64,000 bases of DNA from Rebecca billardiae RCC1528. Its lineage: Eukaryota > Protista > Haptophyta. The notes below the pieces were generated by a model. That model searched no databases, was not told where the DNA came from, and was given only the letters and a program-made list of their open reading frames with translations. This document shows positions 1 through 64,000 of this stretch, one piece after another. Each line of letters opens with the position of its first letter. The stretch's first letter is position 1. Position numbers and translations under genes: made by a program. The stretch is taken from the NCBI GenBank assembly GCA_965240325.2, contig OZ251224.1, forward strand, positions 2,108,001-2,172,000. Reading direction: 5' to 3'.

Positions 1-516
1 CTCTTCGACGACTCTTCCCACACGTCGAGCTCCTCGTCGACGAAGAGGACGAACGTGGCTGTTCGTGTGCGTGACGCATCATCCACAAAGTCGTCCAGGC
101 GTGGCCCCACCCTGCCTAGCACACCAGCCTCTTCCATGGCCTCACGCTGGGCAGCACCGCTCGGTGATTCGCGTCCCTCGACACCGCCGCCAGGAAATAT
201 GAACTTCCCTGGGGGACACGCATTGATGAGTGGGGTATGATCAGCCTGGCGAGCACGCACGCGTCACTCGCGCGGGCCGAGGTCCTGTCGCACCTTTTTT
301 CTTGATGCTCTCCACGAGGAGCACGTCGATCTTGCCGCTCGAGGTGACACGAATGGGCGCGCAGGCTGCACGCTCTCGCAATCCAGCGAGGCCAAGCCGT
401 CGCATCCAACTCCAGATGAAGCGCCATAGCCCTTTCCAAGACGGTCGCTGCAGGAAGACCGCCATGCTTGTGATGGCGTTCGCCTGGGCGATGGCGGCCT
501 GCATTCGCGTCTTCAT
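1..516 (-). CDS. NUDIX hydrolase, DIPP/NUDT3-like (3' end runs off the window)
   Basis: Removing a GT-AG intron at 293-209 joins RERAACAPIRV...DVLLVESIKKK to GKFIFPGGGVEGRESPSGAAQREAMEEAGVLG, a canonical Nudix box (GX5EX7REUXEEXGU), followed by DEELDVWEE as in the DIPP subfamily. The start codon is uncertain. Confidence 0.85.
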
Positions 517-633
517 TTTCGATTTTAGTACAGCAGCAGCCACAGCCAATTAGTTGCCACAGCGCCACATTTTCGGCTGCTGTGCAAACCGTTCCGCGTC
601 CGCGCCCGCGTACCGGCACCTAGGACCTCCAAG

Positions 634-2625
634 TCAAGCACTGCCGGCCGCCCGGACCACGAGGCGCGACTCAACCTGATAGAAGTTGGCAATCTCGCCG
701 TCCCCGATACCGGGAACCGCACCGCGCATCTGCTCGCGGTGCGCGCGAGGATGGGCAGGCGCCATGTGAGGAATGGCCAGGCGGGTCCCAAGCGAACAGC
801 GCGTGAATAGGTCGCTCGCCGACGGCGCGGTCTGGTGCGCGGCGTACCTGAAGCGCCATGGCACGGCGCAGGACGGCCCGCATGTTGGTGTTGGGGTCGT
901 TCACAGCGAACGTGAACGAGCGCTGCGCGTAGGTCTCCACCCACCATCTGGGCACGCGCCACGCGAGGGATGTGAGCGCGCATGGTAATTCGTGAGGGTG
1001 AGGTACCGTACACCCAGTGCTCTTGGCGCGCTCGGGGTCTAGCGCGCAGCGCGCGCTCACCGTAGCGCCCGTGTGCCGAGCCCGGCCCTGCGGTGCGCTC
1101 TAGACACGAAGAGATGGTGCAGCTGCGGCAGGATGTCGTCGCTCTGCGACTGCCCGGAGTGGAGAATGTATCCGAGCGCCTCGGTTGCTGCGTCCGCGTC
1201 TTCCGCATGCGCGACTGGCACGAGCAAGTGCACGTGAAAGGGTGAGATGATCGCACCGCCGGTGGGGAAGAGGCCGATGCGCTCGTCCTCCGAATGGAAC
1301 TCGGCGCCGAGGCGGCGAAGGCGCTCGTCGGCATAGTTGGTGCAGCGCAAGAACGACAGGGGTGCCTCCTCCGCTGCTGCGCGGGCGTCCATCTGGGCGT
1401 CAATGCGTGCCGCGGCCGAGAAGAGGTTGGCCAAGATCGAGTCGCCTGCGCCCAGCCCACCAGCCAGGCGCTCGGCGCGCGCGAGCTGCGGCTGCTCACG
1501 AGGCTGTTGGGAAGTCGCGGCAGGCGCGACCTCAATGCAAGCCTCGGTATGCGGCCCCGTCGCCGCGGCAGTTGCGTCGGCTCGCCGAACGGGCTCGGGC
1601 CGATGGAACTGAGCCTCCGGCCGCAGGGCGCTGGGCGCACCCGAGCCATGCGCGAATCGCGCGGGCGCAGAGCCGACGGGCATGCCGCCGCCTCCCCCGC
1701 TCAGGCTGCACCCATGAAGCCTCGGCAGCACCGAGCGGGGGTTGTCTCCGGGCAGCTCGCACGCCATGGCACTGGTGGAGTCCGACGCGGTGTCCACGTT
1801 CTGGCCGAGGCTGGTGTGTTCCATGCGCCGAACCACCTGGAGGTAGCCCTCGCACTGCATGTGCTCCCATGCGTGCTGACACACGTCGCCCGCGCCCTCG
1901 CTGCCATCGGAGGATTCGTCGCCCGGAGCCGTGCTGTCGGCGAGCGCGGGCTCGGCACGCGAGAGCGTCGCGCGAGATGCGTCGCGCGAGATCGCGTCAT
2001 TGTCCGGTGTGTCCCCCATCTGTTGTGTCTCTGCGTGCTCGCCGCTCCACGGGACGTCGACCGTGTGAGCTCGTGCCGCCGCGGCGGCGGTTGGTGGCTG
2101 CGGCTGCGCGCCGCGCTCGACGGCGAGCTCGTGGCGATCAAGCTCGTCCCAACTCACCGGCCACTGCCGCCGGCGGAGCGTGGCTAGGAGCGGCGTGGAC
2201 GGCACGCGAACGGCCGTCCTCGAGCAGCTCTGCAGCACGATCTGCATGGCTGCCACGTCAACATGGACGACCACTAGCTCGGAGAGGCGCTCCTGGTTCA
2301 CGTGCTCGCGCACAGCATCGAGGGCGAGCAGCTCGCCCCAGAGCGCGTCATCAGCGCTGGCAGATACAACCACGTGCCTCTGCGCGCCCGCCTCCTCCAT
2401 CCGCAGTCCTACTCCACCCTTGCCGAAGCCGCGCTCGGGCAAGAAAGCCAGGGTGCGCGCCGTCTCGCGCCGGCCGAGCGGCAGCAGCCACCGGGCGCGC
2501 TTGGGGCCCTTGTGCCCGTACGTGCGCAGGCTTTCGATGGGTGCGGCGAGTGGCGTACTCGAGGCGTGCCGCGATGGCGATCCAGGGGTCTCTTCCGCGG
2601 CCTCCAGCTCGTCCGCGCGCGCCAT
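634..2625 (-). CDS. Protein with C-terminal GNAT-like acetyltransferase fold
   Basis: The ORF from MARADELE contains LHHLFVSRAHRRAGLGTRALR, a GNAT motif A (R-x-x-G-x-G). Predicted intron 1060-948 continues into WWVETYAQRSFTFAVNDPN. A probable second intron at 847-730 leads to a stop at 634; without it the stop is at 671. Confidence 0.6.
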
Positions 2626-2888
2626 CGCCCACGTGTCCGAATCGCGCACGGCAGCGCGCTTCGCCGCGTGTGGCTCGGTGGGGGCCTTGGTGTGCGCTCG
2701 AGATGGGATGGCGTCGGCACGCCCGCCCGTATCGAAGGTCTCGCCGTCCGCCGCCGGCCTCACGCGACGCGTCGCCGGCGGCGACGATGGGTGCGAGACG
2801 CGCGGCATCCTGCGGGCGTCAGTATACGTGGGCCTGGCCCCCCAGCAGCCTGCGGGACCCGCCTTTTCGGCAGCGCCCGCCCACACCG

Positions 2889-5800
2889 GAGACCCCTTCA
2901 GGGAAATCGTGCTCGGCTGGGGTCGCGGCTGCGCTGGCGGCTGAGGTCGGACCTCAGCCAAGGGAGTCAAGGGTGCCCGCGCCCCAGTGGCGCGCTCGGC
3001 GGATGTTGGGATACACCTTTTTGCCCGCGGCCCTGCGGCGGCGGCGGCGATGGCGTGCTCCGCTGGCGGGGCGAGCGCACGGGGCACGGCGCTGCGGGCG
3101 CGGATGTGCCCGCGACGCCGGCGCGTGCGGACGGGCTGTTGCGGGAGAGCATCTGGCGCCCTCCTGCGCCGCGCGACTTGCGCCACGCCTCTTTCGCCTC
3201 GGCTCAGAGCAGCGCGCACGCACGCGCCGCCTCAAGGCCAGCCTTGCCGCGCCGCAGCCGACCGCGCGCGCGCCGTGCGCGGCGTGGTCGGGAAGGAACG
3301 GGCGCTGCTGCCGGGCGAGATGGCGACGTCATAGGCGCACGCCATGCCGCCCCGCCACGCCTTGACGAGAGTGTCGTCGGTCCGTTTGCACGCCTTTTCG
3401 ACTTGTCACAAATGGTGTGCACTGCCTCGCGGTCGTGACCGTTGTCGGGACGATCATTGAGACACAGAACAGTGCCAGACGGGCACGCGGGCTACTCTTA
3501 CATGAATGTTCATCACCGCGTGGTCATGTAGAAGTGCTGGGTGCGACGCTTTCCTCGCGCTGATGCTCTTTCATCATCTTCTTCGAGCTCAGGTCTGGCT
3601 TCAGGCACGGCAAGAAATCAGCACTCGTCAACAGCTGTGCGGATCCGTTCTCGTGCTCTTTCGCGGCGCCGCGGGGCGGCATGGCGTGCGCCCATGACGT
3701 CGCCATCTCGCCCGGCAGCAGCGCCCGTTCCTTCCCGACCACGCCGCGCACGGCGCGCGCGCGGTCGGCTGCGGCGCGGCAAGGCTGGCCTTGAGGCGGC
3801 GCGTGCGTGCGCGCTGCTCTGAGCCGAGGCGAAAGAGGCGTGGCGCAAGTCGCGCGTCGCAGGAGGGCGCCCGATACTCTCCCGCAACAGCCCGTCCGCA
3901 CGCGCCGGCTTCGCGGGCACATCCGCGCCCGCAGCGCCGTGCCCCGTGCGCTCGCCCCGCCAGCGGAGCACGCCATCGCCGCCGCCGCCGCAGGGCGCCG
4001 GGCAAAAAGGTGTATCCCAACATCCGCCGAGCGCGCCACTGGGGCGCGGGCACCCTTGACTCCCTTGCCTCAGCCGAGCCGAGGCCGGCTGAGGTCGATC
4101 TCCACATACGGGGAAAGCGCGAGATAGTAGGCGCCGCGCGCGCCGCGGCGCCTTGCGCCTCCTCGCACGTCGCACCGACGCGTGGCACGCGACTCACGCG
4201 GCTGCGCATCGGCGCTGAGGTACAATGGTCCATCCGCGCCGATCGCGCGCGTGCGCACGCCCTTCCTCGCCGCTGCGGCAGGCGCACGCGCTTCGCGAGC
4301 CGCCATGCGTGCGCTGGGAGGCAAAAGCGCTCGCGCGCGGCGAGGCACGTTGAACGCCCCAGACGCAGCGATGCGTCGTATGGCGTAGCACATGTCACAC
4401 ACGTGCCCTCAGCTTCGCGTGGCGCCGCGCGTGTGCACGGTCTCGGCGGTGCGCGTCGCGCGCTTTGCGCAGCCGCCAGCACACAGCCAGCTGACCGACG
4501 TGCGCGCGGCGTCGTCGAGTGGGCTGTGCACTGCGCGCACGAGGCGTGGCGCTGCGTGCGTGGCTCGTGGATGGCATTATGCCCGCGCTCTGCGCCCCGC
4601 CTGGCGCTTGGCCAGCGCTGTGTACCTCCGCGGCCAAGCTGTTCCGCGGCGTGGCAGACGGTGCGATCGCAGGGCGCGGCCGGTTCCAGCCGCCGGCTCG
4701 CCGGCCATGCGCACCGGGACATGCGGTGCCATGTCGGCCTCGCGAGCGCGCGCGGGTGCCACGCAGTGATGCGACTGCCCCTCGGCGGCCGCAGGGCGGT
4801 CGCGGCCGCAGCCTGGCGCCCTGGGATCGCGCATGGCGGTCAGCTCATGCAGCAGGCAGATGAGCACGACAGCAGCTTGGCGCACTGTGAATATGCCGCG
4901 GCCATATGCTGGTTCTAGCTCGCCTCTCGGACGAGTGACCGAGACTCGTCAGCCCACGCCATTTGGTTGTCGGTAGCAAGCGGGTGGACTTCCGCTGGCG
5001 CTGCTGATCAATAGGCTGTCGCAGCAACATATCGTCGCCTACGTTGCTAGCTGGCATCTCTCATCTGCTCAGCGGCTCTGTGACTGTGGACTGGGCCGTG
5101 CATGCGACACAGCCACAGGCATGCTGCACGGTTTTGGCAGCCATCGAGTCACAATGCGACGAATCCAGCCGCCAGACTTGACATGTGCGCAACCTGCCCG
5201 GCAAATGGCAAAGCCTCCATCTCAGAGACATGCCAAGTTGTTCTCGAGTTGCGCTGCACCTGATGACAATACCCGACCTGTGCACTTCGGCTGCTGTCCG
5301 AACTAAACACCGTAGGCCGCAACCAGCTTGTCAATCAGATCAGCAGCGGGGGACGAGATGAGCCAGGCTGCGGCCGCGACCGCCCTGCGGCCGCCGAGGG
5401 GCAGTCGCATCACTGCGTGGCACCCGCGCGCGCTCGCGAGGCCGACATGGCACCGCATGTCCCGGTGCGCATGGCCGGCGAGCCGGCGGCTGGAACCGGC
5501 CGCGCCCTGCGATCGCACCGTCTGCCACGCCGCGGAACAGCTTGGCCGCGGAGGTACACAGCGCTGGCCAAGCGCCAGGCGGGGCGCAGAGCGCGGGCAT
5601 AATGCCATCCACGAGCCACGCACGCAGCGCCACGCCTCGTGCGCGCAGTGCACAGCCCACTCGACGACGCCGCGCGCACGTCGGTCAGCTGGCTGTGTGC
5701 TGGCGGCTGCGCAAAGCGCGCGACGCGCACCGCCGAGACCGTGCACACGCGCGGCGCCACGCGAAGCTGAGGGCACGTGTGTGACATGTGCTACGCCATA

Positions 5801-6174
5801 CGACGCATCGCTGCGTCTGGGGCGTTCAACGTGCCTCGCCGCGCGCGAGCGCTTTTGCCTCCCAGCGCACGCATGGCGGCTCGCGAAGCGCGTGCGCCTG
5901 CCGCAGCGGCGAGGAAGGGCGTGCGCACGCGCGCGATCGGCGCGGATGGACCATTGTACCTCAGCGCCGATGCGCAGCCGCGTGAGTCGCGTGCCACGCG
6001 TCGGTGCGACGTGCGAGGAGGCGCAAGGCGCCGCGGCGCGCGCGGCGCCTACTATCTCGCGCTTTCCCCGTATGTGGAGATCGACCTCAGCCGGCCTCGG
6101 CTCGGCTGAGGTCCGACCTCAGCCGCCAGCGCAGCCGCGACCCCAGCCGAGCACGATTTCCCTGAAGGGGTCTC
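2889..6174. mobile_element. Non-autonomous long-TIR (foldback) DNA transposon, ~813-bp TIRs, 5-bp TSD CACCG
   Basis: The right arm 5362-6174 is the reverse complement of 2889-2958 plus 4075-4817; the left arm is interrupted by a nested element. Ends are GAGACCCC...GGGGTCTC, with CACCG at 2884-2888 and 6175-6179. Confidence 0.85.
2959..4067. mobile_element. Nested non-autonomous foldback element, P-superfamily-like (CAAGG ends, 7-bp TSD)
   Basis: 397-bp near-perfect inverted arms at 2959-3355 and 3671-4067. The direct repeat CCTCAGC at 2952-2958 and 4068-4074 occurs only once at the matching position of the uninterrupted host arm. Confidence 0.85.
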
Positions 6175-6328
6175 CACCGGCAGCGCGCGCGCGGCAGCGC
6201 GCGCCTGTTCGATCGCCACCAATACTGTACCGCTCGCCAGTCCCAAGTCGAGAATCCGGCCGCGCGCGCGCGGGCCCGACTTCAGACTCCATCGTAAAGT
6301 CGTGGATTCGGCGCGTACACGCCGCGAC

Positions 6329-8318
6329 ATGGCGCGGCGCCTCGGGCTCCTCGCAGCGCTGGTGGCGCCCTGCGCGGGCTTTGGCTGGTTCTCGACGGGC
6401 AGTGGGGGGCCGTCCGTGCACACCATCTTCTCCACCGAATGCAATCCTTACTTCGACTGGCAGAGCATAGGCGTCATGTTTTCACACCGCCTCGCGGGCC
6501 AGCCGGGTAAGATCACGCGCCTGAGCGCGTGCGCGGAGGCGAAGCGGAAGCCGCACATGGACGCCAAGATTGGCGCGACGCACTACCACCCGAGCTGGGC
6601 CCACCACCCGACCAACGGGGACCACTACACCGCGTACAACATGCCGGCCTCCGTGATCCACTGGTTTGAGCACGCCAAGCCCAAGGAGGAGTACGTGATC
6701 TACATGGACGGTGCGCGGCCCTGCCGCGCGCGCCTGCCGGGGCGCGTTGGCGCGTGTGGGGTGTGCGCGCGGGCAACCCCGCGCGCCTGGACGCGCCGCC
6801 GACGCTCTCGCCCCGCTGGCGCGCGTGCGCGGCCGGTCGCTCCTTCCGCGCGCGCCAGGCGACATGACGATCCGCCGCCCGATCGACCCGGCCGCGCTGG
6901 GGGTGCGGCGCGGCGTGGCGCTCGGCGCGCGGTACGAGTACCTGTACGGGCTGACGAACGGGATCATCGACAACTTCGCCGTGCCGAACAAGGAGCTCGC
7001 CCCCCCCGTCGGCGGCGTGTACATCCTGCACGCCGACGACTTCCGCGCGCTCGCCAAGCGCTGGCTGTACTGGACGGAGCGCTTCCGCATGGAACCTTTC
7101 CGCTACTGGGAGAACGCGAGCGACCCGAACGCGTCGGCGGCGGACCTAGCGACGGGCGACATCTTCGTCAAGCGCGGCCACCCGCCGTGGATCTCGGCGA
7201 TGTACGGGTACAGCTTCGCCGCGGCGGAGCTCGGCATCCGGCACGTGATTCCGGATGACCTGATGCTTTACGCGGGCGGGCACTGGCTTCCGGTCGAGCG
7301 CACGCCGATCCCGCCGCTGCCGATGATCATCCACTACGGGCTGCCGTGGCAGGAGTCGGGCACGCTCTACGACAAGCAGAACTACCGCACGGTCGACGTG
7401 CTCGGGCGCACGTGCCCGCCGCGCTACTTCATCTCGGCGGGCCTCTCGGTTGCGGCGGTGCTGGGCAACAGGTCGCTCGAGCTGATCGACAAGTTTGGCT
7501 CTCTGCTCACGCTCGAGACGGTCTGCCTCGTGAACGTGGCGCTCGGCGAGTTCTACGCGCGGCAGTGCGAGGGGTCCGCGCAGCGGCTCGCGCCGCCGGC
7601 GTGCCCGCTGCGCGAGGCGCAGCACGCGCTCGCCGCGCTCGAGGTGTGCCGAGACGCGCGCGCCGACTGCCCCGAGCGCGCGCGCCGCGGCGAGTGTAAG
7701 ACCGACCCGGCCGACACGCGCACGCAGTGCCGGCGTAGCTGCCGCGCGTGCGCCATCCACGACGCGCCGGATGAGGCGAAGCGCAAGCCAGCCGTGCAGC
7801 TCGCCGCGAGGCTCGACGAGCTCCGTGAGCCGCCGCCCGCCGCTCGCGACTGCGCCGACGCGGCCGGCGCGGCCGCGTGCGAGCTCGCCTTTGTGCGCGG
7901 CGAGTGCGGCGCGCGCGGCGCCGAGTGCGCGCTCAGCTGCGGCGCGTGCCCGCACGGGGCGTCGGCGAGCGGCGGCGGCAGCGAGGCGTCGGGTGCGTCC
8001 GACGCCGACCGCGCCGACTGTGCCGCGTGGGTGCGGATGGGCGAGTGCCTGCACAACGCGGCGGCCATGGAGCTCGCGTGCCCACACACGTGCGCCAGGC
8101 GCGCGGCCGCCATTGAGGCCGCGGCTGCGGCCGAGGCTGCGGCCGAGGCCGCCGCGGAGTCAGGCGACGACGTCCCCACGCCGCGCCCCTGCGCCGACCA
8201 GCACGAGCAGTGCCGGGGATGGGCCATTCATAACGAGTGCGACACCAACCCCGCCTTCATGCTCGCGGAGTGCTGCAAGAGCTGCCGAGAGCTGCGGTAC
8301 CACCGCGATGAGCTCTGA
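6329..8318 (+). CDS. Peptidyl-serine alpha-galactosyltransferase / HPAT-like glycosyltransferase with ShKT-like domains, ER-retained
   Basis: Signal peptide, then VHTIFSTECNPYFDWQS...GQPGKITRL...YNMPASVIHW...YMDGDMTIRRP across intron 6711-6858, and WISAMYGYSFAAA. C-terminal Cys-rich ShKT-type repeats (e.g. CADQHEQCRGWAIHNECDTNPAFMLAECCKSC). Ends in RDEL. Confidence 0.85.
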
Positions 8319-8696
8319 CCGTCTGAAGCTCGCGTGTCGTCCAGCCACTGAGCCAGACGTCCACGTTCGCGGCGGTGTTGTCTGATTCGTGACCGTTGTT
8401 GTCACGTGGCCACGCCTGCCCGGCTCCGGCTTCGGTTGACCCCCTAAGTTCGGTCACTGAAGCGTTACATCTGCTTGTGATTAATTGACAATGACATTAT
8501 CATGGCGGACGATATCGATCGGTAATGATATCGGCGGGATCGCCGCCGCGCCTCTGATGATCTACAAATTCTACGACAATAATCGCGCTCCTAGACCACT
8601 GCCCCAGGCGGTCCCAGTTGGAGTTGGACGATATGACGCTGACGCGGCCAGATGGATCATGACGATCAGCCAAACCTCCAGTAGTAGATCGACCTA

Positions 8697-8844
8697 GGTT
8701 CAGACTCTATTTTGTAGAAATAACAACCGAGTCTCCGGGTGCCATTTCGCATATGTATACATGTGTCCGGATCGCTTCCGGACTGTGCTGAAACCTGAGT
8801 AAGGAACGGGTAATACATAGCTAGTAAAATAGACGGTCTGAACC
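8697..8844. mobile_element. Small MITE-like element flanked by TA
   Basis: TA|GGTTCAGAC-TCTATTTT ... AAAATAGA-CG-GTCTGAACC|TA imperfect TIR around an AT-rich interior. Confidence 0.45.
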
Positions 8845-9200
8845 TATGTTTAGGGAGGTGGTCTGATGCCCCAAGTTTCTCGAATCTCGTTGAGGTCATC
8901 AATTGGGGGTCGGAAGGGACTCGGCTGCATGGTCCGCTTGGTAGTTGACCTCGGCTCAGGGCCAAGACGTAACGGTGGCACTGCTCTTTCCTGCAATCCT
9001 GCTGGCGGTGCCAATCCGGCCAGCCGCCCCGACCGGCACCTGCAGGACTTTCATTAATAATGGGCTCCGGGTGATCACCCCGGCGGCTGGGCGTGGCGAG
9101 TGTTTTCCGAGTCACGTTGAGATTGCCGCCCGGGCCGGCGGAGCGGCGGCCATCAACAGGGGCGGTCTCACGCGCCCAGCCCTCGACGGCGGCGCACGGC

Positions 9201-10853
9201 ATGTCGAAGATATCCATCCACGTCCCTCGCCCGGACGACAGCTCGGGCGGCGCGGCGCGGCAAGCCCGCACGGCTGCTCGAGTACAGCACGCTATGAACG
9301 ATTTTTTCGACGAGAGCCTCGAGGACGTGAGGCGGCTGGGCCATCTCGCAGAGCAGGCGGGCCCTGCAAACGCGAGTGCGCATGCCATGATCGCGCGCAA
9401 AGCCCGGGCCGGCGATGCCGCCTGGCAATACAAACTTGGACTGCGCTTCAACCTCGGCATTGGTACCGCCGTCGACGACGAGCGAGCGCAGGAGTTGTTC
9501 CGCAAGGCTGCGGAGCAGGGCCACACGGAGGCGTGCTACGCGCTCGGGCACCTCCTTAACCTTGAGCCGGGCCCAGAAGGGTCGCCGGAGGCAATGAGCT
9601 GGTATCGCCGTGCCGCCGCAGGCGGACACGCAAAGGCCCATTTTGAACTCGGCGCGCACGTGATTATGGACGAGCGTAAGTGCAGCGATAAGGCCCAGCT
9701 CGCTGAGGGGCAGGGGCACCTGCTGGCTGCGGCTGAGGCTGGCGACTTGATGGCGATGGAGGTGCTCGCGCACAGCTACCGCATCGGCATCGACGGCCGC
9801 TTCACCGACCCAGCGGCCGCCGTGCACTGGTACGAGCGGATGTATAAGATTGGCAAGTGGATGCCCGACAGCCTCATCAACCTGCCGGACTTGCTCGTGG
9901 CCGGCAAGGGCGTCGAGAAGAATTATGCGCGCGCCATCACGATCTACCGTGACATCGTGGATCGTGGCACATCTAACTTTACTGACCAGGCGGCCATCAT
10001 CGTGACACATGCACTGGCGCGGGGAGAGGCGATGTACGCGCTTGGCATGGTGTCAGAGCTCGGGCTGGGCGTGCCCAAGGACATGAACGAGGCCGCGCAG
10101 TGGTACCTGCAAGCAGTCGTGACGAGCGTCGGGCCGGGCAAGGCGCAGCCGTCTCTGCGTCTGGGCCTGTGCTGCCTGCGTGGGCATGTGCCCGAGCGCA
10201 TGGTGAAGGTGGAAAGTTCTGAGCACGCGGCGGCGGCAGGCTTATTTCGCACAGCATTTGACGAGGCGACCCCCGAGAAGTGCCAGGAGGAGTTGGCGAA
10301 TATCGATGTTGCCGGGTTGCCTTCGTGCTTTGGCGTGAAGCGCGACCTGCGCGACACGCGCGCTCGCGCTGCCTACGAGCTCGCATTGCTGCACAGCGCA
10401 GGGAGCGGTGTCGAGCAAGACGACGAGCGAGCGCAGGAGCTGCTTCAGTTCGCGGCGGAGGCGGGGCTTCACCGCGCGGTGATTCGGGTGCACGGCTCCG
10501 ATGAGGCGTCTGCCTGTTGGCATTGCGGAACGCGCAGCATCGCGCCCAGGCTGTGCTCCGGATGCCACTCCACGCGCTTCTGCTCGAACGCCTGCCTCTC
10601 GGCGGCGTGGCCTCAGCACAAGCCGGAGTGCCGCGAGCTGCGGCGTGCGCGCGACGCAGTGATGGCGTCAGACGGGGCTTCTCCGCCGAAAGCTGAGAAG
10701 AGCGACAAGGCTCGGAGCAGGGCGGGGCGCCGAGGACTCGATCTGCTTGAGCAGGCCTGCCTGGACGCAGAGGGGGAGCAGTCTCAGTCTGATGAGCAGG
10801 TTGCTGCCGGCAGCGACGGTGCCACATCGGGCACATCTGCAACGGAGACCTAG
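9201..10853 (+). CDS. Sel1-repeat protein with MYND-type zinc finger
   Basis: Multiple Sel1 repeats (AQELFRKAAEQGHTEACYALG, GLGVPKDMNEAAQWY) and CWHC...CSGCHSTRFCSNACLSAAWPQHKPEC. Confidence 0.9.
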   Translation: MSKISIHVPRPDDSSGGAARQARTAARVQHAMNDFFDESLEDVRRLGHLAEQAGPANASAHAMIARKARAGDAAWQYKLGLRFNLGIGTAVDDERAQELFRKAAEQGHTEACYALGHLLNLEPGPEGSPEAMSWYRRAAAGGHAKAHFELGAHVIMDERKCSDKAQLAEGQGHLLAAAEAGDLMAMEVLAHSYRIGIDGRFTDPAAAVHWYERMYKIGKWMPDSLINLPDLLVAGKGVEKNYARAITIYRDIVDRGTSNFTDQAAIIVTHALARGEAMYALGMVSELGLGVPKDMNEAAQWYLQAVVTSVGPGKAQPSLRLGLCCLRGHVPERMVKVESSEHAAAAGLFRTAFDEATPEKCQEELANIDVAGLPSCFGVKRDLRDTRARAAYELALLHSAGSGVEQDDERAQELLQFAAEAGLHRAVIRVHGSDEASACWHCGTRSIAPRLCSGCHSTRFCSNACLSAAWPQHKPECRELRRARDAVMASDGASPPKAEKSDKARSRAGRRGLDLLEQACLDAEGEQSQSDEQVAAGSDGATSGTSATET

Positions 10854-11306
10854 AATCGGTAGAATCCCGGCCCGACTGGCCGCAGGCGCCGCAGTGACGC
10901 GACACTCAGCTCTCCGAGGCTGCTCGAGCACCTGCACCGTACTGTACATACCCTCGGCTCGAGCCGACGCCTTGGCTGCAGGTCTCGTCGGTGCATCCGT
11001 TATCAGTAGACTTTTTGGGGAATTACTACCAGGTCGCTGCGGTGCATGCGGCCTCCCTACAGTACTGTAGTTGTACTACTAGCTTCGTAGCACTCAGCTA
11101 CATTGACAGTTGATTGACTTCGCAGCGGCGAGACCATTGTCATCCGCAGCCCCGGCCCGTGCGCGCACCAAGGCCGTCGGAAATTATCGCGTCGTTGGAT
11201 TTTCTTTGGCTTGACGTAGTAATTGCCGCTGGGAAATGGAGGGCGAGCACGCAAGGCGCGTACAAGGGCGGGCGGCTGTGGCGTGCGCGCCCGCCGGCAC
11301 ACCACA

Positions 11307-12453
11307 ATGACGACGGCGTGGACGCCGTCCCCGTCTGGCAACGCGGCGCACTACGTCAAGTCGGAGATCCACAACGTGCTGACGGTGATGCGACTCTCCG
11401 ATCCGCACCGCGCGCGCGAGAGCGAGCTGTACGCGGACTTCCGCTCGCTGCTCGACCTGCTGCACAGCGAGACGGCGACCATCGACGCGCACGCCATCGT
11501 CAGCCCGTTCCTCGCGCTCGTCGTGACGTCGGGTGTGGAGGAGGTGGCCGACGTCGCGCTGTCGTCCGTGCACAAGTTCCTGCTGTACGGCCTCATCTCC
11601 AGCTCGTCCATCAACGCGCGCGAGGCGGTCAACGACATCGCGAGCACGCTCACGCGCCTCGACCACGTCGGCTGGGGCGCGTCCGAGCTGGCGACGATGC
11701 GAGTGATCGAGACGCTACTCGCGACGCTGCGCTCGCCCGCGGGGCACCTGCTCACGAACCGCTCGGTGTGGGACGTCTGGTGCTCGGTGCACCAGATCAG
11801 CATGCCGACGCGCGGCCACTCGGCGCTGCTCCGGCGCACGGCCGAGTCGATGCTGGTCGTCATCGCGCTGTCTGTCTTCTCGCGGCTGCCGCACATCGTC
11901 GACACGGCGTGGGAGCGGTGGGAGCCGGACGACGGGACGTTCACGCGGCCCGAGGTGCTCGCGAGCGCGCTCTCGCCGCTGCCCGAGGTGCGCGGGTCCA
12001 TCCCGTCGCCGCCGCCGCCGCCGTCGCCCAGCTCACCGCAGCCGGGCGCCGCGGACGCCGACGCGCGCGCGCCAGCCATCGCGGACGAGGTGCACGGCAT
12101 CGCGTGCATGCACTGGCTGCTGGGCGCGCTGGCGCAGCTGATCGACCCGTCGCACCCCGACGCCTCGCAGCGCGCGCTCCAGCTCGGCCTGCGCCTGATC
12201 AACACGGCGCTCGAGGCGGGCGGTGCCGCCTTCTCCTCGGCGCCGCCGCTGGTCGCGGTTCTGCAGGACTCGATCTGCAAGTACCTGCTGCACACGGCGC
12301 ACACGGCGGACGCGCTGGTGCTCTCGCTCGCGCTGCGCGCGGTGTTCAACCTGTTCTGCACCGTGCGCGAGCACCTCAAGGTGCAGCTCGAGGTCTTCTT
12401 CACCTCGATGCACCTGCGGCTCGCGTCGCATCGCGCGGTGAGCGGGCAGGCGA

Positions 12454-12488
<35 letters not shown>

Positions 12489-15400
12489 GGTGGCGGCGGG
12501 CGCGCGGGCGCGCACGGCGAGGCGCGCGGGCTGCAGTCGCCGGCGCCCGGCGCGCTGGCGCTCTCCGCCTCGCCGCCCGCCCTCGCCGTCGACACGCCGC
12601 CCCGCTCCCTCGCGCCGTCCGGCACAGTCGAGCAGCAGACGCTCACGCTCGAGTCACTCGTCGAGTTCTGCCGAGAGCCCGCGCTGCTCGTCGACCTGTA
12701 CGTGAACTACGACTGCGACGTGGGGTGCTCGAACCTGTACGAGAACCTGTGCAAGCTGCTCGCGCGCTCGGCCATCCCGCCGCGCGGCGCGAGCTCCGCG
12801 CGCGGCCGCGGCGGCGCGGCGGCGGACGTGGCGCACTCGCTGCAGCCACTCTGCTTTGAGGGCGTGCTTGCGATGCTCGAGAGTTTGCACCGGTTGTGCG
12901 CGGCCGTGGCGCTCGGCGGCGTGCGCGCGGCGGGCGGGGAGAGCGAGGAGGGCGCGGAGGACTCGGCGCCGCCCACGCCGACGCAGCAGCTCTCGGCCTC
13001 CTCCGAGCCGCGCGCCGAGCCGTGGAGCGACGCCGCGCAGCTCGTCGTCGACATCGGCCCGCTCAGCTCGCTCGGCGGCGGCGGCGGCGGCGGCTCGGCC
13101 GCGGCCGGCGGGCGCGCGTCGCCCGGCTTCCCGCCGCTCGAGCCGTCGCAGTCGTCGCCCGAGCTGCGGCACGCGGGCGGCGGGCTCGGCGGTGGGCTGT
13201 CGCAGCGCTCGCCCACCCTCGCGCTCTCGCGCCGCCGCCCGTCCCTCGGGCCGGCGCGGCTGAGCGCCGCGGCGCTCCGCGAGCGCAAGCGCTTCAAGCA
13301 GCGGCTGTCTACGGCCGCGCGCCACTTCAACTCCGCGCCGAAGAAGGCGGCGCCGTACCTCGTCGAGCTGGGGCTGCTGACGCGCGAGGGCTGCGCGGAG
13401 GAGATGGCCTCCTTCCTGCACGCCACGCCCGCCCTCGACCGCACCGCCGTCGGCGACTTCCTCTCGGACCCGTCGGAGGCGTGCGCGGCCGTGCTGCGTG
13501 CGTATGTGCGCACGCTCGACTTCCGAGCGCTGCGGATTGACTCCGCGCTGCGCAAGTTCCTCGGGCTGTTCCAGCTGCCGGGCGAGGCGCAGAAGATCGA
13601 GCGCGTGCTCGAGGCGTTCGCGCGGCGGTACTACGAGCACTCCCCCGGCCCGCTCGCCTCCTCCGACGTCGCGTTCGTGCTGGCGTACTCGGTCATCATG
13701 CTCAACACTGACCTGCACAACTCGGCGGTGCGGCACAAGATGACTAAGGAGGGGTTCCTCCGGAACAACCGCGGGATCAACGGCGGGCGCGACCTGCCCG
13801 AGGAGTACCTGCGCTCGCTGTACGACGCGATCGCGGCGGACGAGATCCAGCTCACCCCCGCCGCGCGCGCCGGCGAGGCGCGCGTCTCCGCGTGGGGCTC
13901 GATCGCTTCCGACGCGGACGGGCGCGGCGGCGGCGCGACGGCCGGCGGCGCCTCTCACACGCGCGACATGTTTATGCTCGTGTGGGACGAGTCGATGGGC
14001 GCGCTGCTCGCGCGGCTGGAGACGGCGGCCGACGCGCCGGCCGTCGCGCAGGTGGTGCGCGGCTGCGCCCACTTCGCCTCCGTCTGCGCGCACCACGAGC
14101 TGCCCGACGTCTTCAACAAGCTGTACGTCGCGTTGTGCGCGCACACGCTGCGAGCGCTGCATGGAACGCTCGGGCACGCGGACAGCGCGGACGCGGCGGC
14201 GCGCGCGCTGGCGGTGGACGCGCGGCTGCGCACGCTGCTCCGCGCGGTGTTCGAGATCGCGCGCGAGCTCGGCTCGCTCCTCCGCGAGGCCTGGCGCAAC
14301 GTCCTCGCCATCGTCCTCGCGCTGATGCACGCGTCGTTGCTGCCCGCCGCGGCGGTCGACCTCGAAGACTTCGCGGCCGCGGATGGGCGGCCGCTCGCGT
14401 CCATCGCCGCCGCGGGGCCGCTGACGCTGCCGCGGCTGCGCGGCACGAGGCCCGCGCCGATGGGCACGCCGCGCACGCGCCACGCGCCCGCGCGCTCCAC
14501 CGCCGCCTCCGACGATCGCTCGAGCGGCGTCGCCATCGTGCCACCCTCGCCCGCGCTCGGTGCCGGCTCGGCCGGCGGCGGCGCCGCCGGCGGCGCGGCC
14601 GGCGGCGGGCTGTGGGCGCTGCTCTTCAGCGCGGTGGACGACGGCGGCGGCGGCGGGGGAGACGCAGGGAGCGTGCTCGAGGGCACGCCCACGCAGGCCT
14701 CGCGCCGCCCCTCGCGCACCGCAGGCGGCAGCGGCAGCGGCAGCGGCGGAGGCGCCAACCCCCAAGGGCCGCCCGCAACCGACGCTGACGCCGCGGCGCG
14801 CGCCATCGATTTGCTCGGCATCGACGAGCTGATCGCGGACTCGCGCTTCCTCTTGGCCGACTCGCTCTCGCACCTGGTGAACGCGCTGGTGCTCGAGGCG
14901 AGCGCGCCGCAGCCCGCGCTCCCCGCCTCGGCCGCGGCGCTCGGCCGCCCAGCCGGCGGCGCCGGCCCCTGGGCCGACTCTCGGCTGCTGTCGGCCATTT
15001 TCTGCATTGAGCAATTAACGAACGTGGCGCTGTTTAATCACGCGCGCATCCAGCTGCTCTGGCCGCACCTGCGCGCGCACCTCGACGGGCTGCTCGCGCC
15101 GCACGCGATGCGCACCGCGCCCGCGCGCGCGCCAGGCGGCGGCGCCGCCGCCACGCCGCCGCCCGACCGGCCGCCGCCGCCCGCGCAGCCGCCGGGCGCG
15201 CTGACGGACGCGCGGGCGGCCGCCGACGCTGCCGCTGCTGCCGCCGCGCCGACGCCGCCCGAGGCGGCGGGGGCTGCGGGCGCGACGCCGGGGTCCGCGC
15301 CCGCCCAGCCGGCGGGGCGCGCGCCGCTGCCCAACGCGCCGACGGCGGCGGCGCAGCAGCAGGACCCGCCTCCGGCCGCGCGCGCGCCCGGCGCGCCGCT

Positions 15401-16697
15401 CCGCCCACCAGCGCGGCCGCAGCCGCCTCAGCTGATCGAGCGCGGCGCGGTGTGCACGCTGCGCCTGTGCATTCGGCTGCTGCACGAGGACAGCCTGCGG
15501 CCGCAGCTGCTCGAGCTGCTGGGCTCGCTGCTGCTGCTCCCGCCGCAGCTCTTCGCCGCGCTCTCCGAGCGGATCGCGACGGGGCTCCTTCTCATGCTCC
15601 GCACCAATGCGCCGCACATGGCCGGCGCAGACGGCTCGCGCGCGGCCGGCGCGGCCGGCTGGGCAACCGTGTGTGCGCTGCTGCAGCAGCTGCTCGTCCG
15701 GCCGAGCGCGGCGCACGCCGCCGTGCCGGGCGCGGGGGCGGAGGGCGTGCCCGCGGGCGCCGCCGCCGGCCCGCCGCCCGCGCGCGCCTCGGGCTCCGAC
15801 ACCCCGGCGAGCGAGCTCGCCTTTGAGGCCCTCACCTTCCTGGCAGCGGACTCGGCCGGCGCGCACGTGGTCGTGGCCAACGTGGCGGCGCTGAGCGGTC
15901 TGCTGCTCGGCTGCGCGCGCGACGGGCCGGCGGCGCGCGCGCTGCTCGCGGTGCGGCAGCTCGCGGCGCTGCAGCTGCGCGCGTACGCGCTCCGCCCCGC
16001 GCGCACGCCGTGCGCGCGCGGCGCCCACGGCGCCCCGGCCGCCGCGCCCGGCGGCGCCGACGCCGAGGCGGCAGCGGAGGCAGCCGCCAGCTGGGCTGTC
16101 GTGTGGGCGTGCCCGATGCAGGCGCTCGCCAACCTGCTGCGCTCGGCGCCCGCGGCGAACGTGGAGGTGGCGGTGCTGGCGGAGCTGCACGAGCTGGTCG
16201 TCGCGCCGGACATGGCCGCGCTCGACGGCGCCGAGCTCCTCTCCGCCCTGGAGTCCATCCTGCTCCCGCTCTTTGAGGAGCAGCTGGGCGCGCTGCGCGC
16301 CGCGCCGCCCGCCGGCTCGGCGGCGCGCGTCGAGCGCTCGGTGCGGCTGTGCGCGCTCGTCTCTCGCGCGCTGCTGCACCACCTGCCCGCGCTCGTGCTG
16401 CACGCCGAGTTCCCGCGGCTGCTGCTCCGGCTCGTCGGCACGATGACCGGCGCGCTCTCGTGGTCCGAGGCCGAGCCGCAGCTGCTGCCGCTGCACGAGA
16501 CGCTCGGGCAGAGCCTCAAGAACATGCTCCTCATCCTCACGACCGACAGCGCGATGACCGAGAGCGTGCGCTCGGCGTCCGGGCAGGACGTGCGCGCGCT
16601 GCTGCTCACGGTGCTGGACTCGTTCGCGCCCAGCCTGCGCGACGCCCTGCAGCTCAGCGCGACGCCCCCGCCGACGGCAGGCGGCGACGCCTCGTGA
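11307..16697 (+). CDS. Large Sec7-domain ARF guanine-nucleotide exchange factor (GBF1/GNOM-like)
   Basis: HUS box YVNYDCD. Sec7 motifs FQLPGEAQKIERVLEAFA and LAYSVIMLNTDLHN. N-terminal DCB-like region and C-terminal SLKNMLLIL. Single uninterrupted ORF. Confidence 0.95.
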
Positions 16698-18127
16698 TGA
16701 TGCGGCTAGTAGGCTGTACTGTATACTATCATCATTCACATCGTCATCGTACAGCCCAGGATCATGCCGCGATGCAGAGGGCCCCGCACAGGCCTGCGCA
16801 GCCGGGTCAGAGTCTGATGCGGTCGTGCCGAGCATCGGAACTCCGGCGGCGACGGCCGACGCAGAGCCAGAGCCCAGAGACGCTCGTCATCATCACTCAT
16901 CAGTCTGAGAGTACTGTACGGTCTGAGGCCCACTCTGATGACCAGTCTTACTACCGGTCTACCGCGTACAGTAGTCGTCATCATCATCTATCTAGATGAG
17001 TAGATCGAGAGATCTCGAGAGAGATAACTGATGAGAGAGAGAGATCGCGAGCAGTAGTATAGTCGTAGTATATCTAGAGAGACAGAGAGAGAGCTAGAGA
17101 TCGAGTAGTAGACAGACTAGTCACTGCTCACTCATGCACTCTCTACTATATATATATATACTAGATAGAGCCATCTCGCCAGTAGCCGAGTAGCGTAACG
17201 GAGACGTGAGAGAGCTATATAGCAGAGAGAGAGACGACGCAGATACGGTCTGTCTCAGCAGTAGATCTTAGCTATAGTCGTGACTGACTCACTACTCAGG
17301 CACCTGCCAGCCGAGTAGCCACGTCGTCGCCGGGTACGGTGACTTAGTTGGCTACCGATCGGTCCAACCTCGATGCTCCTCATCCTCACGACCGACAGCG
17401 CGATGACCGAGAGCGTGCGCTCGGCGTCCGGGCAGGACGTGCGCGCGCTGCTGCTCACGGTGCTGGACTCGTTCGCGCCCAGCCTGCGCGACGCCCTGCA
17501 GCTCAGCGCGACGCCCCCGCCGACGGCAGGCGGTGACGCCTCGTGATGATGCGGCTAGTAGGCTGTATGATACTAGCATCGTCATCGTACAGTGCCCAAG
17601 ATCATGCCGCGATGCAGAGGGCCCCGCACAGGCCTGCGCAGCCGGGTCAGAGTCTGATGCGGTCGTGCCGAGCATATGACTCCGGCGGCGACGCAGAGCC
17701 AGAGCCCAGAGACGCTCGTCATCATCACTCATCAGTCTGAGAGCTAGTACTGTACGGTCTGAGGCCCACTCTGATGACCAGTCTTACTACCGCGTACAGT
17801 TTACTATGATTTAACGTGCACACTTGGTTAAGGCGTGATTAACGCCATCCAACACTGCACAAAGACACCGCCACAAAACAGACCGGCGCAGGCAGGTGAG
17901 GGGCGCGTTGCCGCACCTCATCGAGGCGGCCATTGCAGCAAGCGGCCGCCCCGCGCACAGTCGTCATCAATCATCATCATTTATCTAGATCGATGAGTAG
18001 ATCGAGAGATCTCGCGAGAGATAACTGAGATAGAGAGATCGCGAGCAGTAGTATAGTCGTAGTATATCTAGAGAGACTGAGAGAGAGCTAGAGATCGAGT
18101 AGACAGACTAGTCACTCACTCACTCTC

Positions 18128-22905
<4,778 letters not shown>

Positions 22906-22960
<55 letters not shown>
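22906..22960. repeat. (AT)n microsatellite
   Basis: Directly visible. Confidence 0.98.
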
Positions 22961-22961
<1 letters not shown>

Positions 22962-24061
22962 TAGATAGAGCCATCTCGCCAGTAGTACTCGGGCAGTAGC
23001 CGAGTAGCGTAACGGAGACGTGAGAGAGCTATATATAGCAGAGAGAGAGACGACGCAGATACGGTCTGTCTCAGCAAGTAGATCTTAGCTATAGTCGTGA
23101 CTGACTCACTACTCAGGCACCTGCCAGCCGAGTAGTCACGTCGTCGCCGGGTACGGTGACTTAGTTGGCTACCGATCGGTCCAACCTCGATGCTCCTCAT
23201 CCTCACGACCGACAGCGCGATGACCGAGAGCGTGCGCTCGGCGTCCGGGCAGGACGTGCGCGCGCTGCTGCTCACGGTGCTGGACTCGTTCGCGCCCAGC
23301 CTGCGCGACGCCCTGCAGCTCAGCGCGACGCCCTGCAGCTCAGCGCGACGCCCCCGCCGACGGCAGGCGGCGACGCCTCGTGATGATGCGGCTAGTAGGC
23401 TTTATATTACTATCGTCGTCATCGTACAGTATCCAGGATCATGCCTCGATGCAGAGGGCCCCGCACAGGCCTGCGCAGCCGGGTCAGGGTCTGATGCAGT
23501 CGTGCCGAGCATATGACTCCGGCGGCGACGCAGAGCCAGAGCCCAGAGACGCTCGTCATCACTCATCAGTCTGAGTACTGTACGGTCTGAGGCCCACTCT
23601 GATGACCAGTCTTACTACCGCGTACAGTAGTCGTCATCTATCTAGATGAGTAGAGAGATCTCGAGAGAGATAACTGAGATAGAGAGATCGCGAGCAGTAG
23701 TATAGTCGTATATCTAGAGAGACTGAGAGAGAGCTAGAGATCGAGTAGACAGACTAGTCACTCACTCACTCGTCTCTACTATATATATACTAGATAGAGC
23801 CATCTCGCCAGTAGGCAGTACTGTAGCGTAACGGAGACTCGTGCAAGAGAGCTCAGTGACAGTATAGCAGAGAGAGAGCCACTCGACGCAGATACGGTCT
23901 GTCTCAGCAGTATAGATCTTAGCTATAGTCGTGACTGACTCACTACTCTCAGGCACCTGCCAGCCGAGTAGTCACGTCGTGGTCGTCGCCGGGTACGGTG
24001 ACTTAGTTGGCTACCGATCGGTCCAACCTCGATCGAGTAGTGGCGTGCAGTGCGTGCACTA

Positions 24062-25171
24062 TCAGCATGTCAGCACGCGTGCAGTGCCTGCCACCTGGCT
24101 CGGTGAAAGAATGCTGTGTGGCAGGCTCTCGAGAACGAAGGCCAATAAAGCGCTGTACGCGCGCTCAAAGTGACCGTGCGCAACAGCGCGCACATCTGGG
24201 CTCACGTCAGTGCACCATGACTGCATCCAGGGGTGCCGGGTCCCGTGCTTCATGCTTGGCCGAATTCCAACGGGCAGGTGTGGCTGCTCTGCTAGGGAGC
24301 GCACATCCTTGAGGCCGAGCCACCTCGTCAGCCTCAGCCATGTGCCAACCCGGTCGTGCTCACTGGCCTCGAGACTGACCACGATCATGCGCAGGAACGC
24401 CTCCTGTAGTGGCCCCACATGCGCGCCTAGCATCAAATGCCCCAGTTCACTCAGTTGGCGCGGCAGCATCTCGTAGTTCTTTCTGTGCACCCAGCCCCAC
24501 TTGCAGCCAAGCACAATGTCTGCGAGGGAGGGTGGCATTGAAGGTGTATGATTGGCTGGGCAGGCAGTCAGTGTCTGAAACGCCACACCCAGGGCTCGGT
24601 GGTTTCCGTCGGAAATCCTGAGCACGTGGTTGCGGGCCGACACCATCCATGCAATCGGCTCGCGTATGCACACGATGGCGCGGATGGAGGGGATCTGCGC
24701 GATGCTGCCAGCTGGCCGAGCAAAGAATAGAAGCATCGGGTCGCCGACCACCACGCGCCTCGTTGTTCCGTTGCCAGGGCCCCTGGCTGTTGCGCACATG
24801 CGGCGCACAAAGTCGACCGGGGGGCTGCGTTGCTCCAATGGTGCTCCATCCGCCTCTTCGAGGCAGGCGGAGTGCTCGCCAAGCGCCGTGCTCGGGCATG
24901 CAAGCTCTGGGTGCATTGCCAAGAGATTGCGAAGGTATGTGGTGCCACACTTGGGCGTCCCAACGATAGCTACGTCGATCCGCACCTCGCGCCATTCCGT
25001 CTTGTTCGTTGCTGAGATGCTCGTGCTGCAGCCGCCGGTATGAGATTTGACTGCTGCAGCAGAGGCAAGTGAGGGTGCATGGACGACTATGAGCACGATG
25101 CTGGCGAGGCCAACCGCCGTCGAATCGAGGCAGCGCTGTGCGCGACTCCGCGTTTCTGCTGCCGTATCCAT
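24062..25171 (-). CDS. Sulfotransferase (membrane-anchored/secretory type)
   Basis: N-terminal hydrophobic segment, 5'-PSB loop IVGTPKCGTTYLRNLLAMHPEL and 3'-PB motif VCIREPIAWMVS. Intronless. Confidence 0.85.
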   Translation of the reverse strand: MDTAAETRSRAQRCLDSTAVGLASIVLIVVHAPSLASAAAVKSHTGGCSTSISATNKTEWREVRIDVAIVGTPKCGTTYLRNLLAMHPELACPSTALGEHSACLEEADGAPLEQRSPPVDFVRRMCATARGPGNGTTRRVVVGDPMLLFFARPAGSIAQIPSIRAIVCIREPIAWMVSARNHVLRISDGNHRALGVAFQTLTACPANHTPSMPPSLADIVLGCKWGWVHRKNYEMLPRQLSELGHLMLGAHVGPLQEAFLRMIVVSLEASEHDRVGTWLRLTRWLGLKDVRSLAEQPHLPVGIRPSMKHGTRHPWMQSWCTDVSPDVRAVAHGHFERAYSALLAFVLESLPHSILSPSQVAGTARVLTC

Positions 25172-28137
25172 CGTGATCGTCCCGAGAACGACGGCCCTTG
25201 ACGCTCAACACACTTTTACCTGATGCTCTTGCGCCACGCTCCGGCGAAGAGAGACCTGGAAACTGGTTTGAACCCATGACCTCTCAGGCGCAAGATGAGC
25301 ACGCCAGTACAGTTTACTCAGAATAATTATTAAGAGACGCACACAGCTCAGGCAGGCGAGTACTCCCACGCACCTCTACCGTATTGGCAAATAGGACATT
25401 GTTCGTCGTACTTTCATTCAACCGTTCCGCCTAGGTCCGGAATATTAATGAGAGACGCACAGTCACGACAGTCGATCGGGCACTGCCGCCGACGAATAAC
25501 CAGGAGACCCGCGTCGTCCTACCTGTGTCGTTAAATCATAGAATGAGTAGACGAAATCATCAGCATCAGGTTACAGTTTACTATGTTTTAACGTGCACAC
25601 TTAAGTAATTAATGACTGCACCGTGTCCAGAGGGAGGGCTCGCGCCGAGAGTGCCTCCAAAGTGCCTCGCAGACGTGCGCGCGCACGGCTTATCTGCACG
25701 TGGGGCCACACAAGACCGGCTCCACTTCGCTCCAGGCGCAGCTGATCATGGGAGCAACGCCGGCGCACACGCGGCTCGTGGGCGAGGATGGGTTTGTGAT
25801 CCCTCGGCCCTTGATGGACCACTACTAGCGGAAGGGGCTTACACAACACTTACACAAGTGGTACAGTAAAGATGTTGTAAGCCCCTTGCTTGGGCTCTGG
25901 CTGGTACTCTCCGCCATCGCACTCGCTTCACGCGAGTGCGGGCTGTGCCCGCCGAGGTACGATGGCGGCGCAAGCATCCCGCCACCGCGCGCGGCCCGCG
26001 CGCGGGGCGCTCGTGCGGCGGCGACGGCCGCCGTGCGTGGAGGAAGACGCGGCGGTGGGGCGGCGATCGAGGCGACACGCTATGCAGCGCGTGTTCGAAG
26101 CGTTCGTGAGCGTGCGCACCAGCCTGACTAAACAGGGCAGCTCGCAGGACTCATAGGCCGCGCTGCACAACTCTGGGCGGCGCGGCGGCGCGGCGATGCA
26201 GCGCACGCGGATCGCCCGCTGCCACAGCGGCCGCGCGCGGGGGCGTCGGTGCTGCGGCGAAGGCCGAGGATGTCGAGGAAGAGGTGGTGATGGGAGGGAA
26301 GAGGTGGCGGTGGGGCGACGATCGAGGGGTGACGCGCGACGCAGCGCGGGAGCGCGGGTTCCAAGCGTCCGCGAGCGTGCGCGCCAGCCTGACCACCCCT
26401 GACCCCGGGTAATCCCAGGACTCACAACCCTGGGCGGCGCGGCTGCGGTGGTGGCGGGAGGCCTGTCGGCTACTCCCGAGGGACTGGTTGCACCCAGCTT
26501 TGGGGACTTGTCCGACTCATGTGACGGCAGACACTCAGACGGTAGAATGGTTGAGGTCACTCTCCATGAGGACGAGAGCGCTTGAGCGCATGCTCGGCGC
26601 CTCGGCCACTGGCACTGCTTTGACATCCTGAAATCTCGACCGGGGTGGCTCCAGGCTGAGTCATCCCGTAGTGTGCGAGCATGCGGGGCAGGCGCACGGG
26701 TCGTTGATTGTGGGCCACTGATTGGCACCTGGTCATGAGCAGCGGAGCAACAGAGCGTCAGAGCCACAGAGGCCAGCACATGTCCAGCTAGGGCTACCCG
26801 ACCGAATCCGCGAGCACGCCGCCGTGTGCCGTGCGCCGTCCAAGGTCGACAATGGCAAGGCCCCGGCGGACGGTGCTCGCGGGTCGTGCGCGCCGCTGAC
26901 GGACACGCAAGTGCGCAACCATCCGCGCCTGTCATGTGCACGCGCAATGATGTCAAGGTGCCGAAGGCCGCGGAGCGCGCAAGTGCTCGTCGACGCGCGC
27001 ACGTTTCTCTGCAGAGGAGCAGTGCCTCAGGAACAGCTCAGCCGATGGTACGCCGCTGCCGTGGTGCTGCGCGTGACGCAACCCATGTGGTGTAGCATCA
27101 CCGTATGTAGCCAGCCTCGCGCGCTACCGAAGCCGACTTTGATATGCTGGTTACTAAGACTGGGGAAGTCGGCGGCAAGCCCGCCGGAGCGGCCGTCGGT
27201 GCTCCCGCTGAGGACGCATGCGCTCGTGCGCTGCGCGCGAGGTGGCGTTCGTCGTACAGCGAGGTGAACTGCGTACGCGTCGTCGGGCTCGTGCCCCCGG
27301 CGCGCGTGTAGCTCTTCATAGCGCCCAGCCCGGCGAGAAGCGCGGTGGACGGCGCGGAGGTGTCGCTCCGGCGCTCCACTGTCCGCACGAGCGGACGCAG
27401 CAGTCCCTGGAGCGCGTGGGCGAGCGCGTGCGCGTTGAGGTGGTCGAGGCGAGCGTCGAGCGCGCGGCGGTGCAGGTGCAGCCGCTGAACAAGCAACTAC
27501 TCGCGGCGCACGCGGACGCGTGGCGCAAGGAGGAACCGCTCGAGCTGCTGAAGGGCACGCTGAGCGCGCTCAAGGCTGAGCTCGAGCGCAAGTTGCAGCT
27601 GAGCGCAGGCGTGCGCGTGCAGACGCGCGTGCGGGGGCATGCTGCGCAGACGCAGCGCTGCAACCAACATAGAGACTGCCTGGAACTGACCTCCATCACG
27701 CACTCTTGCGCGCGCCCTTCAACGCATCGACAAGGACCTTGGCCACGGGTCTGACGGAGCACTCTCGCACGGTGGCCTGCTCAACGCCGTGTATGCCAGC
27801 AGCGCGCTTCGCACGCTGGCCGTCAGCGGCGAGCACGGCGAGATCATCTGCCGAGTGCTTGAGGTGTCCCTGCTTGAACTGCTTTCCCTTCGCGAGCAGC
27901 ACGTACTTCACCGCGAGCACGGCACGCACGAGCCTCACCGACGAACTCGAAGTGCTTCCCGACGCCCGGCGCCACTGCCTCCGCCGGCCAGTGCACGACG
28001 GCGTCGAGCAAAGGGTGACAGCACAGGCCAGCGCGGTTCAGGACGTTTGCGACTGAGTTGAAGACCATCGGCGCATCGCTCCGCGCGTGGCGTGGTCGGT
28101 GGCCGTGCGCTGGCTCCGCCCTTTATTATTAAGCGAA

Positions 28138-29316
28138 ATGTGGCAGGCTGGTGCTCAAGGCTTTAAATCGGTGGCAATTAACAGGATGAAGCCCCCGGGA
28201 TCGCCCTCGTGGGACTCTGTGGGACGACCCCATGTGGCGTGCAGGTGTTGCCTGTTGCTGTGCATCGCAGTGGTCTCTGCTGAGGACCGCTGGGGCGAGA
28301 TCTTCGCGCCCACTGCCCCTCCCAAGTTGAGGGCCCTCGCGCCGTGGGTGGCGTACCCGCCGGTGGTGAAGTACACCAGCAGGCTGCTGCTCAAACACTC
28401 AGGCGCTCGATATGGCCGGTGGCATCTAACGGGCTCGCTGCCACCGATCATCGAGGACGTGATGGCGCGGCAGTTCTACGGCATGAGCCACGCTGATTTC
28501 ATCCGTCAGCAGCCACGTGTGCGCCCCATTCGGACGTTGTCCATTGGCTGCGGCAATGGCAGATTCGAGATTGATATTGTGATGAGAGGCCTGACCACAG
28601 TGATGCACGGAATCGACGCTAGTCCAGGCGCGATCGCTGCTGCCGCAGCTATGGCAAGACGTGACCTGCCAAAGGGCGTCGACGTCACCTTCTCTGTCGG
28701 CGACGCAAACACCTTGCACATCGATGTCGGCTCATTCGACTTCATCTTCTGCCACCACTCGCTGCACCACGTTGCACTGCTGGATAGGCTGTACGCGCAG
28801 GTGCACATTGGGCTGAAACCGGGGGGCTTGTTTGTCTTCGAGGATTTCGTGGGACCAAGTCGGTACCAGTGGACCCCGCGGCAGCTCGAGGTGCAGCAGC
28901 AGGTACTGCAGGCCCTCCCGCCAGGCCTTCGGCTGAACGGCCTGATGCCTGCAGGCTCCGAGAGACCTATGCATCGCATGCACTATCATACGGTGGCGGA
29001 CATGTTGGCTGCGGACCCGACGGAGGCTGTCAACTCCTCGCAGATCATCCCCGTGCTCAAAAAATGGTTCGGCAAGAAGCTGCCCATCCAAGAGAGCATA
29101 CCCCTAGGCGGCACGTTGCTTCATCCCATGCTCAATCTCATAGGGAGCACGTGGAACATGTCCAATCCGCTCCACTCCTCCCTCTTGAAGCTCCTGTGCG
29201 TGGTAGACGAGATGATGATATCGGAGATGCGCGGCGAGAGCGACTTCATGCTCGTCGTTGCGCGCAAGCCCAAAAACATGCTCGTCGCGCGCAATACTAC
29301 TGATCAGGGTTACTAG
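28138..29316 (+). CDS. Class I SAM-dependent methyltransferase
   Basis: Motif I LSIGCGNG, HGIDAS, FSVGDAN, FDFIFCHHSLHHV, LKPGGLFVFEDFVGP. Alternative start at 28186 precedes a hydrophobic stretch. Intronless. Confidence 0.88.
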   Translation: MWQAGAQGFKSVAINRMKPPGSPSWDSVGRPHVACRCCLLLCIAVVSAEDRWGEIFAPTAPPKLRALAPWVAYPPVVKYTSRLLLKHSGARYGRWHLTGSLPPIIEDVMARQFYGMSHADFIRQQPRVRPIRTLSIGCGNGRFEIDIVMRGLTTVMHGIDASPGAIAAAAAMARRDLPKGVDVTFSVGDANTLHIDVGSFDFIFCHHSLHHVALLDRLYAQVHIGLKPGGLFVFEDFVGPSRYQWTPRQLEVQQQVLQALPPGLRLNGLMPAGSERPMHRMHYHTVADMLAADPTEAVNSSQIIPVLKKWFGKKLPIQESIPLGGTLLHPMLNLIGSTWNMSNPLHSSLLKLLCVVDEMMISEMRGESDFMLVVARKPKNMLVARNTTDQGY

Positions 29317-29846
29317 GGCGCGGCAATATCATTGTCGACAGCATTCAGCACCCCGGAACGATGACGAGTGTCGGAGTGATGGCCTGATGGATCGGTCGGC
29401 CGCGCTGCTCACCTGCTGAGACCGTGCCGGTGCCGCCTGATCGGTCGGGCTACTGATCCGGGCGGCGCCGCCGGCGCGGGCCCGTCCGGGCCCCGACCCC
29501 GTCCGGCCGTCGCCGCCGCCGCCGCGCTGCCGGCCGCGCCGAGATCGGACCGCGCGGGTGTGATGGAGGCGGTAGCTGGACCGTGAGACTCAGATCAGTA
29601 CTCTGAATCTGAATCAGCTACGAGCGCGCAGCCAGCAACTCACTAATTGTGCAGCGCAGCCGCAGGTCCGGACGGTGCCAGCTCGTGGGGTGTCCGGACG
29701 GCGCGCAACGATCGACTCGTTGACGACGACGTTGGGGAGCTGGAGGCGGGAACCTACTTCCTACAAGTTAACAAGTATCGCCGCGTGCGGGCGCGTCGCA
29801 CCAGGGACGCCCCCTGTCCACGGCACTGGACGAGCGCGCGGGCAAC

Positions 29847-32800
29847 ATGGCGCCCAAACCGGCGGCGAGCGCGGCGGAAGCGCCCGGCGCGGATGTGTTG
29901 GCCTCTCTGCCCCTCCTCGTCGACTTCCAGTGCACGCCAGAGCTCGCGGCGGTGATCCGCGATGAGCTCGAGGCCATTCGGCATACGACCGAGGCGGAGC
30001 GCCACCTGGAACGCGCCAAGGAGACGTCGGCGGGCGCTGATCGCGAGTCGGCGCGCGCGCACGCGGAGGTCAGGAAGGCCAAGGAGAAGGCGAGCGAGGA
30101 GAAGAAGCGGACTGGGGAGGCTGCGGCAGAGGAGGCCAGCAGCGCGCTGGCCTCGGTCCTCGCTCTGGCCAAGTCGAAGGATCTCGCGGCGCAGGCGGCG
30201 GCGGAGGGGTACACGGCGGCACAGAAGGCGCTGAGCGCCGCGCGCTCGAACTCGGACGAGCGCGCCAGCCAGGCGTCCGACGCCGTCTCGCGCCACTACC
30301 GCAAGCAGTCCATCAAGCTGCACCCGGATCGCAACGGCGAGCACCTGCGCCCGCAGTTTGAGTCGCTCGCTGACGCGGCGACCGTGCTGCGTAACGGCGA
30401 GCTGCGGCAGCGGTACGTCGAGCAGATGGTGACGGTGCTCAAGCAGGAGCCCGAGCTTGTGCGCATGGCGCACCGCTCGTGGCTCGAGCGCAACGGCTTC
30501 GCCGAGGCCAGCAGCGCGCCGCACGACGACATCGACGGCACCGACAGCGGCACAGCGCCCAAGTTTGCTCGGCTCACGGAGGGCGGCACGGGCGCGGTGC
30601 CCAAGATGGCGCAGATGCTCGCGATCGAGGTCGTGAGCGGCAAGCCCACCATGGACGTGCGATTCCCACTCGGCGCGCAGCCCGGCGTGTACGCCGACTT
30701 CCGCGTCTCGTGGCAGCTGCGCCGCTTTCAGCTCGCAGACGACGCGGCGGCCTCCGGGCTTGTCCCGATCAGCCAGGTCGACTGGCTGAACGCGTGCGTG
30801 CGCACCAGCCTCGACATCCCGTCGTTCGGCACGTTCGAGCTGCGCTGGGCCCTCGACTTTGGGCGGCAGAACGAGTCGGGCGAGCCGCTGCGCTCGCCGT
30901 GGTCGACGTGGCTCCTCGTGCTCGTCGAGAACCCGACGCACGCCCACCTGATGCAGGCGCGCGAGCACGCAGAGAGGACGGCCGAGGGACGGCTGCGAAT
31001 GCTCGAGGCGGCGGTGCGCTCGGCGGGCGCCGTGCCCACGCCGATCTCGACGAAGGATGCGGTGTACCACTCGGAGCGGCTGCACGTGGGGCAGGTCCGG
31101 CTCGCCTCCGCCATCGGCCGGCTCGAGCGGCTGTACGAGGAGCACGCGAAGGGCTCGGCGGACTCGGGGCTGCGGCCGAGGCCCGAGGACGCGTCACGAG
31201 TGGCGCGCCTCTCGCGGCACGCGGGCGAGGTGGGCGCGCGCGCGACGAACACGTCGCAGATGTTCGAGCCCATTCTCGCGCGCGAGAAGAAGGCAGAGGC
31301 CTCGAGCCGGTTCTTCCGATTCATCCGGTACAAGCTCGAGACCGGCCTGTTCGCGGACTGGATCTCGGATACATCCGGCTCGGGTGCGTGCTCGTGCAAG
31401 CGAGCGCCGAGCGGCGGTGCGCGCTGGCCCTGCGGCGGTGCGGTGCGCGTGTGAACGCGATGGGCTCGGCGTGCGCCCCGCGCCCTGCGCAGGCCCGACC
31501 GAAGCGGTGCTGGTCTCGGAGGGCGGCAGCGTGAACCGGCTGTACCAGCTGCTCGTCGAGGGACCGCACCGCCGCGTGGGCGGCGGCGGCGGTGGCGGCG
31601 GCGGCGGCTCGGCGTCAGCGCCCGCGAGCAACGGCGAGCACGTCCTCGAGGTAGACTCGTTCGTGCTGCAGAGCGCGACGCGGCGCGACGACCTGTTCAC
31701 GGAGAAGCAGCTGAAGAAGCTGGGCGAGACGGCCGTCAAGCTCGAGGCGGCGGAGCGCAAGCAGGAGGAGGCGGAGCGGCGCGCGGAGGAGCGTGCCGAG
31801 CAGAAGCGCCTCGCGGACGAGAAGGCCGCCGCGGAGGCGGCGCGCGCCGAGGCCGAGGGGCGGGAGCGGGAGCGCAAAGCGGCCGAGCAGGCGGCCGAGT
31901 CGGACGCGAGGCTGAGGGTCTACCAGTCCGGCATCAAGCTCGATTGCCGCGTCATGCTCCAGGGCCTCAAGGGCAACCAGCACCTGAACGGACGGGTGCG
32001 CGCCGCCCGCGCTCACGCGCACGCGACGGCCACGCGAGTACCCACCTCGTCCTACCACCGTAGCACTACGAGTAGTCTGATCGTTTGCCTCGCCTCTCCG
32101 CCGCGCCGTGCGCCGCCAACCGCGCGCGGCGCTCTCACGCCGCGCACGCGCGCCCTGCGCTGCGCCGCACGCGCGCGCGCGCAGGAAGGGACCGTGTGCT
32201 CCGTCGACGACGCGGTCGTGCGCAAGGGCCGCGTGGTCGTGCAGCTCTGTGACACGGCCGAGTGCGCCGCCGAGCAGATCTCTATCCGGGTGGAGAACGT
32301 GGTCCTCATGGACGCCGAGCTGGGCCACGGGCTGGAGGACGAGCTGGTCGGGGATGGCGGCGAGCACGGAGCGACGGCGGGTGGTGCGCTCGAGCCCACG
32401 CCGCCCGCGCGCGCCGCCAGCCAGCACCCGGCGAGCGCCGCCGTCGCCGCGGCGGAGGCCCGCGAGCCGCAGCCGCCCGCCGCACCGCGCAACCGGCGAG
32501 AGCAGCAGGCGATGACGCGCTGCCGCTTCATCACGAGCAAGTCCGGCTGCAACAACGGCGCGCGCTGCAAGTTCTCGCACTCGCTCGATGCGCCCAAGTA
32601 CCCGCCGCCCATCGTGCCAAGCGGCGCGCCGCAGCCGCAGCCGCAGCCGCAGCCGCACCCGTTGCCTGCGAGCGTGCCAACGCCCGCGGCCGCGACTGAT
32701 GACGCGGCGCTCAGCCCGGCGCAGAAAAAGACTCAGGAGAAGGAGAAGAAGAAGAAGGCGAACAAGAAGGCGGAGCCGGTGGGCGGGGTGGCGACGGCGC

Positions 32801-33420
32801 CATCACCCACCGCCCGGTCCCCCGCGCGGCAGGAGCAGCCCAACGCGCGCTCCGCCGCCGCCGCCGCGCACCCAGCCACCTCATACAGCAGCCCGGTCGG
32901 CGGCGCGCCGGTTTCTTCCGCTCAGGCGGCTTCTGCCGAGGCGGCGGAGTGGGTGACGGAGTTTGACGCCAATAGCGGGATGCACTACTACTGGAACACG
33001 CGCACGCGGCAGACGCAGTGGCAGCGGCCCGAGGCGCTGGGGCCAGAGCCCGGCCTGCCGCAGCCCTCGACGATGTTTGCGCAGCCCGCCGCGCCCAACG
33101 GCGGCGCGCAGCCCAAGCAGGCCGCAGCCGGCCGCGGCGCGGCTGCAGAGCTTGAGGCTCTGCGCGCGCAGCTCGAGGCCGAGCGCATCGCGCGCGAGCG
33201 AGCAGAGAGCGCGTACGCGGCGGCGGAGCAGATCAAGGCCGACGAGCGGCGGATGTGCGTCGTGTGCATCGAGCGGCCAAAGTCGCACGTGTTCGACCGA
33301 TGCTTTCACAAGTGCGTGTGCGACGTGTGCGCGGCCGCGATCAGGGCGCGGCCGCGCTCTCAGTGGCTGTGCCCGCTGTGCAGGGAGCCTTGCAACAACA
33401 TCCAGCAGGTCTTCGAGTGA
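29847..33420 (+). CDS. Multidomain protein: J-like (HPD) domain, coiled coil, SH3-like segment, CCCH zinc finger, WW domain, C-terminal RING finger
   Basis: YRKQSIKLHPDRN; CRFITSKSGCNNGARCKFSH; WVTEFDANSGMHYYWNTRTRQTQWQRP; CVVC...CFHKCVCDVC...CPLCR. Predicted introns 31384-31492 and 31996-32184 keep frame. Confidence 0.85.
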
Positions 33421-33731
33421 TGGCAATGCAGAGCCGGCGCGACCACATCAGCATGCTCAGCCTAAGCCGTAAGCGGGTCACCGTGAGAACGTTGACGTCG
33501 TCGTCTGAGTACTTGACGACGCTCCGCGCGAGACTTATTTATAATTCGGCCGTCATATACATATATATATATATATGTATCCACTATGCGCGTAGCACGC
33601 GAGCAGTTACGTACTACTGCGTATATATATCATTGCGTATAGTGCTGACGATGTCTCAGACGCAAGTCGGTCAGCAGTATACCGGGTCAACGCGTCGACA
33701 GTCGTCGGCGTCACAATATTAATACGGTTAT

Positions 33732-36192
33732 GGCCCGCGGTGCAGGGCGGAGCGCGCAGCGAGGAGCCCGCAGTGCGGGCCCTAACCACGTTTCAAAAAG
33801 ATCTTTGATCAGCAAGAAAAAGGGACGGGAGCCGATTTTTAGGGCTGGCGGAGACCGAGTTTCGATTTTTGAGACCCTCTCTAGGATATAAGACTTTCTG
33901 ACTGCTACGACTGCTGCTGCTATACATGATATGACCGCGTTCCGCGGTCCTTTTCCGTAGAACGAACGTAGTTCGGGGCCCGCGGTGGCGGTGCACCCTC
34001 CGTCGCGCAGTCGTCTAACTCTATTCAATTTCACTATTGTCCGATTCGGACAGACCTGAGGCTGAGAGTGAGACCAGTAATGGCACGGTTGGCATGCCCG
34101 TACAACTACTGATGTAACGATTTTTTTCCGGCGGCGCTACCATCGGCGACGGCTTCATGGGCGGTGACAGCTGGCGGGCGTCAATCTCGCCTGCCTGAGC
34201 TGTGTGCGTCTCTTATTCTTAGTAAACTGTAGCAGTAGACTCCAGCGGCGCGCCGCCGCCTCGGCCGCGCCGGGCCGCCGGGGCGCCCGGGGCCGGGCGG
34301 GCCCAGTCGCAGCCGCCGCCGCGGCGCCGATATTGTGTACAGGCGGATGCGACGAGGCGTGATCGACGCATGAGCGCGACTCCACGTGCACGCCAGGCCA
34401 CGCGGAGCAGACAGCCAGGGAGCACGGTGCGGGGCCGCGGATTCGTTCGGGCCGCTGCGCCTGCTGCTGACCGCGCTGTCCCGTCACCGCGCGCCGGCAG
34501 CGGCCACGGGATAGATGATTTGCACTGGTCCGAGTAGGGTTCGACCAGCGCCTGCGCGACGGCCGACAGGCGGGCGCGAGGCGTGATCGACGCATGAGCG
34601 CAACTCTACGTGCACGCCAGGCCACGCGGAGCTGACAGCCAGGGAGCACGGTGCCGCGGTGCGAGGCGAGGCCGCGGATTCGAGCCGAGCAGCCACAGCA
34701 CCGGTGCCTTCGCGCGCGCCGCGCGTGGACCGGGTGACACACCTCGGTCAGGCTCGGCACGCGTCGCAGAGGCACGGCCAGCTCTGGGAGCGTCGCGCAC
34801 CACCGTCGCCCGCGCTGCTCGTCCTCCTATGTCCGTCCGTCCAGCGCTAGACAGACTTGCCGGCGCGGGCTGATGACCCAGCCATTTCAACTTTCATGCA
34901 AGCATGCCGCTCTGCGCATCGATGGGACACGCGTGCGGAGGCGCGTGGCGGCGCACTCGAGGTGAGCAGGGCGCGAGGGGAAGGCTGACGTCCGCGGGAC
35001 CCCGCCACCACTGCCCGCTGCCCAGGCGCCGTGTGTCACGGCAGCGTACAGACAGTACCGTCGCCTGCTCGGTTAGTCCGTCTTCCGTGGGAGACCCCGG
35101 GAAGGCATGACGAGGGGGGCGCGTCCACGGTGAAGTCGGAGACTCAGATGTCGATCAGTCCGCCATCAGGCGCCGCTGCCCCCGTGCTTGCGAGAGCCCG
35201 AAAGGGCGGCTCGGGCCTGCCGCGGCCGGTCGCGGGCGGCACGCGCGGTGCACGATTCCGCGCGCAGGCATCGATGATCGATCGATAGGGCGGCGGGGGC
35301 GCGCGGAGTTCAGAGTGAGCGGGGCACGAACGCGATGTCGACGGCCGTCGGGGCCCACCACAGCCGCGCGCTCCAGACGCCACTCGCCGCGCGCACCTCG
35401 TGAGACGTGCTCGGCATCATGTCCACGTGAGCGGCAAAAAAGTGGCCTCGAGCCTGCTCAGGCCTGCTCTTAAAGTGCGTAACAACTGGCTCGCCAGAGG
35501 GCAAAAGGCCAATAGCTACTCCCAATTCCCGAAGGCTGATGATGAATACGCACACGTGCGCCTGATGAATATCGATGATATTTTGCTCGACCCCGTAGCA
35601 GTCCATGAACCATATATATATTATAATGTATGAAAACGAAGCGGTGCAAATGTTGTTCTCCAGTAGTGGATACGACCCCGACGAAGCGATTTTATGCCTG
35701 CGTGAACCATACAGCATATATGGTTCATAATGTATGAAAACGAAGCGGTGCAAATGATGTTCTCCAGTAGTGGATACGACTCCGACGAAGCGATTTTATG
35801 CCTGCGTGAACCATACAGCATATGAATCAGTAGTGAATACGACCCCGACGAAGCCAATATATATCGGTTGGTTACTTCGCTGATCCCGTATGGACGTGCG
35901 AAAATAGCCTCAAAGAAGCTGACGCTTGTATTGGACTTGTAACCGTCCTACTTCACACAGAAGTGAACTCTCACGCCCGGCCGTCCACGATTGATTAGGG
36001 GAATGTTGTGGGCGCGGTTTTTTTCTCCGTGATGCACCTGTAGAGAGGGTCTCAAAATTCGAAACTCGGTCTCCGCCAGCCCTAAAAATCGGCCCCCGCG
36101 TCCCTTTTTCTTGATCAAAGATCTTTTTGAAACGTGGTTCGGGCCCACTGGTGCGGGCTCCACGCTGCGCGCTCCGCCCTGCACCGCGGGCC
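33732..36192. mobile_element. Non-autonomous TIR DNA transposon (~150-bp TIRs, GGCCC ends, AT flanks; PIF-Harbinger/ISL2EU-like)
   Basis: 33732-33883 is the diverged reverse complement of 36041-36192, with AT on both sides. No recognisable transposase. Confidence 0.75.
35623..35855. repeat. 104-bp tandem repeat (about 2 copies plus a fragment) inside the TIR element
   Basis: ATAATGTATGAAAACGAAGCGGTGCAAATG... at 35623 and 35727. Confidence 0.9.
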
Positions 36193-38317
36193 ATGAGCAG
36201 TACGGTAGTCGTGTCATAGCAGATCATCGTCTCTCACCCTGGGCCTGACGATCTGATACGCGATATATGCTGATTATAGATTCGTAGTAATAGACGACGA
36301 TGATCCGCGCATCAGCCGGCGCTTATCGCCGGCAAAGCTATAGCTATATTACTACTATATATGATCGGCTACGCCGATCTTCGGGTAGTAAACAACGAAG
36401 TTGAGGGCGCACGGCCCTACTGGTATGCAATAGTCGTCGCGTTCTTCACCGAATGACGATGCGCGCGCCCGGCGCGTCGCCGTGCAGGAGGCGCGGGCGC
36501 GAGTAATCGACGCGGTCGACGGCCCGGGCCTCGGGGGGCTGCGCCGCCTGTCGAACTCGACGCGCAGCAGCCGCAGCGCCTCCGCCCGGTGCGCATCGGG
36601 CAGCCCTGTTGTCTGTGGCCGCGCGCAGCGCGGAGATCGCGCTCGGCAGCTCGCCCGTCTCAGCCTCGCACAGCCTCGCGCGCTCGGCGGGATCGGCGCA
36701 GCGTCGGACGAGCTCGCTGCGGGGAAGAGCGTCGCGAGCAGCCGCGGCTCGAGCCTGTCTATCTACGACCTCCCGCAGCCGCAGTAGCCGCTCCTTGCAC
36801 GCCTTTGTATGTCAGGCTCGCCGCCGCGTCGATGCACTCGGTGCGAGGGCCGCTGCATTGCTGTGCGCGTCGGTGCCGCCGCGGGTGCTGTCGGCCGACG
36901 GCCCGGAGCGCGAGGACTACTGCGAGCACGGGCGAGAGGGGAGCACGGCGTCGCCCGTAGCATATGCCAACTCGCCATCATCGCGGGCTCGCCGCTCGCA
37001 GATCTAAGCCTGTGGCTCTCGTGTCAGGCACGGTCAGGCATCCGTCGAGTGAGCGCCAGAGCCCCTCCTCACGGTCAGCGCGCGGCTCGCGCGCCAAATG
37101 CTTGCCGCGCCGCCATGCGCAGCCGTCAGCACGCCGCACGCGGCTCAGCCATCACAGCTCGGCCATGGTCATGGACGGCGCGAGCGTGAGCGGTGAGGGT
37201 TGGGCGAGCGACTTCTGAACATGCCGAGAGCCTCAGCTGCGCGGCGTGCGGCGTGGCGCGCGCGGGCGCGCGAATGGTCAGCTACGAGCCGGTCGACAAC
37301 GGCCGCGTTCGTGCGACCGAGTGACGACGTGCTCGGTTGGAAAACGCACTGGGCCGAAGAGGCATGGCAGGGCGGGGCGCGCGGGGTGAACGAGGCACGA
37401 ATGCGATGCCGACGGCCGTTGGGACCCGCCGCAGATCTGCGCGCACCTGCGCTGAGTCTTGTCGGATTGAACGATCGCGTGCAGTGCCCGCCTGTTCGCG
37501 AGCCCGCGTCGAGTTTGCGTGGCCAGTGGCCAAGGCAGTGGCAGCGCCTTTTGTAGCAATACTGTAAGTGATGAGCAGTATTAATCGACGGGAGATAACT
37601 ATAGTAATCAGAAAAGATACGGTTATGAATCGCGCGCGGGAACGGGAACGCCTTAGGGCTACCCGCGTCAATGATATATATCTCGTCGCCCGCGAGGGTT
37701 CGTGCGAAACGATGCGGATCGCGTGCCCTAGAACATCGCGCCATAACCTGATGATATCCGCCACTGAGAAGCGACGGTTCATGACTTCAGATGCCGGCAA
37801 TACTTTACTTCAAGCGGCATAAAAGCCGACCGAACCTCTCTTTTCTATGGTTGGCGAGCTGTTTCAGGCTCTTACAATTCAAGCATCTTAATATGACGGA
37901 ATGTTCGAACACACGGCTGGTGTTATGTGCTATTCCATCCTGCATTCCCCTAAGTGTTACTATCGTTAAAATTAGCATCTACTACAAACGCAATCATTGG
38001 CAGCGAAATGCGTCCACTAGGGGTCCGGTCACATCTGAATCAACCTACAAAAATCCCCAAAATCCTGCGCGCATCCTCTTTTTGATTTTGCGGAGCACGT
38101 GCGCCGCCCCCCCCCCCGGCTTTCGCTCACGCTCAGACCTTTCGGGGGGGGGGCCGTGCGCCATCAGAGAGAGAGAGAGCTAGAGGGATCGAGAGAGTGA
38201 TGAGAGAGAGAGACTCAGAGAGCAGAGAGCGCGACGGACTCACTACAGCTCGGGACTATACAGCTACTGAGTCTACATGGCCATTCCGCGCCCGCTCAAG
38301 TAGTAGTCTAGCAGTTC

Positions 38318-40952
38318 CACAGTGCAGGATTGGAATTTTCCGTGACGCTTCGGACGGTCCGCAGCTCGAGTCAGCGAATCCGGTCTCGGCCGGACAGTGG
38401 AACTCGGGTGGAAGCCGCGACTTCGCGGCGGACGGAGCCTCAAACGAGCGGTGCCTCGGCTCGCGGCGCGATCTACTCGGCGAAGACCGACGAGGCTGCT
38501 CGCGGGCCCGACTATGCGTCGACGCGGGCTGGGGTCGTCTTCCGCGTGGCGCTGGGCAAGTTCCTCGCCGCCCTGACGGGTGCTCTCCTTTCGCCCTCAC
38601 GGCGCGCGCGGTGCGTTTCGCGAGCTTCTTGCATGCGCCGCCCGCGGTTGCGCCCGAGCCTGATGCTTCAGTCGACGCGGCAGGTGGCTCGCGCAGGGTG
38701 GGATTGTGTGCGGGTGCCGCTGGCGGTGCGTCTCACCCTCCTGAAATTGTGTGGGAGGCTGTGACATTGCACGCGTACACCCCGCCACGCCCGCGGCCCG
38801 CCCGCGCAAACGCCGCGCCGCGCAGTTGTCTTTGACCTCGAGCGAGCCTGAGGCGTGGAGGCGACCGACGGCGGGGTGCGACTTGCCCATCGACCCGAGC
38901 CGCATCACCCAGCGCAGCCTCGCCCGCGACGACGCTTCGCCTGGCTGCCACTGCTCAGCCGCGTGCAAGGCGGGCTGGGCGACGTCCGTTTGCCGAGCGC
39001 GGCTGCAGCGCAGCACGCGAGAGGCTGGAGCGCCATGACGCGGATGGCGGAGCGGGCTTTGGGCTGGCTGGCATGAGCCGCCAGGCTGTACCGTCCGCGC
39101 AGATCGCGCTCGGCCCGGCCGCAGCCCTCCTGAGCGCGCGCCTCAGAGCTGAGACTGATCACGTGCACGCGCACAAGCCACACTGCCGTGGCTGTGTCGA
39201 GCAGCTGCGTGTGCTCGAGGCGCGGCGCTCGCACGGGCCACGCGGGCGCAGCGGGTGCGCGCAGCTGGCGCACGCAGTGCCACGTCCTGCCGCGCCAGTT
39301 TGGCGGCCGTCCGCCCCCCCGAGCTCGAGTTCTGCGCGCTTTGCGACGGCGCGGCCGGCCGCGCCCATCTTCATGCTTGGGCACGCCAGCATGGCCGCCG
39401 CCGGGCCTGCTGCGCGCGCCGAAGCTGGAGGGCGGAGGAGGGCGCTGGGCTGCTCCTACGGCGTGCTGCAGCCCGGGCAGGCTTTTCCGCGGCGCGGCGA
39501 GGCCGTCGCGCCTGCTCGCCGCCGTCGAGTCGCCCGTGCTGAGTGACCGCCGGCCGCATGTGCTCGGCGGCACCGCAGGCAGGCGTCCCATACCAGTGTG
39601 CTCGAGCCGCTGCGCGCACCCAAGGCGAGCTGCTCGAGCGGGCTAGGTGGGCCCACGGAGTGCGCGCAGCTGGCGCACGCAGCCCCGCGTCATGGGGTGT
39701 CGGTTTGACGGTCGCCAGCCCCCGTGGGCTCGAGCTCTGTGCGCTTCACCACGGAGGTGCCGACGGCGCCCCGCGGCGCGCAACGGCGTGGCAGCATGGC
39801 CGCCGCCGGCGCCGCCGCACATGCCGCCGCTTACGGGCAGTCGAGAGCTTGGGGCAGCACCTACGGCATGCTGCAGCTCGGGCGGGCTCTACCAGCCTGC
39901 TGTGGCGTGATCGCGCATTTTCCAGACCGTCGACTCGCCCGCGCTGCATATTTGTTTGCTGCGCGTGCTCGACGGCGCCGCTGCTGCCGCTACGGCCGCG
40001 CGTTGCTGCGTCGCGAGCGAGCCCGATGCGAGCTGAACGGCGGCGTGCTCATCGCTGCTGGCGCAGATGGGCGCGTCATGGTGGCCACGCACGATGCTGA
40101 GTGCTCGCGCGTGCCAGACGAGGCGCGTGCTCGCGCTGTGGCTCAATGTCCGGCAGTGCGCGTGGCAGGCCGCAGCTGCTCGACAACAGAACCAGCGGGC
40201 AGTGATCGGGCTGCGCGCGCGCAGCTGATGGCGGCGAACGAGCGAGCCCGCACCGCCGCGCAAGGGCTGGGCGACTGGCGCCGAGGTGGCGCGCACGTCG
40301 TCCGCTGCCGTTGGCATCGCGGCGGACGCTTCAAGCTCGTTCGGCCGGCGTGTTTTCTCCGACGCCCACCTGCGAGCGCTGCCGGCACCGTGCTCGGGCG
40401 TCAGTATCGGTGGGCTCGAGCACGCGTGGTGAGGCGCTCGGAGCGGTCGACGGCCATGATCGGGCAGCGCACGGTGGGCGCAGGCCACGCGCACGCCAGC
40501 GCCCCGCGTGGCGTGGCTTCACGGGGCGCAGCCACCAGGAGACTGTGCTGCGACGAGCTCGGGCGCGCTCGGGCGCCGCTGCTCTGCATTTTCCCGAAAA
40601 ATCGGTTTTCGTGCCCTCGACCGGCGGTATGCCGCCGGGGTGGCCGCAGCTGCGCTCGGAGCAGCGCGCACGGGCACCGCCGTGTGCGCCCGCCCGCTTT
40701 CGCCGCCGCCGAGCTCGAGCACAGCGCTGCGCGGGGCTGCGTAATGCCAACGGCGCATGATTTTTTGCCCGCGCCGAGCGCGCGTCGGCGCGCGCAGCGC
40801 GCTCAGGTGTGGCCTGCTACCAAGGTCTGTGCCACGATTCGACGCGCCTATGGTGCGCCGAATTTAGGCGCACCGCTTCAGAATTGTCCGATGATTCGAC
40901 TAGTGGTGCGGACAACTTAAAACGTCACCCTGAGCAGTTTTCCGGCACTGTG
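38318..40952. mobile_element. Putative non-autonomous CMC/EnSpm-like element with CACAGTG termini and 3-bp TSD TTC
   Basis: TTC|CACAGTGCAGGA ... TCCGGCACTGTG|TTC, with a second conserved block GTGACGYTT at the same offset at both ends. Internal diverged ~400-bp direct duplication (~39255 vs ~39660). Confidence 0.6.
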
Positions 40953-41559
40953 TTCATCATCGCCACTGATAATTACTTAGTAGCGCGCAGCAGCAGTCGT
41001 TATTCTTGCAGGATGAGGATGCGGCCGCCAGTTTAGCTCGCGGCGCGCGCGCGGATCACGTGTACATAGCTACTCATCAATCAAGTCGTGCGCGGCGGAC
41101 AAGCATTTCTTCTTATTTAGTTCTTATACGGCGTCGCCATCATGAATCTGAGGAATCATGCAGCAGTTAGAATTCGGCAGATCAACGGCCGGGTCCGACT
41201 CCGAGAGGCAGATCAGCCACCAGGCCGTGGCTCCAAGTCCAACGAACGAGGAGCGCGCTCGGGCGGACGGATGTGAAGTGCGAGCGAGTACATGGCGGCG
41301 AGACTCAACGGGACACGTTGGTTCGGGCCCGAGTGATCTGGATGAGCTCGCTGAGCTGAGTCGCAGCCCGCAGCGCGGTCGACGACGACGCGTCGTGCCG
41401 ACCCATCCTGCAGCGCAACCAGCGGCTCGCTCTCTGTTGCGTGCGCCCCTGCGGCCACGATCTGTGCGGCTCGAGCCTCGATGAGGCAACGAGGCGGCGG
41501 CCATGCTCGCGGGCATGCTCGCGCGCGGCCATGCCCGCGCGGGCTTTGCCGTGGGCTCA

Positions 41560-43895
41560 TCACCTTGCCACGGGCGCGGCGGCCTCCACTCCGGCGCCCG
41601 ACGTCGCGCGCGTCTCTGGCCGGTCCGCTTCGGCCGGCGGGACCACCTGTCCGCGCGAAGCGGCGCGCGGCGCGCGACACGGGGCGGTGGTCAGCCACGT
41701 GGCAGGAGGAGAGGGCGGGCGAGCGCGAGCGTGCGTACGCGCGCGCGCGACAGACAGCGCAGCGCCCGCCCCGCCGGCGAGGGCGTCCCTCCGCGCCGCG
41801 CGCACCTGCCAGAACTTGGCGACCTCGCTCTCCCAGTTGTCCAGGATGAGCTTGCCGCGCGCCGAGCCCGTCTCCTCCACGTGGGCCTGGATGAGCGCGC
41901 GCAGCTGCGCCTCCGCCTCCGGCGTGGGCAGCCGCTGCGCAGAGACGATGTCGGTGTTCAGCTTGCCGGGGATGGCGTCTGCGGCGCGGCGGGCGGCGCA
42001 CGCGGCGGCGCGCGTGATGCGAGCAGCCGGCGGTCAGCCGGCGGCGCGACGCGCAGCAGGCGGGCCGGCACGCGTCGCCGCGCGCTGCCGACGCGCGCCC
42101 TCCGCGCCCGAGCGCGCGGACGCCCGCAGCGCGCAGCGCACCCTCGGGGTCGTAGAAGTAGCCGAGTCCGCCCGTCATGCCCGCGCCGATGTTGTTCCCG
42201 GCCGAGCCGAGGACGACGACGGTGCCGGCCGTCATGTACTCGCAGCAGTGGTCGCCCGCGCCCTCGATCACGGCATCCGTGCCTGCGCGCGAGGGCGAGG
42301 GGCGGGCGGTTGCGGGCGGTGAGCGGGGCGCGTCGCGCGCGGGCGCGCGCGCGCGCGCGCGCGCCGGCTGCACGGCCGGAGCGCACTGCCGCCGCCGCCG
42401 CCGTCGCCGCCGCGGCCGCGCGCGCCGTACCGGAGTTGCGGACGGCGAAGCGCTCGCCCGCGCGGCCGCACGCGAAGAGCTGACCCCCGGTCGCGCCGTA
42501 CAGGCACGTGTTCCCGATGATCGCCGACTCGGTCGGGTCGTACGGCGCGCCCTCGGGCGGGCAGACCGTGATCTTGCCGCCGTGCATGCCCTTGCCCACG
42601 TAGTCGTTAGACTCGCCGTCAATGCGCAGGTTCACACCCGGCAGGAGGAAGGCGCCGAGCGACTGGCCGGCCGCGCCGCGGAGCGTGAGGTCGAGCGTGC
42701 CCTTGAACCCCTTGTCCCCGTGCCGCTTCGCGATGTGCCCGGAGAGCCGCGTGCCCACCGAGCGGTCGGTGTTCTTCACCTCGACCTCGAGCGATGCCGC
42801 ACCCGAGCCACTCTCCACGACGGCCTTCACGGCGGCGTTCCCGAGGAAGTCGTCGTCGAGGACGGCGCCGTTGCCGTGCGGCGTGGAGCGGATCGGCGCG
42901 GGCTCGGGCGCGGGCGGGAGCGACATCAGGTACGACAGGTCGAGGCCGCGCGTCTTCGCCAGGTTCGAGCCCTCGCGGTGCTTGAGCAGGTCCGCGCGGC
43001 CGACGAGCTCGCGCAGCGTCTTGTACCCGAGCTGCGCGAGCGTGTGCCGAACCTCCTCGCCGACGAGTTTGAAGAAGGCCTCGACGCCGCCCGGCGTGCC
43101 GCTGAAGCGCTTGCGGAGGTCGACGTTCTGCGTGGTCACGCCCACCGGGCACTTGTTCGTGTGGCAGATCCGCGCCATGATGCACCCCTCCGCAATCATC
43201 ACGATGGTGCCGAAGCCGTACTCATCCGCGCCGAGCAGCGCCGCCTGCACGACGTCGTAGCCCGTCTTGAGGCCGCCGTCGACGCGCAGCGTGACGCGGT
43301 CGCGCAGGCCGTTCTCGATGAGCATCGAGTGGACCTCCGCGAGGCCGAGCTCCCACGGCGAGCCGGCGTGCTTGATCGACGAGAGCGGCGAGGCGCCCGT
43401 GCCGCCATCGTGGCCTGAGATCTGAATCACGTCCGCGTTCGCCTTGGCCACGCCCGCCGCGACCGTGCCAATCCCGACCTCGGAGACGAGCTTGACCGAG
43501 ACCTGCGCGCCCTGGTTGATCTCGTGCAGGTCGTAGATGAGCTGCGCGAGGTCCTCGATCGAGTAGATGTCGTGGTGCGGCGGCGGCGAGATCAGCGTGA
43601 TCCCCTCCTTCGAGTTGCGCAGCCGCGCGATGTACGAGTCAACCTTGGTGCCCGGCAGCTGACCGCCCTCGCCCGGCTTGGCTCCCTGCGCCATCTTGAT
43701 CTCGAGCTGCTGCGCGTTGGCGAGGTAGCCCGCGGTGACGCCGAAGCGGCCCGAGGCGACCTGCTTGATGGCGGAGGAGGCGAGGTCGCCGTTGCGCAGC
43801 CCGCTCAGGTGCGGGAACGACGCCGAGACCCCCGTCGACTCGTCGACGTCGGTGATTGGCTGGAAGCGCAGGGAGTCCTCGCCGCCCTCGCCCGA

Positions 43896-43927
<32 letters not shown>

Positions 43928-46895
43928 CGGCGATGGTCTCGTGCGCCTCGCGCGAGAGCGCGCCGAGGGACATCGCGCCGGAGCAGAAGGTCTTCATGAT
44001 CTCCTCCACCGGCTCGACCTCCTCCAGCGGGATCGGCGAGCGGTCCGACTTGACCTCGAGCAGGTCGCGCAGCGAGGTCGGCGGCTTGTTCTTGACGGAC
44101 TCGGCAAAGAGCGCGTACTTGTCGTATGCGTCGCCCTTGGACGCGGCCTCGAGCGCGGAGTGGAGCATCTTGGTGAGCGGCGGCGAGTTGTGGTGGTGCT
44201 CGCGCCCGTTGTAGTACTTGACGAACCCGTAGTTCTCCAGCTTGGTCGGCGCCGAGTCCTCGCCGAACGCCTTGCGGTGGAACATGCGGCACTCCTCCTC
44301 AATCTCTGCGAGTGAGAGACCGCCGAGCCGCGACGGCGTGCCGCGCAGCGCGAGCTGGATGACCTCGTCCGAGACGCCGATGGCCTCGAAGATCTGCGCG
44401 CCGTGGTACGAGGAGAGGAGCGAGATGCCGATCTTCGAGAGGATCTTGAGCAGCCCCGCCTCGAGCGCGGCGCGGTAGTTCGCCAGCGCCGCGTCGACCG
44501 AGTCGGCGCCGCGGAGCGCGCCGGACGAGCGCGCCTGCACCGTCTTGGGCGAGTGCCACCAGTTAATCACCGACTCGTACGCGAGGTACGGGTGGACGGC
44601 GGAGGCGCCGTAGCCGACGAGGCACGCGACGTGGTGCGTGGACCACGCCTGCGCCGTCTGCACCACGAGCGACGCGCGCGTGCGCAGCGCCTTCGCGAGC
44701 AGGTGGTGGTGCACCGTGCCGGTTGCGAGCAGCGGCGGGATGAAGAGATCAGACTTGGTCGCGGCCGGGCCGGGCGAGCGCGCGCCGAGCGCGTCGGGCT
44801 TGTCGGTGAGGATGACGAGCTGCGCGCCGGCGTTGACCGCGTCGACGGCCTCGGCGCACACCCGCTCGAGCGCGCCCTGCAGCCCGCCCTCGTCCGCCAC
44901 CGCGTACACCGTCGAGATGCGCGCGATCTTGAGGCCGGTCGCCGCCATCTCGTCAAGCTCTGCAAAGTTGATCACCGGAGAGTCGAGCGTGAGCTGCGAG
45001 AGCCCGGCGGCGGAGGGGGCGTGCGCGTCCTCGTCGGCGAGGACGTTGCGCTTCGAGCCGAGCGTCATCTTGAGGCTCATCACCAGCCCCTCGCGGATCG
45101 GGTCGATCGGCGGGTTCGTCACCTGCGCGAAGCGCTGCTTGAGATAGTCGTAGAGCATATGCGGCTTGTCCGACATGCACGCGAGCGGCGCGTCGTCGCC
45201 CATGCAGAACGTGGTCTCCTTGGCGGTGGAGGCCATGTCGGCGATGCCCATCCCGACGTCCTCGAGCGACCAGCCGAACGCCGTCCACGCGAGCAGCAGC
45301 TCCTCCTCGCTCATCGCCGACTCGCCGACGAACGGCCTCTGCGCGACGACGGACGTCGTCTTGTGCAGCATGGAGGCATAGTCGGCGCGCTTGGCGACCA
45401 TCGGCTTCACCTCGTAGTTGTGGAAGAACTCGCCGGTGGAGAGCTTGAGCGCGATCATCTGGCCGGGGCCGAGGCGGCCCTTCTCGATGATGCTCGACTC
45501 GGGCACCGGCACCGCGCCCGTCTCCGACATCATGCACACCAGCCCGTCGTTGGTGCGCAGGAAGCGCGCGGGCCGCAGCCCGTTGCGGTCGAGCGTCGAG
45601 CCAATCCACTTGCCGTCCGAGAAGACGAGGAGGGCGGGGCCGTCCCACGACTCCTGGAAGAGCGCGTGGTACTTGTAGAAGTCGGAGACGCCCTCCCACC
45701 GCGGCTCGTCCAGCTCCGCGTTCGACTCGTACGCCTCGGGCACGAGCACCATCAGCGCCTCTGGCAGGTCACGCGCCGGCTGGCGCGCAAGCAGCTCGGC
45801 CGCGCCGTCGAGGTTGGCAGAGTCGGAGCGCGCGCGGTCGACGAGCGGCGAGCGGAGCGCCTCGTCCTCGTTGCCCTCCTTGAGCGCGCGCTCGCGCGCG
45901 CGCATCCAGTTCAGGTTGCCCAGCAGCGTGTTGATCTCGCCGTTGTGCCCGAGCACGCGCATCGGCTGCGCGAGCGACCAGCGCGGCAGCGTGTTGGTCG
46001 AGAAGCGCCGGTGGTACACCGCAAACGAAGACTCGTACGCCGGGTTCTGCAGGTCGAGGTAGAAGCGGTCGAGGACGGCGGAGCGCACCATGCCCTTGTA
46101 CACGACGGTGCGCGCCGAGCACGACGCGATGTACGGCTCGCCCAAGAACGCCTGCTCCTTCGCCGCCGTGCGCACGCGCGCCTCCGCGCGCCGCCGCACT
46201 TCGTACAGCTTGTCGTCGAGAGCAGAGACGCCGAGCTCGGTCGGCGCGCCGATGATGATCTGCTCGATGCGCGGCACGTTGGCGGCGGCCATCGGCGCGA
46301 GCACCTCGTTCGCCACCGGCACCTCGCGCCAGCCCGCCACGCCCAGCCCCTGGTCGCGCACCGTCGCCTCGATCAGCTCGCGCGACGTCGCCGCCTCCTT
46401 CTCGTCCTGCGGCAGAAAGATCATCCCGAGCCCGCGCGGCTCGCCGGCGGAGGCGTCGAGCTGCGCGCCCGCGAGCACGACGTTCCACGGGATCGCGGTC
46501 ATCAGACCCGCCCCGTCGCCCGAGTCGCCGTCCGCCGAGCAGCCGCCGCGGTGCTCCATGCACGAGAGCGCGGTGAGCGCGTACTCGACGATGCGCCGGC
46601 TCGACTCGCCCTTCTCCGACGCGAGGAAGCCGACGCCACACGCGTCGCGCTCCTCGGTGAGCGCGTGGAGGGGCTGGCTGTGCCACTCGGCGTCCTCGTA
46701 CAGGTCGACCGACGGCCGGCCCGCGCGCGAGGCGACCGCCGTCACGTGCGCGCGCGCCGGCGCGAACGCACCACGCGGTGCGCGCGCGGCGCGCGCGCGC
46801 CCCGCGGCCGGTTTCGGCTGGGCGACGCGGAACGCGGCGGCGTGGGCGACGAGTGCGACGAGCACAAGCACCCCGGAGGCGACCTGACGCGGCAT
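41560..46895 (-). CDS. gltB: Ferredoxin-dependent glutamate synthase (Fd-GOGAT), plastid-targeted
   Basis: Mature N-terminus ERDA|[71 protein letters not shown], and 3Fe-4S motif [15 protein letters not shown]. The GXGXG domain is completed by introns 42430-42283, 42141-41979 and 41805-41647. Presequence is a signal peptide ending AAA-F plus a transit peptide. Confidence 0.97.
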
Positions 46896-47219
46896 GGCGT
46901 GCGCTCCGGTAGACCGCGCCGTCCGGTGGGTAATGACCGGCAGCCTGCTGGGACGGCGGTGCTTCGACGCCCCTTCACGACTTCACGTGCCTCAGCGCCA
47001 CGCAGACCATCGCGCACGCCGATTCGCCGGAGTGTTCGGCGAGGGCTGAGCTTTGGGGGAGCCCGTGCGCGAAAAGTCCGGCGCAGGTCTGCACGCCGAA
47101 CGGGGCGCGGAACGGCGAGAGCACGCGGCCCGAACTCTGAATTTCAGAATTTGCGCTCGTAGTCCGGGTGTTCACGCCCGGCCCCGGACTGCGCAGGCGT
47201 TTAAAGCCGTACGGTACGG

Positions 47220-49889
47220 ATGGCGGCTGTGGTGAGCAGCGGCAGCGGGAGTGCCTTCCAACCGGCCGACCGACGAGCCATGCAGCCAGGTCCCGGCCGC
47301 ATCGGCGCTGCCGGCGGGCCTTCGGGTGGCGTCAATCAGCGCGTCATCGCCGCGCGGCGCATCCAGTCCCAACATCGCGGGCGCAAGACGCGGTATGCCC
47401 CGCGCGCGCGCGCGCGCGCGTGCGCACACCGCAGCCAACGCGATGGCAGCCGAACGTGCGACGGCAGCTCGCCCGCGGGCAGTGGGCGGGGCCAATGCCC
47501 CCGTGCCCTGCGCCGCGCTCATTACGCCGGCGTCCTCGCCCTGTGCATCCCCCCCGCGCCGCACCACCCGCCCTCCCCTCCTCTCCCGCGCCCGCAGCAA
47601 GGACCTCACTCGGCTCAGGGGCCTTCACTCTGAGCTGCTCGGGCTGTATGCCATGCAGATTCAGGCCGTGGTCCGGGGCAAGCTCGCGCGGGACCAGGTG
47701 CACGGGCGGCCGCGCCGCTCCACGCGCCGCCAGCCCAAGCCGCGGCCCGCCGCGCTCGAGCCGCCGAGCGCGCGCGCGTCGCGACTCGCCACGCCAGAGG
47801 CTTCGCCGGCGGTGCGCGCGCGCGGCGGCGCGGCGTCAGCGCGGCCGTCGGCGCAGCCGTCGCTCCGGGCGTCGGCGCAGCCCTCGCCGAAGGCGTCAGC
47901 GCAGCCGTCGCTCAAGCCCTCCCTCCAGCCCTCGCCGCAGCCCTCGCCCCAGCGCTCGGACGCGCGCTCGGACGCCCTCCCGCCCGTCCCCTCTGCAAAC
48001 AGCGCCGCCACGGCCATCCAGGCAGGCTTTCGTGCGCGCACGGCGCGAGCCGAGTCGGCGCGGCGGCGCGAGGTGGCGGCGGCGCGGCGCGAGGAGGAGC
48101 GGCAGCGGCGCGAGCTCGAGCGGCAGCAGCGCGAGGCCGCGGCCGCCGTCGAGATCCAGCGCCACTCGCGCGCGACGAGCAGCCGGCGCCAAGCCGAGCG
48201 CGCGCGCGGCGCGCGCGCGCGCGAGCGCGAGCGCGAGCGCGCGGCGGCGCAGATTCAGACGCGGCAGCGCGGCCGGCGCGCGCGCGCGCACGTGCGCACG
48301 CGGCGCGAGCAGCGCGCCGAGGCGGAGCGGCGCGAGCGCGAGTCGAGCGCCGCCGCGGCGATCCAGAGCCGCGTGCGCGGCAGGCAGACTCGGCGGCGCG
48401 CGAGCTCGCAGCCGGGCGCGCGCCGCGCCGCGGCCGCCCGGCACCGCTCGCCTGTCGCGGAGCGCGTGAGGCGCGAGGCAGCGGTCCGAGCGGCGCTTGA
48501 CGCGCGCGCGCGCGCGCTGCGCGACGACGTGGACGCGCCTGCGGACGGCGGGGCGTGGCTTGCCCGCGAGGACGACGCCGCCGCCGAGCCCCTCGCCGGC
48601 GCGGCCGACTCCATCTACGTGCCCCCCCTGGCAATGCGCCACCCTCACCTGTACTCGGCGCACGCGCGGCGCGCAAGCGCGGCCGGCGGCGGCGCGCGCA
48701 CGCTGAGCGGCGCGCACCCGCTGCCGCCGCGCTCCGCGGGGGACGGCGGCGCGCTGGGCGGTGCGGGCTGGGCCCCGGCCGAGCCGCCGGACACGGCGGA
48801 CTCCGCGCCGCCCGCCTATCGCTCCCGCGCTGACCTGCTGCTCAGCACCTGCCCCTCACTCGGAGCGCCGACCGACACGCGCTCGAGCGTGGTTGGCGGT
48901 GCGCGCCCGCTCAGCGGCGGCAGCGGCGTGGGCGGCGCGGGCGCGCGGCCGGACTCGATCGGCGTCTCCTCGTGCGGCGGCGGCGGCGGCGGGGGCATCG
49001 ACGAGCTGGGCGCCACGGGCAGCAGCTGGACGACCGCGACGCCGCACCCCGCTGCATACGGCACGAGCGCCGGCCTCGGCACCACCGGCAGAAGCGCCGA
49101 CGGTGCCGGTCGGCCGCCGGAGCCGCCGCGCGCCGCTGAGGCCGCCGCCGCGCAGCGCGGGAGCGCCGGGGCGGGCTCGCTGCACGCCGTGGTCGCGCTG
49201 CAGCGCGCGCAGGCCGAGATCCTCGGCGCGCTGCCCGCGCGCGACGCCATCCGCCTCGAGCACCTCCAGCGGCGCAAGGACGACGCCATGCTCAGGTAGG
49301 ATTGGGCTGGGCGGTTCGATCGAGCGCCCGCGCCGCGCCGGCGCGCGCGCCGCGCTGCGCTGCTCTGCGCGCGCCGCGCCACGGCTGAGCGCGCCGCGCG
49401 CGCGCCACCCGCCCGCCCGTCGGCCCGCGCCCGCCCGCTCGCTCGGCGCGCGCCGCTCGCAGCTACCTCCGCGAGCGCGTCTCCTTCGACTCCGCGCGCG
49501 AGCTGCTCGGCATGGCAGACGCAGACCCGGACCCGTATGCGCGGCACGTGCACCAGGCGTCGCACGCGCGCGCCGAGCTCGCGCTGCTCGGGGCGCACGT
49601 GGAGGCGGCGCGCCGGCAGTACGCGAGCGCGCTCGAGCAGCTGTCCATCGAGGCGGCGATCGCCCTGCCGCCCTCTGAGCTCCAGCGGCTGCACGATCTG
49701 AACGCGGAGCTCGAGCGCGCGCTGCGCGTCGGGCTTGCGGCGCAGGAGGCCAGTCGGCCGAGCCGCCAGGGTGAGGGTAGCGGCGCAGACGCCGCCGCGG
49801 GTATGCTGGGTCGGCATGCGGCGCCCGTGCTGGCCGGCGACGCGGCGGCAGCCTCGTCGGACGAGAGCGCCGTGTGCTCGCTGCAGTGA
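47220..49889 (+). CDS. IQ-motif (calmodulin-binding) low-complexity protein
   Basis: About six IQxxxRGxxxR-type motifs (IQSQHRGRKTR, IQAVVRGKLAR, IQAGFRARTAR, IQTRQRGRRAR, IQSRVRGRQTR). Predicted introns 47393-47597 and 49296-49462 keep frame. Confidence 0.8.
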
Positions 49890-50349
49890 TCAACAAGCTT
49901 CGTCGCCGCCTCCGGGCTTTGGACGATGCTTCGAAATCAAGGCGCGTGGCACCTGACGGCCTGACGCTTGCCGCTGCCGGCCGCGTCGGTACGCAGCGTC
50001 GTGTCGCCAACGACACGCCCCGAACGGCGAACGGGAATCGACGACGCATGTTACCACTACCAGACGGGAATCGTGGTATCGCATATGCATACGGGGCTCA
50101 CAGTCTCGGTCAGCGGAAGATTTCTCATTTTCACACTGAAATTAAGTGAAATTCAATATTATTTCATTCGTCATCGTGCGCACTCGGCAGCACTGCTGCA
50201 TGATCGATCTATACTAAATTACGTCATACGGTCCTACTGAGCTGTGGCGACCGGTCGTCGTCAATCCATCCGCCTGTTGCAGCCACAAAGTTGGCCGCAG
50301 ATGTCGGTGTCGGTGACCCAATGATATGATCCGCCGACAAATTGTTGGC

Positions 50350-50928
50350 TCACTTTGTTGCCGCATCTGTCGCCTCGACGGTCGGGTCCACGTTGTTATA
50401 CCTCGCAAAGAGGTTCTGTGGGTGCGCCATCGCCTTGAACTCCAGATTGTTGCCCGACGGGTCTTTGAAGAACATGGTGTACTGCTCGCCGGGCTGTCCC
50501 TCGAAGCGCAGGCATGGCTCGATGATGAATCGCACGCCAGCTGCGCGCACGCGATCGGCGAGCGCCCGCCACTGATCCTTCGTCAACGCTAGGCCGAAGT
50601 GCGGCACGGGCACCTCGTCGCCGTCGACGGGGTTGTAGTAGTCGACGCAGCGGTACTCATCGCCCACCCAATGAGCCACGATCTGGTGCCCGTGCAGCGC
50701 AAAGTCGATCCATCGCGTCGAGGATCGCCCTTCCTCGCAGCCGAGCACGCCGCCATAAAAGTCGCGCGCAGCGTCGAGCGAGTGGACCGGGAAGGCGTGG
50801 TGGAAAGGGCTGCCCGGCGCGGGACCAGCGTCGCACTCAAACGCGACCGTTGACGCGCGACGGAGCGCCAGTCCGCGCGTGGCCAGCGGCAAGCACCGCG
50901 TCAAGCCCCGGGTGGCGAAGAGCGCCAT
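50350..50928 (-). CDS. VOC/glyoxalase-bleomycin-resistance family protein with probable mitochondrial presequence
   Basis: PFHHAFPVHSLDAARDFYGGVLGCEEGRS, HQIVAH, VPVPHFG, TMFFKDPSGNNLEFKA. Arg/Ala/Leu-rich N-terminus. Confidence 0.92.
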   Translation of the reverse strand: MALFATRGLTRCLPLATRGLALRRASTVAFECDAGPAPGSPFHHAFPVHSLDAARDFYGGVLGCEEGRSSTRWIDFALHGHQIVAHWVGDEYRCVDYYNPVDGDEVPVPHFGLALTKDQWRALADRVRAAGVRFIIEPCLRFEGQPGEQYTMFFKDPSGNNLEFKAMAHPQNLFARYNNVDPTVEATDAATK

Positions 50929-51134
50929 CGCTGAGAATGAGAGAATCTAGCCTTCCGCGCGAGCGCCGTGTCCGGCTTTGGCGCCGGACTCGCACAGCTG
51001 ACGGGCACAGCAAGCAGCTTTCAAGCAGCTGCCACCTGCACGAGCAGGCTGCTTGGCAGGCACTTGGACTTGGCAGCGGCTGGCCAGCGGCCGTGCACCT
51101 GGCCGGCCCCGAGCGGCGGGTGGACCGCGCGAGC

Positions 51135-53565
51135 ATGGCGCTCAACTCGATGCAGGTATGAAGCGTGTGACCCGCCGAGCCCGCGCCGTCGAGCCCGATG
51201 CCCGCCGACTCTCACGCGCGCGCGCGGGTCTCCCGCACCCGTCCTCGTCATCAGCGCCATGTGCACAGGGCGCTCAGCAGCTGGCAGCTCACTGAGGGCA
51301 CGACGAGCGTCTCGCAGCGCGTGCTCCCCGACGTGCTCATATTAGAGCTCACGCGCCAGCTGCCCACCACCCTGCACGAGGTGCGCATGCCTTCGCCGCG
51401 ACCACGATTTGCGCATGCGCACCGCCGCCCTCATCCGTGCCACCTGCGTGTGCGGCCGCGCGCGCGCGCAGGTGGAGGCGATCTGTGCGCACATCCCGTC
51501 GCCGGTGGCGCCAGCCTTGTTGTTACGTGTCGTGACGGACGCCATCGGGGAGGCCTCGCGCATGGCCTCGACCGCGCACCAGCCCGTCGCGCCGCCGCTG
51601 CAGCCGCACATGCACATGCGGCAGCCACAGCCGCTGCACTCTCAGCCGCAGCCGCAGCCGCAGCCGCACTCTCAGCCGCAGCCGCAGCCGCCGCGCTTCG
51701 GCCCGATTGAAGGCGCCGCTCGCGCCGGCGGGAAGAGCGCAGCAGCCACGCACGACACGCTCTCGCCCTTCTACGTGCCGCCGCCCTCGCCCTCGCCCTC
51801 GCCTGTGCTCGCGCAGGAAGCGCTGTACAGCGCGGCCGGCTGGCTCAGCGACGAGCCGCGCGGAGCGGGGGGCGGGTGTGGCGCGCAGCCGATGCAGGGC
51901 GGCGGCGGTGTGATGAGTGCGTCGGGCGCCGGCGCCGAGCCCACGAGCGAGAGCGGCTCCGCGCTCGGCTCGCTCACCGTCTCGCCCACGCCGCTCTCGT
52001 CCGACGACGATGGCGAGGCCTGCGGCGGCGGCGGCGGCGAGCGCGGGGCCGGCAGCGATGACGACGCGAAGGACGAGCTGGTCTCGCTCCGCATGGCCGC
52101 GCTCGTGTCGCACTCCATCGGTCTGGAGCCCGTCACCGCTCTCTCGCCCTCTCGGCTGCCCATCGATCCGACGAGCGCCACGCACCGCGGCGGCGGCGGC
52201 GGCGGCGGCCTTGGGCAGGCGGCAGCGGATTCAGACGCGCGCGAAGCTGGTGAGGGGCCCGCGAGCCGATCAGCGAGCGTGCCGTGCTCGCTCGCCGAGA
52301 TCTACCGGCTGTCCAACCTGAACAAGCGGCGCAACAAGCAGCGCAAACGGCTCAAGTCGCTCCTGTCCTCAGCGACAGCCGACGAGTCGGAGGGGGGCGG
52401 CGGTGCCGAGGGTGCGCCCGAAGCAGACTCGGGCGCGGAGGAGGAGGCAGGCGGTGAGTTGTTCGGGGAGCGCGCTGGCGGTCCGGGCGCGGAGGGCGGC
52501 TCGGCCGAAGCCGGCGACGAGCGGGGCGGCGGCGCGGCGCGGCGCGCGGCAGGCCGCGTCGCGCCCGGCGCGGCAAGCGGCGCGCCTCCGCCCGAGCTCG
52601 AGGACCCGATGTGCTTCATGCAACGGATCGGGTGGCTTGCGCAGCAGCAGCAGCAGCAGCAGCAGCATGGCGGCGCGGGTGGGTTGGACGCGCTGGCGGG
52701 GGTGGGCATGGGGCCCACGACGGGCGGCACGGCCTTCGGCGAGCTCGGTGGCGCAGCGAGCGGGGCGGAGGGCGGAGGTCCGCCCGGTGCCGCTGCTGCC
52801 GGCATTGGCGCACGCGAGCGGGGCGCGCCACAGCCGCAGATGCCTGCCGCGGCCGCGGCGACGGCGGTGGGCGGCGGCGCAGCAGCAGCCGCAGCAGGAG
52901 GCAGCGCATCTGGCGCCAGCGGCGGGCCGGGCGGTCTGGGCGGGTCGAGCTCGTCGCAGCGCAGCCGCGGCAAGCATCGCAGCTCGAAGCGCGCAGCACC
53001 ACACACGCCCGGCGCCGGCGGCAGTGGGGCCGGCGGTGGCGGCCAGCCTGTCGGCAGGGCAGTCGGTGCGGGCGGCAGCGCCGGCGCCTACGGCGTGTCG
53101 ACACTGAACGGGGCATCGACGCTCAGCGCTGGTGGCGGCGGGGGGGGCGGCCCGCCGGCCCGCAGCCAGCCGCCCCGCAGCAGCCAGCAGCACATGGGCA
53201 TGGCGCCGCCCATGCCCGGCCAGGCAGGCGGCGCGGTCGGTGCAGCGCCTGGAATGGTGCCGGCTACTGCCTGGGGGGCCGCGCCACTCGCGTGCGGCGC
53301 GGCCGCGATGGGCGTGCCGCCCGCGCAGTCGGGGAGCAGCTGCATGGGCAGCGGCACGGGCTCGCACCCGCCATCACGGCGGCGCAAGCCCGCCTCGCAG
53401 CCGACGTCGGGCGTCGCGCCCCCACGCTCGCAGTCCCAGCACGCCAGCGGGCTCGCTGGTCCGCCACACGGCCCGCCGTTGCGCGCCGCCGGCGGACCAA
53501 GCCAATGGCCGCTGCCTGGAGCCGGCGTGGCATCGCATGCGCAGCAGAACAACCAGCAGCGCTGA
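51135..53565 (+). CDS. Protein with N-terminal HRDC-like domain and long Gly/Ala/Gln-rich disordered tail
   Basis: Predicted introns 51156-51254 and 51381-51471 give MALNSMQRHVHRALSSWQ...QRVLPDVLILELTRQLPTTLHEVEAICAHIPSPV, resembling the RRP6-type HRDC pattern. Basic NLS-like KRRNKQRKRLK. Confidence 0.6.
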
Positions 53566-55436
53566 CAATACAGAGTACAGTTACTCATCACGCGGGCGGT
53601 TTAATTAATCGAATTTAGCGGTTTTTTTTTCAAACAGTGGCCACGTCACGGCGAGGGCTCCGCGGCTGACCGCGCACCCGGCTGGCCGGCTGCCGCCGGG
53701 GCCCGCGGGCGCTCGGCCGGGCCGGGGCCCGCAGTGTGAGTGCGGCGGCGCCGAGTGGCACTCCCGACGCGGCCCCGGGGCGGCTGCCACGCGGCCCGCC
53801 CACCACGCACGCGTCCTTGCTGCGCGAGAAGGCATGCCAGCTGCGGTCATTCGACTTGTGCCGCCCGGGGTAAACCGTGGGTCAACTAGCCAAAGTGCAC
53901 GAGCCGCGAGCGGACCGGGAGGTCCCCGCGTGATGATGCGCGATGGCACCATCCGTAGGCCACCCGCATCCGGCGGCAGCCGGGATCGAGATATGGAATC
54001 CGGAGCAGGTCTGCACTCTACTAAAGCGCGACTCGCTCGCTCGGGCGTCTGGGACCGCCAGATTTCAGACTTTTGGCCCCGCTAAGTACCAGATCGAAAT
54101 CTGCCGCGCTCCGGACTGTCTGTGTCCGGACTGTGGTTGGGCGCGACGAACGCAAAGCGATGGCGGGCGAGTGCCTCGACGCCCCGCGCGCTCAACCTTT
54201 GGGTGATGGTGTGCTCGCGACGTCGGCGTTGTCGGGGCGGTCGAGCCGGCGGGCGCAGGGAGGCCGTCAAAGTCGACGAGCGTTCGCTCGCGCGACGCGG
54301 CCGCGGGCGTTCGGATGGTCCGGCCAGCACTCGTCCCAGCGCTGCGGCGTGTCGTCGTCCCGGTCGGCGTCGGCAGCGGCCGGCCCGCCGCAGAGCACGG
54401 CCAGCTCGGCAGGGACATGCACTGCTCCATGATCGTCCAGCTGGCATCAAACCGTCTCGCTGCACATCGGCTGATGTTCGCCTCGGATGCGGGCCGCGCG
54501 CCGCCGTCGTGCTCGCCCTTCGGCTGCCGGCAAGACAGGGACGATGGCAGCTCAGCATGAGATGACGTGATGACGCCGCAGCTCGAGCACGTGCAGGGCG
54601 CGCGGGTGGCTTGCCAACCGAGTGCTATGACCGGCGTTGGCCTTGCTGCCAGCTGCATTATCTATGACAACGCGCCAACCTCGAGCGCATGGTCGCGCGG
54701 GGCCGAACAACACTTTGCAGCACTCTTCCAAGCCGCCTCACAGCCGGTCAATGCCGAGCCGCTGCTACCGGCGGCCCGCGACACGACTGCCAGGCGAGCA
54801 GGGCTCCGAGGTGTCCTTGACCTTGACCTTGTCAGTCACAGTGCGGTGGTCGGCCCGCATGATCCTTTGCCCGAAGGTCCTGGCGCCCCAACCCGGGACG
54901 AGTGGGGCCGAATTCAACACTTTTCGCAGCACTCTTCCGCGGCTGCGCGCCTCCGAGCCGTCCCGGCCACGCAGCGCCCGGCACGACCGCCGGGACTGAG
55001 ACAGGTCGAGTGATGACCGTCAGACTTGACAGACTTGACTGCCACGGGCGGGGCTCCGAGCCTTGTCCCTGTCAATGCGGTGGTGCCCGCATGATCCTTT
55101 GCCCGATGGTCCGGCCGCGCCCGCCCGGGACGAGCGGGGCCGAACAACCTAGTATCCTGCTAATAATACGTGTGCCTTCCCGCGAAACGAGTACCGTACT
55201 GCTGCACCACATTTGTACATTGACGCTGAAGTCATGACCGAAATACTAAAGCACATATGGATCCGCCGTCATCATCATCCGTCGTCATCGGCCGTCACCC
55301 GGTCATCGTCGAATCAAATTGCTTGGACGGAGGTACTGCACGAGCGGCGGTACCCGCGCGCGCGTCATCCGCGTCTCGTCATCAAGCTCCGCCCTCGGCC
55401 CTCTCCCCGACCCCCCGACCCGCACGCACCACCGCG

Positions 55437-55822
55437 ATGGATCTCTTCAACGTGCAGCCCGTTGAGTTCGACACGAGCGTCGATGTGGAGGAGAAGCGTC
55501 ACCACCATCACCAGTACGTGTGCCTTCCCTCGCCCCCGCGACTGCGCGGTCTCGCCTCCTCGAACGCGCGCCACACGCGCGCCGCGCATGCTAACGAGCG
55601 ACGTGCCGTTCACGTCACGCGCGCGCCCGCCTGTGCCGCGGTAACAGCCGCCACCACCACCACGCGGTCGAGACGGTCGAGATGGAGGAGAAGCGCCACC
55701 ACCACCACCGCCACCACCGCCACCACGAGCTCGAGACGGTCGAGCTTGAGGAGAAGCGCCACCACCACCACCGCCACCACCGCCACCACGAGGTCGAGAC
55801 CGTCGACATCCTCCCGATGTAG
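55437..55822 (+). CDS. 83-aa His-rich repeat microprotein (copy 1)
   Basis: Exons 55437-55513 and 55648-55822 with a GT...CTAAC...AG intron translate to MDLFNVQPVEFDTSVDVEEKR-HHHHHRHHHH-AVETVEMEEKR-HHHHRHHRHH-ELETVELEEKR-HHHHRHHRHH-EVETVDILPM*. Splicing restores the 21-aa repeat register. Confidence 0.8.
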
Positions 55823-56551
55823 ATGGCGATGATCGAGCCGTGGACTCAGGCTCGAGATTGGCATGTTGCAGCCAATTGCCTGTCGAGTGTTTGACCGCAT
55901 GCCGCTGCCTTTTGAGGCTTCCTGAGTATGATACCGGCCGTACGCACCACGCACGTGCGGCGGTGCGTCGTCCGACGAGACAGACCGACTCCGTCACTCA
56001 CGACGCGCCGCCGAAGCCCCCGCGGCGAAGGCGGATCGTGACGATGACTTTCCGCTAACGATGTGGCCGCCAAATTGTCACCGCGCGGCGATCAGCCAGT
56101 CTACCGCCTTCCGGCTTCTGAGACTTCATTCAGTACGGTCCGGCATAATTCCGTCGCAGTCCGTCGCCTCGGACGCCCGGGTTACAGTCGGTCACATATT
56201 TACTACGGGATTCAGACTCTGTAAGTCATCGTAATATTGTACTTTGTAGTCGGATAACTTTTGCGGCCCGCCGCCGTCGGCGTCCTGACCATTGAGTTAG
56301 ACCAGTGCAGCCTGGCTCAGAGGTCGACGTGAACGCCACGGTCACGCGTGGGGCCGTCAGGACGGAAGTCGGCGGAACGCGTGGGAATTCAATCAACGAA
56401 TCGGCAGCCTGCACGATCAGCCAGGACAGGTCCAGTCGGAGTGCCTGCAAGCTGAAGAGAGGGCGTGCAACCAAGAGACTGGGCTAACGCTCATCGAAGA
56501 AGGATCGGTACTTGGTCGGTCACGCCGAATCGCCGTGGAAATGCGCCTCGT

Positions 56552-56939
56552 CTACATCGGGAGGATGTCGACGGTCTCGACCTCGTGGTGGCGGTGGTGG
56601 CGGTGGTGGTGGTGGCGCTTCTCCTCAAGCTCGACCGTCTCGAGCTCGTGGTGGCGGTGGTGGCGGTGGTGGTGGTGGCGCTTCTCCTCCATCTCGACCG
56701 TCTCGACCGCGTGGTGGTGGTGGCGGCTGTTACCGCGGCACAGGCGGGCGCGCGCGTGACGTGAAAGGCACGTCGCTCGTTAGCATGCGCGGCGCGCGTG
56801 CGGCGCGCGTTCGAGGAGGCGAGACGGCGCAGTCGCGGGGGCGAGGGAAGGCACACGCACTGGTGTGATGGTGGTGACGCTTCTCCTCCACATCGACGCT
56901 CGTGTCGAACTCAACGGGCTGCACGTTGAAGAGATCCAT
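56552..56939 (-). pseudogene. His-rich repeat microprotein copy 2 (inverted; 2-nt insertion before the donor site shifts frame as assembled)
   Basis: Near-identical reverse complement of copy 1 including the intron (56860-56727). Exon 1 ends CACCACCATCACACCA versus CACCACCATCACCA in copy 1. Confidence 0.7.
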
Positions 56940-57192
56940 CGCGGTGGTGCGTGCGGGTCGGGGAGTCGGGAGACGAGCGTTCGGGGAGGCGTCGTGCGAC
57001 GATCGCGCGTCTCGCACGCGTCTCGGCGACGTGCGTCCCACGATCCTGAAAAGCTTCGAAATACTTGAAACTGCCAACCAAGTGACCAATCAGACCAAAA
57101 TCGGACCAATCGGATGAGCGAGAAGCGCGGGAAAAGCGAGACGACGCGAAAAGTGAGAGAGTCGTCCGGGCGAGCCCGAAATGGTGCGGACT

Positions 57193-58247
57193 GAGGCCAC
57201 TCGAGCGACTTCGTGTCTGGCGAGGCAGATCGCGCCAGTGCGTGGCGAGGCAGACGCTCGCCTGCCTCGCCGCTTGGCGAGGCAGCTAAGCTAGTAAAGC
57301 CGCGGCCGAACTTTACGAAAGCCAAATGTCTGCCGGTGCGCCGCCCGTCTTTTGCGCACGGTGACAAGGGCGCGCGAGGGCGCTTCCTCACGATCCCGAA
57401 GAGCGCTGCGCGCGGCGTCGCGTTGGCGGCGGCAGCGGCGCTGGGGTGTATCTTGCCCATTCTGCGTGGTGGCGCGCTCTCATGACGCCTCGGCCGCCGC
57501 CACGCCATGCGCGACCGGGCGTGTCGCCTTCTTGACGGGCAGTGCACACGCCCTTGCAAGCGCACAGCCGTGAAGAGCCGAGAGCGTCCGTCGCGAGCAC
57601 GCCGCCCACGCGATATGCGTTATGTTGTCACCGAAGCCACCTTGCGCATGCGCTTCGCCGAGTTCGCCATGCGTTCAGAGCAGTCAAGATCGCTGAACGA
57701 GAGGCCTGTCATCGGCTGAAATGCAGGTTAGCAGTGCTCATCGTAGCTGCTACCCATGGTCATCCTGGCTCGCACATGCCAGAGCGCGAGCACCCAGTGT
57801 CATACGAATAGCCCTGGCAACGCATCCCGCGTGGGCGGCGTGCTCGCGACGGACGCTCTCGGCTCTTCACGGCTGTGCGCTTGCAAGGGCGTGTGCACTG
57901 CCCGTCAAGAAGGCGACACGCCCGGTCGCGCATGGCGTGGCGGCGGCCGAGGCGTCATGAGAGCGCGCCGCCACGCAGAATGGGCAAGATACACCCCAGC
58001 GCCGCTGCCGCCGCCAACGCGACGCCGCGCGCAGCGCTCTTCGGGATCGTGAGGAAGCGCCCTCGCGCGCCCTTGTCACCGTGCGCAAAAGACGGGCGGC
58101 GCACCGGCAGACATTTGGCTTTCGTAAAGTTCGGCCGCGGCTTTACTAGCTTAGCTGCCTCGCCAAGCGGCGAGGCAGGCGAGCGTCTGCCTCGCCACGC
58201 ACTGGCGCGATCTGCCTCGCCAGACACGAAGTCGCTCGAGCGGCCTC
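57193..58247. mobile_element. Non-autonomous foldback element, ~430-bp TIRs, GAG ends, 5-bp TSD GGACT
   Basis: Arms 57193-~57621 and ~57819-58247, with GGACT at 57188-57192 and 58248-58252. Confidence 0.88.
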
Positions 58248-58529
58248 GGACTGATGAGGAGTCAAGAGTGTTGGTAAATGAGTTATCAAGTGTTCAATGT
58301 GCTGGGTAAAGAAGTTATCAAATGTTCAATGACTGGCGCCAACACGAACGGCGGCTTGTTCTTGATGATGTTCTCAACCAGCATGGACGCCAACTCATGA
58401 ACAACGGCCGCGGCCTACAAATCTACACAGCACTTGGATCAGACGGCCCCAAGGGAGATAGCCGTAAATTATCTCCCTTGGATGCCCAGCGGCGGCGTGC
58501 TAGCTGCACACAAGGCGCCTCCGTGCGCA

Positions 58530-59363
58530 TCACGGGTCGAGGATCGTGGTGACCGCACCCAGCTCCCCAAAATCAGCCACGATCTCGACCGCTGCCGTGA
58601 CTTGCGTGCACTTCGCAATGGCCCCGCATATGACGAGCTCTCCCGCCCGCAGTGCGATGCCACGTCCGTTGAGGTGATTGGCGCAAAACGTGAGCGCAGA
58701 GAGTGGCGAGCCGAGCGGGCACGCGGTGCCCTTGCCCGTATCCACCTGCTGCCCACCCAAGCGCAGCGTCGCCGTGCACCGCGCGAGGTCGGCCGGCGAC
58801 ACCTGTCCGAGGTCGCCATCGCTGCTGGCAGCCGGCGAGCCCGTGGGGTGAAGGCGGGGGCCGAGCACCACGCCGGCCGCGTTGACCGAGTCGGCCAGCT
58901 TCTCAAAGGTTGTCGCGTCGGCGAGCGTGTGCCGCGTCCCCACAAGCTCGACAGCGAGCCTGACCTCTGAGAGCGCCGCCCAGACGTCCGCTTCGGATCG
59001 AGTCGTGCCGTCAGGAAGGGGTGCCAGGTCGGAGCCGAGGATGAACGCGACCTCGGCCTCGAAGGCTTTCAAGTTGGCGGCGCGAACTGACATCCCCGCA
59101 GGCGCCTCGACGATGCTCTTCGCAAAGAGTGGGCCATAGACACATGGCTGCCCCTCGACGAGCCCGATGCCGCCCAGCTTGTAGCCAGCGAGCCCGCCCA
59201 CCTGCGTGCAGAGCGGGTGAGCCGCCAGCGCGGCGTGCACCGCGTAGACATCTTCGATAGTAGACACCCACGACGGATACGACTCGCGCGAGTCGATCAG
59301 CTTGCCCGTCGTCCACGCGGTGAGCAACGCTCCGGCGGCAGCGCGCGAGTCTTTGGCGGCCAT
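58530..59363 (-). CDS. 2-keto-4-pentenoate hydratase-like protein (fumarylacetoacetate hydrolase family)
   Basis: AGYKLG, VYGPLF, FEAEVAFILGSDL, AVELVGTR, LADSVNAAGVVLG, LGSPLSALTFCANHL, LRAGELVICGA. Confidence 0.88.
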   Translation of the reverse strand: MAAKDSRAAAGALLTAWTTGKLIDSRESYPSWVSTIEDVYAVHAALAAHPLCTQVGGLAGYKLGGIGLVEGQPCVYGPLFAKSIVEAPAGMSVRAANLKAFEAEVAFILGSDLAPLPDGTTRSEADVWAALSEVRLAVELVGTRHTLADATTFEKLADSVNAAGVVLGPRLHPTGSPAASSDGDLGQVSPADLARCTATLRLGGQQVDTGKGTACPLGSPLSALTFCANHLNGRGIALRAGELVICGAIAKCTQVTAAVEIVADFGELGAVTTILDP

Positions 59364-59482
59364 CGTAGAGTAGCTGGGTACTTGTCACTTGTGCCGACGA
59401 CGACGGGTGCCCTGTGCCGTGGTGCAGCACCGCCTCGGGAGGGCGCCCCGCCCCCCGCCCCAACCCCCCTCCCGCGATCTCC

Positions 59483-60418
59483 ATGTTCGATGTGGTGGCC
59501 TACCGGTTCGCCACGGCGGTGCTGCTCGCTGCCGTGGCGTACGCGGGTGTCACACTGCCTTCCTCTGTGAGCGCGACCACGCGCGCCTTCGCGCTTGCCA
59601 ATGCGTTTGGCGGGGGCGTGATCCTGTCGGCGTCACTCGTGCACATGCTGCCGGAGGCGAGCGAGTGCGAGGTCCTTGGCGACTTTCCGTGGGGCCCGGC
59701 GATGCTCGCGACGGGATACCTATTCCTCCTGTCGATCGAGCTCATCGCCGACCGCCTGACCAACGTGTTCGCGCTGGACCAGAGCATATCCTGCCGCGAG
59801 CCCGGGCACGGGCTCGGCGCGCCGCTAGACACATCAAAGGCGCCCGCGACGAGCGATTCATCCAGCCCGACGGATGACCCGAGCCGCGGGCTGCTACCGG
59901 GCAGCAAGACGCCACAACGCTCGAGCGAGGCGGTCGTCTCGTGCGCGAGCCACTCCACGCTCGCGCACTGCGAGCAGCGCCCGCTCGCCGCGGTCGCCGC
60001 CACGTTTGGGCTGACCGCGCACGCGCTGCTGGAGGGGCTCGCGCTTGGCCTGCGCTCGTCGTGGACGAGCTTCGCGCTCGTCGGCTTCTCGATCGCGGCG
60101 CACAAGCTGTTCGCCGCGCTCGCACTCGGCGCCATCTTCGCCGGCATGCCGCAGTCGCGCCTCAGGCAGATCGCGACCCTCGTCTTCTGCTCGGCCACGC
60201 CCGCCGGCATCCTGATCGGCTCAGCACTGCTCGTGGGCACGTCGTGCGTCGTGAGCGCGCCGCTGGGCGCCTTCGCCGCGGGGAGCCTGATGTGGGTGGC
60301 ATTGCACGAGGTGATCAGTCCGGCGATGCACTCCGGCAGGGAGGCATCCATCTTCCTCGTGCTCTCGGCCACCTGGGCCGGCTTCGGCGCGATGACCGTG
60401 CTCGCGCTGTGGGTATGA
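59483..60418 (+). CDS. ZIP family (Zn/Fe/Mn) metal transporter
   Basis: ANAFGGGVILSASLVHMLPEA, TM4 TAHALLEGLALG, TM5 AAHKLFAALALG, SATPAGILIG, AAGSLMWVALHEVI; about 8 hydrophobic segments. Confidence 0.93.
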   Translation: MFDVVAYRFATAVLLAAVAYAGVTLPSSVSATTRAFALANAFGGGVILSASLVHMLPEASECEVLGDFPWGPAMLATGYLFLLSIELIADRLTNVFALDQSISCREPGHGLGAPLDTSKAPATSDSSSPTDDPSRGLLPGSKTPQRSSEAVVSCASHSTLAHCEQRPLAAVAATFGLTAHALLEGLALGLRSSWTSFALVGFSIAAHKLFAALALGAIFAGMPQSRLRQIATLVFCSATPAGILIGSALLVGTSCVVSAPLGAFAAGSLMWVALHEVISPAMHSGREASIFLVLSATWAGFGAMTVLALWV

Positions 60419-60532
60419 CGGCGGCAGTCAGTCAGCAGCAGGCAGCAGTATCGGCGCGTCGCACGCGCCGCCGGTTGCGTAGTTCGTGCGGCGACTGCCG
60501 CGCTCGGGAAACGCGCGCGTGGCCGACGTCCG

Positions 60533-62730
60533 GTGGTCAACGGCGGCGCCGTGACTTCGGACGGTTCGCACGCGACACTCTCACGGACAGGGATGGTCCT
60601 CGTGATCGACAACGTCGAGCACGAGCTCGATGATGATGGGAATGGCAACGATGCCTACCCTTCACGGCATCCGCTGAGACCGATGCTGCGAGCGCCCCGA
60701 CCATCCTCACGAGAGGACAGCTGGACGGGGCGCGAGGTGCTGCTCGATGACGGGCAGCAGCAGGTGATACACTCAAAGGACGTGTACATCATTGATGAGC
60801 GGTCGCTGGTCGAGGGGAGGCACACTCCATTCGCGGCCAGCGATGACAATGCCGAGCCCGAGACTGAGCTGGGGGACGCCGCTGACGGCGAGCTCACCGG
60901 CGAGGGCGAGGAGCATTTTGAGATTGAGGACGGCGCGGCCGATGACGGCGGCGCTGCAGCTCATGACGACGGGGGCGCGGCGAGCGAAGCTGCGCAACCG
61001 AGCGCCGACGGCGATGACGCCGAAGGCGATGACGACGCACGAGCTGGTGAGTCCGCGGCGCCCGAGCTGCCGCGCGACTACGACCCGATGCGACGAGACC
61101 GAGCGAGGCGGAGCAGACCCGCCGCGCAGACGGTGCAGGCTGTTGTGAATTCGCTCCCTGGCATGCGCCAGACTGGGCGTGTGTGGTACCTACACTTGCG
61201 TAAGTGTTTGCTCGAACATGGGTTCGAGCCGTGCCCGAGCGCGCCGTGCATCTACTCGAAGGCAGTCGATGGCGGCTACGTGTTCGTCGGTCACTTTGTC
61301 GACGATCTGCTGATGATGAACATCTCGAAGGACAAGAACGCGTTGGACGCGCTGATGACGGCGTTGCTGACGCACTACGAGATGCAGGGCGCGGACTGCC
61401 TGAGCAAGTTCCTTGGCGCCGAATTTGAGACCACGGTGGACGGACTTTTTACCCACCTGAACCAGTACATCGGTGATGTGTGCGAGCGCTTCCACCTGAG
61501 TGGATAGCGCCACCCACCGACCCCCGAGTGCAGCGAGACGCGCGAGATCCCCCGCCCGCTGCAAGCCCTCCTGCTGCGCGCTGACCGCCAGCACTACCAG
61601 GAGATGACCGGTGCCCTCATGTACTGCATGACGACGTGTCGCCCCGACATCGCGCACGCCGTGAACATGCTGGCACGCCGGATGTCCAATCCCCGGCTCT
61701 ACGACTTGACCGCCGCGAAGCGCACGCTCCGATACTTGCTCGGCACGCGTCGGCGCGGCATCCTCTTCCGGCACGCGACGCACGCACAACACCCTGATTT
61801 GGTGGCGTACGCGGACTCGGACTGGGCGAACGATCGTGAAGATCGACGTTCTACGACGGGATACCTTGTTATGTACAACGGGGTCCCGATCTCGTGGCAC
61901 AGCGGACTGCAGAGCGTGGTCGCGTTGTCTACGTGTGAGGCGGAGTACATCGCGCTAAGCGAGTGCTGCCGCGAGGTGATCTACCTGCGCGACCTGGTCA
62001 CGTTTTTGAACGAGCCGGTCGTGGAGCCCACGACGGTGATCTACGAGGATAACCAGGGCACGATCGATTTGACGAACAACCCGGTGCACCACAAGCGCAC
62101 CAAGCACATTGACGTGAAGTACCATTTCACGCGGCGCGCGCAAGCCGACGGCGCCGTGCTGATCCAGAAGGTGCCGACCGACGACAACCGGTCCGACATC
62201 ATGACCAAGGCTACCGCGACGAGTACTTTTCTCAAGCACGTCGTGGCGATACTGCATGCTGTTCCACCACCTCCGCCGCCTTCGGCATGATGTCGAGGGG
62301 GGGTGTTGTATTAATCCCGAATTTCCTCCGTGCACGATTTCTTTTCCTTTCCAGGCGCTTGGATCCAACCGCCAGGAGAGGTCGAGTCCCAGGTACTACT
62401 CGCTGTCGTACCTGCCCTCCCTGAACCGGCACGAGCGCGCTCGGCCCCTAATCCTATTGCTTTCGCCGCTGTCCGCAGGCGAACGCAAGCCGCCGGGTAC
62501 GTATGTCCGTTTTCCCCCGGCGCTATTGGTCTAACGACCTATCACTGGACCTGGTGCCGTTTGCTTTTTGCACCCGTGTGGGACGACTCCCGCACCGCCC
62601 GCTCGTCCGCACGGACGACGCTGCTGACGACGTCCGCAGGGACACTGTGATAAGCCCCTGCGTGACCGGGCCTTATCGTCCCCTGACGAGAAGGTTACAT
62701 CCGCACACCTACTAGACGCTGATAGTAACA
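60533..62730 (+). mobile_element. Decayed, 5'-truncated Ty1/copia LTR retrotransposon (partial RT, RNase H, PPT, 3' LTR)
   Basis: SLPGMRQTGRVWY, PCIYSK, HFVDDLL, CRPDIAHAVNML, YADSDWA, RRSTTGY, ALSTCEAEYIAL, YEDNQG, HKRTKHIDVKYHF. One in-frame TAG at 61505-61507. No gag, protease, integrase or 5' LTR seen. Confidence 0.93.
62304..62730 (+). repeat. Putative 3' LTR (427 bp)
   Basis: Follows the polypurine tract GAGGGGGGG. Begins TGTT and ends AACA. Confidence 0.7.
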
Positions 62731-64000
62731 CCTAGTACGACGCGGAGGATAATCAGATTCGTCACTGGAGACAACGAAACATCCGAAACCACACACACAC
62801 AAATATACAATTTAATGTCAAAATATATAGAACACGAACTTAAAAACCAAAATAAAATTCACCATTTACGCATGCCAACGGCATCATGATCATTTTTATT
62901 GGCTCCGGCTTCGGTTGACCCCTGCCAGTCCGGTCATAGAAACCGGGCGTACCGAAAATGAAAACGACCTTCGCGAGGTCGCACGGAGGCGGTCGAAGGC
63001 TTGCTGGACTCGGGTTGGCGAGCTGAGCGCGAATCCGCACCGTTTGCCGCGATCGCTTGTTTTTACACGGCGCCAGAGCCCGATTTTCACCATTTCTACT
63101 GGGAGTCCGGGTACTTTGGGCCTTTTGCCCACTATGGTGGTGCGGGCGCGGGTCGCGTGGGTGTGCGCATCGTGTTCGACACCGACGTCTCGTACGAACA
63201 GCTGGGAGGTAATCTTGGCGACCGCGATGCCGAGCACCTCTTTGCGGTCGCGCGTGACCTGGAGATCGTGCACACGGTGTCTGGCACGACCTCGTCAGTG
63301 CACTCCACGGTCGGTGCAAGCCTCTCTGCACGTTGCGCCGTCTCCGGACCTCTGCAATCAGATCAAGGTGAACATGTCGAGGACGCACAACACGATGGAG
63401 CGGATGCTTTTCCATCTCGTCGTCGATAAGCTCAGGCCTCTCTGTCTGGACGAGTACTTTGTGATCCTTACGCGCTCGACACTGCAAGTCGCGACGAGGG
63501 CGACTCAGAGCCCGAGACAAGCAGCAAGCGGCAGAAGGAGGCGGACGGGCAGTGGTGGACGATGGGGGGGCGAGTCTGATTTCAAGCGATACGCGCGCAT
63601 GGATCTTGACCGGCGCTCGCGCGAGCTGGGCACCGGCGAGATCGAGAGCGACACGATCGTCCGCGGCGTTGTCGTGCTCACGCCCGTGCAACCGATCACG
63701 CCCGACTTTCAGCGGCGCCCCAGCACGCGGCACGAGGCGGAGGCACGCGGCAGCGGCGGCGGAGCGGCCGCGTCCGGCGGTGTACCAGCTGAGAGAAGAG
63801 CGCGGCACAAGAGTGCGGGGCCGGGTGAGCTGCCGTGAGGCGTGACATACATGGTCATGGCGTGCGTGATGCATGAAATGGAATACAAGTTCCGTCAGAA
63901 ATACCCGCGCCAATATGCATTTACCCATTTTCGGATTTCGGTCAGATTTCTGTATGTGTTACTTATGAAAATTGAGCCTGAAACATATTGGGAGGTGGGT

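Follow-up and report, generated by a model that had tools for sequence, protein, structure and literature searches.

A candidate two-exon gene for a cysteine-free, histidine-rich repeat protein, in an inverted pair near a ZIP transporter gene of the haptophyte Rebecca billardiae

A predicted gene of Rebecca billardiae RCC1528 (Haptophyta), here called copy A, is tentatively read as a real, lineage-restricted two-exon gene whose product would be soluble, free of cysteine and likely to bind divalent metals, with a nearby ZIP transporter gene as a mere neighbour. The DNA analysed, hereafter the window, is a 64-kb stretch of contig OZ251224.1 (GCA_965240325.2), positions 2,108,001-2,172,000, and coordinates below are those of the window. 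The genome of the host alga is very GC-rich. The sequence evidence laid out here shows the anatomy of copy A, its gene-like His frame and its lack of relatives in the collections searched; splicing, expression, metal binding and a physiological role for the product are inferred. The proposed gene model consists of the following parts.

55437-55513, plus strand: copy A exon 1, 77 nt, phase 2, with the ATG at 55437; it encodes the acidic N-terminus, the first EEKR and the first four His.
55514-55647, plus strand: predicted copy A intron, 134 nt, with donor GTACGT and acceptor AACAG.
55648-55822, plus strand: copy A exon 2, stop codon included; it encodes the rest of His block 1, two 21-codon (63-nt) units and a C-terminal partial unit.

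The 83-aa His frame needs the proposed intron. Splicing in silico leaves a coding sequence of 252 nt that is back in frame and in which a His block regains its expected length, 10 residues, lying directly after EEKR and matching the other two units. An earlier, sequence-only reading of this DNA had described an 83-aa protein interrupted by an intron (junction 55513/55648), with 25 His and lacking both Cys and a signal peptide, and this description was borne out; the predicted intron is of the GT..AG type. The putative intron displays no codon periodicity (GC by position 0.76/0.76/0.68), carries GCTAAC about 52 nt upstream of its acceptor, and is similar to two further introns proposed in the window from continuity of frame and GC3 (109 nt, GTGCGT..CAG; 167 nt, GTAGGA..CAG). 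A third candidate, 41805-41647 on the minus strand, was not used, its length being a multiple of three and its sequence stop-free, so that frame continuity is uninformative; the annotated intron of the ZIP gene of Pavlovales sp. CCMP2436 spans an assembly gap and is therefore uninformative on splice sites. An in-frame ATG upstream, at 55257, provides an alternative candidate N-terminus, and Rfam and tRNA scans of 53000-60500 gave no match.

The protein encoded by copy A has 25 His (30%), 14 Glu and 8 Arg in its 83 residues, arranged as three 10-residue His/Arg blocks containing His runs of 4-5, and two 11-residue acidic spacers that each have an EEKR end. The N-terminus is acidic and, judged by eye, without a hydrophobic signal-like stretch. 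Scanned in all six frames for 12-residue stretches with 7 or more His, the window yielded two His-dense spots, one pair of duplicated sequences accounting for both, and the same scan of 66 kb of related loci yielded one weak spot. The mass is 10.5 kDa and the calculated pI 6.4, and the calculated net charge switches steeply with pH, being near +13 at pH 5.5 and near -7 at pH 7.5. Homology searches and folding used the exon-2 part (57 aa) rather than the full 83-aa protein; from this single sequence AlphaFold2 predicted one helix over exon-2 residues 2-52 (pLDDT 89), a result to be read with the fact that charged repeats often give high-confidence helices from single sequences. The product is probably soluble and without a membrane segment, forming one long helix or being disordered.

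That the His frame is a coding frame is argued by codon composition and by the pattern of change between repeats. Over the 50 codons that specify neither His nor Arg, GC3 is 0.92 and GC2 0.16; the GC3 values of the neighbouring ZIP and hydratase-like genes are 0.89 and 0.81, and that of every long ORF overlapping the His region is only 0.48-0.74. By exon, GC at the three codon positions is 0.72/0.16/0.80 in exon 1, and exon 2 has GC3 0.98 and GC2 0.21. Compared with units 2 and 3, unit 1 shows synonymous codon differences (CGT/CGC, CAT/CAC), conservative replacements (Asp/Glu, Val/Met/Leu/Ile), His/Arg swaps and a two-codon indel that keeps the frame, and it can be read off the sequence that the synonymous changes between units create stop codons in the antisense Trp frame. 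Between copy A and its duplicate, copy B, substitutions affect 0/252 exon sites versus 5/166 other sites (Fisher p = 0.0095), four of the five falling in the intron (copy A positions 55516, 55548, 55573 and 55608). Because the units are repeats, the coding signal in copy A comes from few independent codons.

The duplicate and its surroundings are made up as follows.

55406-55823, plus strand: arm A, from 31 nt 5' of the copy A ATG to 1 nt past its stop.
55824-56550, no strand: spacer, 727 nt of unique sequence between the convergent copies, with no other copy in the window; both 3' ends would fall here.
56551-56970, minus strand: arm B, the duplicate of arm A.
56861-56939, minus strand: copy B exon 1, 79 nt, its phase changed by a 2-nt CA insertion within 56861-56867.
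56727-56860, minus strand: predicted copy B intron, 134 nt at the homologous sites, GTGCGT...CAG.
56552-56726, minus strand: copy B exon 2, stop included, identical to copy A exon 2.
57193-58247, no strand: palindrome of about 1 kb with 429-nt arms of 99% identity, between copy B and the hydratase-like gene.

The two arms (55406-55823 and 56970-56551) constitute a tail-to-tail inverted duplicate in which 418/420 nt align at 98.3% identity; homology is lost gradually upstream and ends abruptly after the stop codon. It had been claimed that the protein occurs twice. This stands at the DNA level, where the inverted duplicate has an identical second exon, but not for the reading frame, since copy B, spliced at the homologous sites, would keep the His frame only as far as residue 25 and read on as Thr/Arg/Ser-rich sequence. 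A product that stays in frame, 85 aa long, would need another donor, GTGTGC, which lies 4 nt downstream. Copy B is either a fresh pseudogene or a gene spliced from that shifted donor. The frameshift at its homologous sites implies that one copy at least is under weak selection or has escaped it, and the richness of the region in near-perfect inverted repeats means that the pair could be structural DNA.

In the collections searched, evolutionary conservation does not extend beyond the two local copies. With the exon-2 peptide, a short, low-complexity query that weakens such searches, a word search returned 532 candidates of which none was significant, an exhaustive HMMER search of 1.84 billion representative proteins returned no match, the ESM Atlas gave no usable match, and PDB, Pfam and NCBIfam gave none each. 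Back-translated pattern scans of three DNA collections (metagenome, viral and prokaryotic contigs) produced about 600 pattern matches each, with none confirmed. Literature searches for His-rich proteins from algae, haptophytes or Diacronema turned up no described algal protein of this kind, and the copy A product, as the earlier reading had noted, belongs to no recognisable family. A contig of a related strain (run ERR14847148) is 98.4% identical across the hydratase-ZIP part; for the His region, a second allele had no match by exact look-ups of five overlapping ORFs or by word search with a long overlapping plus-strand frame.

Two genes lie beyond the palindrome.

58530-59363, minus strand: hydratase/decarboxylase-like protein of the fumarylacetoacetate-hydrolase superfamily, 277 aa, with weak profile matches.
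59483-60418, plus strand: ZIP-family metal transporter, 311 aa, single exon, PF02535.

The ZIP assignment is clear, with 113.2 bits to PF02535 (cut-off 35.1; E 1.9e-32) over profile positions 9-323 of 323, and H180, E184, G185, H207 and K208, which correspond to the conserved His/Glu and His/Lys membrane motifs, are invariant in seven Pavlovales-type homologues; its predicted substrate, by analogy with the family, is Zn, Fe or Mn. The hydratase-like protein matches HpaH (56 bits), DmpE (55 bits) and PF01557 (17 bits), all below the curated cut-offs. A ZIP gene about 2.5 kb from the pair had been reported and is real, its start lying 2,544 nt from the copy B ATG. The closest homologues of this ZIP, at 49-53% identity, are in Pavlovales sp. 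CCMP2436 and Diacronema lutheri, and synteny was compared at these two loci (10 kb per side) and on three public contigs with a further homologue and shorter flanks. None of the five loci has a His-rich ORF beside the ZIP within the flanks covered; the related ZIPs adjoin an Acatn-family gene instead. In tblastx comparisons of these loci with the window the ZIP is the only common element, so that orthology of the related ZIPs is not established and they are called homologues only.

The proposal that the His gene and the ZIP form one locus is not supported, and on the best explanation the ZIP is an ordinary neighbour and not a functional partner. A ZIP-coupled zinc chaperone or buffer, in which His protein and transporter would be a co-regulated functional unit, is regarded as quite improbable. 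A related genome contains, by estimate, roughly a dozen ZIP genes. Its genes number about 14,000 (PMC8379373), and at that ratio a ZIP within 2.5 kb of the His gene would be uncommon by chance; the ZIP subfamily found here also has no cytosolic loop rich in His. Yet the relatives' ZIPs likewise lack a His-rich loop and have no such neighbour at the five loci, the palindrome and the hydratase-like gene intervene, the divergent partner of the ZIP is the hydratase-like gene (119-nt gap) and not the His gene, and functional gene clusters are unusual in eukaryotes. More doubtful than the preferred reading, though a possibility of some substance, is that the pair does not code for protein and is repeat DNA, in which a minisatellite of 63 bp on a CAC/CGC microsatellite lies within a foldback-like inverted duplication and the His frame is coincidental. 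A 63-nt tandem array with CCA/CCACCGCCA sub-repeats is indeed present, a second palindrome (99%) adjoins the pair, no homologues turned up in the collections searched, the frame of copy B is broken, and six of six frames are open over the repeats; the inverted arms of 418 nt, each with 2.5 copies of the 63-nt unit, would suit a foldback-type element. Such an origin for the frame is nevertheless hard to square with its strong codon asymmetry (GC3 0.92-0.98, GC2 0.16-0.21), seen also in the non-repeated exon 1, with a GT..AG intron that restores frame and block length, with unit differences that are synonymous, conservative or in-frame, and with substitutions that avoid exons. As for a foldback-type element, no target-site duplication was seen, the upstream end is not sharp and the 64 kb of the window hold no additional copy.

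Granted a real protein, its job need not concern metals. It could be a pH sensor or switchable polyampholyte, or a module for targeting or condensate formation that acts on nucleic acids or nuclear bodies, and this is given the same weight as repeat DNA. The poly-His tract of yeast Snf1 has a pH-sensor role. The swing in charge of the copy A protein from +13 to -7 over pH 5.5-7.5, with a pI of 6.4, would suit such a function, as would the lack of Cys and of any truly adjacent metal gene. Poly-His tracts are nuclear-speckle targeting signals in human proteins (PMC2644819), and a review of yeast Snf1 that mentions polyhistidine lists three separate control mechanisms (PMC10376661). The sequence carries no positive sign of nuclear import or RNA binding, however, and three deca-His/Arg blocks would be expected to bind metals anyway, the roles being compatible. 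Very unlikely indeed is a multicore peptide precursor, from which processing at the dibasic EEKR sites would free three 10-residue His/Arg peptides. Lys-Arg does precede all three blocks, and a spacer-plus-core unit is repeated three times, but the absence of a signal peptide (by eye) implies no access to secretory Kex2/furin-type proteases, the cores themselves contain Arg, neither of the two neighbours scanned matches a peptide-modifying family, and the predicted structure is a continuous helix.

On the preferred reading of copy A as a lineage-restricted gene, the coding sequence would have grown by tandem duplication of a 21-codon unit comprising an acidic spacer that ends in EEKR and a 10-residue His/Arg block, and gene conversion probably maintains the similarity of the convergent inverted pair. 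As its most likely activity, the protein would use the three His clusters to bind divalent transition metals (Zn, Ni, Co, Cu) reversibly and in a pH-dependent way, which would make it a low-affinity, high-capacity metal buffer. Binding of Ni, Zn, Co and Cu is an established property of His clusters, as in 6xHis tags (PMC10382482) and Hpn (PMC4671568, PMC5312948), and it is on this general chemistry that a buffer or chaperone role is based; metal buffering by the copy A protein is plausible. The most elaborate version, in which a Cys-free triple deca-His helix of recent 63-bp minisatellite origin serves the haptophyte as a Zn/Co/Ni buffer or chaperone and metallothionein substitute, possibly exchanging metal with the nearby ZIP, is considered improbable.

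The histidine-rich Ca-binding protein of the sarcoplasmic reticulum, which is large and lumenal and has a signal peptide, combines a tandem His/Arg-rich stretch with an acidic run. The copy A repeats similarly pair a His/Arg-rich with an acidic stretch, homology not being detected in the searches. Hpn has Cys pairs, whereas the copy A protein has no Cys. Hpn and Hpn-2 of gastric Helicobacter are small His-rich proteins that bind and store Ni (PMC4671568, PMC5312948), and the predicted copy A product resembles them in being very small, soluble, cytoplasmic and lineage-restricted, with clustered His at a high fraction (25/83); multi-site, low-affinity, pH-dependent binding of the Ni/Zn type would be expected from its composition. 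Unlike them, it is eukaryotic, predicted to be spliced, and built of a 21-residue His/Arg-plus-acidic repeat with a predicted long helix; it has no sequence homology to them (Pfam, NCBIfam, PDB and protein searches), and no urease or hydrogenase context is visible around it. The usual algal metal buffers are metallothioneins and phytochelatins (PMC7216689). The role proposed for copy A, that of a small cytosolic metal buffer, is like theirs, but their ligands are Cys thiolates whereas His ligands are weaker and pH-sensitive, and a protein with no Cys is by definition not a metallothionein. As with engineered poly-His tags and metal-dependent poly-His assemblies (PMC10382482), the chemistry of the His runs of 4-5 leads one to expect chelation of metal and oligomers bridged by it. 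The copy A blocks differ from these in being of natural origin, present three times, broken up by Arg and alternating with acidic spacers.

As it stands, copy A appears, from its sequence, to be a well-formed candidate orphan whose value depends entirely on expression. Zn, Co and Ni are very scarce in the habitat of marine haptophytes, and intracellular metal buffers in these algae are poorly known. If the proposal is true, a pH-switchable, cysteine-free His buffer would be a solution distinct from metallothioneins and phytochelatins, and copy A would be a clean case of a new gene born from a minisatellite. A protein with three deca-His blocks would, moreover, contaminate any purification from this alga on a Ni or Co column.

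The sequence-only reading had described a spliced, Cys-free protein of 83 residues with 25 His, in which three 10-residue His/Arg blocks alternate with 11-residue acidic spacers, and the two-exon gene at 55437-55822 (+), here called copy A, matches this description exactly. Its parts are listed below with two introns inferred elsewhere in the window, which could act as local splice-site references.

Copy A exon 1: from the ATG at 55437, 77 nt, + strand; ends in EEKR and four His
Copy A intron (predicted): 134 nt after exon 1, + strand; begins GTACGT and terminates AACAG
Copy A exon 2: 175 nt, to the TAG at 55820-55822, + strand; read from the sequence
Inferred intron: 31384-31492, 109 nt, GTGCGT..CAG; from frame change and GC3 continuity; joins stop-free exons
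Inferred intron: 49296-49462, 167 nt, GTAGGA..CAG; from frame change and GC3 continuity; joins stop-free exons

The joined exons form a 252-nt CDS, and the product contains, besides its His, 14 Glu, 8 Arg and 3 Lys. From the N terminus it opens with an acidic part, after which three His/Arg blocks are separated by two acidic spacers, each ending in EEKR, and it closes with a truncated spacer as a tail of 10 residues. A signal peptide is lacking, as had been claimed. An ATG at 55257 lies in frame with the gene start with no stop between, and would prepend 60 Ser/Ala/Pro/Arg-rich residues; because its GC3 is about 65% (hand count), the stretch 55257-55436 is probably 5' UTR, and it has no counterpart in the second copy. 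Further upstream, an intergenic 86-nt direct repeat, 84% identical, occupies 54827-54912 and 55061-55144 (232-234 nt apart), with a partial third copy discernible by eye near 54690-54730.

Several independent features of the sequence point the same way, namely that copy A would be coding; the sequence itself is the source of all this evidence, and the repeat units are non-independent samples. The GC contents of exon 2 in the His frame are 0.85/0.21/0.98 at codon positions 1/2/3, and the 50 codons that specify neither His nor Arg retain this pattern (GC3 0.92, GC2 0.16), compared with a GC3 of 0.89 for the neighbouring ZIP transporter gene and 0.81 for a hydratase-like gene. The intron has no codon periodicity (0.76/0.76/0.68), resembles the two inferred introns, and its removal restores both the frame and a 10-residue His/Arg block directly after EEKR, a module shared with both units further downstream. 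The inferred introns carry CTGAC/CTAAC/TGAAC-like motifs roughly 40-80 nt ahead of their acceptors. The window is very GC-rich (59-80% across 2-kb bins), and the long ORFs that overlap the His-gene region in other frames, all with a GC3 of just 0.48-0.74, are open merely by base composition in this genome.

The pattern of divergence also bears on the His frame. Unit 1, which lies in exon 1, is an older, diverged copy that shares 62% DNA identity with the reference copy of the repeat. Its differences from units 2 and 3 are either silent (CGT/CGC, CAT/CAC) or conservative (Asp/Glu, and Val/Met/Leu/Ile at one position), apart from exchanges of His and Arg within the block and an in-frame indel of two codons. 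The silent CAT and CGT codons put stops into the antisense Trp-rich frame, the sole other frame with comparably high GC3. Apart from copy A and its duplicate, no His-dense stretch was found in any frame of the window, and the gene was probably born from a minisatellite.

The protein had been said to occur twice, which holds for the DNA: 55406-55823 and 56551-56970 are inverted, tail-to-tail copies, 98.3% identical over 418/420 nt, separated by a unique 727-nt spacer. None of the five positions at which they differ falls among the 252 exon positions (Fisher p = 0.0095). The similarity tails off gradually some 31 nt before the ATG and ends one base past the stop codon, and the flanks, putative promoters included, are unrelated; for these reasons an older duplicate whose transcribed core would have been homogenised by gene conversion fits better than a sharp-ended mobile element. 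In the assembled sequence, copy B, on the minus strand, has two additional nt (CA) among the final bases of exon 1, and GTGCGT as its donor. If the homologous splice sites are used, the His frame is lost after residue 25 and the product turns Thr/Arg/Ser-rich, so that a second protein would exist only on the assumption of shifted splicing; moving the donor to a GTGTGC 4 nt downstream would yield an in-frame predicted protein of 85 residues, with Thr-Ser-Ala in place of one His.

The sequence-only reading had not recognised the family, and searches bear this out. No relative was found in Pfam, NCBIfam, PDB or the ESM Atlas, in a word-indexed search of 5.8 billion proteins, in an exhaustive HMMER search of 1.84 billion representatives, or in metagenome, viral and prokaryotic contigs scanned with back-translated DNA patterns. 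Since ZIP proteins of Diacronema lutheri and Pavlovales sp. CCMP2436 turned up in the searched collections, the annotated proteomes of these relatives appear to be covered and thus are probably without an annotated homologue, although annotation easily overlooks small spliced genes.

The ZIP about 2.5 kb away is confirmed as a PF02535 member (59483-60418, 311 aa, 113 bits); it retains the conserved membrane His/Glu and His/Lys residues, and its best named homologues are from CCMP2436 (53% identity) and D. lutheri (49%). The proposed metal-handling locus, by contrast, is not supported. Between copy B and ZIP lie a palindrome at 57193-58247, about 220 nt from the copy B arm (429-nt arms at 57193-57621 and 57819-58247, 99% complementary, 197-nt loop; no further copies in the window and no Rfam match), and the hydratase-like gene at 58530-59363 (-). 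The latter encodes 277 aa weakly related, under curated cut-offs, to bacterial 2-oxo-hept-4-ene-dioate and 2-oxopent-4-enoate hydratases, scoring 44-56 bits, far under equivalog cut-offs, against the aromatic-degradation hydratases/decarboxylases HpaH, DmpE, MhpD and DmpH. Its start is 119 nt from that of ZIP, and it is therefore the divergent partner of ZIP. Synteny, a check that the sequence-only reading had named, was examined at five loci of the closest ZIP homologues (L002-L006): those of D. lutheri and CCMP2436, taken with 10 kb of DNA on either side, and three Logan contigs that encode a further homologue, P0005. No His-rich ORF was found in any of them, whichever frame was read. ZIP adjoins an Acatn-family (PF13000) gene, or is separated from it by one called gene, at four of these loci (D. 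lutheri, CCMP2436 and two Logan contigs), and the fifth, L005, ends just beyond ZIP. The window has no Acatn-family gene; on that side of ZIP, directly past its stop, is a Ty1/copia-type pol (reverse-transcriptase) fragment (60533-62290), with a 324-aa ORF matching RVT_2 (PF07727, E 3e-17) and an adjoining 228-aa ORF with no Pfam match. Over 58486-60590 the window is matched at 98.4% DNA identity (2131 nt, with 9 mismatches and 3 gap openings) by a Logan contig (run ERR14847148) that comes from a different strain or haplotype and encodes an identical ZIP protein but a non-identical hydratase-like protein.

The predicted His-rich protein has a calculated mass of 10.5 kDa, a pI of 6.4 and a net charge that moves from about +13 at pH 5.5 to -1 at pH 6.5 and -7 at pH 7.5. 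Single-sequence AlphaFold2 modelling of exon 2 gives one continuous helix over residues 2-52 (mean pLDDT 89), which is suggestive only, because charged repeats often yield such models. His pairs three or four residues apart on a helix constitute the classical helical metal-chelating geometry, and helical blocks would present several such pairs. The 21-residue period equals three heptads; a coiled coil is not claimed, as each unit has only one hydrophobic pair.

Our tentative account is that copy A encodes an orphan, soluble His-rich protein whose binding of divalent transition metals would be reversible and pH-dependent, making it a low-affinity, high-capacity buffer, with copy B either decaying or alternatively spliced. 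That the three deca-His/Arg blocks would bind metal in vitro is close to certain by analogy with poly-His (PMC10382482) and Hpn (PMC4671568, PMC5312948); a physiological metal role is an inference. Two other readings are rather unlikely, each to a similar degree. One is non-coding foldback-like repeat DNA, to be set beside the presence of two large 98-99% inverted repeats (the palindrome and the His-gene pair) inside 3 kb, and beside the codon-level features of copy A. The other accepts a real protein and gives it a pH-sensing, nuclear-body or condensate role (PMC2644819); the calculated charge shift counts in its favour. A ZIP-coupled chaperone is improbable: distance is the one point in favour of linkage, since a His-rich loop is missing from every ZIP in this subfamily, whether or not a His-rich gene is its neighbour, and the idea is not supported. 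Least credible is a multicore peptide precursor, which would accommodate the repeated units and fails for want of a signal peptide.

Under the metal-buffer account, the copy A protein would work in a mode similar to that of Hpn-type His-rich proteins or a natural His tag. Having no Cys, it is not a metallothionein, and as judged from its sequence it belongs to no known family. The gene is well formed and unclaimed; the evidence for it is internal, and one of its two copies is damaged. Its product is presumably of the small His-rich, metal-binding kind, distinctive in being eukaryotic, spliced, Cys-free and built on a regular 21-residue His/Arg and acidic repeat.
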